From: Cladosporium halotolerans
Lineage: Eukaryota
DNA length: 64,000 nucleotides
NCBI RefSeq assembly: GCF_011745625.1
Contig: NW_027191476.1
Span: forward strand, 186,001-250,000
Direction of reading: 5' to 3'
In this document: one piece after another, positions 1 to 64,000 of the stretch
Layout: each line of letters begins with the position of its first letter
How positions within the stretch are numbered: the first letter of the stretch is position 1
Position numbers and translations under genes: made by a program
The notes under the pieces: generated by a model
Databases searched by the model: none
What the model saw: the letters and a program-made list of their open reading frames with translations, nothing else
Told to the model about the DNA's origin: nothing

Positions 1-2
1 CA

Positions 3-1109
3 GCGACACCGGACGCCGAAAGCATAGACAATTCCCTTTCGACCTGTCCAATTTGCGAGTCTCTCGGTGCAACAAATATGGAGTTACCTCTAAATACAGC
101 TGTACAGTTTGGCTTCCTAAAGATCGTCAACCAAATTCTCGACCTCGGAGTGGACATTCACGCGTTGTCCCCCTGCGTTGTAAGAAGAACTCTTTCCACC
201 TTGGAAGGTTACGAGATGCTTCAGCTACTTTTGAGCCGCGGGCTAGACATCAATGCGGGAACAGATCAAGACGGTTGCGTACTAGAATTGCTGGTTACGG
301 ACCTGGGGGAGACGTCGGACCAAGTCCAATGGGTTTTGGATGCTGGGGCAAGTGTCAACATCAAGCCTTCCAAGGGATTCGGCAGCATATTGGAAGCGGC
401 AATCTGGCCCCCTAATAGATCCGACCGGTACAATAGGCTGAAAAATGTACGACTGCTCCTAGAATACGGTGCCAACGCGACGGGACAAGACAACCCTGTA
501 CTACCGGCCGCTGCAAGAGTGTGCGATCTAGACGTTATGATATGTCTTTTACAGGCAGGAGCAGATCCTAACGCTAGAAATGCCAATGGCGAGACTGCAC
601 TACAGATTCTTGCTTCTGCAAGTGGCAATGATGAAGATTACGTCGAAGACGTTGGGGAGCAGTTCGATGAAGATGATCAAGAAGGTGGAAGAACGTATGG
701 GCAACCCAGAGCTGAAGACCGTGACGACCGGCAAACGATGACCGCGATCCAGCTTTTGGTCGACTACGGTGCCAACATCAACGAAGAGTGTCACTCGTAC
801 GGCTCTCCACTCATTACTGCAGTCGCCAAGAATAAGTTTTTCGCCGCAGAAGCGTCACTGGATCTTGGAGCGGACACGCTTCATCGTAGTGAGGTTCACG
901 GTACACCACTAGGCATTGCGTTCGGCAAACCGAATCGCGATATGTTCTGGTTACAATGGCATCTTGGTACAGCAAAATCGGTTGGTCTCCCAAACATGAA
1001 CGAGCTCCAACGCAAGGAGCTCATGAATGTGATGGGTGGCTCTGGGCCCCGAGAAGAGAAGATCGAACTTGTCAAGGGGATTCTGCCGGCGTTAGTTCCT
1101 TACTTATGA
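3..1109 (+). CDS. Ankyrin-repeat protein, 5'-truncated at window edge
   Basis: Multiple ankyrin motifs (VRLLLEYGANA, LLQAGADPNARNANGETALQ, LLVDYGANIN..YGSPLITA). The frame is open from base 3 with no stop before the ATG at 78, so the gene probably starts upstream. Confidence 0.85.
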   Translation, partial: ATPDAESIDNSLSTCPICESLGATNMELPLNTAVQFGFLKIVNQILDLGVDIHALSPCVVRRTLSTLEGYEMLQLLLSRGLDINAGTDQDGCVLELLVTDLGETSDQVQWVLDAGASVNIKPSKGFGSILEAAIWPPNRSDRYNRLKNVRLLLEYGANATGQDNPVLPAAARVCDLDVMICLLQAGADPNARNANGETALQILASASGNDEDYVEDVGEQFDEDDQEGGRTYGQPRAEDRDDRQTMTAIQLLVDYGANINEECHSYGSPLITAVAKNKFFAAEASLDLGADTLHRSEVHGTPLGIAFGKPNRDMFWLQWHLGTAKSVGLPNMNELQRKELMNVMGGSGPREEKIELVKGILPALVPYL

Positions 1110-1552
1110 ACGAAAGGAATGAGTTGAGATCGCTCGTGCGAATTAAGATCAACGTGACTTATATGTATAGTCCGGGGATGAGGTGACTGATCATCACGAG
1201 ACAATGAGTGCTAGCGTGCGAACAAAGTAAGGTAGACGACTGTCAGTAGAGTTTTGGGGAGAGTGGTCCCACTAGGAAACGGCGATAGATTTCAGTTAAT
1301 GTGAAATGTGGCAAACGCCATTGCCAGACGTTTCGATCGATCAATATGTGCAATGCCTTTCCTTCAATCCCTTTCATAAACCATGAGCATAGCATAAACC
1401 CTTATCATCCCAGTTCCATCCAAAGCTATCGTCGACGATAAAGTGTGTGATCTACGTCTTCCACGCAAATACACAATGCAAATGCAAAAAGCATCTTCTC
1501 AAGCCTTCATGTATTGATCATTGACAAAAGAGAAAGAGGCCCAATTCATGCC

Positions 1553-2678
1553 TCAAAGCTGGACATCATTGTTCACCAACCGCACCTCCTCGCCAGGCTT
1601 GAACGCCGGCAGGCCAATGTACGGACAGCCGTCGCAGCGGAAGGCGTCGCCCAGCGCGCAGTTGCCACACGAGCCCACCTTGCCCTGCACTGTGAAGTCG
1701 ACCTCTGCCAGGTCGTCGGCGTTCAATTTAGCCAGGTTGGCATCGGCGTTGGCACGCTTCGCGGCGTCTTCGGCGTTCAGGCGCTCGGCGAGACCGCAGC
1801 TGCAGTCTTTGCACGCCCGGCGACGCTTGGTGTTGGGCTTGCAGGCTTCGGCTGGGAGGAGTGTTAGTTGTGTCAATTCAGCACAAGACAGTATGACAGG
1901 TAGGCAACGTACGAATGTTCAAAGGCTTCTGCCTGTCCTCCTCCGTAAGCAGTGAGTCCGGATCAATCCTCTCCGCGCGCTCCAGCTCCTCATTACTAGG
2001 GATCTCCATCTCCATATCCTCATCATCATAGTCCACTCCAAAATCATCCGACATATCCACAAACCCCACGCCCGCCGGCGTCGTCTTCACAGCACTAGTC
2101 CCATCCCCGTTCGCAGAGATGTCCTGACTCTTCCTCTTCGCCGTGTTAACAGCCTCGACCGGATTCGCAGGAACAGCAGCCGCGTCCGCCTTCTTCTTCT
2201 TCCCGAAACTCAACTTCACCGTCTGCTCCGCCGCCGCCTTCGGCTTGACCAGCCCCGCGCCCTCCGCCACCAAGCCCGCCAGGATGCCCTCCGTCTGCTC
2301 CGCACCGTCCAGCTCGCCGCTCTGCGCGCTCAGCCGGCCGTCGGGCTTGAGAGAAGGCGCGAGGCGCTCGATGACGGCGCGCTCGAGCTTGTGCGCGCGC
2401 GCGCCGTCAGCGTCTGTGAGCAGCAGAATCAGGTCGTAGGTTGCGGCGGGGAGCGAGACGAGGCCGAGGGCCAGGCGGTCGAGCATTTGGATGTCGGTTG
2501 CATTTCGGTCGTGCGCGGCGAGGACGGTTGTGAGGGCTTCGGGGTGGGCGGCGAGGGAGGGCGGGGCGAGGAGGAGGGTTCGTGTGGTGTGTTGCTTTGT
2601 GGTGGTTGTGTGAGAGGCTGTGGTGGGGGCGGAGAAGTCGAAGTCGGGCGTGTTGTCTATTGTTACTGAGGGCGCCAT
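1553..2678 (-). CDS. DRE2: Fe-S cluster assembly protein Dre2/anamorsin; exons 2678-1913, 1851-1553
   Basis: N-terminal IQMLDRL..YD domain. C-terminal [12 protein letters not shown] and [29 protein letters not shown]e-S motifs. 61-nt intron 1912-1852 (GTACGT..CTAAC..CCAG) joins the frames as I-P-E-A-C. Confidence 0.97.
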
Positions 2679-4158
2679 GGTGGGCTGTAGTGAGGGGTAT
2701 CTTGATTGTCGAGGGGAAGTGAACAGTGTCCTGAGAGAAAGAGAGAGTGTTTGGTTTGGTTGTTGGGCGCAAGAGTGAATAGATGATCAGATTACTCTTG
2801 CAGCGGCTATCATTTGCGGAGCCCGGTGACGAAACTTTGGGCGAGGGGTGACTGATGAACCCCTCGGAAATGTCTTCTCCAGCCGGATTGGAAATCCAGC
2901 CCTGCCCGCAAACGCAAACATGGAAGCAAGCCTTCCGACATCGCGCCCGGTTTGCTTTGTCATCTACCAATCATGTCTTGCCCCTTGCAAACGGCCATGC
3001 GATTGCTACCTATTTTGTTTTTATTCACTTCAGGCACATATCAGTCTCGCCTATGACCTGCGCACACCATATCGATACTCTACCTAGCGGCCACCATGTC
3101 TGTCTGTGGCTGGTCTCAATGAAGGGTGTCTCTAGACTAATGTAGCTCTGTCAGATGCTTGTCTCGAGAATGGTCTTGACTGCATCAACATTTGGCAAAC
3201 GTAGTAAGAGGTCCACTTTAGATGATACACTCGTGTGCGATTTGGATTCCGGCAAACCATTTGTATCGCTGAAAGGCTAATGCATGAAGCTGCAGCAGCT
3301 ACGGATATACACCTCAACTTGGAGAATACTAGAAACGTCGTTACAAACAGGATATACCCAGTCAGAGTGAGTCCATGTAAATGTTTCCCGCTCCAGCGCT
3401 TTGACTACGCCGGTTTGCGACATGTCCACCACCAGAACTAGAGTGATAGTGACTTCTAATAGGTGTCCCAAGTGAAATGAGCTTCTAAATCACTTGTGAC
3501 ACCGCAGGCAGACCAAATGCAGCATGCCATGCTGGCAACGTGTCGGCCTGCAATTGCAAGCCTGTTTCTCGCCTCGATGAACGGAGCAAGGGATCTCAAA
3601 ACGTCTCCAATCCCCCTGGTACTTTTTCGAGATCAGGTACATGAAAGCCGCCGGGTTCGAGGAAGCGCAGCGCGAGCTGGGGTTCGTGATGAAGGAGAAT
3701 TATACGATTGTCGAGAAGTGGCCGATGGAATAAAAGTTGGCGCTGTCGGCGGAGGGCGCACAAGAGGAGTTCGAACTTGGTGGGAGCGAGCGGTATGTTG
3801 AGTGAAAGAGCAAGCGTGGTGTGTAGTGTCTCTCTCCGTATGCGTATTAGATGGGTGTGAGATTTAAAGTAGGACGTGCAATTAAGCCTCAGTGTGAAAA
3901 TGAAGCTATTGAAGTGATCTTGAAGTCCGACTCTATTGGTAGTATATGCGTTTAGTTTATGTGAACATCTATGTCTATCAGGCCTCCTCTTCTCAAATCG
4001 AGAAGGCAGCACAGTTTCGGAACTCCTCGCAAAACCCAGAAAAGCCAGTCCGTAGGCGGCGGCAGATACAAGACAAACAATCAAGGAAAAGATGCGGGTA
4101 TCTCTTCCTCGCAGCACTTATCCACTTCTCTCATCGTACAACATCCATGGTCCAACTC

Positions 4159-5286
4159 TTACTCAGTCCGCTTGAGGACCATGCGGGCGTCCTCGCCGGT
4201 GGTGAAAGGCACGCCAAGCTCGAAGAGGGTGGTGATGACGCGGGAGAAGTCGGTGAAGAACTCGTCCTGGTCCTTGGCGTAGCGCTCGACGACGGGGCGG
4301 AAGGCCTTGTCCTTGACGAGCGCCATGTCGGTCGGCAGCATCATCAGGGTCTTGCTGCCGTTGTCCTGGAACTGCACGGGGCCGGCCCACTTGCGGTGGC
4401 TCCACTTCTCGCTCAGCAGCAGCTTGTAGTAGTCGTTGGTGAGGGTGATGGGAGAGAAGGTCCAGGGACCCTCGAAACCGCTGCGGTCGGTGTGGCAGCG
4501 GCCGAGAGCGTGGGCGCCGGAGAGAGTGACGATGTCCTGGTCGTTGAAGCCCATGCGGTGGAAGATGGCGCGCAGGTGGTCGTTGCCCTTGGAGCCATCA
4601 GGCAGGCGGCCGTCAGGGGTGCAGTAGCTGACGTCGCGGTCCTGGCGGCCGGGGCGCCAGTGGATGTCGGGGCCGCCCATCTCCTGGATGGCGCAGCTGG
4701 CGGCGAGAGTCCACAGGTCGGAGTAGGAGATCCAGGGGAAGGCCTGCTTTACGGGCTCGAGGAAGTCGCGGGCAGCGACCAGACCGGCGTTGGCGCCGTG
4801 GTCGCCCTCAGGAGGGAAACGCATGGTGGCACCGTTGGAGCCGCCGGTGCCAGTCTCCTTGTCGTAGGTGCCGGAGGCGTGCCAGCCGAGACGGAGGAGG
4901 ACGGGGCCGTAGGAGCCGTCATCGTAGTCGTCCTCGTCAACGAGCTTCTTGGCGATGAAGTCGTAGACCTTCTGGTAGTCCTCCTTGCTAGGAGAGAAAG
5001 TGGCGGAGCCCTTCTGGCCTTGGGCGGCGCTGCCCTGCTTGAGGGACTCAGCGTTGCCGCCGAGAGTGTAGTAGCCGAGACCAGCGAACGCGACAGCGGC
5101 GAGGCCACCGATCAGAGCGGTGTTGCTGCCACCAGAGGGCTTGGGAGCCTCGCTGGCGTAGCCACGGCGAGCCTGGCGCTGGAAGGCCTGGCGGGGGACG
5201 GCGACGCGGCGGGCGGCGGGCCTGATGGTGGAGGCCATGGGAGTGGCGCGCAGAGCGCGGGTGGCCATCTTAGCGGTAGCAGCCAT
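4159..5286 (-). CDS. CCP1: Mitochondrial cytochrome c peroxidase
   Basis: Class I peroxidase motifs [40 protein letters not shown]. Arg-rich presequence followed by a hydrophobic sorting segment. Confidence 0.96.
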
Positions 5287-6428
5287 TGTGTGTGCTGTGT
5301 TGAGTGGAGAAGGAAAGGAAATGGGTATCACAGAGGAGGGAGTAGAGGTGGATCAGAGGCAAGGGACGAGAGAGCGAGGTGGTCAGCAAAATAAAGGAAA
5401 CCGTCGGCAATCGCTCGTGAGCAAACGGGAGCCCAGCACGGCCCTAAGAATGTGGTGGAACTGCGCAACGAGACTCGTCCCTTCGCCGTCCGACCACCAG
5501 AACGGGCGGCGGCGATGATGGCAAAGCGTTCGGCGGACCCACAGTACTTATCATCAATCGCCGCCAGGGACCGATGGGGCTGCCGGGCGGTTGGCGATGT
5601 CGGCAGCCATCGTCACTCCAGGCTCGCTTGCCGTCACCTGCCTTGACTGAGGAAGGGCGTTTAGGTGCATTATCGTACGACGCGAAGGGCTCAGGCAGAC
5701 ATTGTGTGCGAATGCCGGTGAGATGTCGTCAAAGATGGATGCGCAGGGCGGACGAGGCCATGCGACGCTAGCGTGTCTGCGTTACTCAAGCCTCTCGCCA
5801 TTGGCTGCTGCCCCTGCGGCTCAAGCGCCCTTCGGCTCCGTGTGAGAAATTCCATCAGCCCTACGAGTCGCTGTCTCGTTACCCCTTCGGGAAGGCCATG
5901 GCGACGATCACGTGCTAGACCTGCCAGCGCGATCGGGCCCTGAACATCATCCATTCCGTCGGAGATCGCTTCCGCATGTCTTCCCGTACGCACAATTGTA
6001 GGCATCATATGAGTGTGGCTGCATTTCGTTTCAATACAGGATTGTGCTTTCTACAACTCTACCTTTCACGCCATCTGTCCTTCGGTGGCATTCCCTGCTC
6101 CATAGTAACTACGCTGCAATGGCTGCGTTCTCGCCCGACGTACGATGATGGCCTCCCGTGTCAGCCTGAGCACCGGTGGGGATGGTTGTAGAGTTGAATT
6201 GGTAATGTGATTCCGTTGGTGATCAAGATGCTCTCGTGTCTGGCGTCTATGACTCCAGTCCTGGAGTGCCTCGTCCAATGCAAGCATTACGCTGATGTGC
6301 GGTTCAGAAAATAAGCTGCTGAGTACCGTCTCCCTTCCGGCGTCATTCGAGGTTTGATCGTTGGACTGTCGCCTTGCAGAGTGCCGCTTGTTCGTAAGGT
6401 GATCTTCGCCTCAGTTGGGCAGTGGACT

Positions 6429-7517
6429 TCAGCCTTTCCGAGATCTGGTGCGGCGTCCCTCGCCTTCAGCACCACTCTTCTCTGCAGCCTCAATGATTCT
6501 CTGCCACTCTTCTTCCTCCGTCGACGTGCTGCTGTCATTGGACCTGTTCAGATCGGTCGTGGTCGTCTCCTGAGATGTGCTGTCGTTGGAGCTGTTCGAA
6601 CTGGTCGTTGTCGTCGGCTGGGGTGCGCTGCCCTGCCCTTCCCAGTCCGCCCATCCATTGACCCTGACTCCGCTCGTGTTGAGCCAACCTTCGCTGCCAG
6701 CCGCCGCGGCTGCCCACCGCCCCGGAGAGTGGAGGCTAGAAGTCCGGTCGAAGAGGTTGGGATTGCGTACTCTTCCCTCGTCAGGATGCCGCGGCAATTC
6801 AGCAGGGGCAGGCGCGAAGCGGACGCGGGTTGCGATATGAGGAGGCGGCAGCGCTGAGGTGCTATCAGCACCCGCCGAATTAGAAGACTGCTGGCCGTCG
6901 TCTTCTTCGTCGTCGGCGTGGTCTTCTTCTCCGCCGGCATCACCTCCGTCCTCCATGACCTCGTCGCGGTCCTCCTCCCCACCGCCCTCGCCCTCACCTC
7001 TCCCGCCCTCGCCGCCGGCCGCAGCACCGGAATCGCCCTCGTCGTTCTCGTCGTCGTTCTCCTCCTCATCGTCGTCGTCGTCTTCGTCATCGTCGTCGTC
7101 GTCGTCATCGTCGTCATCCTCATCCTCATCATCCTCGTCCTCATCATCCTCTTCCACCTCCTCTCCCCTAACCTCCCTCTCTCTCCTCCTCCCTCTCCTC
7201 TCCGCCGCCGCCGCAGCAACCACCATTCCCCACCCGCCATCGCTCGTCCCATCGCCGCCCTCCACCGCCATCAGCTCGGTGGCGACAGCAGCCCTGGCGG
7301 CGCGCCAGTCACGGCGTGCACCAGGCACGCCGTCGCGCCAGGCGTCCAGGGCCACTGCCGCCTGCTGGCGCAGCGAGCAGAGGCGGCAGAAGGCGGGCGG
7401 AGGTGAGGCGGTGGCGGGAGGGGGGACGGGGTGGCCGCAGTTGAGGGCGGAGAGGGGAGGGGTGGGAGGCGGGGAGGGGGAGCGGGGAGAGGAGGGTTGC
7501 TGGGGCGGGGTGGACAT
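6429..7517 (-). CDS. Orphan protein A: CxH..CxxC module, long Asp/Glu tract, RVRF motif
   Basis: 362-codon ORF from ATG 7517 (ACCATG context). Motifs CGHP..FCRLC, TRVRF, RHPDE, PGRWAA, GWLNTS. Shares architecture with the two upstream ORFs. Confidence 0.75.
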   Translation of the reverse strand: MSTPPQQPSSPRSPSPPPTPPLSALNCGHPVPPPATASPPPAFCRLCSLRQQAAVALDAWRDGVPGARRDWRAARAAVATELMAVEGGDGTSDGGWGMVVAAAAAERRGRRREREVRGEEVEEDDEDEDDEDEDDDDDDDDDDDEDDDDDEEENDDENDEGDSGAAAGGEGGRGEGEGGGEEDRDEVMEDGGDAGGEEDHADDEEDDGQQSSNSAGADSTSALPPPHIATRVRFAPAPAELPRHPDEGRVRNPNLFDRTSSLHSPGRWAAAAAGSEGWLNTSGVRVNGWADWEGQGSAPQPTTTTSSNSSNDSTSQETTTTDLNRSNDSSTSTEEEEWQRIIEAAEKSGAEGEGRRTRSRKG

Positions 7518-7820
7518 GGTGGTGGTGGTGGTGGTCGTTGATTGGTTGATTGGTTGGTTGGTTGGTTGTGCGGTTGTGGTGATGTTGTGATAGGTAGGCG
7601 CGCAGAGGGGAGGGAGGGGAGGGGGAAAATCTTTCATGCAAGCGCGCGCGGGAGGGGAGTGGGAAGCGGCGGAAACAAGGGGAAGTCCCGCTGGAATCTC
7701 GCGCGAGATGTAAGTGAAGTTTGAGCGGTTTGCTCAGTGATTCAAGCAGTGCTCATCAAGCATCGCTCTAGGGACCTGCACGTATCCGCGCAGGCACCAT
7801 ACAATGGCGGGCTCCGCGGG

Positions 7821-8400
7821 AAGCTCATATCCAGGGCAACAACAACAACGTGAACAAAGAAAACCAAGGAGACAATGGATCCAGCGCCAGGGAGCATGCC
7901 GTTCCACGCAAACTTCACAGCGTCTCCGAGACTCGATCGAGGATGGCCAAAGGGTGAGCTCATATCCAGGGCAGCAATAACAATAAGGACAAAGAAATCC
8001 GAGGATATTATGGACCCATCGCTAGGGAATATGTTATCCCACACAGACCTCAAGGCGTTTCCGAGGCTTGATCAAGTAGGGCCAGTACAGGAGCTCGTCC
8101 CACGCAGACCTCTCTCTGCTTCCGAGGCTTCATCAAGAATGGCCAGTACAGGAGCTCATGTCCAGGGCAACAATAGCAGCACAACTAGAAGGATCCAAAG
8201 AGTTACTGGATCCGGCGCTATGGGATATGCCACGTCACACCTCACTGTGTTTCCGAGGCTCGATCGAGGATCGCCAGTACCGGAGCTCATATCCAAGGCA
8301 ATGACATTAGCAAGGATAAAGACAATCAAGTGAATTGAATGATCCAGCTCTAGGAAACGCGCCATATCACTCCTCTCTTCGTTCCCGAGACCCAGTCCTG
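7821..8400. repeat. Degenerate ~135-bp tandem repeat array (4 near-full units plus 1 internally deleted unit)
   Basis: Core (G/A)AGCTCATATCCAGGGCA or a variant at 7821, 7956, 8091 (truncated), 8152 and 8283. TTCCGAGGCT(C/T)GATC..G...GCCAGTAC-like segment precedes the last four. Spacings are 135, 135, 61 and 131. Confidence 0.9.
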
Positions 8401-8440
8401 TTAGGGAATATACTGGCTCCAGCTCCAAGAGATCCAGGCA

Positions 8441-9496
8441 TCACTTCTCGGACACAGGCATGGTCCAGCATTGCTCCTCTCTGATCGCATGGCGTCTGGG
8501 AATCATCCCTTCGATCGTCAAGACACGAACCTCGAAATCCACGGTGCTGATGCCCTCAGTTCCGGTCTCATCCTCCAGGCACTGGCTCGCGAGGCCAGGC
8601 GGGTAGTCTTCAACGATCTCATTCGCCTCGCTGTCTATCTCGTTAATCTTACATTCCATGAACGACCGGATCAACTCATCCGCGTCGACGAACACTCCCT
8701 TCGCATCATCGTCGTCCTGCTCCTCCTCTGCCGCCCAGCGCGAAGGCCGGCGCCTCCTCCTCCGTTCCTCCTTCTCACGCTCCGGATGCTTCACGCTCTC
8801 GTCGAACGTGACGCGCTTCTTGGGCGGCCCGCCCGCGTCTTCTCCTTCCGGGTATTCCGCTAGGAGCACGTAGCCCTCCTCGTCGACCGTCGGGAGGGCT
8901 GGGTCCTCGTGCTCCCGGCGGAGTATGGCCGCGTTCGCGTACGCCACTTTGGCGTGGCGTAGCGCCGCAAAGACCCTGCTGCCTTCCGGCAGGAAAGGCT
9001 TGAGTTCTTCCAGGGTGTATCTGGGCGGCAGCTTTGCGCGGAAGGCTTTGCGGTCGGCGCGGGCTGCTGCGAGGGCTTTGCGGAGGGCTGAGAAGGAGTG
9101 GCAGGACGGGCAGAGAGCTGGGTGGTTGGAGGTGTAAATGGCGAGAGCTCCTTCATCAGGGAGTTTGTGCTGACAGACGGTTGCCTTTGCTGGCTTGCAG
9201 GCGTTGCAGTGGCTAATGTTCGCTGCGGAGATCGTTGGTTGGCCTGGGGCCAGAGGGCCTCCGACTAGAGGGTGTTGACAGGTGGAGGCGACTACTGCTG
9301 GTAACGCATGTTGTGGACCTCGACTGACTGTCGCTTCAGCACTGTCGATGCACGAGTTGCAGTGCGTGATTGTCGCGGCCTTGAGGTTGTTCGGATCGAG
9401 TGGCGTGTCGACTCCTGAGAGCGGGTGACCGCAGATCGAGGCGATGACCATGGGCATGGAGAGGTCCAGAGGCTCAACGCGCATCGGCGGCGGCAT
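8441..9496 (-). CDS. Orphan protein B: three CxH..CxxC modules, KKRVTF motif, acidic tail
   Basis: 351-aa ORF with CGHP..HCNSC, CQHP..HCNAC and CQHK..LCPSC, then KKRVTFDESVKHPERE..PSRWAAEEE. Confidence 0.8.
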   Translation of the reverse strand: MPPPMRVEPLDLSMPMVIASICGHPLSGVDTPLDPNNLKAATITHCNSCIDSAEATVSRGPQHALPAVVASTCQHPLVGGPLAPGQPTISAANISHCNACKPAKATVCQHKLPDEGALAIYTSNHPALCPSCHSFSALRKALAAARADRKAFRAKLPPRYTLEELKPFLPEGSRVFAALRHAKVAYANAAILRREHEDPALPTVDEEGYVLLAEYPEGEDAGGPPKKRVTFDESVKHPEREKEERRRRRRPSRWAAEEEQDDDDAKGVFVDADELIRSFMECKINEIDSEANEIVEDYPPGLASQCLEDETGTEGISTVDFEVRVLTIEGMIPRRHAIREEQCWTMPVSEK

Positions 9497-10508
9497 AGCT
9501 GACTGTTTCTAGGTCGATGTCAGCTCTTGCTATGCGACGCTCGCTTTGAAATGGTGTGAATGCTGCGTCTTCGCTTCGGCGCCGCCGTTTGCCACGCGAC
9601 CTACGACTTAGGCGAGCTCGTCAGGTGCTGCAACACAGTTGATCATCCACTGTGGGTGCCCGACTCTGCTACGAGCGGTGCACATCGTCGGTGAGTGATC
9701 TGTCGCCGCCAGAGGTCTCGTCGCCGAAGAAGGCAAAGGAAAGGGATCTTCGATGAGCCAACGCAACTGACCTTCGTGGGCAGTAAGCAGGGCAACATGC
9801 AGCAGTAGATGAGGTGCCACGTCGTTTGTGCTGCAGGAAGAAGATGCCCCAGGGGAGCTCGTAGGGTTTTGCGATGCATCGTGAGTGCAGGGTGAAGGAA
9901 GTGGTGTTGGCGAAGAACTGGTGTTGATGTGTGTCTGAACAAGCAGCGAGACAGTGAGGCGGCGTTGTGGCAGTCAACAAGCAGTCACTTGCGAAGCATC
10001 AGCCACCTAGCTAAGTCTCTGCATTCACAAAGGCCAGAGTGACCGGCGGCCCCTCGCTAGATCGTTCGTGCAATGCTGCAACTTCGCTCGTCGTCATTAC
10101 ATTGGATAGGCTACTCATTGTTATCCTCTATATCGCCTACATCGACCTCAAGGCCCCACTATGCCTATGCCCTCACAACGGTCGCAGCACGCGGTTCGAA
10201 CATCAAGGGGTTCGACGATTACCGGCGATCGACATTACAATGGATCTCACAGAACACATGGAGAATGGACATTCAAACGATTCGCGCAAGTAAAACCAAT
10301 TGCATTCGATAGGAAAAAAACTAAAGCAGATCATTGAGCTCAAAGCAGGAAGAGGTGGCCTCCATCGCTGGAGAACCACAACAACCTCTTCGCAGAGCTT
10401 CGTTCGCTCACAACACCGCTCCACACTCTCAGGGCATCGTAACCGCTTCCCTTCCATCGCCACTTCGGACCATTCAATCCCAGAACCCATCAGACAACAA
10501 AAGAAAGA

Positions 10509-11111
10509 TCACAATGTCGACGGAAGGTGCTCAGACCAGCACTCTGATGAATATTCAAACTCCGGAACGTCCTCCCACTCATCTGAGTCGTCCGCATACT
10601 CCGAAATATCCTCCCACTCATCGGAATCGTCCGCAGATTCGCTCTTTACCTTCACCTCATCGCCAGCCCCCATACCCTCCAGAACGTCGAAGCTCACCTT
10701 CTTACCGCTCGGAGCCCTAACAACAGGAGTACCCTTGTCCTTGGCATCAGCAGCAGCGAGATCCGCCATCTTGTCAGCGTGGTTAGCAATCTTCGCCGCA
10801 ATCTTGTTGCAGCGCCTCACAGACTCCTCGTAGCTACCAAGATCCGTCAGACCATTTGCACAGTGCCAGACGTACTTGGCCTTCGCAGCCTTGGACTCAG
10901 CAATCATCGCCTCCTCGCAGGAAGAGCAGAGGAGAATGTTGGGAGAAGTGGTGATCATGTACGTCGAGGGCTCGGCATCCGAAGCAGAGAGAGCGCTGGC
11001 CCCATGACGGGACATGGAAGTTGTCAGTGTGAAGTTGTACACCGAGTGCTTGCATTCACTGGCGAGCTCGATGTGGGTGAACTCCCTGGAGAACCCGTTC
11101 AGCAGAGACAT
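10509..11111 (-). CDS. Orphan protein C: CKH..LCSSC module, KKVSF motif, repeated acidic tail
   Basis: 200-aa ORF from ATG 11111 (AAGATG). ECKH..LLCSSC, then GKKVSFD and ADDSDEWED twice (36-bp duplication). Confidence 0.75.
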   Translation of the reverse strand: MSLLNGFSREFTHIELASECKHSVYNFTLTTSMSRHGASALSASDAEPSTYMITTSPNILLCSSCEEAMIAESKAAKAKYVWHCANGLTDLGSYEESVRRCNKIAAKIANHADKMADLAAADAKDKGTPVVRAPSGKKVSFDVLEGMGAGDEVKVKSESADDSDEWEDISEYADDSDEWEDVPEFEYSSECWSEHLPSTL

Positions 11112-12669
11112 CTTTTTGAGTGTTGCTCTTGCCAGTGTTGTTTTTGTCAATATTGGTGCTTTGCAGAAACAAGACAGGGATTTGAGAGCCTTGGACGGGC
11201 GGTTATATACACGATACGGACGGCGGAGCTGAGGCGTGGTATGGGGGCTCAAACGTATTGCTTGGAGCCCGTACATAGGTATTGTGAGGCAACCCCTAGG
11301 ATTTCACCTCTGGCTATGCTTTGGACGTTGGGGAACAAATGCTTTGTTGCCCTTGTAAGTTTGACAGCGAAGGGGGCCTTCTAGTGGCTGCTTTTCTTTG
11401 TTGGTAGCACGAGAGGCACCTCACTTTGCGTACAGTGTTCGCTGCCTTCGTGTACCCGCTTTAAACAATTGCTTTGTTCTACCACAGAGCTGCTTCGGTC
11501 CTCCAGGGGCCCCACGAGCAATAGCAAAGGAAAGAGTAGTTTCCTTGACCGATTTGCATGGGAAGAGCGCACAGTCTGCAATCATCGGTGTCTAGAAGCA
11601 TTTTGCCGAGAACCACTACATTGTCACATTACTGCAAGAGTCTGCGAGCGTATCAAACCCCGTGTTGCTTGAGCAGTCGTTAGCGAAATGAGATGTTGCG
11701 AAAAGTCTTACAAAAAACAAGTCATGGGCCCGGATGTAGTGGCTTTTGATGAGGTGGAAGGATTCGTTCTACAGAACATCGATCAGTCCAACGATAGCTG
11801 GCATTGGTAATTCATGGTCATGAGTGGGCGGTAGATCATTGCTCCAGACACGAATGGTATTCCCTTTGTCAATGAATGATCAACCATAGGGAAATCGTAA
11901 TGGTCTGACTGCATGCACTTGAATAGTTCAACACAGAAGACGAGCAGACATGCACAAAAGTATAACAAATCGTTTCTCACATTCTCTGTGCGGTGCATAC
12001 TGCGGATGGTGCGGTCACCGTACTTCCCATCTACAGTACACTCATCGGCCACACTCTTCACCAAAATCAACTGCCGGTCTGCTTGCCCCACCCCGAAATC
12101 TGGGCAAATTGCCAAACAGTCTTCGTCTGGGTCGTCGCCGAGTCGAAGCATTCGCTCGGCTTCTCGCTTTTCGGCCCAGCACGGGGACGCGAGGCCCATC
12201 CTTTCGATCTTCACAACGATCCTATGTACCAAATCCACCCTCTCGCTCCACAATACCGCGACCTCCGAGCTCCAAAAACTAATCAACATCACTCTAAGCC
12301 TCGGTTATATGACGCTGACTTAGGGCTCGTCGGAACCTGCCAGCACCGCCAAGACTCAAGTGCCTTGGCCTGGTCGCGATCGACTTCACAGGTTGCCAAC
12401 TCCTCCCATTTCTCCTTAGATTCTCCGCACTTCGCCTCCGCAGTTGTGGAATTGCGCATGCGTTATGCGGGCATGGGTGAGACTAGGTCGTGGTAGCAAG
12501 GTCGCCACGTGAGGTGCCAAGGGTGACTATGGTCATTCGTCGGATTTTAGTTTGTGGGAGCCGGTAGTTGACTGCGGACAGAGGTTTGGGAGGTTTGGGA
12601 GAGGTAGGTCTATAAGAAGCCTATAGATCTCCGTATTGGGCCCTCCTGCAATCGGTAAGTGGAACAGCC

Positions 12670-14657
12670 ATGGGTTTCCCTACTTCATCGAAGCGTACGT
12701 ACGCCTTCGTTTCTCTACTCGCGGCATCGTCGTTCCTCATGCCAACATCATGTCTCCCCTCACCCCACGAGCCAGCACACTTGAATCTGGCCCCAAAAAG
12801 ATCAGCCCAAAATGAAACCATCCACCCCTACCAGAACGCCTCCCTCTGCATCGACGCCCGTGTCGAAGATCTCCTGTCCCGCATGACACTCGAAGAAAAG
12901 GCCGGCCAGCTCTTCCACACCCAACTACAGCAAGGCCCCAACGGGACTCTAGACGCCGGCAATGTGACAGCCCGGCGCAACAGCACCGAAAACATGGTGA
13001 GCGAGAAGCTAATGACGCACTTCAACCTGGTCGGCGAAGTTCAAGACGTCGGCGTTGTGGCTGCGTGGTACAACCGCGTACAGGAGCTGGCTTTGTCGAC
13101 TCGTCTAGGAATCCCCGTCACGCTTTCGTCGGACCCCAGGCATAGTTTCACCGACAACATCGGCACCGGCTTCAGCGCGAACGCCTTCTCGCAGTGGCCC
13201 GAAAGCCTTGGGCTGGCGGCGCTGCGGGACCCAGAGCTCGTGCAGCGGTTCGCTGAGATCGCGCGGGAGGAGTACATGGCGATCGGGGTGCGGTCAGCGC
13301 TGCACCCACAGATCGATCTGTCAACCGAGCCCCGCTGGGCGCGCATCGGTAACACGATGGGCGAGGACGCGGAGCTCACTTCGAAACTCGTAGTGGCGTA
13401 CCTGAAAGGCTTCCAGGGCGAGGAGCTAGGCCGGCACTCCGTGACGACTGTGACGAAGCATTTCCCCGGCGCGGGGCCGATGGAGAACGGCGAGGATAGC
13501 CATTTCGTGTATGGCAAGAACCAGTGAGCCGCGCCCCACCTTCAACGATCCAGCAAGAAACCCAACTGACCAGCTCCGCCAGAACCTACCCCGGCAACAA
13601 CTTCGAGCATCACTTGATCCCCTTCCGCGCCGCCATCGCCGCCGGCGCCCGCCAAATGATGCCGTACTACTCGCGCCCCATCGGCACGGAATACGACGAA
13701 GTCGGCTTCTCCTTCAACAAGCAAATCATCACCGATCTGCTGCGCAATGAACTAGGCTTCACCGGGATCGTCGTCTCGGACTGGGGCCTGATCACCGACA
13801 CCGTGATCCGGGGCCAAGATATGCCGGCGCGAGCGTGGGGCGTGGAGTCACTGAGCAAGCTGGAGAGAGCCCAGCGCGTGCTGGATGCGGGCGTGGATCA
13901 GTTCGGTGGCGAGCAGAGGCCGGAGTTGGTCGTTGAGCTTGTGAGGGCTGGAAAGGTGAGCGAGGAGCGGATCGACCAGTCCGTGAGGCTGCTGCTGCGC
14001 GAGAAGTTCGTTCTGGGGCTGTTCGAGGAGCCGTTTGTGGACGTGGAGGCTGCGCAGCGGGTTGTTGGGAATGCGTACTTCACGCGCTTGGGATTCGATG
14101 CACAGCGCAGGGCGTTCACGCTGTTGAAGAATGAGGACGGGGTTTTGCCGCTGTCGGTGGATGATACGGCGGTGAGATTTTACACGGAGGGCTTCAATAC
14201 TACGCTGTTGACTTCGCGCGGGATGACGGTTGTCGACACGCCGGAGGAAGCGGATGTCGCGTTGATGCGCCTGCAAGCACCCTACGAGCCGCGACCTGGC
14301 GGATTCGAAAGTGCGTATCATGCTGGCTCGCTGGAGTACAATGCGACGGAAAAGGCCAGGCAGGCTGCTATCTACGCGGCCGTCCCCACGGTCGTAGACA
14401 TGTACCTGGACCGCCCAGCCGCCATTCCAGAGATTGCGGAGGCAGCAGTGGCGCTGATGGGCAGCTACGGTGCTAGCCCAGAAGCATTCCTGGATGTTGT
14501 CTTCGGTGTTGACGGCGCAAGTCCTGAGGGTAAGCTGCCATTTGACCTACCGAGAAGCATGGCCGCTGTTGAGGCGTCGAAGGAAGACGTGCCATTCGAT
14601 ACGGAAAACCCGGTATTTAGATTCGGGGACGGAGAAAAGTATGCGGAGAAATGCTGA
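12670..14657 (+). CDS. Secreted glycoside hydrolase family 3 beta-glucosidase; exons 12670-13523, 13583-14657
   Basis: Signal peptide. RMTLEEKAGQL, EPRWARI, TKHFPG and GIVVSDWG (catalytic Asp), GKLPFDLP. 59-nt intron GTGAGC..CTGAC..CCAG restores N-Q-T-Y-P. Confidence 0.95.
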
Positions 14658-15432
14658 GCGACGGTGTCGATTCGGTAACTATGGAGAATCTGGATGCCGA
14701 TCAAAGACATCCAGCTGTAGCTTGCTTTTCAACTGAATATATCGCAAGTACACCTGTCAATGATTTGCTCGTCGCTGGATCTATGCAGTTTTTGGCTCGT
14801 ACACTCCTGGGTTGTTGTGGTATCAAGCATTTAGAACAGAAGATCCAGCTTGAGTCGCGTAGGTATGCCTTCAGGTAACAGTATGCTATGATCTAAGTAC
14901 TCGATGAAGACCTCTACTGTAACTTCGTCAGCCTAAATATCTTCCCTGGAACCCTAGACCCGCTAGGTCCCTTAAGCGGGATCGAACAGTTCCATAGCTG
15001 CACAGCACCGTGAAATAATCGCGAACGTCGAAGTGTCCAATGTCCAGCCCTTCGGCATCCCGGAACGTGCTTGCACCCGAGCCGCTCGCCGAGCCCACGC
15101 TGCCGGCATCTTGCAGCTGGCGCCCGATCCACACAGACTGCCATGCGCCCTGTTTGCCTAGATCAGGGTCAATGCAAGATTGACTTTGAGTGATCACTGA
15201 ACATTTGTTCGAGATGCATGGGCAGTAGGTGGTGACGTCGTGGCGTCCTCTATTTCTACATGTATTCTATGCGCGTCGGATTGAGAATGGAAGAGTCGAG
15301 GCATTTTATCAACTACGAAGTAGTTGTTCGCCCAAGCCAATTTGTTGCGCGATACTAACCCTTCGTTCGGCTCCCGCGTGCGCGTACTACAGAAATTCAA
15401 GGGCCGATCGCCCAATGTCCTACATGCCTGCC

Positions 15433-16464
15433 ATGAGACGTTCAACCAGACTCGCCACCAGCGCGCGAATCAGTCCTTCAGTACCTTCAAAGGTTACCAA
15501 GAGCTACGTTTCGCCAGCCTCAAGCGACAAAAAGCAATCCAGGCAAAGCAAAACCCGCCCTACCCGCAAGCCCCCACCCGACTCGTCCTTGAAAAAGGAA
15601 TCAGATCAACGCGTATATGGCGATCAAGACAGCAAACCTGAAGGAGACGGACGGCTCGCAGAGCAGAAGTGGCAATCATGGAAGTCGACCGCGACCTCTT
15701 CTCCCTTCCCAGACTTCCCCAGCCCCACTCCAGCCGACTGCGAGGAGACCTACTCCGTCTTAAACCAGCGCCACCGCGCCGCGGTCGAAGAAGAGTTCAG
15801 CGACCCCAACACGCCCGAAACGATCCCCTTCGTGCTCGACGCCATGATGGTAGCGCTCCTCAGCCAAGCGACGAGCTGGAGCAACGCCAAGCGCGCGATG
15901 AACAGCATGAAAGCGACCTACGGCTCCGTCTTCGCGTACGACGCGATCATGGCCGGCGGGAAGCAGAAGCTCGAGGCCGCGCTCCGGCCCGGTGGTCTGC
16001 ACGTGCGCAAGTCAACGCTGATCTATTCCATGCTGCAGCAGGTGCGCGAGCGGCACGGCAAATGGGACCTGGACTACCTCTTCGAGGCTTCCGACGAGGA
16101 GGCCATGAAAGAGCTGCTGAGCTACAAGGGCATCGGGCCGAAGTGCGCGTTTGTCGTGATGAGCTGGTGCCTGAAGCGGAATCCGTTCACGGTCGACACG
16201 CACGTCTTTCGCATCGCGGGGCTATGGGGATGGGTTCCGGCGAAGGCCACGCGCGAGAAGGCGCAGGCGCACTTGGACGCTACGGTTCCGAAGAAATTGA
16301 AGTTCGACTTGCATTTTCTTCTTATTGCTCATGGCAGGGAGTGTCCGGCGTGTCGGGGCGGGAGCAAAGGAGGGGTTGTTTGTGAGGCCCGGAAAGAGAT
16401 CAGGGCGAGACTGAGCGCGCGGGAGGAGTCGTCGCCAAGTTCAGACAAGCAGAAAGTATGGTAA
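15433..16464 (+). CDS. HhH-GPD superfamily DNA glycosylase (endonuclease III-like)
   Basis: LLSQAT, LRPGGLHVRK, LLSYKGIGPKCA (HhH), VDTHVFRI, LLIAHGRECPAC. Basic N-terminal extension. Start could alternatively be 15415. Confidence 0.9.
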   Translation: MRRSTRLATSARISPSVPSKVTKSYVSPASSDKKQSRQSKTRPTRKPPPDSSLKKESDQRVYGDQDSKPEGDGRLAEQKWQSWKSTATSSPFPDFPSPTPADCEETYSVLNQRHRAAVEEEFSDPNTPETIPFVLDAMMVALLSQATSWSNAKRAMNSMKATYGSVFAYDAIMAGGKQKLEAALRPGGLHVRKSTLIYSMLQQVRERHGKWDLDYLFEASDEEAMKELLSYKGIGPKCAFVVMSWCLKRNPFTVDTHVFRIAGLWGWVPAKATREKAQAHLDATVPKKLKFDLHFLLIAHGRECPACRGGSKGGVVCEARKEIRARLSAREESSPSSDKQKVW

Positions 16465-16559
16465 TAGTATCAAGGCGGGTAGGGGTGGGTTTGGGCTTGC
16501 CTACCGAGTCCTTGCGCACCTGGATCCATCAGTGGACAAAAAAAAAGCAAAAGGCAAAA

Positions 16560-16678
16560 ACATACAACAGGCGGGATTCCCAGATGGTCACCCACTCTAG
16601 TACTAGTCGCCCGGTTCAGTGCTTATGTATGGCAGAGCGGACGGGATGCCCAGTTTTCACTGACCTGTGGTCGTATGT
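16560..16678 (-). rRNA. Dispersed 5S rRNA gene
   Basis: Reverse complement reads ACATACGACCACAGGTCAGTGAAAACTGGGCATCCCGTCCGCTCTGCC...GTGGGTGACCATCTGGGAATCCCGCCTGTTGTATGT. Terminal helix and helix II (UCAGUG/CACUGA) pair. T-runs (Pol III terminator) follow. Confidence 0.97.
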
Positions 16679-18266
16679 GTCTGTCAATCCGGTTCATTGC
16701 ACAATATCGTTAAGCATAAAATCCCTTCCCCCTCGAGTTCGCGGTTCTGAAAACATCACGTGGCGTATGATTTCGGCAGCCAGTCTCACAGTGACGAAAC
16801 GGCGAAGCCTCCCAGAGAGACAGCAGAGCATTTCGAGTGGTACACCATGATCATAATCGGGGATGCCGATGTTGGTATCCAGAAATTTGTCCCGTGATCT
16901 GACCATGTTGATTAGGGCTGTCTACCACACACGGGAGTTGGTGTACCTTGGCCAAAAAAGGCCCGCCTTATGGAGTGATTCGCATTATTGAGGTACAATC
17001 ATCGCACCTCCCGCAAAGGCGTTTGCGGTATCCCCTTACGGAAGCTCACTGGGCAGATAAGTCCTCTGGTACAGCCCACACCTGCAGGCGGTCGGTCCAT
17101 GGTGGCGTGAGGCAAGCAGTCTGTTCCCGTAACAACGTGGGCAGATAGGCTTCCACAATAAAGGTGAGCACAGATGAAGTCAGCGGATTGCGCGAGTCTC
17201 AACACCGGCAAAGGCGGCGCCACGCCGTTATGGCTGTGATGAGGTGAGCGTTGGTTGCCGGGCAAGTGCAGAGCTTCGCGCGGTCACTGCAAGACATGTT
17301 TTTCCAACCCCTTCCGCCTCGCTTCCGGATGTTTTCGGATTGACGTCGACGTCTTCAGGAATTCTCTGCGTAGGCATTCTGACTCGGCTGACCGACAGTG
17401 AGAACCCGGCGAGCCCTGCCCAGGGTTGATGATGGGCTGGGGTCGGTGCGGATCGCGCTCGGTGAGGAGCGGCGTGGGCTCCGCCGGCGCGCGCACCGTG
17501 TCAAAGCGGCTGCCCATAGCATTTTCCGCAGTGAGGATGGGCCAGACGCTTGACCGTTGAGATGTGCGGTATCGCCAATCACGAGGATGGCGCGACCGTT
17601 GTCACATGCTAGCATCAACAATGCCGTGCCGTAGTGAGGCTTCGCGCTGCTGCAGCCCCCGCCACCTTTTGGCGTTGCCCCGCCGACGCGCCATGTTTTT
17701 CCACCAGGGGCCTGACTGCGGCGCTGCCCCACAGCCAATTAGACACCCAAGCGGTAGCGCACGCGAAGTGGCCCGCGGCCGGCTCGTCAGGCCTACAGTG
17801 GTGGATGGTGGTGGACGCTGGCGCACAGTGGTCCGCCGTCCAGTCTGTGCCCTGAAACGGACGTAGTGGGTGAGCGTAGGCGATCGGAGCCAGACTCCCA
17901 GATCCCTGGGCCTTGCGCAATAATTCCTCGCCGCGCCTGAGCAGTGGCTGGCGACCTGCGGGGGTTTGTTGACCACGCTTCGCTTGCGGCCGCGTACGTC
18001 TCCAGCCTCGCGGTATTGCTCCATCTCCACTGTGCTACCCTCGCTCGAGTCCCCGACACTGTGCGGCCGGTGGTTTGCGACCGCGCATTGTCACGGCGGC
18101 GAGCCTGCACTCACGAATCTGACGGCCTTGAGGGAGCGGATCTACGAAATCAGAGCGACTTCCACAGACAGGACGGGCTGCGGCATGGGAGCTTAAGTGG
18201 GCAGTACGGAATATTCAGCGGCCCCCATATCCCGGCAAAACTCCTCAGCATCACATACTCGACACG

Positions 18267-21200
18267 ATGAACCCTCGAAATCCTTTGGCCACTCTGGCCC
18301 TCGCCGGAATGGTCGCTGGCCAAACATTACCATACAATCCCTCAAGGATACTACTGCAACGAAATGGGTCCCTCGCATACATCTTCCAACCGTCGCAAGA
18401 CCAGCCGGGACAGTCCAGATTCCTCTCGCTGGACCTCAGCCAAACGATATCAAATGACAATGCACCTTTCACGACCTACTCGGACACGCTGCCATTCCTT
18501 GACGAGGGCAAGCAGATTCCCTTCACACCTATGATGGACACGGCAAATGGGCACATTGTGGCAGTCACGGGCGACTGCGCGGAAGGCGCGGATGGCATCA
18601 AGATATACACTCTGGTTCCGGAACAGGACGCGCAAGCAGGGAACGGCACATGGAGGGAACAAGATACGTCCAGTCAAGATATTGGCGAGCAGGGAGACCA
18701 CGCGGGAGCGAACTTCCTCGCTGCGGGCATGGCTTTCTCTGGTTACACTAACGGCAGCATCTCGGACTCGACGCTGTATCTTTTCGGAGGCATGTGCCCT
18801 TTCGCTAACAGCACGGACGAGACGTGGACGAGCAAGGGCAACTACTCAAACATGATGCTCACTATGGCCGCGCGGAGCGTCAACTTGGACGACCTGGACT
18901 ACAATATCGATCTCGCACCAGGCAGAGGACCACCCATTGCCGAAGCCGGATTTACGATCACCGGCCTCCCTCCAACCTTCTCCGACACGGGTGATGACAA
19001 CCCGCAGTATCAACAGCAGGACTTCGTCCTCCTCGGAGGCCACACGCAGGCTGCTTTCATCAACATGTCGCAAGTCGCCCTCTTTTCCTTGCCACAAGAA
19101 AGCTGGACCTTCCTCCCAGTCACGCAGCCCAACAGCGGCAAGGCAGATCTCGCGACCCGTCAAGACGTCCAAGAAATTGAGCCCAGGTCCGGCCACACCG
19201 CTGTCCTGAGCGAAGACGGCGCCAGTGTTATAGTATTTGGAGGCTGGGTTGGGGACATCAACACGCCCGCGCAGCCTCAGCTGGCCGTCCTGCGTTTCGG
19301 TGCTGGCTTCGGCGGCCGTGCCGGATGGACTTGGACTGTGCCAGAGCAGACTGACAATGGCATGCCGGGTGCGAGCGCTATCTACGGACACGGCGCGACG
19401 ATGTTGCCGGGCGGAGTCATGATGATCGTGGGAGGCTACTCGATACCGGATTCAGCATCCAAGATGATCCGCCGCGACACGCAGTTCAACGATAAAGTGA
19501 TGCTGTACAACACCACGTCGAACTCCTGGATTGATTCATACACTCAACCTAAAGAGAGCCCTGTGCAGCAGGAGTCTGAGAAGCCAGGGGCACTAAGCAA
19601 GAGCTCACAGCGTGCTGGCTTAGGAGTGGGCATTACCTTCCTCGTGCTCCTCCTCATCGCACTGATCATGTTCTACTTCTGGTACACTCGCAAGCTGAAG
19701 CGAGAGCGTGAAGAGCGCGCTCGCGACTCGCTTTCTCGTGGATCCGACGGCTCTTTCGGTCAGCCTTTCTTGGAGAAGGGCGCCTTCGAGGGGCAGAACG
19801 ACGGTCCTTCAGTCATTGGCGACTACTGGCAGAACCCTCGACCGAACGATGATCCGTACGGCTGGACTCAGCCGCAGACTCAGCAAGTGGGCAATACTAC
19901 TGGTCTCTTCACAGACAAGCCGAGTCCCACGCGCGGGCTGCGCAAAGGTGCACCTCACAAGAACTACCAGTACCAGCCTGCGCCTCACTTCGACGAGCAG
20001 CGCATGAGCCATGGGAGTGGAATCCACCCTATCGCCGAGCACGAAGACGAAGACGCCATCTCGAGACTGCCGTCGATCAATCCCGATGCTTCTCTAACAG
20101 AAGCTCAAAAACAGCTGCGTGAAGTCGAGCGCGTCCTCGCACCTCAACGCGAAAGCCAACGATGGTCAGACGATCCGTTCAGAGACCCCGAGCCCAACCC
20201 CCTCGGAAGCCACCCGTACAACCCGCTAGACAGAGGCGATACCGTGCGACGCGTCCCAACCAACGCAAGCTACAACTCCCCAACACGCCGAAAGCACAAC
20301 CCATGGGACCTCGACGGCGTACCTAACTGGACGTCCGAGTACCGCCCCGACGAGCCTCTCCTCCTCCACTCAACAGGTCGCATCTCGCCCTCACGCAGCG
20401 ACGACCGCACGTCCTCCACCCTCAGCGAGCAGTCCCACCGCTCCGCCGCCTCGACCAACTCCATAACCCGCACCATGTCCACGCGCACCGGCGCCATCCT
20501 CGCCGCCGCAACAGCCGCCGCCGCCCGCACGCACAGCAGGAGCCCAGACCGCCACTCCTTCTCCGACGCCGAACAACAACAACAACACACCCCCAACCGC
20601 GCGCGCACCAACACCGACCCCTCCATCCACGGCCCGGACGCCGACTCCTTCACAACCGCCCGCACCAGCTTCGTCGCCCTGCAATCCGAAGGCGAAGCCC
20701 TGCTCGGCGGCCGCCCTGCCGTCCCCCCACAACCAACAACCACCTTCGCCCCGCCCCAACACCCCGACCTCCTCCCCGCGCCCCTCTCCACCTCCAACAA
20801 CAACAACCCCGCCCGCAAACCCCGCCCGCAAGGCCTCATCGGCTCCCTCCGGCGCGCCATCGGCGCAATCTCGCACCCCGAAACCCGCTCCTTCAGCCTG
20901 ACCGCCTCGTCCTCCAAACCCGCCTACCCGTCGCCGACCTCCCCTTCCCGCCCCAACGCCAACGCCGCAACCCGCCCTCCAGCGCCCCGCCGCGCCGCCT
21001 CCGACGGCGGATACCTGCTGCGCCAGAAGCGCGGGCGCAAAGACTGGCTCCCCGATCCCGGGGCGGGAGCCGAAAGCTGGGAACCATACCGCGACACGGG
21101 CGACTGGGGCCCTTCGCCGGCTTCGCCTCCCGCTCAAGAAGGCGCCGGCGGGGAAGAGGAGGACTGGGACGTGGAAGACGCGGCGGCGCAGCGGGACGTG

Positions 21201-21437
21201 CAGGTCATGTTCACGGTTCCCAAGACGAGGCTGCGGGTCGTGAATGACGATATGGATCGGGCGAGTTTGAGGAGCGCGAGTGCGAGCGAGGCGGTGAGTC
21301 GGAGTGGGAGTGTGGCGAGTGCTGGGTTGCGGGCTGGGGGGGTGAGGGCGCGGGGCAGCAGGAGTGTGTTGGGGGTTGTTAGTGAGGGGGGGCTGAGGGG
21401 GGTGAGGGATGGGGAGGAGGAAGGGTATAGGGATTGA
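18267..21437 (+). CDS. Single-pass membrane protein with extracellular Kelch/galactose-oxidase-like beta-propeller and long disordered cytoplasmic tail
   Basis: Signal peptide. Kelch-type GG motifs (LYLFGG, FVLLGG, PRSGHTA..VIVFGG, YGHGA..MIVGG). TM segment LGVGITFLVLLLIALIMFYFW followed by RKLKR. Motif RDVQVMFTVPKTRLRVVN near the C-terminus. Confidence 0.9.
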   Translation: MNPRNPLATLALAGMVAGQTLPYNPSRILLQRNGSLAYIFQPSQDQPGQSRFLSLDLSQTISNDNAPFTTYSDTLPFLDEGKQIPFTPMMDTANGHIVAVTGDCAEGADGIKIYTLVPEQDAQAGNGTWREQDTSSQDIGEQGDHAGANFLAAGMAFSGYTNGSISDSTLYLFGGMCPFANSTDETWTSKGNYSNMMLTMAARSVNLDDLDYNIDLAPGRGPPIAEAGFTITGLPPTFSDTGDDNPQYQQQDFVLLGGHTQAAFINMSQVALFSLPQESWTFLPVTQPNSGKADLATRQDVQEIEPRSGHTAVLSEDGASVIVFGGWVGDINTPAQPQLAVLRFGAGFGGRAGWTWTVPEQTDNGMPGASAIYGHGATMLPGGVMMIVGGYSIPDSASKMIRRDTQFNDKVMLYNTTSNSWIDSYTQPKESPVQQESEKPGALSKSSQRAGLGVGITFLVLLLIALIMFYFWYTRKLKREREERARDSLSRGSDGSFGQPFLEKGAFEGQNDGPSVIGDYWQNPRPNDDPYGWTQPQTQQVGNTTGLFTDKPSPTRGLRKGAPHKNYQYQPAPHFDEQRMSHGSGIHPIAEHEDEDAISRLPSINPDASLTEAQKQLREVERVLAPQRESQRWSDDPFRDPEPNPLGSHPYNPLDRGDTVRRVPTNASYNSPTRRKHNPWDLDGVPNWTSEYRPDEPLLLHSTGRISPSRSDDRTSSTLSEQSHRSAASTNSITRTMSTRTGAILAAATAAAARTHSRSPDRHSFSDAEQQQQHTPNRARTNTDPSIHGPDADSFTTARTSFVALQSEGEALLGGRPAVPPQPTTTFAPPQHPDLLPAPLSTSNNNNPARKPRPQGLIGSLRRAIGAISHPETRSFSLTASSSKPAYPSPTSPSRPNANAATRPPAPRRAASDGGYLLRQKRGRKDWLPDPGAGAESWEPYRDTGDWGPSPASPPAQEGAGGEEEDWDVEDAAAQRDVQVMFTVPKTRLRVVNDDMDRASLRSASASEAVSRSGSVASAGLRAGGVRARGSRSVLGVVSEGGLRGVRDGEEEGYRD

Positions 21438-22090
21438 TGGGAGGGGGGAATGGGATTTCTTTGGTCTTGATTGATTGCGATTGGATTGGATTGGATTGGA
21501 CTGAGCGGTCTGAAGCAGCGCTGGCGTTTGGGAGGTTTGTTTCTGATTTGGTTGACTTTCTTGTTTTGATCTGGGGTTCTCGTTTTGCGGTCCATCGAGA
21601 GACGACTCTAGATTGATCGGAAGGGCGGAGGACGGTCTTGTAAATTCTGTTTTTCAGAGATTCGGACTTGTTGTAGATACAAACGGCCTTTGATGCTTTA
21701 CTAGCCCTCGCAGCCAAGGTGCGTGCCTAGAACTTGGGAAATGCAATTGATGTTATGAAAACCTGCTGTTTTAGTCGAAATACAAATATCTCTCGTGACC
21801 TCTCTTCCATTGATTCAATTTATTTCATTTCGCACTGCTTCACTTCGCATGCTGAGCTCCCAAAGATGAGAACCTCATCCTCTGGGGCATTCTTTGTTAT
21901 ACATTTTCGTTGTTCACGTTTCCACATCATTGAAGAAGGTAAAAGAAAAAGCAACTCTGTCTGAAGCGAGTATAAGACAGAAGGCAAGCCACCTCCCATC
22001 CCTTCCCGCCACAACAAGCCAGCCAAATGAACCGCCCAGCGATCCACACCATCATATCATCACATCCTCCCACAATCTCGAAACCAGGAA

Positions 22091-22740
22091 TCACTTAGAC
22101 TTCGGCGCCTCCTCCTCCTCAACGCTGCCGGTAGTACCAGCAGACGAGGCGGTGCTCATCTTCTCGAGCTCGGTGTCCTTGTCATAGGCGGCACCGGCAG
22201 CGCCGTGCAATTCCTCGTCGAACTCGATGACCTCCGGGTCGACGGCCTCGAACTTGGACTTGAAGAGGTTGTGGCCGGCGGCGGCGCTGAAGCTGTTGGT
22301 GCGGCGGCGCGGGTTGGTCGGGTTGTAGGCGTAGTCTTCGAGCTCGGAGAGGCCGGCGGCGCCCCTGTGGAAGGTGGGTGTTAGCTGGTGAGGTGGGGTG
22401 GAGGTGAGAGGGAGGGTTGAGGGGCGGATTGAAGCTCACCAGTTGCCTTTGCCACCGCCCTGCTTCTTGGTGTTGGACGGGGACTCGCCGGCGTATCCGG
22501 ATTTGCCGAAGTACTTAGGGAGGTGCTCTTCTGGGGCGGCGGTGCCGTTGGCGAGGCCGACGTGGTCACGGTCAGTGGCTTTGTGGCTACGAGTCACTGG
22601 AGGGGGATATTAGTTGTGTTCTGTGAGGCATTGGGAGGTGCGGGAGTTGCGGGTGTATGTTCGTGAGCTCGTGAGAGCTTCGGTGGAATGAAGCGATGTT
22701 TGTTGTGCATCAGCAAGGGTTTTGTCGGGTGAGACTCACT
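22091..22740 (-). CDS. Stf2/Tma10-like small hydrophilic protein; exons 22740 (1 coding nt), 22596-22440, 22364-22091
   Basis: Spliced product MTRSHKATDRDH..LPKYFGKSG..TKKQGGGKGNWG..RRRTNS..FKSKFE matches STF2 family motifs. Two canonical introns (GTGAGT..CTAAT..CCAG; GTGAGC..CTAAC..ACAG). Confidence 0.85.
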
Positions 22741-24140
22741 GTTCGGGTGTTTGTTTAAGTGAGGAGGGTGGCGGTGATGGAGAGATGTTCGGCGGAGGAG
22801 TTTGATGTTCGGCGAGAGGGTGTTGCAATGGAGGTGGATGTCGAGGAGACAAAGAGGAGGGATGGCAGTGTCGAGCTGCGGTCTAGATAAGGCTTGCAGG
22901 TAGGCGGGTAGCTGCTGGCGAGCTGCTCGCGTGACCGGCGATCAACAAAGGCCCGACGTTGTTACGACAGGCAGGCACGCCCGACACGCACCCGCCGATG
23001 ACTCCGCGTTACCTTACACATGCGGCGGATTGCGTGCGATACGGCAATCGCAGCGCCGTCTGGATGGGACAATCTCGGCGGGCGATGGCAAGTGGACTGA
23101 TGATGCTCTGCCCTGCCTCACCGGACGGAGCCCGCCTTCAAGTCACGCGGACGGCGACAGCCCCAGCCCAGCTCAAGCTTTCCGCTGGCCCTCGACCACC
23201 AAACGTGACTCGACAACCGCCAGCCTCCGAGTGCGGATCGCCCAGGCACCCCAGGCACAGACAGCTGTCATTAGCCGTGCAAAACTATGCCTTGCCGACG
23301 CAATCAGCGTGGGATATGGCATTAGAGACGCCTCATCTCAATGGCCTGTCGTGCTGCCAGAAGGCGTGCAGTGTGCACTCCGCCCCACTCCAGCTGCACC
23401 CCACGTTTTGTGGCCCCTGTCTCCAATGCCTTCTGACGTACGCCTTCATTCTCGTGTTTCGCTTTGAGAGGCACACCAACCCGAGTCGTGATTGCATGCG
23501 AGTCACAGTTTATCGCTATCACAGTCATGCTACACCCCACTTCGAGGCTCCAGAATCTCCATCTACACAGCCTCCCGGCGGGCCTGATATCCACCTTCTG
23601 GCTTCTTCCAGAGCATCCCAATGGCCGGCCGTGCGCGCACACGCGAGCTACCCCACGCTGCGCTATCCCGCTTAAGGCTTGATAGAGCTGCATGCCTTGT
23701 GCGATGCCTGAAAGCAACTTGATTGAACAACGCCTCCTGCACGGTAGTGAGAGCCTGGTGCAAACAACGGTAGCCTTACTGCAGGGCCGTCTTGCCCATC
23801 GTTTCACGACGACACCCTTCAAAACGCATCCGACCGATTTCCTCAAGTATCCACGTGGGGAGGGATTCAGTGTTGGCCATTATTATTGAGCGCCGCCAAA
23901 AAGTTTTGGGCGTGTCGAACGTAGACCTGGAAATTGCCACACGATCTAACGGCAGGTGCGAACTTTTCTAATGAACCCTAGGTTGCCGGCAAAGCCCCAA
24001 CTAGTGGCCAAGACACTGGACGGATGAAATGTAGCAGATGAATGCCCTTCATGGGTTGAGTTGTTGAGCATTTGGTAGGAAACGAGCCAACAGCCCGCCA
24101 CTCCATCATCCAAGAGACCCACATACTAATCTCCGCTCCC

Positions 24141-25739
24141 TCAATACCAACTCCCCTCAAACCTCTTCACAACACTCCCCGCCTCCACACAAGTCTTGAT
24201 CGTCTCATACACCAAGCTGGACGGACACTCCCTCCCCGTCAAACACCCCGCGACCCTCCCCGCCGTCTCCTTCCCGTCCTCCCACGCCCCCTGCACATAC
24301 CCGAACATCTCCCTACTATTCGACTCGCCCGTGAAAACCACCTCCTTGCGCTTCCCCACCGGCTGCCGCAGATTCCAATGGTGCTGGTCCAGCTGGCCCA
24401 GCGGCCAATTCGAATAGCTGCCCATGTACAGGGGATCCAGATCCCACCTCGGGACCAAGATGTCCAGCGGCTCCGGCACGTCGGGCCCGTAAATCTCGCG
24501 CAGCTTGAGCATCGCCTCGGCCCGCACGTCCTCGTCCGGCATGCGCGCGACGCGCCGCGCCTCGGCGTCCACGTGCGTGTTGAACAGGATGTACCCGTCC
24601 CGGGAGCCGTTGAAGAAGCCCTCCGCGTTCAGGTTCTGCCACACGGGCCAGCGGCCGCGCACCTCCGGGTCGGCGTAGTACGTGAACTGCTCCGGGCCCC
24701 AGAAGGCGCGGTCGAAGAGGAGGAAGATCTTCTGGTAGACGGCCATGCCGAAGCTGAAGATGGCCTCCTGCTTCCATTCGGGGAGGGGAGGGGTCCATTT
24801 GACGCGGTCGTCTTGCAGGACGCCGATGCTGAGGGTCGAGACGACGTGCTTGCGCGCGGCGAAGAGGCCGCGGTTCGTGTGGACGAGGCGGGAAGGCGAG
24901 GAGGGGGACCAGTTGATTTCCGTCACGGTGGTGTCGAGGTGCAGGCGCTGGGAGGCCGGGGACCCGGCGGCGGCGGCGAGCGCGGCGTTGAGCTCCTCGA
25001 CGAAAATGTGCTTGTAGCCGCGCTGGTCGATGACGAGCTGCTCCGGCTCGTCGGCGCCGACGTAGTCCTCCTGCTCGAAGGCGTTGTACAGGCTGCAGAC
25101 CTGGGGCGGCTGCGCGGTGGTGAAGTCGACGTTGACCCACTCGTACAGGCGCTGCAGGGCGGTCTTCGGCCGCCAGCCCAGCATGCTCAGCCCCGTGCGC
25201 GCCGTCAGGTCGACCTCCATGTCGTCGAGCCGGTTTTGGATGAAGTCGAGGATGCGCGAGGAGATGTCGTCGTAGAGGGTGGCGAGGCCCGAGGCGTCGA
25301 TGTCGACGAACTTGCCGGCCGCGACGTCGACGGTGTCGGCCTCGTCGACGCCGCGGCGCCCTTCGAACCACGTTCGGTTGTCGTAGTCCTGTGGTGCGGT
25401 CTGCAGGTTGTATTTCTTCGCCAGCTTGGTAATGTTCTGACGCCGCGGGCCCTGGATCCAGTTGCAGCCCTTCTCGACTTTCGTCACATGGCCGGTCTTC
25501 GGGTTCGTCAGGCTCTCCGTGTGCGCGCGCCCGCCGGGCTCAGAGCGCGCTTCGAGGATCAGGAAGTCGGTGATGTTGTGCTCAAGGGCGAGCTCGCGGG
25601 CCACTGCTATACCGGAGATGCCTGCGCCGATAATGATCACGTCTGCTGTGGCGACGGGTTGTTGATCGGAAGGCAATGCGGCGCTCCAAGCTGTTTTGGC
25701 CGCGGCCAAGGCATAGAGGAGAGAGGAAAGGCGAGCCAT
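24141..25739 (-). CDS. Secreted flavin-dependent amine (polyamine) oxidase
   Basis: Signal peptide. IIIGAGISG Rossmann motif, LEARSEPGGR, GCNWIQG, YQKIFL, RWDLDPLYMGSYSNW, FTGE..GYVQGA. Confidence 0.92.
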   Translation of the reverse strand: MARLSSLLYALAAAKTAWSAALPSDQQPVATADVIIIGAGISGIAVARELALEHNITDFLILEARSEPGGRAHTESLTNPKTGHVTKVEKGCNWIQGPRRQNITKLAKKYNLQTAPQDYDNRTWFEGRRGVDEADTVDVAAGKFVDIDASGLATLYDDISSRILDFIQNRLDDMEVDLTARTGLSMLGWRPKTALQRLYEWVNVDFTTAQPPQVCSLYNAFEQEDYVGADEPEQLVIDQRGYKHIFVEELNAALAAAAGSPASQRLHLDTTVTEINWSPSSPSRLVHTNRGLFAARKHVVSTLSIGVLQDDRVKWTPPLPEWKQEAIFSFGMAVYQKIFLLFDRAFWGPEQFTYYADPEVRGRWPVWQNLNAEGFFNGSRDGYILFNTHVDAEARRVARMPDEDVRAEAMLKLREIYGPDVPEPLDILVPRWDLDPLYMGSYSNWPLGQLDQHHWNLRQPVGKRKEVVFTGESNSREMFGYVQGAWEDGKETAGRVAGCLTGRECPSSLVYETIKTCVEAGSVVKRFEGSWY

Positions 25740-26695
25740 CTCTTTGGACCACACCCCGTCCTAGATTTATGTGATATGTATATTTTACCCGTCCCGCCCA
25801 GCACAAGGCAAATCGTCTCTGCCAAACCCTTCAAACTCGTGCAAACGAAAAAGCAAGCAAGAAGAAACACCTACCTCTCTCCATCGCGCAGCGATAAGAG
25901 CCTGCACCTTTATAGGCCCGCCGTTAGTAGGCACCGCATCACGCGGCCGCCGAAACGCAGTGCGACGGTCGTACGCAGTCGTCCAGACGGCGCGTGAGTA
26001 GGGCGATAATCGTGCAGCGCTAGCCAGCCCAGCCAGCGCGCCCCGCAAGACCTTTGCCCGCCTGAGATACCACGCTGCCCCGAAGAGGAAAGTCCAGCCT
26101 GAGGGCTTGCAATACTGTGCATATCGCAGTCTGCGGCGATCGCCACGAGGGCAAAGGCAAGGTTCGTCTGTAGAGTTTGGATGCTGAAGATACGGGCGAA
26201 AGCACGCGTGAGGCTGGAGATAAAGGCGCGCGGTGGCCCACATGGCGGCTGCGGACCCCGCAGATTGATGGCTGGGGCGGAGGCTTCTTTTCGGCGAGAG
26301 CTTTGCGGTGGCCGAAGGAATTGCCTTTTTGGAGAAAGTGTTCGATGTCGATAACCTTTGCTACACAAAATCCGAGAGGCTGAATGTACGTAAAAGTAAG
26401 GCGCGCGTGCCGTGGTGTGACGTGCCTGTGAGCGAGTTTGCGTCGAGGGATTGAACGAACGCGTTGAAAGATGAATTGTTGCACTCAAGTTGAACAGGGT
26501 ATCTAGCAATTATACCATCAATGCCTCCAGACGAGCGACCGACGGTGCGTGGAGTTTTCATCCGTGTGCATTACCTCGTCTCCGAAAATTCCGCCCTCCG
26601 TCCGTCCCTTCAACTCCGTTGTCACCATGTCCCAAAAGGCAAAATCAATATCTTGTGTCAAATATCTGGTCGTGTAAGGCGGACAGTAACGCCGC

Positions 26696-28166
26696 TCATT
26701 GTTTGGCGGGCTCGCCTTGGGCAGACGCTTCAGCGTCTTCTCTCGTATCCTCTTCGCCTTCGCGCTTGTCTTGCCAATCGCTACTTCGCCTGCTCACTAT
26801 TCCGCTCGTGCTCGGCTGTCTGTTTCCGGGACTCGCCAGAGGTGATCCGATGCTTCCCGGGATGCTGTCATTCCTGCCGTGACCCAGTGCGCCCGAGCGA
26901 ATGCTACCTTCATAGTTCCGCAACGAACGAGCATCCATGCTCTTTGCGTCGTTGATGCTGCGGGCGTCGTACTGAGAACGAGCGTCGAGGCCTGTGACGC
27001 TTCGGAGGGACTTGGCGTCGCTGATATCTTTTCTGGGACCGGCGTAGTAGCTGTTCCTCTCGCTAGGCGCCGTAACGCCGTGGCCACTGTAAACGCTGGC
27101 GCGCTCCGCAGAGGCAATGCCGCCTATAGACGGGCGCGAGATGGATGCGGAATACAAGCCGGTCGTGCTTGCCCTGTCATTCGCTTCTGCGTTGCCTGAG
27201 AGAACACTTAAAGGCAACGATTCGCGGCTGCCACCCCATACTGATGCTGGTGCCAATGCGCGGACGGAGGCGTCTTCATCCATGCTGCGACGACGGCGCT
27301 TTGACGATGACGCCAGAGTGACAATGCTCGCGTCGTCAGAAAGCAGATTTGCTTGCTGTGTTTCGGTGGTGAGGTGGCGGGGTATGGCAGATGCAGTATT
27401 GACAGCCGAAGGTGCGGGAGAGACGGGGTATTGGTGGCTGAACATTACAGCGGGTTGACCAGCGTGCTGATTGTGCGCGTTGTGGCCAGAAGTGTGAGGT
27501 TGCTGCAAAGTGGTTGCAGGAGAGGTGGACTGAATCGTAGTAAGGGTGGTAGTAAGCGATCGATCGCTGTGATTGGGCGAGCTGAAGGTACTCCCGTTCC
27601 CTGCACCATCGATGCTACTCAGCGCTCCTCCTGCTGTTGTGCTCGTGAAAGCCTTACTGTGCCCAGCGTCGCTGTGGACGGTATCCGGGTTTGTGGCTAC
27701 TGTGGGTGCCGCGCTCCTGTTACATGGATTGTGCTTGTCCTCTTGTATAGGCCCCGAGATGACACTACTGCCGTCATCATTCCGTGGATTTGTAGGTGTC
27801 GCAAAGGACAGCTGCCCATCCCGACTGCTGCGCGGCGACTGCTGGCGCACAAAGCCGGACTGAGGATAAGGATTGTTCTTAACGTTGTCGCTCCCGGATG
27901 AACCTTTTTTATACTTTCCACCAGTCAATGCGTTGCCCGTCTTCTTGTCCTTGCCGTTGCTGCCATGCTGGTCGCCGCCTTTCAAGTTCGTCAAGCGCTT
28001 GACCCACGATGCGAATGGGCGACGCTTGCTCGTCCGTTCTGTGACGTCTGTCAGCTTCCAATGCGCGCGAATGGTTGTCTCCCCTGACTGAGGATGAAGA
28101 GACCTTCGGGGTAAATGAGGGGTCGTGCGTACCTTGCGATCTGGGAGCGACATCTGCGGCGGCCAT
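26696..28166 (-). CDS. Ser/Thr-rich disordered fungal protein of unknown function; exons 28166-28133, 28038-26696
   Basis: Intron 28132-28039 (GTACGC..CTGAC..ACAG) joins MAAADVAPRSQ-E-RTSKRRPFASWVKRL. Total length is 459 codons. Blocks SLTTTLTTIQS, DDASIVTLASSSKRRRRSMD, SVRALAP.S.WGGSRESLPLSVLS. Confidence 0.85.
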
Positions 28167-28925
28167 AGCGCGAAAAGGTGTGTGCGTCGGTCTTCCAGAC
28201 GACGAATAGCTGTCGAAGCGCTCAATTGTCCACTTCCTGGCGCGCAAAGGTGTTTCCTGGTGTCTGCGGTCACGCTCGGGTAGCTCCAGTTGCAATGACG
28301 CAGTTGTCGCTTGTATTTCCCACTCGGGCAGCTGACAGTGAATGTGGTGTGAAAGTTGGGCAGGGTCGAGAAATGGCGGCGCAATCAGGTGGATTGAAGG
28401 TGGAGGTACTGGCGTGGTCTGTAGCGAGGACGGCGCGCGTTGGAGGATGAAACAAAGAAACGTGACGTGTTGTCACGGGCGCGCGAAGGTTGGGCAGAGG
28501 CACGGCGGGTGATACAGGGCTCCAGGTACAAAGCGGGCGGCCGTGCTGGAGCTGGAGACGAGGCCTGGAGCTGCCGATCGTCCCTGCGCCTCCGCACGGA
28601 TGGCGCCTGCTCCCGGTGCTTGGAGGAGAGGCTTGGCCGTCTTGAGCCGTTGCAGACATGTGACTTCACCTTGCAAGTACGCAGTGCCTTTCACTTCGAC
28701 GTTGTTATTCTCGCTGCACGCAGCATGAGACTACTTCACTTCAAATCGTTTGATAACAGCTGCTCACACACGTCTCCCAGGGACTGAGACAACGCGCAAC
28801 CCCAATGTCGGCCCGCGTTGCTGTCTCACCTTGCCACAATAGAAAGTGGGTGCCCCCGTGACAGGCTGTGTGAAGATTGCTTGTCTGTCAAAGCCAGAGG
28901 AACCTACGCCGCTTTGGCATCACAA

Positions 28926-31900
28926 ATGCCACCGCGCATCTTGCCTTTGTCCGAGGATGCGATCTCTCAGATTCATTCTTCCAAGCAAATCACCAGCCTG
29001 TCAGGCGTGGTGCTTGCCTTACTGGAAAATGCCCTAGACGCCGGCGCAACCAAGATCGAGATATCGGTCGATTTCTCCCGCGGAAGCTGCACGCTCGAAG
29101 ACAATGGCACCGGTATCCCTCTTGCAGAATTTCGCGAGGATGGAGGACTTGGTAAAATGCACCACACGTCGAAGGCATCGGCCGAAGACCCGCTCCACGG
29201 CACTGCGGGATCGTATCTTGTATCGCTCGCATCACTGTCTCTCGTCGGCATAAACTCGCGGCATTGTACTGAAGATGTAAGTGCGAACTTGTCAATGCAT
29301 CAAGGACGAGTGATATCCCGCCAAATACCTTCATCTCCTGCCAATGAAATGATCACTTTCCCTTCCGGAACTCGTGTTGTCGTTCGTGATTTGTTCGGCA
29401 ACATGCCGGTGCGAGTCAAGCAACGAGCTTTGGCTAGCGCATCTGGTGCAGATGAGAGACCTTGGTTCGAGCTGAAGCGGGATGTTGCAGCGCTGCTCCT
29501 AGCATGGAGGGCACCCTGCTCCGTCAAGCTAAGAGACATCGAAAACCAAGGCCGTAAGATCATACTTTCTGGCACTCACTCTTCTGTCTCGTCCTCTCTT
29601 ACCGAGAAAAATCTAAACGTTCTCCACTACGGAACGAGAAAGTATGACTTGAGAGATTCTTTCCCTGTCCTCTTTCAAGCCGGACTGGCACCGTTCGAGA
29701 GCCGAAAGCACTGGGTACCCATCTCGGCTTCCACTTCGAAGATATCATGCCAAGGGATGATATGTCTTGATCCTGCTCCGACTCGGCTATGCCAATTTGT
29801 CAGCATCGGAATACATCCATGCTCAACTGCCAGCGGCCATAGCACCATCTACGAGTCTGTCAACAAGGTCTTTTCGGATAGCAGCTTTGGTCTCGTTGAA
29901 GCTACATCTCAGGCGCAGCATGCGCAAGCAAAGGCACTGAGGTCAGAAAATGCGCCGTCAAGTATTGTCCGGGCAAGCAAAGGTGTCGACCGCTGGCCCA
30001 TGTTCATCTTGCAATTAAAGTTCCAGGACTGTCCTGCAGATGTTCCTCGCGAGACAAACGAACAGCAGCTAAAGGCGATCATCGAAGTGCTTCAGGCGGT
30101 GGCAAGGGAATGGTTAACGGCAAACAATTTTCGACCACGGATGAATTTGAAGCGACACCGTGGCGATCGCTTAGCTACGAAAGAATCTCTTGACTCGTCT
30201 TTGCAGTCAGCTCAGGAAAATCTGCTAGATCTCCGGCGTACCTCAGTGACTCCGTCCAATTCTGCAATCCTTGATGGCGGGTATTTCCAAGAGAGAAAAA
30301 AGCAGCGAAGCGGCCTGTCATCTGGAAATACGACGCGTCTCGATTCGTATGCAACAAGGACGGAAGGTCTAGACTCTGACATCGAGCGTCTAAGTAGAAT
30401 CAAAAGCAGCAGGAGAATCGACACCGGGTCTGGAGGCGCTTCTGGCCTGCCAAAACATCACATTGGTCCATCCGGCGGTGCCGATCTCGCCAGCAACTCG
30501 CCTATCTCAAGTAATTTTCCTTTTGCCATGCCGACTCTGGAACCCGGTGCTTTCGGTCCTGCCAGCAAAAGTTTACTGGAGGCTGGCAGAGCATCTTCAG
30601 AGCCTGCGTCTCAAGGCTCTGCCATCGCAAGATCAGGAGTGAGAGGTGATCCGAGCGATGACTTCGGCAGCGTCAGCGATACGGATTTGCTTACAGCCGC
30701 CGCTTGGACAGAGCAGCCGGTCGAGAGTCTGCTGTCTCATGGATATGGTGAGGCAAGTCGGGCTTTGGATGATACAATTAGTTGGCAAGATCCAATCACA
30801 AAACAAGCTTTGAGGGTCAATTGTCGTACCGGGGCGTTTCTGCCTGCCGACGACCGACCAGGCACCAGCCTGACTGAACGCTCCAAGCGGCCGAATACCA
30901 CGAGTATGGCTACAACTCCCGCCGGTAGACCATTGACAATTTCCGGGCGAGCAAGTTCAGCTACAGAGAGGACCTCTGATTTTGTCGTACCGGGCTTCTT
31001 AAAAGAATGGCAGAACCCGGTTTTCTCACGGCAGTCCGAACAAGGCATACCCGTTGCCTCACTTGCTGGGCCAGTCATGCAGTCTTCAATCTTGGAAATG
31101 CATCGTTTTGGCGCTAGAGAAGTGTCAGATTACTTCTCAGCATCTGGATTAGGGACACAAAGCAAACTGTCTAAGCAGAGCTTACAACATGCGAAGGTCA
31201 TCAATCAGGTTGACGCTAAATTCATCTTGTGCTCAATGGGCCCATCGAACGAAGCAACAGAAAAACACACACTTGTGCTCGTTGACCAGCACGCCGCGTC
31301 AGAACGCGTTATTCTGGAAACCCTACTCACTGATCTCAGTACCCCTGTCGATCCAACTTCTCCTGCCGCCAGCTTCCGGTCGAACACAAACAGTCGTTCA
31401 GAAATCTCCACCAATCTCCTCGAGCAGCCCATCGTCTTCGAAGTCTCTGCCGAAGAAAGCACTCTTTTCCTCTCTCACGCCGGACACTTCGCTCAACACG
31501 GCATCCTATACGACCTGCACATCATCAAACGAACAAGACAGCACCACTCCGTCGCCGTCCGCACTCTACCGCCAGGCATCGCAGAGCGCTGCCGCCTCTT
31601 CCCCAAATTGCTCATCGACCTTCTCCGTTCGGAGGTCTGGTCTCGAGTCGAAGCCGGCAAGCAATCCGCTCCTAAGACTTCGGCAGCAGATCGAAACAAT
31701 GAGAGTACTCATCCATGGCTCGAGCGACTCGGCTCTTGCCCAAAAGGTCTCTTGGACATGCTGAACTCGCGAGCGTGTCGATCCGCCGTCATGTTCAACG
31801 ACGAGCTGAGTCCGGCGGAGTGCCAGGACTTGCTGCAGCAACTCGCGGATTGCGCGTTTCCTTTCATGTGTGCACACGGCAGGGTTAGCATGGTTCCCAT

Positions 31901-32060
31901 TGGGGAGATCGAGGGGTGTGGAGTGGAGGGTATGACCAGGGGTGCGGGCGGGCTCTTACAGCAGCGTAGGCAAAGTGCCGGGGAGGAGAGCTTCGTGAAT
32001 GCGTTCAGGAGCTGGAGGGAAAGAGTCACTGCAGGTGACAAAGATGACGACGTTACATGA
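28926..32060 (+). CDS. MLH3: MutL-gamma subunit Mlh3
   Basis: GHKL ATPase N-terminus (ENALDAGA, DNGTGI, GTRVVVRDLFGNMPVR). Endonuclease motif DQHAASERVILE, ACRSAVMFND and FPFMCAHGR near the C-terminus. Confidence 0.92.
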   Translation: MPPRILPLSEDAISQIHSSKQITSLSGVVLALLENALDAGATKIEISVDFSRGSCTLEDNGTGIPLAEFREDGGLGKMHHTSKASAEDPLHGTAGSYLVSLASLSLVGINSRHCTEDVSANLSMHQGRVISRQIPSSPANEMITFPSGTRVVVRDLFGNMPVRVKQRALASASGADERPWFELKRDVAALLLAWRAPCSVKLRDIENQGRKIILSGTHSSVSSSLTEKNLNVLHYGTRKYDLRDSFPVLFQAGLAPFESRKHWVPISASTSKISCQGMICLDPAPTRLCQFVSIGIHPCSTASGHSTIYESVNKVFSDSSFGLVEATSQAQHAQAKALRSENAPSSIVRASKGVDRWPMFILQLKFQDCPADVPRETNEQQLKAIIEVLQAVAREWLTANNFRPRMNLKRHRGDRLATKESLDSSLQSAQENLLDLRRTSVTPSNSAILDGGYFQERKKQRSGLSSGNTTRLDSYATRTEGLDSDIERLSRIKSSRRIDTGSGGASGLPKHHIGPSGGADLASNSPISSNFPFAMPTLEPGAFGPASKSLLEAGRASSEPASQGSAIARSGVRGDPSDDFGSVSDTDLLTAAAWTEQPVESLLSHGYGEASRALDDTISWQDPITKQALRVNCRTGAFLPADDRPGTSLTERSKRPNTTSMATTPAGRPLTISGRASSATERTSDFVVPGFLKEWQNPVFSRQSEQGIPVASLAGPVMQSSILEMHRFGAREVSDYFSASGLGTQSKLSKQSLQHAKVINQVDAKFILCSMGPSNEATEKHTLVLVDQHAASERVILETLLTDLSTPVDPTSPAASFRSNTNSRSEISTNLLEQPIVFEVSAEESTLFLSHAGHFAQHGILYDLHIIKRTRQHHSVAVRTLPPGIAERCRLFPKLLIDLLRSEVWSRVEAGKQSAPKTSAADRNNESTHPWLERLGSCPKGLLDMLNSRACRSAVMFNDELSPAECQDLLQQLADCAFPFMCAHGRVSMVPIGEIEGCGVEGMTRGAGGLLQQRRQSAGEESFVNAFRSWRERVTAGDKDDDVT

Positions 32061-32345
32061 TTATTTTCGGCATTCACAATCGTATCACCGCCCAGCTCGC
32101 TCGTCCCAGTGAAGTCTGCTACGCGCCGTTTGCTATCGCAAACGCACACCGCGTTTACATTCACCAGCGTTTACGTTCACCAGCACACTGAACCTTCGCG
32201 CAACGAAAGCCACCCTCTTGCGCAACACCAACTCTCCCACATCCGCTCTCCAAACGCAAAACACTCAATAACATCGATCCACCCAACCTCAAGACTCGAA
32301 AGGAAAAGCCCGTGCAACAGAAACTCCAAGCAAACGCCCTGGAAA

Positions 32346-33128
32346 ATGGCTCTCTCTTCGCTCCCCGCCATCGCCACATATCGTTCCCAGGACCCTCTAG
32401 CCTGCACGAAAACAGCCCTCTCGCCAGTCTACGGCATCTTCGTCACCGAACGCTCCTACCTCCTGGCCGTCCGCCGCGCGGCGCAGACATCCTACGCGCG
32501 CGCCCTGGCTCACCGCACCCTCGAACAGCGCGTCGAACAGCGCTTGCCGACTGAGCTAATCGACCACATCGCGGAGGAGATGGCGCTCACTGCGCACGCG
32601 GAAGCGGAAACGGTGTGGGAGGGCATGGACGGGAAGCAAGGCGAGTGGTGGGCCAAGTTCGCGGGAGGAATGGTGCACCGCCACGCGGACGGGGTCGTGG
32701 TGCGGTGCGTGGAGGTCACAGTTCCGCACGCGCGGACGAAGGTACGCACGAGGCGGTATGCGCATATCTCTATGAGATCCGGGGATGAGGGTGGAAGCAG
32801 CGGGCCGAGTGTGAAGGTGTTGGTGCCTGGCCACGTGCAAGCCAGCGGCGGCGCGGCGTTCAAGTATAGGAGCGCTGTTAAGGTGACGTGTCGGCCTGAG
32901 AACGGCGAGGAGTTGTCTGCAGTGGAGGTGGAGTCTGATATACTGGCGGAAGGTAGGGTGGATGGGCTGTTGCAGCTTGATGGGGTTGAGCAGGCGATGC
33001 AAGCTTGGGACCGCAATGTTGTTGAAGGATTTGTCAAGAAACTGCAATTGGAGACAGTTGCCGTCCCTGGCGAGGAGGATGGGTTGCAGCCGAGATTGAG
33101 GTTGTTGCAGGCTGTCAGCTGGGCGTGA
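32346..33128 (+). CDS. Hypothetical protein with internal F-box-like motif
   Basis: 260-codon ORF from AAAATGG with coding-like composition. RLPTELIDHIAEE resembles an F-box start. Confidence 0.65.
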   Translation: MALSSLPAIATYRSQDPLACTKTALSPVYGIFVTERSYLLAVRRAAQTSYARALAHRTLEQRVEQRLPTELIDHIAEEMALTAHAEAETVWEGMDGKQGEWWAKFAGGMVHRHADGVVVRCVEVTVPHARTKVRTRRYAHISMRSGDEGGSSGPSVKVLVPGHVQASGGAAFKYRSAVKVTCRPENGEELSAVEVESDILAEGRVDGLLQLDGVEQAMQAWDRNVVEGFVKKLQLETVAVPGEEDGLQPRLRLLQAVSWA

Positions 33129-33154
33129 GCGTCGGGGCGAGCAATGTTGGAGAA

Positions 33155-33293
33155 TCGGAGTGCCGGACTCGAGGTAGCTGCTTGCGCGTTTGTTGCTTCT
33201 AGGACGCTGTTTCTGGGCGTTTCGGAGTGCCGGACTCGAGGTAGCTGCTTGCGCGTTTGTTGCTTCTAGGACGCTGTTTTCTGGGCGTTTCGG
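33155..33293. repeat. Near-perfect 67-bp tandem duplication
   Basis: TCGGAGTGCCGGACTCGAGGTAGCTGCTTGCGCGTTTGTTGCTTCTAGGACGCTGTTT(T)CTGGGCGTT at 33155 and 33222. The copies differ by one T. Confidence 0.95.
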
Positions 33294-33441
33294 TGGTCAG
33301 GAATTCGCGCAGTCCTCGAATAGAGCACAAAGAATGGCGGGTCCCGAGATAGAGCAAAGAAGCATGGCGGACACACTTCCGCCACAACCCATCGCCTTGC
33401 CCTTCCGCCAACCCACCGCTATCCAACCCTTTCCCAATCCC

Positions 33442-33855
33442 TCACTCCCCTTTCTCACTCAATCTCCCTACCCACCCCTCCACAACCCCCCTCGCCCTCC
33501 CCTCAACCACACACCTCTCCAGCACCCTCTCGCAAAGCCCCCTCACCTCTCCCTTCCTCCCGTCATACCACCACTCCCCAACCACATAGCCCAGCAACAA
33601 CTGATCGCGCTTATCAAGCGGCAGCCTCGGCGACGCAGGATCCTCAAGACAGGGCAAGTTGCGCCGGAGCTCGGCGTAGTGGTCGCCAGCGTCCTGGCGG
33701 GCGACGTAGGATGATTTGACGGAAGCGAAGGCCGCGGGCGACTGGTAGGTGCGGTCTTCGGGGGCGGGCGCGGGAGTGTCGTTCGCAGCGGCGGTGGCGT
33801 AGTCGTCTGTGTCGACGTCGATGGCGAAGAGGGAGTTTTCTTCGGGTTCGGCCAT
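33442..33855 (-). CDS. Hypothetical 137-aa protein
   Basis: ORF with ACGATGG start and protein-like sequence (DRTYQSPAAFASVKSSYVARQD..LLGYVVGEWWYDG). Confidence 0.7.
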   Translation of the reverse strand: MAEPEENSLFAIDVDTDDYATAAANDTPAPAPEDRTYQSPAAFASVKSSYVARQDAGDHYAELRRNLPCLEDPASPRLPLDKRDQLLLGYVVGEWWYDGRKGEVRGLCERVLERCVVEGRARGVVEGWVGRLSEKGE

Positions 33856-34018
33856 CGTGGTTTGCCTTGTTTTCTAATGTGTGATTTTCGCAGTGCGGAC
33901 TAAGAGCGAATTCACGCCTCTCCCGTTTCCAGCTTTTCTTCGCTTCAAATTTTGGACGCAGATGTTGGCTAGATTGTATTGGCCAGGAGTCGATGTTCGT
34001 CTTGTGAGAAGTTCGCGA

Positions 34019-34047
34019 TCACGTGATTTTGGCAAGCATATCACGTG
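34019..34047. promoter_or_regulatory. Two CACGTG E-boxes upstream of the 33855 gene
   Basis: TCACGTGA at 34019 and TCACGTG at 34041 match the bHLH (Cbf1-type) consensus. Function is untested. Confidence 0.35.
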
Positions 34048-34321
34048 CCCTCAGCTTTGGCTTTGTACGTGCCGCAGACGGAGTAGTCGACGGAGTGCTA
34101 CCTACAAAGAACGTTGGACACATGGAGAAATTGGAAGAAACATTTAGTGGTCAGGAGTTACATTTTACTGCTGGTACTAAAATACATAGATTCACGTCTC
34201 GCGTAAGTAATGCAGGCAGCGTCACCTAGTAGGGTTACACACTGCCGCAAAAAAGAGAAACGCCGACCTTTGTTTTCCCCCGTACTGTTCAGTCCATATT
34301 AACCATTACTAAAGACTAAAT

Positions 34322-34980
34322 CTAGTTGAACGGGTTGGTGCGGGTGCCCCAGTAGGTGAGGAAGACGCTGAGGCCGACGGTCTCGAAGACACGGGCGAGG
34401 GCGCCGACGGCGACCTGCTCGAGAGGGCGCTTCTCGGTGGTGATCTGGGCGATGAACTGGGTGGTTGTTAGTAGGATGTCGTATGCCACGGAAGACCAGC
34501 GGAACTTACGGAAGGAGCAGAGGAGGCGAAGAAGATCAGAGAGCCGAGGTAGGCAGCGCCCTTGTAGGAGAGAGTGCCGGTAGCGTTGATGAGAGCACCA
34601 ACACCGTAGGACTGGACGGCGGAGCCGACGAGGGAAGTGCCCCAGGCGGCGGCAGCAGAGGCGGCCTCCTTAGACTTGAAGAACTCCTCCTTGGAGTTGG
34701 CGGCCTGAGCCTGGCGGTAGGTGTCGCCGAAGACCGGGCCGAGGACGGCAAGGGAGATGGCGTGGTTGTAGACGGTGCCGAGGGCGACCGCGGAGGGCTT
34801 GACGGGGGGGAGGTCTGCAGAAGAAGTGAAGTCAGTCTCGTGATCTTGTTGCAATGGTGTGCGCTACGGCGATGGACTCGAACAGCTGCGGTTGTGATGT
34901 CACAACAAACACGGAGCTTCCAGCCATGAACTCGGATGCGCCATTGGGAGGCGGGCAAACGTACAGTGAAGAGTGGCCAT
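34322..34980 (-). CDS. DUF1761-like small membrane protein; exons 34980-34965, 34814-34510, 34456-34322
   Basis: Two canonical introns give a 151-aa product, MATLHYLPPVKPSAVALG..GTSLVGSAVQSYGVGALINATG..EKRPLEQVAVG..TYWGTRTNPFN, with several hydrophobic helices. Confidence 0.85.
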
Positions 34981-36908
34981 TTTGGTTGTTGTGTAGGTGA
35001 TGAGGGTTGTGGTGTTTGTGTTGATGTGAATGTGTTTGGTGATGGGAAAGAGGAAGAGGAGGAGACGGGCAGGTGAAGGTGGTGTTCTTGAGAGCTGGCA
35101 CGAGGCGATGACGTCCTTGCGCACAGATCGCGGGGCTGCCGAGGCGCGAGCTCGAAGTTGGAGGCGGCGCAAGCGTGATTTGGACCGAGCCAGACATCGC
35201 GATCCGCTTCCAGCCAGACATCATCGCCGCATCATGTGCCCATGGTTGGGTACTCGCCCGCCCGCGCGCTTGTTGCCCCTGACTGCAGGCCTGATTTGTA
35301 GCCCCATGGTAATCGAGCTGTCAACACGGTATGGCGCGGTGGTCAACAGCAACACCCTCATGTGCTCGCCTCGCGAAGACACTCGCAACGACATGTCTCT
35401 GCTGTCACGGCCCTCTCCATGTTCGCGTGGCTGCAGGCCATCCACAAATGACGGAACGTCTCCACACCGGGGAGATCATTTCGCCTAGTGCCCGCGTAGA
35501 CGAAGAAGCTCGAGAAGATCCAGGCCTGGGTCTGGGCGCCGCATGGTCGCCGCCATGTCCGTGAACTCGGTGGCTGCACAGAGACATCATGACAATGTTA
35601 TGCAGTTCCTTGGAGGATAGCGTGGCTGTGACAACTGTGGCATCATACCTGGTGTCAAAGCGTTCTTAGGCATACGACGAAGTATGTAGAAAGAAAGTAA
35701 TGTGCGCGACTGTGATCCCGACGACATCCTCACGATTCTTCACGCAGTGTGCGCAAATATGTAGTACACGCGCCGTCTATAACCTGCTCGATCGCGCTCT
35801 CAATCTCAGCGCCAGCCACCTGAAGTACTGTAGTCGCGTGCTCATTGCATCTCAAAGTTTACCCTTTCGCAGCGAACGATTCCCACATTCGAGTCGCCAT
35901 GACGCGCGACAAGCAATCCTGGCAGAAGTTTATTGGCCGATCTTCAACCTCACGTGTCTAGAAATGTCTACACTTTTGAGGCCACAACTACTGCATAATG
36001 ATTCAGATGATGCATTTGCTACAGTCACGTAGTCTGCTTCGATTTCACAGTATGGCGAGAGTCGCATTTGACGAGGTGTTAGGATGAGCTTGCTCAGCGC
36101 CCAAGAAGATATTGCCTGACCTGCAAACACCATCGAGGCAAGCGGACATTTAATCGATAAATGCGCACAAGGCGAGTCCCCCTGGTGTTCTTGATTGATG
36201 CTGAAACTCATGATGACTTTCCATATGGTTCAAACTAATTGGGCCATCAAGACAGCAACGTCCCTCCCGTCGCAACAACGCGGATTCGGACAAAGAAATT
36301 TACGCGAATAACGACAGCCGCGTCGCGTCGATATCTCACGGACTGTACCAGACTTGCGAGCCGCACGTGACGCTTGATGCGACAATCTATTTTCCAGCGC
36401 GTCAGCAGGCAGAGCATAACAACTCTGTCGGAATCCGATTTTGCAACCAAAATTACCTCCGATCACCGTGAAGCTACAAGGGCCAAGTCCCATTCTGACT
36501 CCGGCCAGCACCAGTCATCAAAGAACAATGGCTAAGACCGAGTCGACGACGCATGCTGCTCTTTGTACATGCTTGCCGACGCTGGTTTGCGCCGGTCAAT
36601 GGCTTTGATATTCTTCTTCTAAGGCACTGAGAGGGAAGAAATCCAACCAGTGACTACTCAAGAAGGTAGGGAATCCACTGCCTTCGCTAGGTCGAATGGA
36701 ATCAAACGCGTTGTAAGTGAAGCCTCGCTGTGAAGGCAGCCATTGTGTGTGTGAAGGCCATGGGCCGCCAAAGTACTATATTACGCGCGACCAAGCCACT
36801 ACCAGACACCCTTCCTTCTCTTTTTCGAGCGATCAAATTATCAACATCCCTGGTCTTCACGCTCAAGACCATTCTCTCTCTTACACAAGTACTTTCATCA
36901 AAATCAAG

Positions 36909-37673
36909 ATGGCACCGAAGAAGAGAGGCTCGACCAACAGGAAGGGTTCGAACACCAAGAAGGGTTCGACCGTCCAGAAGGGTTCGAAGATGAAGAAGGG
37001 TGTGAAGCGTGAGAAGAAGACGACGACGGCCAAGCCACCGCCATCAAAGATCGAGCCCAATCCCAACGGCGTCAATTGGGTTGAGAAGCTCCCGGCGGAG
37101 GTTCGCAACCAAATCTATCGCGAAGTGCTGGTCGATCCCGACATCCCACTCATCGACCTGTCCACCACGTCTCCACCGCTCGACCCCCCGCTACTGGGCA
37201 CCAACAAGCAGGTACGCTCCGAAGCCCGCCCCATGTTCTATTTGGAGAACAAGTTCAGGCCGCTGATCACCGACTTCGACGCTAGCGCTCTCGTGCGCTG
37301 GCTCGGCGACGACCCCAAGCTGCGCGACAAGATGTATCCCGAGTTCCAGTTGGACTTTTCCCCATATCCGCCCAAGGGCCTGTGGCACCGCAATGTGTCT
37401 GACTGGATTGAGAACTACCTGTTGCGCAAGGTGAGGAGGCCGGTGCACGAGCCGGGCGTCATTCCCGCGAGTGATACGCCGGATGCCCACGTTATTGAAC
37501 TTTTCGATCGCGTGGATCGGCTTCTCAAGGCCAACGTCGTACGTGGTTTGCATCGCTTTATGAAGGCCGTTGATCTTATGATTGATGAGATGTCGTGGAA
37601 GGATTTCAGGTGGGCAGCAAAATCGGACTATGATACAAATTCGAATCCATGGGGGAGGAAATGTCTGAAATGA
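36909..37673 (+). CDS. F-box-like hypothetical protein with Lys-rich 6-aa N-terminal repeats
   Basis: EKLPAEVRNQIYREVL..PPLLGTNKQVRSEARPMFYLENKF. 18-bp repeats encode KRGSTN/RKGSNT/KKGSTV/QKGSKM. Confidence 0.8.
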   Translation: MAPKKRGSTNRKGSNTKKGSTVQKGSKMKKGVKREKKTTTAKPPPSKIEPNPNGVNWVEKLPAEVRNQIYREVLVDPDIPLIDLSTTSPPLDPPLLGTNKQVRSEARPMFYLENKFRPLITDFDASALVRWLGDDPKLRDKMYPEFQLDFSPYPPKGLWHRNVSDWIENYLLRKVRRPVHEPGVIPASDTPDAHVIELFDRVDRLLKANVVRGLHRFMKAVDLMIDEMSWKDFRWAAKSDYDTNSNPWGRKCLK

Positions 37674-37915
37674 GGGAGAGGGACGGCAATGATGTGAATG
37701 AAGGGTTATCGAGCTGGAGGGAATTCTGGAAAGGGGTCTGTTGCAGAAACGGTAAGTTCGAGAGGAAGTGGGCGGCCGGGCTCTGTCTGGCCTTCCAGCT
37801 GGAACAGAGCTCTTTTTTATTCGCGGTAGAGTCATCAATGCAAAAGATTGAACAAATGTCAAGGCCTCAGGCCTCTCCTCTTTACAGCCCCAAGTAAAAT
37901 CACCACCATTTATAA

Positions 37916-39221
37916 TTAGTACCCCTTCAAATTCGCCAAATCCTGCCCCTTCAGCCCCCACCTAACCCTCGACACCCCATTGTTACCCATAATCCAAAAC
38001 TCCGTCAAATCCTCCCCGACCCACGCGAAATTCTGCACCGTGTAATTCGTCTGCACCCTTGCAATCAACACGCCAAACTCATCCAGCACGTCGACTCCCG
38101 ACCCCGCGCCCGTCAACACATACCCATTCGCCGCAACCTTCAAACCGTCCGGTACCCAGTCCTGCGAGAGCCAGATGGGCCGCTTGTTGGCGATCTTCGT
38201 GCCGTTATCGACGACGTCGAACTTGAAGACTGTCCTTGCGCCCGTCTGGTTCCAGGGGCTGCCGGGCGGGCCGGCGGGCGTCACGTCGCCGCTGACGGCG
38301 CCCGTGTCGGAGATGTAGACGTGCTTGCCGTCGGGCGAGAGGGCGATGCCGTTGGGCTCGTGCAGGGAGGTGTCGACGACAGAGACGGAGCCCGTGCGCG
38401 GGTCGAAGCGGTAAGAGGCCGCAGGAAGTTGGGGCGCGGTGTCGGTTAGGCGGTTGAACCAGGAGTAGAAGGGGTCGGTGAACCAGACTGCGCCGGAGGC
38501 GTCGACGAAGAGGTCGTCGACGCAGTTGAAGTAGTAGCCGAAGTAGTTGTTGAGGAGGGTGGTGGTTTTGTTCGTGTGCGGGTCGAGGGTGCGGATGCCG
38601 GGGCGTTGCTCGGTGCCGCCAATCGAGAGGTTGCCGCCGGATGCCCCTGACATTTTTAGTAGGATACTTGAAAGGAATGTGATACTGTCACTTACCCCAG
38701 TAGATCAGTCCATTGTAAAAGGTTCCACCATTTGGTGCGTAGACTGGCGGATCTGAGAGATACTCGCTGAGAGTCGGCGGATCCTGATTCAGATCGACCA
38801 CCAATTGAGGCAAATATCCAGGCGGTGGCGCAAGCTGGCTCATGAACAACTTGTTCAGACTCGGCACGTAGACCGGAGCTTCATGTACTGCGGGCGAAAC
38901 TTCAAAGACGAAATCATAGGTTGGCGAGTCTCCCAGCAGCTCGAAGGCGCGCTCGTGGTCAAACACGAGAAAGTCTGCATCTTGCACCAGGCCGAAGGAC
39001 GTGTCGTTGGGAACGCTCGTGGATCCGAAAGTGAGAGGCTCCTCGACGGTTCTGTTGCGGAAGAAGTGGTATGGCAAAACCGACGCGTACTTCTCGAGGC
39101 AGACGATGTTCGCACTTGAAGGACCGCACTTCTGCGCCACCGGGGATGAGACGCCCGGTGGTTCTGACTGTGCACTGACCGCTGCCGTGAGGGCTAAAAG
39201 GACAGTAAGGTAATCTGACAT
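37916..39221 (-). CDS. Secreted SMP-30/gluconolactonase-family beta-propeller; exons 39221-38696, 38646-37916
   Basis: Signal peptide. VHEAPVY, PNGG, FNCVDDL, WFTDP, PNGIALSPDG..YISDT, PDGLKV. 49-nt intron GTAAGT..TCAG. Confidence 0.92.
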
Positions 39222-39817
39222 TCTTAAGAAGCTCAGGTACAGAGGAGCGGTGAATGATTAGGGTATATGGGGTAGTATCAGAACGAACAAAGATGCCTTA
39301 CGACTCTTGGCTCATAGTTCTTATAATGCTGTGCAAGGGGCTACTGACATCACAAAGCCTTAATCGAAGCCTGACGACGACCCCTCATTTCGCAATGGCG
39401 GGTATTGTATCGGACTAATGTCCCCTACGTGAGGAACCTGGCTCGCAAAGCGGGGGAGCATAGAGGAAGGACGATCTCTCGTGGAGTCTGAGGCGGAGGT
39501 GATGTTGGAGACAGGCAGACTCGGCAATTGAGGGGAAGCGTCGGTCGGCAATTGAAGGCGATGCTTGGATCCGACGTCAGTCGAAAGAACGCAGAGAAGA
39601 TCACGGCAACTTCCATAGGGTGATGCTCCCTGATATTCGTGCTTCGACAGCCATTGGAATATTCAGGAAAATAATCGAACTCATTTCCGAGATCTTCTCT
39701 CACACTCCGCTAAGGGACCAGAGCGGTCAATCTCATTGTGAGGCTCTCAGCTGATTAATTATTGCCTGTCTGAAGGTGGACAAGCCTTACTCAACGCCCA
39801 ATAGACGACTGTCTCGT

Positions 39818-41661
39818 CTAGAAACTCTCCAAACTCCTACCAGCCTCAACCTCCTGCCTCCAGATGAGCCTATCCTGCTTCGGATTGACACCCGGGCCCT
39901 GGTAGTTGGACCCGTACAATCCGCTCGCCCAATCCTTGCCCTCGCCTTCCTTCGACTTCTTCGTCGCGCGACGCCTGTACCAACGTCCGTAGACCAGCAG
40001 GTAGTACAGCCTGAACGCCAGCAGCGCGAACTTGTCCCTCTCCAAGTCATCTGGGTAATCCGCGCCCAAGTCGACCGCGGCGCTGATGCCAGAGATGCAG
40101 GCAACCTCGTGCGCGTTGACCATCGTCCAAGCAGCGGCGTAGCGCGTGTGGCGCTTACCCTGCAGAAGCCACATCCAGGGGACGACGAAGAGGTAGTGTG
40201 TGAAAGAGTGGCAAAGCTGGTGCCACCAGTCCTTGCGGATGATCTTGCTCTCGTCGATCTCGTCGATGGACCACAGGTGGCTGTCGCGCTCGTTGTTGAG
40301 GAAGATGGTCTGGAAGACGTGGTTGTCGAAAGGGACGGAGGGCGGGAACTGGGCCTGGTAGTTGGTGCAGTCGAAGCACATCTCGAGCTTCGTCAGGTCC
40401 TGCGGGTACATCTTGATCAGGTACATGGGCTTGAAGTTCTCCTTGGCGAAGTCGTTGCGCTCCTGCATGTTGACGCCGTTGATTTCGGAGACGGCGAGGT
40501 CGGGATTGTAGAAATTCTCGTAGTGCTTGCGCATGTAGTTTGCGTCGGTGTGGGTGACCGTGACATCGTTGGCGAATTTAGCGGAACCGAGGACCCTCGA
40601 CTCAGTGGAAGTGATGGTGGACGCGAGAAGGCGCTTGGCAGTGTCGGTAAGAACGCACAGAACGATCTCATCGTACTGCTCAGAAGTTTCAACCTTGTCG
40701 GCATCGGCGTTCGATCCATCAACGCTGTCTGGTACCCAGGCGGAGTCGGTGTTGTGGTGATCAGCAGCTGGAGTTCGGCCGATGATCTTGACACATACAC
40801 CGTACTTGTTGCGACGAATGATGCGAGTGACCTCTGTGCTCAACCGGACTTTCACCCCCTTCTTGACAAGGTTCTTTCGCCATGTTTCGTAGAATTCGCT
40901 GAAGTTGGGGAAGACGACCATGGGGGGCTGGTTCGATGCAACGCTGTTCTTGTCCGGTGGGTACCACATGCCGTAAGTCGGGCTAGTGCAGAGACGCTCA
41001 AGGACCATGGACGGTACTTCCGGGGCGTAGTTACCAGTGCCCAGGAAGAGGGCAACCATCGGCAGAGCAACAACGTTTGCAAACTCCTCGCTGAATCGGA
41101 ACAGCTTCACAAGGTATTTGATCGGCAGCAGAGCGAAGAAGATCTCGAACATGCGCACGACCTTGAGCATTGTGAAGAATCGCTTGACCTCTTTCGCGTG
41201 CTTCTTCAGCATCTGAGTGGGGAAGACGTTGGTCCAGAATTGCTCGCCTTTGCCGAAGCTGACTTGAAGCTTGACAGGATCCGCCCAGTATCCGTTACGA
41301 GCAAACATGGTCATCGTGTGGTGGAAGATGTAGGCACCGCCTTGGACACCTTGGTTGAGCCATGATGCTCCTGTCTTCTCTTTGTCGAGCGGGATACTGT
41401 AAGCTTGTCCACCGCAGTAATCGACGGCATCGACGAGGGTGACATCGAATTTCTCGGGATGGTTGGAGAGATGCTCCGCGCATGTCATGCCTTTTCACTT
41501 GTTAGCTAGGATCGTATGCGAGAGTATGATCCGACCTTACCCGCAGCACCAGCGCCGACAACAAGCACCTTTTTGCGCTTGGCGTTCTCCATGTTGGTTC
41601 CCATGTTGAAGCGAGTCTGCGATCCGTTAGACTCGAGCAAAGGTTTCACGCCTTCCGGCAT
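39818..41661 (-). CDS. FAD/NAD(P)-binding oxidoreductase (amine-oxidase-like); exons 41661-41541, 41490-39818
   Basis: KKVLVVGAGAAG|MTCA Rossmann motif is joined across a 50-nt intron (GTAAGG..CTAAC..AAAG). YCGGQA and WTMVNAHEVACISG. Start codon is uncertain among three Mets. Confidence 0.88.
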
Positions 41662-43577
41662 AGCAATGGAATGTGAAGTGCAAGGAATAACCACCCTCCT
41701 TGTGGGCGTGGTGACACGAAGGAGGATGAGGGGAGTTGCGCGGGCGGTATCACTTACCTTGAGCACCGCAATCGTCAACCAAGGTTTCAAAGCGTCATTC
41801 TTACTCTCTAGCGAGTGTCAAGCGACATATTGGTCCTGTCGTGAAACAGCCTTCATGAGGTCATCAATCACGTTAGCGCGGATCTGCCAGATCGCGCTAG
41901 GCGCTAGGCGGAGATCGGACGTCGCGAGCATCGTCGAGCGCGGGGCGCGAATCCATGATTTGAATCAATCGCATCAACGCTTGATCTTGAGACTTCAAAT
42001 TTTGCAATGCCAGAATCTACAAAGCTTGAGCTATTTTTTCATATATTTTTTGATATTTTTTCTCACCAAATGGTGGAAATACTGGTGCCGAGTCCCAAAA
42101 AGCCCGTAGCTAGCGCCGGCTACAGCCGAGCCAATCACTGGCCGCGTTTCTCCATCCGGTACTCGGAATATCTGGGTACTCAGGGAAGCACGAAATCGAC
42201 TTTCCATGTTGCACCTTACCAAGCCTGGAGACACATGGACGATGGAACTGAGAAACTTTGAAGATTGAGAAGATCCAGCGCGTGTATCGTTATCCTGTTA
42301 CCATCAAGGCAACGGCATAACAATGTATTTCTATCATCCAGCTGGAAGCACCTCCGTATTCGATGTTGCTGAAGCACCGTTGCCGAAACGACATGACTCT
42401 ATCAGCCATTATCTGCTATTAAATGGCCTCCGTATCCTCAATTTTCGGTTCGGGGACACTGCCACGCCGAACAACCCACCACGCAGTAATTGGCCCAACG
42501 CGAGGATTTAACTGCAACCCTCAGACTCTACAGGCAGCTGTATTAACCCACCTTGCTCGCCTGCCCGGCATCCCCCAGACGTCAGAACTGCGTTGCTAGT
42601 CTGTTTAGGCAGCAGCTTTGCAGGATGCCGGACATTTCAAATGCGCCATGTAGTACGATGTGCACATCAGCTTTCCGATAATCGATCAATCCATTGAACG
42701 AGCACTTCGCAAAATCTGAATCTCCCACTCCGATACAACCGGCCAACAGCCCTCGCGCACAGTCTTCCAGCACAGCTCCACGCCCACAGGAAACAGCACG
42801 TACGACTGGCCCGTCCCCGCCATAAAGGACCCCGGGCGCGTGCGCGCCCTCCCCTAAACGCGTACCTCGTGCTGATGGACAACAAAACCAGCTCGTTCGC
42901 CCTGGGGCTCAGCGGCGTCGGCTACGCGAGCGTGACGAACTGGTTCGCGATCGGCGAGATGGGCGAGGGAAGCTCGTCCGATTCGCTGGCGAGCGAGAAA
43001 GGGATGGTGGAAGGGGGTGCGAGGCAGGTGGTGTTGAGGGATTGAAGTCGGGCGCGCGCGGCTGCTTGGCGGTCGATGCGGGCCGGCATACACCCGTTGG
43101 GCGACCGTCTGTAGAGATGAGCACCTGGTGGTCAGGCAGTAGGCTTGTAGACCGAGAGGGGGCGTCGAACGAAAAGGCCCCGGTACACCAGTGGCGGCTG
43201 GAGGATAGGCGTGAAATGTAGAGGCCTGGCGAGGGGCTACGGAATGGTATGACTGCGACGACGAGTTTGCTATTCGCGTTAACGGCGTTTGACTCTCACT
43301 GATTGTTCAAGATGGCCGTCTGCAATATTGATCGAGCGTGGGGATGTGAGGGTTTGAGCGAAAAATGCCCTGATCGTCTGTTTGAAGAGTCTGCCAACAA
43401 AAACTCTTTGTCACCGGAGATTTTGTGTCCTCGTCGAGATCGTACCGGCTCCGCAGATATGGTTTCGATGCAGCAGTTGACTAGTCCCTGAGCTGACCCA
43501 TCGGCCGCAGGCTTTCTCTTCTTGATGCTCTCGTCGCAAGATCGGTTACTCCAACCGAAGAACCTCAACCATCGCCC

Positions 43578-44093
43578 TCATTCAGCCACTATTTCGCCCA
43601 CCAGCCTCTTCCCCTCCTCACCCCCCAACCTGACCACCCTCCTAAACCCCCCTCCCCCGACCCCATCATCCCCCACCATCCCCAACCCATAATGCAACGC
43701 CTCACACCTCGCCTCATGCCTCCTCCTCACGCCCTCACACCACCTCCTGACCCTCCTCAGCTCCCTCTTCCCCCTCCCCCACTCCCACCCCCGAACCTTC
43801 TCCCCCTCCCGCACGCCCGCCTCCCTCTCCAGCGCCCTCACCTCGCGCTCCGCGCGCTCCGTGTCCGCAGCGCAGCACGCGAAGCCGCAGCAGAAGTTCC
43901 TGGACTCGTGCGCGGTGGGGGTTCGGGGGGCAGGGCCGTGGAGCGCGAGGAAGGGGTCGCAGGGCTGGCGGGTTGAGGAGGCGGAGGAGGAGGAGGGCGT
44001 GCGGGAGCGCGAGGGGGCGGTGGCGGCGCGGCAGAATTCGTGGATCGTTTGGGAGTGGGCGCAGCGCCATTCGATGTGCAGGAGGCGGCACAT
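43578..44093 (-). CDS. Small Cys/His-rich hypothetical protein
   Basis: ACAATG start. MCRLLHIEWRCAH..HEFC..QPC..FCCGFACC..RRHEARC pattern. Confidence 0.65.
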   Translation of the reverse strand: MCRLLHIEWRCAHSQTIHEFCRAATAPSRSRTPSSSSASSTRQPCDPFLALHGPAPRTPTAHESRNFCCGFACCAADTERAEREVRALEREAGVREGEKVRGWEWGRGKRELRRVRRWCEGVRRRHEARCEALHYGLGMVGDDGVGGGGFRRVVRLGGEEGKRLVGEIVAE

Positions 44094-45853
44094 TGTTTTG
44101 TGCGATTCTAAAGGGGGGTTGTTTTTGGGACTGGGCGAAAGGGCATCGCGGTGTTTCAAGGGGTCGGGTGGTGTGATGTGCTTGCTGGGTGGGTGGTAGG
44201 GAAAGGGTTCTTTGTTTGGAGTTGTTGGCCGAGTGCGGGAACGGGGGACAAAGGGTGTTGAGGGGACGGGGGAGGGTATCGCGGTTCATTGTAAGACGCC
44301 ATTTCGTGGGATTATTGAGGGGAGGTTGGAGCGGCGAGGAGTGTGAGGTCATTGCCACGAGGTAGACAAAGATCTTTTGCGTATAACAGTCGGAGTCGCG
44401 CGTTTGTTGATATCGTGGAGATTCTTGCGTTCAACAAAGAAAACCTACCGAGGTGCAAGCTTGTTTGTCGAACTCGGTCATGGAGCGACGAGTTGCTTGG
44501 AATTTTGTGGCTTGCTGATCAAGTCCTTGGAGCAACGAGTCGGTACGAGAGACATATGCTTTTAATAGGTTTTGGGTATCTTTCATGTTATGGATATTTC
44601 GATGCAAAGCAAAGAAAAATCCTCGTGTATAGTGGTTCCGGCCAAAATGCTGTCCGGAGAATCGGTATGCTACGACCGCAGGAATAAGCGGTAGCGTGTT
44701 CTCTCGTGCTTAATATTCAGTGACTCCTACCATTATCAATGCGTATTCCCGTCGGGGCATTCTGGAGCCATGATCACTTCAAATAGTGAGCGTAATGTTG
44801 TTCAATCAGTTCTGCAATGTTTTTACTCGAGATCAGCCGTGTGCAGTGCGGTGACAGGATTCATCAGCGATTGATAAGGTCTCCACCAAGGCGAGGATCT
44901 GCAAACATCGTTGTATCCCTGATCGACAGAACTCAGGTAAAAATTTCCTGGAGCTGGAGTTTGGCCAGAGCAATTGTGCACTCTGATCGCAAGTAGACTG
45001 ATGTTCGGGAGGACGACCGGCTGTATTGATGTCTATCAAATAATTAAAGTACCTGGAAAAAAAATCAATGCCATATTACCTCAGGACCACGACGTGACGA
45101 GAAAGTCCAGAAGCCGCTGATCACGACACAAGCGAGCCATGAATTCTAGACCGCCATCTGAACGACAGTTGTAAAGGAGTTGGGTGACTGAACCGTGCGA
45201 TGCAATCCGGACTTTCGGACGCATGACTAATGTACGACTTGGGAACGACTCGTCGCAAGTCTCAGATTGGCGTCCCCACTGCAATCCCGCGATACGTGGT
45301 AGGAAGGCAGACACGGTTTCAAGCGAAGGGTGGATATATTTTCGGGCTCCACGGCGGCCAGATCGCTCCAACACCGCTCCTCACTACAGTGTCCGATAGT
45401 CTTCGTCCCCACGGGGCGTGTGTGAGATGAGGCCGCTAAAGGCGTGTGGAGCAGCGGAGCGAAGCACGATGAGATGGAGTCGCGAACTACATGGAGTGGA
45501 GGTAGGGCCGATTAAAGACCGCCAGCGCCGGGGAGCGTGCGAGCCAGAGCCACGTCACGAGTACGTCGGCTTGCAAGATTTGTGGTGGAGCCGCTCGTTT
45601 CTGGCATCACGGCGAGCCAAGACGAGGACTGCGGTCGGGCCAGCGTGTGTGTCTGCCGCGCGTGTCGCGGTGAGATGGCGCGGCGGGCCTGAGCCGAAGC
45701 GGACTGCACTGCGACCGGGCAGGCGTCACGTGCGGGAGGGTGGGTTGGGCATTCGACGGGGCCGTGGGCGAAGGAAGGGGCGCGGGCGGGCGCGGTCGTT
45801 GGGGATGTGGGTGAGTGAGCGTGGGCGCGGCGATGGGAGGCGTGAGTGGGAGC

Positions 45854-46009
45854 AGGCACCTGAGGCACCTGAGGCACCTGAGGCACCTCGGCGATGGGCG
45901 GCGCTCTCAGATTCAGCGCGGACGGAGACGACGAGGCGGAGGGCTCGGCATCGAGGGTCCTGACGGGAACAACTTTCAAAATCGAGGGTCCTCACGGGTC
46001 AGCTTTCAA
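45854..46009. repeat. Short repeats upstream of GUT2: 9-bp AGGCACCTG x4 and a ~31-bp direct duplication
   Basis: AGGCACCT at 45854, 45863, 45872 and 45881. ATCGAGGGTCCT(G/C)ACGGG..CTTTCAA at 45950 and 45981. Confidence 0.85.
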
Positions 46010-46613
46010 CAAATTTTTGCGGCGATCGGCACCGCAAGGTGAGAGGGCGCGCGTAGGGCTGAGGCCGCGTGCATTGATTGATCGATTAAGCAATCGATTG
46101 AAGCTGCGGCGCACGGGTGGCGTCGCGCGGAAGAACCATTGCCGCCAACGAGCGCTGCGGGTGACGTGTGGCGCCGGCTGACTAGGTACTGCGTGTCGTG
46201 TAGCAATTGCGCGGTACTAGGTAGGTAGCAGGTAGTGTGTCTCCCTGTAGATAGTGTGTCTCCCCTGGTCCAGCGCGCCGGCGGGCGGACACGGCGGAGC
46301 GCTCAACTCAACGGCCGCGGACTCGGCGGCGAGGGCGAGGCAGAGGGAGGAAAGGCGGTAGATAGTAGTATTGGAAGGGCAAGGGAGGGCGGAGCGTGCT
46401 CAGCCTGCTCGCCGCCGAGGGCCAATAATCTCAGGTCGTGCGGCCCCGACGTTGGCCTGCCTCCTCCACCATTGCAGCGGCATCACGCAGGATCGACATC
46501 ATACCGGTGGAGCCAGCGCCTCAAGCTTTGACCGCGCTGGGCAGCGCATCCGTTGCCTTTTGACTCTCTTCCGACTTCCCTCGTCTCTCCCTCCCAACAC
46601 CACTCCGCTCTCA

Positions 46614-48892
46614 ATGGCTTCTGGTCGTGCGTCCGGACGCATCTTGCGTGGCCTTGGCTACGCCGCCGCCGGCACTGTCGCCGCCGGTGGTGGTCTCTAC
46701 TTCGTCTACCGTCCCCGCGACGTCCCCGGTCTCGAGTCCGCCCAGGTCCCGCCGCCCACCTACGGCGAGGGTGGCATCTTCCGTCCGCCCTCCTTCCCTC
46801 GCATCAAGTCTCGTGAGGAGCAAATCGCCGACCTCAAGGCCAGCGCCGGCGTCATCACCGACGCTTTCAAGGCCGCCAAGAACAAGATTACCGGAGCCAT
46901 AAGCTCCCAGGATACCAAGTCTGAAGAACCCTATGACCTGCTCGTCATTGGCGGTGGTGCCACCGGTACCGGTGTCGCGCTCGACGCCGCCAGCAGAGGT
47001 CTGAAGGTCGCGCTCGTGGAAAAGGATGATTTCGCTTCTGGTACTTCCTCCAAGAGCACCAAGCTGGTGCACGGAGGTGTTCGTTATTTGGAAAAGGCTG
47101 TTTGGCAACTCGACTACAACCAGTACGCGCTCGTCGTGGAGGCTCTCCGCGAGCGTCGCTACTTCTTGGATACCGCTCCTCACCTTTCGTCTTGGCTCCC
47201 GATCATGATTCCCGTCCAGAAGTGGTGGCAAGCGCCCTACTTCTGGGCTGGCACCAAGTTCTACGACTTCCTCGCTGGTTCTGAGAACATTGAGAGCTCG
47301 TACTTCCTGACCCGCAGCAAGGCTCTTGATGCATTCCCCATGCTCAACAAGGAGGGCCTCTTCGGCGCTCTGGTCTACTACGACGGTGCCCACAACGACT
47401 CTCGTATGAACATGTCTCTCGCTGGTACTGCTGCTCTCTACGGCGCTACTGTTGTCAACCACTGTGAGGTCACCAGCCTTGAGAAGGACGCCAACGGCAA
47501 GCTCTGCGGTGCTCAGGTCAAGGATCTGGTTCAGGAGCGCGACGGCAAGCCCGCCGACTCCTTCAGCATCAAGGCCAAGGGTGTCATCAACGCCACTGGT
47601 CCTTTCACCGACTCTATCCGCAAGCTTGATGACCAGAAGGTTCAGGAGATCGTTGCTCCCTCTTCCGGTACTCACGTCATTCTCCCTGGCTACTACGCTC
47701 CCCGCGACATGGGTCTCATCGACCCCAACACCTCTGACGGCCGTGTGATCTTCTTCCTCCCGTGGCAGGGCAACACCATCGCTGGTACCACCGACTCTCC
47801 CTGCAAGGTTGAGCACAACCCGACTCCCTCTGAGCACGAGATCAACTGGATCCTTAACGAGGTCCAGGGCTACCTCCAGCCTGAGATCAACGTCCGCCGC
47901 GGTGATGTCCTCGCCGCCTGGTCTGGTATCCGTCCTCTCGTCCGCGACCCCAACAAGAGCGCTTCCGAGGGTCTCGTCCGTAACCACCTCGTCACTGTCT
48001 CCGATTCCGGCCTCCTCACCATCTCTGGTGGCAAGTGGACCACTTACCGCCAGATGGCCGAGGAAGCCGTCGATGAAGCCATCTCGCACTTCAACCTCAA
48101 GCCCCAGGGTATCTCCAACCCGCCGCTCGTCAGCGGTGTCGAGGGCTTCATGGAGAACGTCAAGCTCGATGGTTCCTGCCCGACTTCCAAGCTGAAGCTC
48201 GTCGGCGCCCACGGCTGGTCCAACACTCTCTTCATCAACCTGATCCAGCACTACGGCGTCGAGACTGAAGTCGCCAAGCACCTGACCGAGGCCTACGGCG
48301 ACCGCGCCTGGACCGTCGCCGCCCTCTGCGCCCCGACCGAGAAGGGCTTCCCCGTCCGCGGCGAGCGTCTTTCTCCCCTCTACCCCTTCGTCGACGGCGA
48401 GATCCGCTACGCCTGCCGCCACGAGTACGCCGAGACGGCCGTCGACGCCATCGCGCGCCGCACCCGTCTCTCCTTCCTCAACGCCCAGGGCGCCCTCGAG
48501 GCCCTGCCCCGCATCATCGACCTGATGGCCGAGGAGAAGAAGTGGAGCGAGAAGCGCAAGGCCCTCGAGTGGACCGACGCCGTCACCTTCCTCGGCACCA
48601 TGGGCCTGCAGCAGGAGAAGCTCGGCCTCACGCGCAACGACGTCGAGCACGGCCGCGTGGGCCGCCGCGCCGACGACGGCCTCTACGCTCGTCATGGTAA
48701 GTCGAAATCCCAATTACTCCATCTTTTTTTTTTCCTTGGCGGAGACAGATGCTAATGAATCCAACAGACCAGCCCAACGAGACCCTCGAGTCCGACGCCC
48801 GCATGATCTCCGGCCGCAACCCGCCCATCCCCAAGGAGGCCGTCGGCGACCACAACCCGACCGTCGGCAAGGAGTCGCCCGTCAACAAGTAG
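46614..48892 (+). CDS. GUT2: Mitochondrial FAD-dependent glycerol-3-phosphate dehydrogenase; exons 46614-48696, 48768-48892
   Basis: DLLVIGGGATGTG, GTSSKSTKLVHGGVRYLEKA, AWSGIRPLVRDP, GGKWTTYRQMAE. 71-nt intron GTAAGT..CTAAT..ACAG. Strong C-ending codon bias. Confidence 0.96.
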
Positions 48893-49825
48893 ACGACTTG
48901 CAACAACTTCTTTTTGAATTTTTGTATTAGAGCGCGATACACCACCCTCGAGACGGAGCGAGGACAAGGAAAGAGACTGGGGCTGAGAAAGAAGAAGGAG
49001 ATGGGGATAATGAGCTCAGGTTCTCCTCCCAGCAAGCCAGCTCACGTGTTTTTTGGATGACGAGGTTTTGCACTGGCGCGGCGCTGTTGTGTACGGACTA
49101 GCTGCATTGTGTTTCCCCCCCTGTTTTGTCTCGATTTTTTGACGGTGGTGTTTGTAAGATCTCATGGCGGGGGTGTGTATAGATGGAAATCGAATGCAGG
49201 GCATGTGTTAATTTTGAAGTCTTTCGCTCCTCCTCCTTCCTCTCAACTCCCACGAGCTGTGTTCTTGTTCATTCTCCAGCTCGGCCGTCTGCAGCGCAAC
49301 GTCCATGGATGCCCTCGTTTCTATCAGAGGAATCAACGAGTGTAACCACTGCTGCTGCGGAAAAGCCCGTATGGTCGCGTTCGTGGCTCATGCCGTTGAT
49401 GTCGTTCGGGAATCAGCAGTGGCATACCAGCTCTTTCGAGGTGCCATGTGAATTGCAGTATTCGAAGAGGAAGAGGCTAGAGTAAGAGCACTCGAGCGCT
49501 CTTGTATTGCGCCTTGTGTTCTCGCCGAGAGGGAGAAGATGGCCAGCCTATTTTGGGCTGCGGTGCGAAAGCTGCTGGGCGAGATCTATCTTTCTGTGTA
49601 GTTCCGCGAGAGGGCCTAGCGCCTGGCGAGCGACGGAGTTCGGTTTGGAAGAGGGGTGGGTAGTCTTTCTAGAAACTGATTCGATTTCGCTGGATTGGTT
49701 GGGGATTTGTTTGGGGAATCGTGTTGACTTTTTACCCTTCAGAAGGTTTCTTAGTGAATGAATTTTAGATCCATCATGTATATGTTAAACGTTTGTATCG
49801 TAAACCGCCTCAGCAATCTCCTACT

Positions 49826-51212
49826 TTACAACTTCCCCCTCTCTTGAATCAAGCTGTACGCCTTCGGATTGCTCTCGAGCCAGTCCTTGTCGATTTGGTC
49901 CACGCTCTGGATGCCCGCGACGTTAAACAGGATGTCGAGGTCCGCCAGCAGGGATTTCATGACGTGCCGCACGCCATGCTCGCCCATGATCGAAAGACCC
50001 CAGACCCAGAGGCGGCCGACGAAGACGAACTTGGCGCCCAGCGCCAGAGCCTTGACGATGTCTGCGGCGCCGCGGACGCCGGAATCGTACATGATGTAGG
50101 TTTTGTCGCCGACGGCTGTGATGTGTTAGTTTAAGTCCCCCATAGGTTCTTCGGGGGAGGACTGCGCGATCCCACATACCTTGCACGATATTCTCCAACG
50201 CATCCAAGCTCGCGATCGCCCCATCAACCTGCCTGCCCGCATGGTTCGACACCACAATCCCATCGACGCCCAGCTCAACCGCCTTCCTCGCATCAGCGAC
50301 ATGCTGAATGCCCTTGAGCGCAAACGGCTTGCCGCCAGAGATCTTGCTCCACGTCTCCATCAGCCACGGGATCTTCTCCCACGTGTGCGCGCGGCCGTGC
50401 CAGACATTGTCGATCCACTTGGCGCCAGCCTCGTTCGGCATGGTCACAGGATCGATCCCGTCTTCCGCCAGCCTCTTCTTAAACACTGGATCGCTGAGCC
50501 CCAGATCCGCGCCGAGCCCGTGGTAGAACGCGTAATTGCTGTTCGCGACGTCGTCGTGCCGCCAGCCGAGCTGCCACGTGTCGAGCGTGAGGATGCAAGC
50601 CGTGAAGCCAGACTCGTACGCGCGCGTCAGCAGCGAGACGGTCAGCTCGTCGTCGTGCGGCATGTAGAGCTGGAAGAAGCGGGGGCCCTGGCCGTTGGCG
50701 GCGCCGACGTCCTCGATCGGCTGGCTGCCGGCCGTCGACAGGCAGTAGGGCAGGTTGAGCTCCTTGGCGACTTTGGCGACGGGCAGCTCGCCGGCGGGGT
50801 TGTAGATCTTGTTGATGCCGATGGGCGCGAAGCCGACGGGCGCGGAGACCTTGTGGCCGAAGATGGAGGTCTTGGTGTCGCGCTGGTTGGTGTCGCGCAG
50901 CATGCGCGGGATGATGCGGTGGCGGTGGAAGGCCTGGCGGTTCGCGAGGTGGGTGCTGGAGGTGCCGGCGTTGGAGGAGGCGTAGTACCAACCGCCTTCG
51001 GAGAGGCGTTCTTTGGCGCGTTCTTCGAGCTTGCCGGGGTCTGGAGATGGGGTGTCAGAAGGCAGTGGAGGGGGCTTTCAGGGTGTTTGGACGGGGTTAC
51101 CAGTATTGAAGGGAGGGACGACGCCATCGTTGCTGCACCAGAAGTTGGAGCGCTGGTACTCTGCCCATTCGGGCGTGTTTCTGATCTTCCTGTTGGGGTT
51201 GTTGATGTCCAT
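49826..51212 (-). CDS. FMN-dependent alpha-hydroxy acid dehydrogenase (lactate 2-monooxygenase-like); exons 51212-51101, 51040-50180, 50115-49826
   Basis: APIG, FFQLY, LTLDT, LKGI, VSNHAGRQVDG, DSGVRG..KALALGA..VGR. Two canonical introns give 421 codons in total. Confidence 0.93.
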
Positions 51213-52066
51213 GTTGGATAGCTGTGTGAATGAGATGATGAGGCCGGAAAGGATTGCTGTCGTCAAGGAAGCCAAGCTTCTTTATATGCTGCGAGTTAGC
51301 TAGGGGAGCAAGAGAGTAGTTCACCTGAGGTCAAGATGGCTCCGCAGTACCCGACAATATGAGAGGATACCTATCCGCAGCATCCGACATGTGCATTCGG
51401 AGCATGAAGTCGGAAGGCGTCATTACGACGCTCCGGACCTAAAAGGCAAAGACAGGGCGTATGACAGCCGTGTCCGCGACCCTTGATGGAGGAAATCAAC
51501 GGCAATTGTGAAGTCATAGCGATGTGAAGTCATCGTTCGCGCTGGAGATGGCGCTAGGGACGTTCAAGCCAAGAAGTGCACCACCGAAGCGTGAAGATCA
51601 ATGCTTGATTGAACATCCGATACTCGAAGGGATGGTTGATACTCTTGTTTTAAATTTGTCAACGGCAGTATTCACAACGGCAATCATGCGAGACACGGGC
51701 ATGAATTCGGTAAAATGTTTTGCCTGGTGCAAGCTATCTTGATCTCCCCCGATTTCTACAGCAGAGCATGTTTTACTATAGCATCTCGATCAAGGCAAAA
51801 AAGACAACAAATAGAATCACAAAGCAGATGACTCCAGCCTATGCTTGACGGTAGAAGTCGATGCCCAAGCCAGCCTCATGACCCATCACTCCTCGAGATT
51901 CTCCCTCGGCCAACCTCCAGATACCTTTCTCCCTGTAGCCACTTCAAATTCCAAAGCACAGAATTCCAACTGACCCAACAAGAACGACAAATCGATCAGC
52001 GTCCAGTCCAGACCCCACCCCATTTCCTCCAGCCAACCTCCCTCCTCACCACCCTTCAAGCCCCTC

Positions 52067-52984
52067 TCAATCCAACCACCTCGGATCCCCCATCCCCAAC
52101 AACTCCCTCTGCGCCAGCAAAACCCTCTCCAACTCCCCCCAGCACCCCTCACACCTACACGCCATCCCCTTCTGCCTCGCGAGCAAAAACATCACGCCCA
52201 CAATCTTCCTCTCCATCCCCCTCACCTTCCCGACACAGTCCGAGACCCCCACGCTGCGGCCCTCGAAAACCTCCCTCAGCCACGCGGCCAGATTCCCCCA
52301 GTGCGGCGCGCCGACGAAATAGTGCCGCCTGTGCTTCAGGCGCAGGCCGTGGGCCGCGCACAGGTCGCGCAGCCGGCCCTGCACGCGCGCGCTCCAGTCG
52401 CGCACCTCGGCCGCGAAGACGTTCTCGAGGTAGAAGATGGGCAGGGCTTCGGCGCGGAGCTGCGTGCTGGCGCGCAGGAGCGCGGGCTGGTGCGAGGCCC
52501 AGCTGGAGGGGGTGAGCTCGATCGCGTGCTTGGCGTCGTGCAGGGCGTAGCGGTAGATGCGGTTGCGGAGCTCGCCGGGGAGTCTGAAGATGGGGGAGGA
52601 GGCGGTTGCGGTCGTGCGGTAGGGGCGCGGGGTTGAGGTTGGGACGGTTTTGGTTTTGGTTTTGGCTTTGGCTTTGGCTTTGCTGGGGGTTTGGGAGTGG
52701 TGGCAGGGTGAGGTGTTGCTGTTGTTGTGGTTGTGGGCTGGAGGGGTTGAGCGGTGCTTGGGCGAGGTTGCGGTGGTGACGTGTTGGTTGCTATGCTGGT
52801 GGCCGAGGGCGTTGAGGAGGTCGTTGGTGATGTGCGTGGTCGGTTCACCATTGCGATGGTTGGGGTTGGTGTTGGCCATCAAAGCGCCTTGCGAAGGTGA
52901 ACCATCCTGAAGCGACTTGGGCGTTGCGTCGCCATCGTTCGCAATCATAGACAGGTCAAGCGGTGAGATGCTGCCGTTGTCCAT
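52067..52984 (-). CDS. F-box-like hypothetical protein
   Basis: SPIFRLPGELRNRIYRYAL..QPALLRASTQLRAEALPIFYLENVF; same family as the 36909 gene. Confidence 0.8.
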   Translation of the reverse strand: MDNGSISPLDLSMIANDGDATPKSLQDGSPSQGALMANTNPNHRNGEPTTHITNDLLNALGHQHSNQHVTTATSPKHRSTPPAHNHNNSNTSPCHHSQTPSKAKAKAKTKTKTVPTSTPRPYRTTATASSPIFRLPGELRNRIYRYALHDAKHAIELTPSSWASHQPALLRASTQLRAEALPIFYLENVFAAEVRDWSARVQGRLRDLCAAHGLRLKHRRHYFVGAPHWGNLAAWLREVFEGRSVGVSDCVGKVRGMERKIVGVMFLLARQKGMACRCEGCWGELERVLLAQRELLGMGDPRWLD

Positions 52985-53380
52985 GATGGGCGGTTGGTTG
53001 ATAGTTTGTTGTTGATCTCGAGTTTTTGAATCTAAGTTCGTGTTGAGTGGCAGAGCTAGGTGGTCGCGAGTTGGGCTTTTTGGCGGCCGCACAGCGCGGT
53101 TTGCGCGCTGAGGCCCTCGGTGAAAGGTGAAGTGAGGTTAAAGCCAGGTGCTTCACCTGCGACACTTGGCGCCTCCGCCCGCCCCTCGCGCTCCACCCCG
53201 CTCAAAGTCAGTGAGGGTCGTCGTCTTTGCAGTAACAGTAGTACAGTAGTACAGTTCGTATTCGTCAAGGTCTATATTCTACAGTAATTTACAGCATCGC
53301 AAGCATCAGCGACTCGGGTTCCAATGTCAGTGAAGGTCGCCCGCCAAACAGCAAACAAATCGCCACCAAGATTGACAAAC

Positions 53381-55774
53381 TCACGAGGTCTCCTTGTTGA
53401 ATCTCGCACCCAGATCCTCCTTCAGATCCTCCGTGAAGTCAATCTCCGCCGGCCTGCCCTTCTCCGCCAACAAGGCCCTCAATTTGCGGGAGTTCCTCAA
53501 CCGGCCTAAGCCGTTGTACGTCCATTTGTCCCAAACTTGCTCGCCAGCATCTAATTCGCGCAGAGTATGCTCGACACCCTTGAAGTCTTGCCGGGCAGAG
53601 TAGCCTAGCAAAAGCGTGTTCAACGTCACGGCGTTAGGTTCGATGCCCTTGTCGCGCATATAGCTCAGAACCTGCTCGGCGAGTTTGAGCTGTCCATGTA
53701 GCGTGAAGCCGTGGAGGAAAATAGACCAGGAATAGACGTCAGGAGCGACGGCTTTCGGGGGTGATTCGGCTGAGAGATTCTGCATGTCTTTGATGATCTG
53801 CGCGGCGTTGATCAGAGTGCGCTTGTCTTGGATGGAAGCGATGAGGAAGGCGTTGTAACAGTGCGCAGACATTGCCGTGGATGCGAAAGGCTCTGTGCGG
53901 GACTCTATGAGCGCGTGGTAGAGTTTGTACATATCTTGAGCGCGAGCGGTGGAGCCATGTCCATCAATAACGAGCTGGACGTATGCACGCAGCATTATTC
54001 CAATCTCGAATTTGCTGGCAACCATCGGTTCCTTTGCGCGAGGCGTTGCTTTGACTGACTGCGGAATCGGTAGTCCAAGACGCTCCAGTGGGCTGAGCTC
54101 AAAGATCTGGGCGAAAGCCTGGCAAATGATTGTCCATGCATTTTCTTTGTTGTTCCGCGTGTGGTGCAGAGCCAGGCAGTGAAGGATCTCAGTCGCAATG
54201 ACCGGGTTTTCAGATATGTTGAGTCCTTCAATAGCTCGAGTGATCGTTTGATTGAGGAGTTCAGCGTTGTCGATATCGAGCTTGCAACACTTGAGCATAA
54301 TTGCATTTGTATACTTGTCAGCCACAACGTTATTATCAACCATTGACTGGTAGACGCCAAGGGCTGTTTTGATGTCTCCAGCTTCGGCAGCATTGAGCAT
54401 CAAGATATTGCAAAGTTGGGTGTTCGGGGTGACGCCTATTCCGACGAGGTTATCGAAAATATGCAAGCAGACTCGAAGACCGTCCGGCTGTTTCATGGAT
54501 CCCCGCAGAAGTGTAGCGCAGACGCTGAGAAAAGAGTTCCCTTCTATTGGTGCGCCGGCACGGTGTGCCTCCAAGAGGGCTTCGAGAGCTTGATGGCAAT
54601 GGTCATTTTTTGCAAAATACCACGCAATATGCAGCCAATCGTAGTGGTGTATTTCAATGTCTGCAAGTCGCATCGCACGATACAGGCCGCTCATTTGTGT
54701 AGGCGTGCTGTAAGGCGCCATCCGACGAATAAAGCGGCCGTCAAACGCGACCTTCTGCTCCTTGACATTCTCGGCGTTCGCGCAGAAAATCTCGTGGAGT
54801 TTCCCAAAGTGGAGAATTGTGTCTTTATTCGCCATTTGAGCGTAATGAGCAGCCAAAACTTGTAAGCAGTCTAAAACCCAAGGCAGAGGCGAAGAGGAGG
54901 ATGTAGCGAGTAGGAACTCAACCAAGCCATCTTGATCGTAATGGAGCAGCCAGAGGGCAATGTGAGCCCACACCATATTAGGATCCGTCCAGTCAGAGGA
55001 TTTTGCCAGCCCATTGATGTCCGGATCCTGCTTTTCTGCAATGCGCGTGGTGACAATGTCCACCCATTTCGCCGCGTGGGGCGTGAGAAGAGGCGCGTCA
55101 TTCAGCACAATCGAGTTGCGCTGCCTTTTGTCGAAGAGGCTTTGTGCTTTCGCGAAGTTGTGTTTCCACACCCTGCTCGGGGCAGGTATAGAAGACTGGC
55201 CCATGGAGGCTGTTGAAATGACTTTCGCTCGACGGCACCACGGACGGAGGTATCGGGTTACAGGCCGCTTCTTCAGCGCATACTCTAGTTCCTCCGAACG
55301 CAACAACCGTAGTGGGTGCAGTGATTGTTGCCCGGCTGACTGTCGAGGCGCGCTCCGATGCTTTTGAATCGTCGGAGACCTCGGCCGCCTGTTGTCCAGA
55401 TGCGCATGGGAACTGTCGAATGCTTGCCCAAGTCGACCCCTCCTCGTCACCGCTCGCACCTTCCGAATGGGCTGCTTGTCATAGTCCTTCAGAGTAAAAC
55501 CCAGCGAGTCCGCGTCGTCCTCTTCCAGCTTCGGCTCTTGCTTCCAAACCCATTGCGCCGAGCCATCCGTCTCCCCTGAGGAGACGGAAGACGACGCGTC
55601 AACCTTGTGCGAAGGCTCATTCACTCGCTGTTCCTCGACAACGGCGCTGTAGCACCTCAGAGGCAGTGTCCGCCGCCATGGTATCAGCGGCAGCGAGGAT
55701 CGATTGAGCGTAAGTAAATTAGACACACAGCGTGCTCTAGCTGGTAGCGAGTGCGGAAACAGACATCGGTGCAT
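53381..55774 (-). CDS. Pentatricopeptide-repeat protein, probably mitochondrial
   Basis: PPR motifs PNTQLCNILMLNAAEAGD, PDVYSWSIFLHGFTLHGQLKLAEQVLSYMRDKGIEPNAVTLNTLLLGY. Arg-rich presequence ending RCYS. Confidence 0.9.
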   Translation of the reverse strand: MHRCLFPHSLPARARCVSNLLTLNRSSLPLIPWRRTLPLRCYSAVVEEQRVNEPSHKVDASSSVSSGETDGSAQWVWKQEPKLEEDDADSLGFTLKDYDKQPIRKVRAVTRRGRLGQAFDSSHAHLDNRRPRSPTIQKHRSAPRQSAGQQSLHPLRLLRSEELEYALKKRPVTRYLRPWCRRAKVISTASMGQSSIPAPSRVWKHNFAKAQSLFDKRQRNSIVLNDAPLLTPHAAKWVDIVTTRIAEKQDPDINGLAKSSDWTDPNMVWAHIALWLLHYDQDGLVEFLLATSSSSPLPWVLDCLQVLAAHYAQMANKDTILHFGKLHEIFCANAENVKEQKVAFDGRFIRRMAPYSTPTQMSGLYRAMRLADIEIHHYDWLHIAWYFAKNDHCHQALEALLEAHRAGAPIEGNSFLSVCATLLRGSMKQPDGLRVCLHIFDNLVGIGVTPNTQLCNILMLNAAEAGDIKTALGVYQSMVDNNVVADKYTNAIMLKCCKLDIDNAELLNQTITRAIEGLNISENPVIATEILHCLALHHTRNNKENAWTIICQAFAQIFELSPLERLGLPIPQSVKATPRAKEPMVASKFEIGIMLRAYVQLVIDGHGSTARAQDMYKLYHALIESRTEPFASTAMSAHCYNAFLIASIQDKRTLINAAQIIKDMQNLSAESPPKAVAPDVYSWSIFLHGFTLHGQLKLAEQVLSYMRDKGIEPNAVTLNTLLLGYSARQDFKGVEHTLRELDAGEQVWDKWTYNGLGRLRNSRKLRALLAEKGRPAEIDFTEDLKEDLGARFNKETS

Positions 55775-56057
55775 AGGCGTACATCGACGGCAGCGTGAGC
55801 TTCGACTTTTAGAAAATTGAAAGAGAGTGATTGAAGTAACGGTGCCTGTCAAGGATCGCGGGATTGCTTTGGGGGAAGTCCGCAAAAAGGTTTAGAGTTT
55901 CGGTAGCGCCCGTAGGCCGGTGCTAGGTAGGCTCGCCGCTGCTGTCAACCGTGATCGCGACTTTCGCGGCTCAAGTCAAACTTCAAGAATACAGTAAGCT
56001 CGACCACGACGGCAGCGCTCAAATTGACTGCTCTACATCTTCACTCAACGAGCAGCC

Positions 56058-56699
56058 ATGTCCTCCTTCGCCGCCCTCAGCGCAGCGGCGCAAGACCGCA
56101 AATCCCGCCTCGCACAGCTCAAATCGCTGAAGCGCAAGCAAGCCGAGCCGAGCGAAGAGCCTACAGACGACGACGGACAGCCAGTTCCGAAGTCACCGCG
56201 CAAAGAAGCTACACCTGACGACGCATCACGGTACCTCTCTGGGCGCAACTACGATTCTGAGACAAAAGGGCCTCGACTGGGGTTTGAGAACGCGCCTGAC
56301 GAGGGACAAGAAACGCTCGAGCAGAAGGCCACGCAGCTTGCTGCTGAGAGCAAGAGGCAGGCTGAGGAGGAAGAGCAGAAGGATGCGCCGCTTGATTTGT
56401 TCAAGCTACAGCCGAAGAAACCTAACTGGGACTTGAAAAGAGATTTGGATCGCAAGATGGAGGTGCTAAACGTGAGGACGGACAACGCGATTGCGCGGCT
56501 AGTGAGGGAGAGGATTGCGAAGCAGAAGGAAGCCGCGAAAGCTAGGGCTGGCGGTGCAGCCCCAAATGGAGGCGACGGTGACGCGGCAGGCATTGAGGGG
56601 GCCACGTTGGTCGAGGCCACGAATGTGAGAGAGCGTGAGGACGAGGAGGATGCTCGCAGGGAGCGCGAAGAAGACGCGGCATTGTTGGATGGGAGCTGA
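56058..56699 (+). CDS. cwf18: Cwf18/CCDC12 pre-mRNA splicing factor
   Basis: RKSRLAQLK, RNYD, LDLFKLQPKKPNWDLKRDL..LNVRTDNAIARLVRERI. Confidence 0.92.
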   Translation: MSSFAALSAAAQDRKSRLAQLKSLKRKQAEPSEEPTDDDGQPVPKSPRKEATPDDASRYLSGRNYDSETKGPRLGFENAPDEGQETLEQKATQLAAESKRQAEEEEQKDAPLDLFKLQPKKPNWDLKRDLDRKMEVLNVRTDNAIARLVRERIAKQKEAAKARAGGAAPNGGDGDAAGIEGATLVEATNVREREDEEDARREREEDAALLDGS

Positions 56700-58424
56700 G
56701 AAACGCAAGGCCAGCAATAACACGTGAGGCACATTCATGAGCGCGAACGGCGCCCACATGGCAAAGCTCCAACAACGTTGGACTGCGCCTTTACCGCTTT
56801 CTCGAAGCCCTGCATAAGCGCGAAGCGCCTTTGATTGTCAGCATGAAGATTGGGGCGTGGCTTTTGCTCTCAATCGGCGATTAGAGCTGGACGGCCGCGG
56901 CCTCTGTGATGGTGCATTCCTATTGCAGGTGCCGCACGTGCTTGACGAGTGAGATATTGACAGGCTGAAGGTCTGTGCAGGCGGACTGCACAGCTATCAC
57001 GCAACATGGGGGAGTGCAGTGGTGTGGTGTGAGCAGGCAACAGATACAAGCTACAAAGGCAATCCGACACGACCGGCCAAGGGGCTGTCATGCCGTGATG
57101 GAGAGAGTACACGGTACCTGTATTTATTAGACGATCCCGGAGAAGGCTAGCGCTTCAAAGTGACATGTCGTTATAAAGTTTCAATTACGAGAGCTGGGAG
57201 CCTCATCAAATAAGCACCACGCCTTCCATATGCTGAGTTCGGTCGTCCCAGTGGCAACCGTGTCTTCATCCTGTCTCGTGCGCAAGGTGGGATGTCCCGG
57301 TTGCGAAATGCGCTCGTGCGTGGTCGACTGCGGGCGGTGCAGGTGGCTCGTACTGCCGCGGATCAGGCTTGCCGATAGTGAGGCACACGGAGCTGCAAGA
57401 GGCATGCTGCCAATACTCGATGCCGGGGCGCCCTTCCGCGTGAAGCGAACGAGCGCACATATCCTCTCCTGCGTCGCAATAATATACGGCTGTGCGCGAC
57501 GGACGCCATGGCGGCGCATGAGGAGACATAGACGGTCACGGGCAGGCCGCCGTAATTGATTACGACAGTCACGATAGAGACGGTGCGCCTCCCGTCAAAC
57601 TTTTCTGCCTCCCACAGTGAAGGTCTCACACGAGCAGGCGAACCAGCTCGCTTAGTTGCATCCGCATGTCCAACATCCCGTCCCCACCTGCTCCTCCCCC
57701 AAGGTACCCCTCACGCTACCCCGTCCTGAGTGGACGAGCGGGCCAAGCCGAGCAAAGGCACGCCTCTGCAGGACTGTAGATCAGTGTCTCGTCACTGGCC
57801 AGCCATCTCCTCGGGATAGAGGTGCTGAGAGGGAGGGGCTGCAATTCGAGCGCAAGTGATCACCGAGCGCTTCTCCCAGCAGCGACAGCGCTACTAGCCG
57901 AGAGCGTCGCGCAACGGAGATGGTGCCGCGAGAGTTGCAGGCAGCGCGCGATGGGCTCCGTCTCGACTCCCACGCTCCCACCACCACGAGCAGATGTAAG
58001 CGTCAGCGCGAGCCGCCTCGCCTGTCACCTGCTGTGGCCCAGCGCGGCCAGGGACGGGCAGGGTCCCGGTACGGAAGCAAGCGAAAGCAAGAAAAGGCGC
58101 GATAGGCGCCGCTGCTGAGCCCCAGACCCCCAGCGCTGCAGGCGTTCTGGCGCGCGGGCGAAGTCAGCGATGTCATCGAGATGCTCGCTCGGTTCGCACG
58201 TCGCGCTGCATCGAGGGAGCGTCCGAGCGCAGGCGACAAGGCGGTTGTGTCGCGAGAGGGCGGCGATCGGCGCTGCGGCCACTCGTTCGCTGCTGGACGC
58301 GGGCGCGGAGCCAGTCAGGCGAGGGAAGGGCAGGCAAGGGCTTAAGACATGCAGGGAGCTTGGCGCTGCCTTCGACCGTCCCAACGCTCGCCGGGCGGCG
58401 GCCAGCGTCGAGTCGGGCGTGCGC

Positions 58425-58457
<33 letters not shown>
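58425..58457 (+). repeat. (GCA)11 microsatellite upstream of the kinase
   Basis: Perfect 33-nt trinucleotide run. Confidence 0.95.
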
Positions 58458-58460
<3 letters not shown>

Positions 58461-59108
58461 AGACCCCTACACACACACTGCTGCTCACGGTCGCCACCCA
58501 CACACCCGGCGACTTCTCACGTGCAAGCGACGGGCGCGGCGGGCAGCATCGCCGGCGCGCGCGTGTGTCTGTGAAGTCTCTACTGCGCTGGGCCGGCGCT
58601 GGCTCTGATATCGGTTGACTCGCGGCCCCAGCGCGCGGCGACTGCGCGCCTAGCTCGCTCTCAATCCTCCACTGCTGCCCCACACTTGAGTCCTCGACGC
58701 TGCCTTTAGCTCGCCCATCACCTCGACGTCAGTCGCCCGCCCTCGTCCTCGACGCCGCCGCCTACCCTCCTTCTGTCCCTGCGACTGCCCTGCGTGCCCG
58801 CCTGCCTTCATCCTCGCCCCATCGCCGCGCTAGGCCTCACGTGCAGACGCACCCCGTCTGCCCCACGCCACGCCAGAGTCTACTTCTCGCTCTCCAGGCC
58901 CGGCGCCGAGCGACCCGCCCCGTTCTGCCCTCCTACCATGATACGGCCGCCCTAAACGACTCCGACCACACAACCATCACTCAATGTCCAACCGAACCCA
59001 GTGCGGCTAACACCCACTCGAGGCCATCCCCCGTCGTTCTCGCGGCCTGAAGGACGCCGTCTCGCTGGTCTGGAACGGACATTCGACGAACCCCACGTGC
59101 AGGAAGCG

Positions 59109-62100
59109 ATGTCAACAGATCCTGCGGCCGGCGAGCAGGACAGGCAAAATGGAGGCCTGGCGCCGGACAACACCACAAAACAAGACAAAGACAGCACACC
59201 GCGCTCCGAGGTGCCGCTCTCTGTCCGAGTGACTCCCTCGGGGTCGCGTGAGTCGACTCCGATAACCGACTACTTTGCACACAACCCGGCGGATGCGGAG
59301 CCACGCCATCGGCAGGGGCCTGGATCTGCCTCTGGATCCGTCTCCTCTCCTCGCCTATCGGCTTTCTCAAACCATGCGCGGTCTCCTGGCAAGCCTCCGG
59401 TGCCCACGGTTGCGGTGGCATCGCCAGCATCCGAAAGGCCCGCACCACAGCGAGACCCGTCTAGTTTGACGTCGAAAAGCATGGAAAGTACGGACAGCAC
59501 GGCCACACTCAAGCCTGCTCCTGCTTCTGTAGTAGCGGCACGACCACGTCCAGCCTATCCCAACCAATCCTTTGCGGCTTTGCAAGGCTTTCAATATCCA
59601 CACCGAGGGCACCCACCCACGCTGCGACAACGGAGCTCGCACCCTTCTCAGATCCTCACCTTCTCGTCCGCAATCGCATCTTTACACCAGTCCGGCTCGC
59701 GCACCGTGGGTAATTCCCCGGCCGCAACACCTGGCCATGGTTTGTTCACCCCGGCTGTCGATCCACCTTCTCACGAGGATTGGGAATCACCCGCCACCCC
59801 TGGAACCTACGCCAGTCCTTTCTTGCATTTCACCCATCGACAAGCGCCCAAAGAGACCCACGTAGCCGACGTCGACGTCGATCCCGTATCTGGACGCAAG
59901 CTCATCAATCACTATGAGATCGTCGATGAACTTGGACGCGGCACCCACGGAAAAGTCAAACTCGGAAGAGACTTGCAGACCCAGGACTCCCATGTTGCGA
60001 TCAAGATCGTGGAGAGATACTCCAAGAGAAGAAGACTCGGTAAGCTTGGAAATGCCGAGGACAAGGTGAAAAAGGAAGTCGCCATTCTCAAGAAAGCAAG
60101 GCATCCCAATGTCGTTGCTCTTCTGGAGGTCATTGACGACCCCTCGCGCAAAAAGGTCTACATCGTTCTGGAATGGGTAGAAAGAGGCGAGATCGCGTGG
60201 CGCGTCAAGGCACCGAAAGAGGTTGCTATTGTCGAGGCAAGACGCTACGAAAGGGAAAAGAGAGAGATTCCGAACCCACAATTCGATGCAGAAGATGATG
60301 CTGTGCTCGCCGAAGCCCAGAAGCGTCTTCGGCGGCAAAAGCGTGCATTGATTCGGACTGCTCGTAGAATGAGGCAGGAGGCGTCACAGAACGTGCATGC
60401 ATGGAGTCACGAAATGGGTGACGATGGAAGCGACGACTCCGACGACGATCGTCTGTCAAGGGTCTCGACTGCAACTGCAGACTCTTTGCCATCGGAGGTC
60501 AACATTGCAAAACTCATGGCTGCTGCCGGCCGACGCATCTCTCGAACCGCGTCACCTCTACCTGTCACTTCACCCATGCCGACTATCCCCCAAGCACAGG
60601 AGACCGGCTCTTTCTTGACGCTCACGGAAGAGCGGCCATACGAGGAGCCCGCCATGATGCTCTCGAGCTCACCGCAGGAGGTGCACGACACATTTTCACA
60701 CAAAAGTCTTGACGGAACCATGTACGGCGCATATGATTTCAGCTCTGGGGAGACTTCAAGAGTTCCTAGCGTTGCCAACAGCGTGCATGGTTCCGCGAAC
60801 CCGAGTCGATCCAACACCGGTGACCTGGCACAAGTCGCGAACGAAGTGCTCGAAAGCGACTTGAACCCGGAACTGGAGTACGTCCCTTGCATGACGATGC
60901 AGAACGTCCGTGTGGCCTTCCGGGATACCTTGCTTGGCTTGCAGTATTTGCATTATCAGGGCATCGTGCACAGAGACATCAAGCCCCCAAACCTTCTCCA
61001 GACCATCGATCACCGGGTTAAGATCTCAGACTTCGGCGTGTCATATCTAGGAAGACCCTTGCATGACGAGGAAGCACCGGAAGAATTGAGCGAGAACGAG
61101 GCTCGCGATCTCGACGATGAAGCGAAGGAGCTTGCGAAGACGGTCGGCACGCCAGCGTTCTTCGCGCCGGAGCTGTGCATCACAGAGTTCATGGACGACC
61201 CACCTCCAGTGACGAAGGCGATTGACGTCTGGGCTCTTGGCATCACTCTCTTTTGCATGCTCTACGCGCGGACTCCGTTTGTCGACAACGAGTTTGTGGT
61301 CATGCGGCAGATCGCCGATGAGGATATCTACATTCCCAGGAAGAGACTACTGCCCATCAACACGAAGCCGCAGTCACGACCAAGCTCACACAGCCGTGTC
61401 TTTCCGCCCGCTGGACTCGGGAAACGACACGAGCTCGACCTCATCTACGAAGAGATTGATGACGACTTGCACGACTTGCTCAAGCGTCTGTTGACCAAAG
61501 ATCCGCGTAAGCGCATCACGCTGGAGGAAGTCAGACATCATCCCTGGGTACTGGCAGACCTGCCCAACAAGTATAGTTGGCTGGAAGAGACCGACCCTAA
61601 CCGCCAGTCACAAGGCAAGAAGATCGAGGTCTCGAACGAAGATGTCAACACTGCCGTCGTGCCCCTTCAGTGGGTGGAGCGTGTGCGCTCGGGCATCAAG
61701 CGAGTGGGTGAGCGACTCGGGTTTGGCAATGTCCTGCAGGGAAGGTCTAGGAGTGGCTCCAATGCAGGCGTAACAGGTTCTCAATCAGGCCCTCCATCGG
61801 CGAGCTCGTCTAGCAGTACGATCAGTCAAGATGCGAGGCGCTCAAGTCTCCGTGGCGACGAGAGCATCTTTTCGGCGCTGAAAGCCTCTAGAGAAGGCGA
61901 TCATCCACTGTCAAGAAGTGTCACCGCCAGCCCGGAGACTGAGAAGCACGGCAACGGGTTCTTTGACCCTGACCCACCAAGACCTGAGTCGGTGGCATCA
62001 GTACTCTCTAGCAAGCATTCGATGTCGTCGCCAGCGAGGCCAAGCCCGCCAGAGCGATCACGGACAATCACATCGACTTCTGGCTCTGTGCGCACTGTGA

Positions 62101-63437
62101 AGCAGGCAGACATCAAGAGGACCAAGTCCCGCGAGTCGTTGCCTCCTTCGCCTGGCCTCCCCGGTACGCCCATGGCTCTCGAGTCTCCTGGTGGGTCAAA
62201 CCTCGGCGGCCTGCTCGGTGGCGCCGGTCGACGCATTCTTAAGACAGTACGCGAAAGGTCTGCGGCGCGCTCTCAACAATCTGACCATCGCGGCCGTTCT
62301 GCCATCCGCGAGGGCTCAACCGAGTCATTAGATCCACACGCCGGGCCAAGCCTTGCAGTGAGCCAGACATCCGCCGCGGGGCATGTCGACTTGCCGGAAG
62401 CCCTGAGGGACATCAAACCTACCGCGAGCGCGAACAACAGTCCGCGAGCAAGCCCCGCTGCATCTCGAGCGCAATCTGTCGTGTCGGGGTCGTCAACGCG
62501 TCTGAGGCCAAGCGCGGGCACCCTCTCGCGCAAGTCCTCCAATAGCTCGATCAAGTCACTCAGGTCGAATACCAGATCATCAGTCGCGTCGCAACACGGG
62601 AACGACGAGACGCCTGTCAAGCAGGCACCTCGAGTCATTCCCACTGAGTCTGAAGACTGGCAGCGCGCAGATGACGAGCGCATCCGCAGACTACAGAGGG
62701 AAGGCGAAGAGGCCGAGGCTGAGAGACAAAGCCACACTTCCCGCCCGGAGAGCTCGTTGCGCGACCGCAGATGCCCGTCCAGTCCAGACGACCACAACCG
62801 AGCCCGCGCCGAATGGCAGCGTTCCGTCGCCGCCGACGGATCCCACGTAGCCTCGCACGAGACCAGCCCAACCGGCCACGCCGGCCAGCTCCCGCCCTCC
62901 CTCGTCTCCAGCTCCTCCGACTTCGGCTCCGCCGTCTCAATGTCCGTCTCCAACCCCTCCATCCCCTCCGTCATCTCCGAGGCCTCCTCCATCGACCCCG
63001 TCGAAGGCCAACCGATCGAAGAGCTCGACGCAAAGCACTCCGACTCGACGCTCAACGGCGCCGACGCCACGGTCAAGCCCTCCTTCCGCGCCGAGCTCAT
63101 CGAAGACGAAGAAGGCTACTCCCCGGACCAGGAAGAGACGATCCTCGACAGCGAGGTCGAAGACGGCTCCGACTACGAGAGCAGCTCCGACAGCGACGGC
63201 GGCCTCGTCATGCGCCGCCGCCGCTCCGGCGGCGGCAAGAACTTGCCCTCGACGTCCCCGCGCCACAGCAGCCTCGCCGCGGCGCTCGAGGCCGTGCACT
63301 CGAAGCAGAGGCGGGGCACGGGCCTGTCGCGGGGCTCGAAGCGCAGTTCGCGCAGCGGGAGCAACAATACTATGAAGAAGGTGCGGACGCGCGATAGCGA
63401 AGACGAGAGGGCGCGGGAGGATATCCAGGAGGAGTGA
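59109..63437 (+). CDS. CaMKK-family Ser/Thr kinase (Sak1/Ssp1-like Snf1-activating kinase)
   Basis: PKETH..DPVSGRKLINHYEIVDELGRGTHGKVKLG, VAIK, HPNVV.L.EVIDDP..KKVYIVLE, HRDIKPPN, DFG, KTVGTPAFFAPE, DVWALGITL. Long disordered tails. Confidence 0.93.
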   Translation: MSTDPAAGEQDRQNGGLAPDNTTKQDKDSTPRSEVPLSVRVTPSGSRESTPITDYFAHNPADAEPRHRQGPGSASGSVSSPRLSAFSNHARSPGKPPVPTVAVASPASERPAPQRDPSSLTSKSMESTDSTATLKPAPASVVAARPRPAYPNQSFAALQGFQYPHRGHPPTLRQRSSHPSQILTFSSAIASLHQSGSRTVGNSPAATPGHGLFTPAVDPPSHEDWESPATPGTYASPFLHFTHRQAPKETHVADVDVDPVSGRKLINHYEIVDELGRGTHGKVKLGRDLQTQDSHVAIKIVERYSKRRRLGKLGNAEDKVKKEVAILKKARHPNVVALLEVIDDPSRKKVYIVLEWVERGEIAWRVKAPKEVAIVEARRYEREKREIPNPQFDAEDDAVLAEAQKRLRRQKRALIRTARRMRQEASQNVHAWSHEMGDDGSDDSDDDRLSRVSTATADSLPSEVNIAKLMAAAGRRISRTASPLPVTSPMPTIPQAQETGSFLTLTEERPYEEPAMMLSSSPQEVHDTFSHKSLDGTMYGAYDFSSGETSRVPSVANSVHGSANPSRSNTGDLAQVANEVLESDLNPELEYVPCMTMQNVRVAFRDTLLGLQYLHYQGIVHRDIKPPNLLQTIDHRVKISDFGVSYLGRPLHDEEAPEELSENEARDLDDEAKELAKTVGTPAFFAPELCITEFMDDPPPVTKAIDVWALGITLFCMLYARTPFVDNEFVVMRQIADEDIYIPRKRLLPINTKPQSRPSSHSRVFPPAGLGKRHELDLIYEEIDDDLHDLLKRLLTKDPRKRITLEEVRHHPWVLADLPNKYSWLEETDPNRQSQGKKIEVSNEDVNTAVVPLQWVERVRSGIKRVGERLGFGNVLQGRSRSGSNAGVTGSQSGPPSASSSSSTISQDARRSSLRGDESIFSALKASREGDHPLSRSVTASPETEKHGNGFFDPDPPRPESVASVLSSKHSMSSPARPSPPERSRTITSTSGSVRTVKQADIKRTKSRESLPPSPGLPGTPMALESPGGSNLGGLLGGAGRRILKTVRERSAARSQQSDHRGRSAIREGSTESLDPHAGPSLAVSQTSAAGHVDLPEALRDIKPTASANNSPRASPAASRAQSVVSGSSTRLRPSAGTLSRKSSNSSIKSLRSNTRSSVASQHGNDETPVKQAPRVIPTESEDWQRADDERIRRLQREGEEAEAERQSHTSRPESSLRDRRCPSSPDDHNRARAEWQRSVAADGSHVASHETSPTGHAGQLPPSLVSSSSDFGSAVSMSVSNPSIPSVISEASSIDPVEGQPIEELDAKHSDSTLNGADATVKPSFRAELIEDEEGYSPDQEETILDSEVEDGSDYESSSDSDGGLVMRRRRSGGGKNLPSTSPRHSSLAAALEAVHSKQRRGTGLSRGSKRSSRSGSNNTMKKVRTRDSEDERAREDIQEE

Positions 63438-64000
63438 GGGTTGTTGTTTTTGCTTTTTTCTTTTTCTTCGTGTGAATTGTTGAAGTCCGAGGAGGGACGT
63501 TTTTGCTTACTTGCATGAGAAGAAGGGGAAGAAGAAGAGAGCACACAAAAGGAACAGGTTAGATTGGTGGGGTGAGGTGGGTTGGGGATCTTCTGTCTTG
63601 TTTACCGCATATCGGGCTCGCCGCTCAGGGGTGGATGGGACTTGTATCAGTTTGCGAACGAACGAACGATGGACCGAACAGGGAAAGAAAAGATGGCTGG
63701 GGAGGGGGAGCATTTTGTCCACTTCACTCTACTTCTCTTCTCTTGTCTTCTTTTGTTAGACGCACGGGAGGAACTTAGCTAGCTTCTCTGCCTTACTTTA
63801 CTTTTCCTTCTTTCTTGATCTTTTCACGAGGAGTGTATAGATGAGAACGAGCCGAGGCGAGAATTTACAGCAAGCTAGCAAGCAAAGCGCTCTCGCGAGG
63901 CGGGTTTGTTTGGTCGTTTGTTTGTTTGTTTTATCTAGTGAGCATGGCGCGTGCGTTTCTGATCTTGATCATTTGCTTCTCTTCTGATTTGTGTTTTTAT

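Follow-up and report, generated by a model that had tools for sequence, protein, structure and literature searches.

Three neighbouring minus-strand genes of Cladosporium halotolerans, here termed A, B and C, are shown by sequence comparison to descend from ancient duplications within a single undescribed, fast-evolving Dothideomycete family, the connection running from B to C and from A to C. The family is real, and its members are probably partners of protein phosphatase 1 (PP1): the combination of a probable zinc site with a helical hairpin and a PP1 docking motif makes them plausible candidates for new PP1 partners. The best overall explanation, to which we give somewhat better than an even chance, is a duplicated Dothideomycete family in which a zinc/hairpin module is joined to an RVxF motif and a downstream cassette that dock on PP1. 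Within the window, the whole 64,000-nucleotide stretch of DNA analysed, each ORF is open and in a single frame.

ORF-A, 10509..11111, minus strand: 200 aa, with an upstream in-frame ATG at 11276 as a possible start; one CxH..CxxC unit, a helix, KKVSF and an acidic tail, without the downstream cassette.
ORF-B, 8441..9496, minus strand: 351 aa; three CxH..CxxC units, a helical hairpin, KRVTF, a damaged cassette and a conserved WTMPVSEK-type C-terminal end.
ORF-C, 6429..7517, minus strand: 362 aa, with an upstream ATG at 7637 as a possible start; one CxH..CxxC unit, a helix, a long Asp/Glu tract, RVRF and a complete cassette.

The first-pass annotation of this DNA had described three open minus-strand ORFs with a common series of motifs, and all of these are present in the order it gave. 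Codon adaptation (0.68, 0.71 and 0.71 for A, B and C) exceeds in each case that of the five other frames. The acidic tail of ORF-A contains a 13-aa duplication, seen as a 39-nt repeat at the DNA level. The trio is flanked by a cytochrome c peroxidase (PF00141) and a GH3 gene; this setting, to which the annotation had drawn attention, holds in the window but is not kept in two related loci.

Direct pairwise BLASTP of A, B and C detects no similarity, in agreement with the little overall identity reported earlier. Profile comparison of the N-terminal modules with hhalign links B to C (E 1.4e-5) and A to C (E 2.6e-4), values reached by none of 150 column shuffles; A and B are not significantly similar when compared directly (9/150 shuffles), and the mutual similarity expected of the three therefore stands for two pairs and not for the third. 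An HMM built from B-type cassettes only scores 25.4 bits on window C, against 9.8 for the best unrelated frame among 2,982, and about 0 on ORF-A. Cladosporium fusiforme possesses 1:1:1 orthologues in the same order, 30-36% identical, with Cys, His and RVxF kept; RVxF occurs in all three parts, as RRVRF at the equivalent place in the A part. The orthologues are joined in the single gene model KAM0715502.1 (Q7P37_009000), of which the ORF-A orthologue forms the first third (phmmer E 6e-15 in a 3-sequence search). The conserved order and the two profile links bear out the proposal of an old tandem paralogue cluster, whereas the label of orphan genes has to be withdrawn, since all three recur in C. 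fusiforme and the B-C pair is present at two metagenome loci.

MBLNU13_g08952 (Cladosporium sp. NU13) is a further B-type relative, and the cassette is shared by the Pleosporales protein CAO2657588.1 (Neocucurbitaria sp. VM-36; E 0.0098), which, unlike A, B and C, carries CxxC..CxxC and RLKF and an N-terminus without significant similarity. Comparison of the N-termini of the two D-type proteins with A, B and C was not significant (E 0.007-0.22). KAM0715502.1, MBLNU13_g08952 and CAO2657588.1 are all unannotated hypothetical proteins, and the homologues found come from Cladosporium and from one Pleosporales record only. The view that no named family applies is upheld: no Pfam family scored above cut-off, no PDB chain matched at E under 0.75 and no paper on the family was found. 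Word-indexed searches with ORF-C, whole and as residues 222-300, returned no homologue, and none of the 101 pattern matches in a first metagenome scan was confirmed. ESM Atlas queries with C residues 220-295 and P0061 residues 1-235 gave no usable hit, a result to which no weight is attached. Searches of the organism's own genome with B, the C cassette, A, P0053, P0008 and two DNA patterns, to be read as lower bounds, gave no further paralogue, the 20 pattern matches scoring at most 12.4 bits.

The N-terminal CxH..CxxC module probably binds zinc, and in ORF-B it is followed by a predicted hairpin.

9101..9433, minus strand: ORF-B residues 22-132, with three CxH-x18-21-CxxC units in tandem, each a putative zinc site.
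8909..9109, minus strand: predicted two-helix hairpin of ORF-B (residues 130-196).

The shared CxH..CxxC architecture noted earlier is indeed found in all three proteins, but ORF-B has three such units, its relatives having two, and a 31-nt internal repeat lies in this region of ORF-B. The four-ligand set of CxH plus CxxC is conserved except for CGY in the C copy of L009 and YGH in the first unit of P0015, and across 25 B-type sequences conservation of the Cys/His columns is 90% or higher. Zinc-finger Pfam families gave no match above cut-off, and the Cys region is modelled with low confidence (pLDDT 30-52) in both ORF-B and the homologue P0007. The hairpin is better defined, with AlphaFold2 pLDDT of 72-86 over residues 131-190 of ORF-B and 87-98 over residues 71-140 of P0007. 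Foldseek with the ORF-B model found no match at E 0.001 or better, and VIA-align with the P0007 model retrieved nothing but generic hairpins (best Z 7.2, rmsd 3.5, 80 aligned).

The putative docking motifs lie downstream of these modules.

10689..10703, minus strand: RVxF motif KKVSF of ORF-A (residues 137-141).
8804..8821, minus strand: RVxF motif KKRVTF of ORF-B (residues 226-231).
6669..6827, minus strand: family cassette of ORF-C (residues 231-283), comprising RVRF, FDR, HSPGRWA and WLNTSG.

KKVSF, KRVTF and RVRF all fit the consensus [K/R]-X0-1-[V/I/L]-X-[F/W], X not being Pro, as set out in a section of PMC10731240. In 20,000 residue shuffles an RVxF arises by chance in 3.9%, 9.2% and 1.8% for A, B and C, and the ordered CxH..CxxC..RVxF pattern in 0, 8 and 0 shuffles, a comparison that is partly circular because the pattern was drawn from the same proteins. 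Among 20 other ORFs of the window, four contain RVxF and none the ordered pattern. The motif of ORF-B falls in predicted disorder, with pLDDT under 50 over nearly all of residues 214-270, as read from the ORF-B model only and with a shallow alignment. A match of this kind need not bind, as the example of Hal3 illustrates in part of PMC6506691.

RVxF is present in 32/43 cassettes, and x is never Pro or acidic. The expectation that it would be conserved in homologues holds for A (2/2), the B-type (28/30) and the D-type (2/2; RVTF and RLKF) and fails for the C-type (2/11), nine copies having replaced the F, mostly as SVTH, SIAH or SITL, with the rest of the cassette kept. In the B-type, V and F are fixed in the 28, with T, K, R, A or S at x; most of these rows are close relatives and do not represent 28 independent events.

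The cassette, [FY]xR..YxPG[RK][WY]A..Wx[DN]TS, occurs within the trio in B and C only, and in ORF-C it forms a candidate extended PP1-docking string. A motif previously recorded in two copies is present in both and proves to be a remnant of this longer cassette, intact in C and damaged in B, for window ORF-B falls ~110 aa short of the length of P0006-P0008 and has neither YxPG nor Wx[DN]TS. With the Arg motif assigned by pattern only, [FYL]xR stands at +18 to +24 after the F in 31/32 RVxF-bearing cassettes, and an aromatic follows 5-12 residues later. A PhiPhi hydrophobic pair, looked for 5-8 residues after the F, is missing from the B-type (QQHP, LEHP), ambiguous in window C, and present in the C protein of C. 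fusiforme (IF) and in both D-type proteins (VVF, VEF).

RPEL, PDZ and TFIIS domains occur in the RVxF-PhiPhi-R-W cofactors, whereas the N-terminus of our family consists of CxH..CxxC units and a hairpin. Like these cofactors (Phactr1-4, yeast Bni4, spinophilin/neurabin, PNUTS and PPP1R15A/B), the family carries RVxF in a region predicted to be disordered, with an aromatic-x-Arg following at 14-24 residues and another aromatic beyond it. Its Arg spacing is close to that of PNUTS, in which W401 to R420 spans 19 residues (PMC10731240, in part); the corresponding string residues of Phactr1 are F522, Y534, R536 and W542 (PMC7599070, in part). Pfam and PDB searches nevertheless reveal no sequence homology to these cofactors; the YxPG[RK][WY]A..Wx[DN]TS extension is unique to the family, which also differs in being tandem and fast-evolving. 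Yeast Glc7 subunits are similarly fungal and RVxF-bearing, docking being only a candidate property of our proteins, and no Pfam or profile match to any of them was obtained. According to portions of the review PMC6506691, whose PP1 partners are yeast proteins, the RVxF-dependent subunits Ref2, Gip2, Afr1, Reg1, Reg2, Sla1, Bud14, Bni4 and Gac1 are structurally unrelated to one another.

We infer that in each protein an N-terminal CxH..CxxC/hairpin module, followed by a disordered acidic region, would present RVxF to its groove on PP1, with the downstream cassette extending the grip in the manner of the RVxF-PhiPhi-R-W string of Phactr, Bni4, spinophilin and PNUTS. The [FY]xR would enter the Arg pocket, YxPG[RK][WY]A and Wx[DN]TS would contact further PP1 surface, and the zinc/hairpin module may direct localisation or substrate. 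ORF-A would retain a minimal RVxF only, window ORF-B would have lost part of the cassette and ORF-C would be complete; phosphorylation of the Ser/Thr at x in A and B could switch docking off. Co-folding of C residues 226-294 with the single PP1 encoded by the genome gave 0.50, the best control giving 0.00, with a contact agreement of at least 21% and a partner pLDDT of at least 35. Of solved pairs 51/78 reach the mark, as do 2/108 mismatched pairs, but passes at 0.60 or under account for only 5/78 solved pairs and for all 4 passing mismatches of 180; moreover, RVxF-PP1 complexes have already been solved, so that the pass may reflect prior exposure of the predictor to them. The suggestion of PP1 docking made at first pass is thus plausible, given B-type conservation and this weak co-fold support, and is weakened by the C-type losses.

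Those losses could instead indicate that the cassette is the family core and binds another partner, RVxF being either an optional extra or one element of a phosphorylated basic patch and PP1 at most a side partner. The cassette survives in 9/9 C-type copies without RVxF; its R, G, A and T are invariant in a 13-row alignment in which the F of RVxF is not, and it has no match in Pfam or PDB. We regard this as rather unlikely, however, because both known copies of A have RVxF but no cassette, and V and F are fixed in most B-type and both D-type proteins at a near-constant distance from the cassette. Quite unlikely, in our estimation, is docking as substrates on a PP1-type enzyme, or on its fungal paralogue Ppz1, in place of a role as targeting subunits or inhibitors of PP1. 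Substrates are common among RVxF proteins (PMC11536154, in part), the genome has one PPZ gene beside its one PP1 gene, and the Candida albicans Ppz1 RVxF pocket is 91% conserved with PhiPhi and Arg sites altered (PMC4999541, in part), which would suit B-type copies devoid of PhiPhi; yet PP1 is the better fit for a conserved Arg spaced much as in PNUTS, because the Z1 helix of Ppz1 blocks the Arg site.

All spliced RNA seen is antisense to A, B and C.

6202..6307, plus strand: GT-AG intron in a transcript lying antisense to the ORF-C 3' end; joint in X22 contigs, variant donor in X2.
7710..7771, plus strand: GT-AG intron in the interval from ORF-C to ORF-B; both X20 and X22 contain the joint.
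9691..9783, plus strand: GT-AG intron in the interval from ORF-B to ORF-A; both X20 and X22 contain the joint, and X2 has it with a shifted acceptor.

The transcript with intron 7710..7771 is divergent from C and antisense to B, and that with intron 9691..9783 is divergent from B and antisense to A. A plus-strand coding gene behind these introns was rejected, as removal of the three yields no new long ORF and the 152-aa ORF at 7875-8333 has no match in L008/L009. The X20 and X22 contigs give little or no cover of A and mid-C, and contigs cannot show absence; expression of A, B and C is probably restricted to a particular condition or stage. The decay of the trio in this lineage into silent or nearly neutral paralogues overlaid by antisense non-coding transcripts is very unlikely: it would accommodate the antisense splicing, the shortened window B, a 66-nt in-frame deletion in ORF-B of X2, the loss of 1 nt at 11030 in one contig of X1, the frameshifted C copy of L008 and the lack of A upstream of B in L008 or L009, but all three window frames are open with coding-like codon use, both ORF-B deletions are in frame, distant orthologues retain their motifs and dN/dS lies below 1. 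Between L008 and L009, dN/dS of B is 0.48 overall and 0.24 in the 60-codon cassette; a value near 0.5 signifies weak constraint against 0.07 for a neighbouring enzyme, measured on a different sequence pair. Window-versus-locus values were saturated (dS above 2) and left out.

Returning to PP1 docking, it is tempting to speculate on a wider reading, which we rate as improbable: Dothideomycete-wide zinc/hairpin PP1 targeting subunits whose cassette is a new docking element, reshaping the substrate groove as Phactr does and holding PP1 even without RVxF, the family being silenced during vegetative growth by spliced antisense RNAs that start at neighbouring promoters. Should PP1 be bound, this would be a lineage-specific, fast-evolving partner set with an unreported extended docking cassette; should it not, the cassette is still an uncharacterised conserved motif. 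The natural mutants, namely RVxF only (A), damaged cassette (window B), complete cassette (C) and cassette without RVxF (the C of one clade), allow a direct test of docking-motif gain and loss. In practical terms, three genes have been merged in the public gene model of C. fusiforme.

A, B and C constitute a real, undescribed and fast-evolving paralog family, flanked by genes for cytochrome c peroxidase (CCP1), DRE2 and a GH3 enzyme:

11111-10509, minus strand: ORF A, 200 aa, open in one frame
9496-8441, minus strand: ORF B, 351 aa, open in one frame
7517-6429, minus strand: ORF C, 362 aa, open in one frame

Codon adaptation (A 0.68, B 0.71, C 0.71) exceeds that of each ORF's own other five frames, though the margin is narrow for C, one of whose antisense frames reaches 0.69. 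No Pfam family scored above cut-off for any of the three, and BLASTP detected no pairwise similarity (best E 0.38). All motifs quoted in the first-pass annotation were present on inspection of the translated ORFs. RVxF, the docking motif of protein phosphatase 1 (PP1), is cheap alone, arising in 2-9% of residue shuffles of A, B and C and in 4 of the 20 further ORFs examined in the window. Chance seldom yields CxH..CxxC..RVxF in that order: it occurred in 0, 8 and 0 of 20,000 shuffles (A, B and C, respectively), a statistic to be read with the caution that the pattern was derived from these very proteins, and in none of the 20 other ORFs. Our literature search, with subscription papers mostly out of reach and supplements excluded, found no paper on the family and nothing on RVxF in Cladosporium, or on the family's accessions or motif.

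The earlier description of the three as orphan genes did not survive. Searching 1.84 billion representatives with B (phmmer) returned 14 matches, among them Cladosporium fusiforme KAM0715502.1 (P0005, 1,221 aa). In a three-sequence search, its first part corresponds to A (E 6e-15), its middle part to B (1e-34) and its last part to C (2.5e-10), one to one, and CxH, CxxC and RVxF occur in all three. This public gene model is three separate tandem genes fused into one protein.

A profile built from 13 rows of the C-terminal cassette, [FY]xR..YxPG[RK][WY]A..Wx[DN]TS, recovered at least 39 proteins with E no higher than 0.01, a lower bound from 8,000 scored candidates. These were B-type, C-type and two D-type proteins, the latter from a metagenome (E 1.3e-8) and, borderline, from Neocucurbitaria (E 0.0098). 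This genus belongs to Pleosporales, in which many hypothetical proteins may carry similar motifs. An HMM from nine B-type cassette rows only gave 25.4 bits for window C, 23.9 for C. fusiforme C, and 39.6 and 22.5 for the D proteins; among 2,982 unrelated frames the highest score was 9.8. A scored about 0 and has no cassette. For the N-terminal module, hhalign of motif-delimited segments, with two sequences in the A profile, aligned B with C (E 1.4e-5) and A with C (E 2.6e-4), no column shuffle of 150 being as good in either case, but not A with B (9 of 150 as good). On these comparisons the homology of B and C is firm; A joins them by way of C, a link that is moderately supported, and D by way of the cassette only. 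The proposed tandem paralog cluster holds for B-C and A-C, its A-B link being non-significant.

The metagenome loci L008 and L009 carry B and then C in the same orientation; A is missing upstream of B, and the gene neighbours differ from those of the window. L008 has an oxidoreductase gene in common with the window (39818-41488) and is therefore a rearranged version of the same broad region. Taken together, these relatives point to a Cladosporium-like Dothideomycete as the origin of the window. The window has a dispersed 5S rRNA gene at 16559-16678 (minus strand); L008 (10785-10913) and L009 (10240-10370) each have a near-identical copy downstream of C. In L008 a frameshift near 9740-9760 interrupts the C copy (9339-10267), through either an assembly error or pseudogene formation; near-identical P0046-P0049 are intact. 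P0042 and P0062, with consecutive locus tags in Cladosporium sp. NU13, share an identical C-terminal B sequence with different N-termini and probably represent two models of a single frameshifted gene.

B has three CxH-x18-21-CxxC units and its relatives two; C has one CxH..CxxC unit, A one with a longer spacer, and D-type proteins CxxC..CxxC instead. Across 25 B-type sequences, conservation of the Cys and His columns is 90% or higher. AlphaFold2 places a two-helix hairpin directly behind the last CxxC, at pLDDT 72-86 for B and 87-98 for homolog P0007; the remainder, Cys region included, is modelled with low confidence, so that zinc binding by the module is proposed from the ligand pattern. 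Fold searches with both models returned generic hairpins only. A linker, RVxF, the cassette and an acidic low-complexity tail follow the hairpin. Window B retains RVxF and RWAA. YxPG and Wx[DN]TS are missing from it, and its closest full-length relatives are longer by about 110 aa; a contig of sequencing run X1 diverges from the window's sequence at 8725 and stays different over at least 255 letters, consistent with a deletion in the window's lineage.

Conservation was assessed over 43 cassettes in 42 proteins, comprising all cassette-bearing cluster representatives from the phmmer search with B and the cassette-profile search plus window C, and leaving out window B and extra cluster members. 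RVxF is present in 32 of 43, many rows being close relatives: 28/30 B-type, 2/2 D-type and 2/11 C-type. V and F are invariant apart from a single L in place of V, and x can be T, K, R, A or S, the pattern that a docking motif should show. The nine C-type copies that lack RVxF form one group of similar sequences that keeps the remaining cassette; this loss in one clade is the strongest fact against PP1 as the family's only point. Between L008 and L009, dN/dS is 0.48 for B (0.24 over 60 cassette codons) and 0.49 and 0.63 for the two halves of C; a neighbouring enzyme gives 0.07 for a different pair, window and L008.

Known PP1 cofactors share an RVxF-PhiPhi-R-W string, according to excerpts of PMC7599070: F522, Y534, R536 and W542 in Phactr1, whose string can substitute for the PP1-binding domain of yeast Bni4. 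In PNUTS, W401 and R420 lie 19 residues apart (PMC10731240, in part). The family similarly has RVxF, then [FYL]xR 18-24 residues past F in 31 of 32 RVxF cassettes, then an aromatic 5-12 residues further; PhiPhi is visible in D-type proteins and C. fusiforme C but, unlike in those cofactors, not in B-type copies. On balance, we lean slightly towards a family that works like extended-RVxF cofactors while belonging to none of their families, and that would bind PP1. Many RVxF proteins are substrates (PMC11536154, excerpt), and Hal3 has an RVxF-like match without a role in binding (PMC6506691, excerpt). Ppz1, a fungal PP1 paralog, retains the pocket for RVxF, but its PhiPhi and Arg sites are altered (PMC4999541, excerpt). 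The genome has one PP1 gene (L010, G000:C2:364648-364791), with at least three introns, and one PPZ gene (L011, G000:C267:220796-220942), with its catalytic domain within one exon. Co-folding C 226-294 with the genome's own PP1, entered as three exon-encoded chains and run independently of our alignment, scored 0.50 versus 0.00 for the best control (between-run contact agreement at least 21%, partner pLDDT at least 35). In a calibration set free of peptides and disordered chains, 51 of 78 solved pairs passed the mark, as did 2 of 108 mismatched ones; passes at 0.60 or under comprised 5 of the 78 and all 4 passing mismatches of 180. The model weakly suggests docking, and solved RVxF complexes may account for the pass.

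Contigs of 4 of the 24 listed runs, none on record as RNA, were aligned to the window; X20 and X22 belong to one study (at least 99% alike), X2 to another (mostly 95-99%). Contigs of these three contain GT-AG joints, whose GT..AG orientation is that of the plus strand, not the minus:

6202-6307, plus strand: intron upstream of the CCP1 start, towards the 3' end of C
7710-7771, plus strand: intron upstream of the C start, towards the 3' end of B
9691-9783, plus strand: intron upstream of the B start, towards the 3' end of A

Each lies within an intergenic gap of the minus-strand gene run, and splicing out all three creates no new long ORF. The plus-strand transcripts, each heading into the 3' end of the next gene, would resemble divergent non-coding RNAs from shared promoters. 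B is covered by contigs of three runs and A by those of X2, but contigs are blind to strand, so that sense expression of A, B and C is putative. Antisense lncRNAs are common during Fusarium graminearum development and apparently do not silence their partners (PMC6094484, in part); repression of A, B or C by antisense RNAs is hence a guess. Between C and B, a degenerate tandem repeat (7822-8360; 135-nt and 61-nt periods) overlaps a 152-aa plus-strand ORF (7875-8333) with repeated words. This element has no match in L008 or L009; it is single-copy in the genome and frameshifted in X2.
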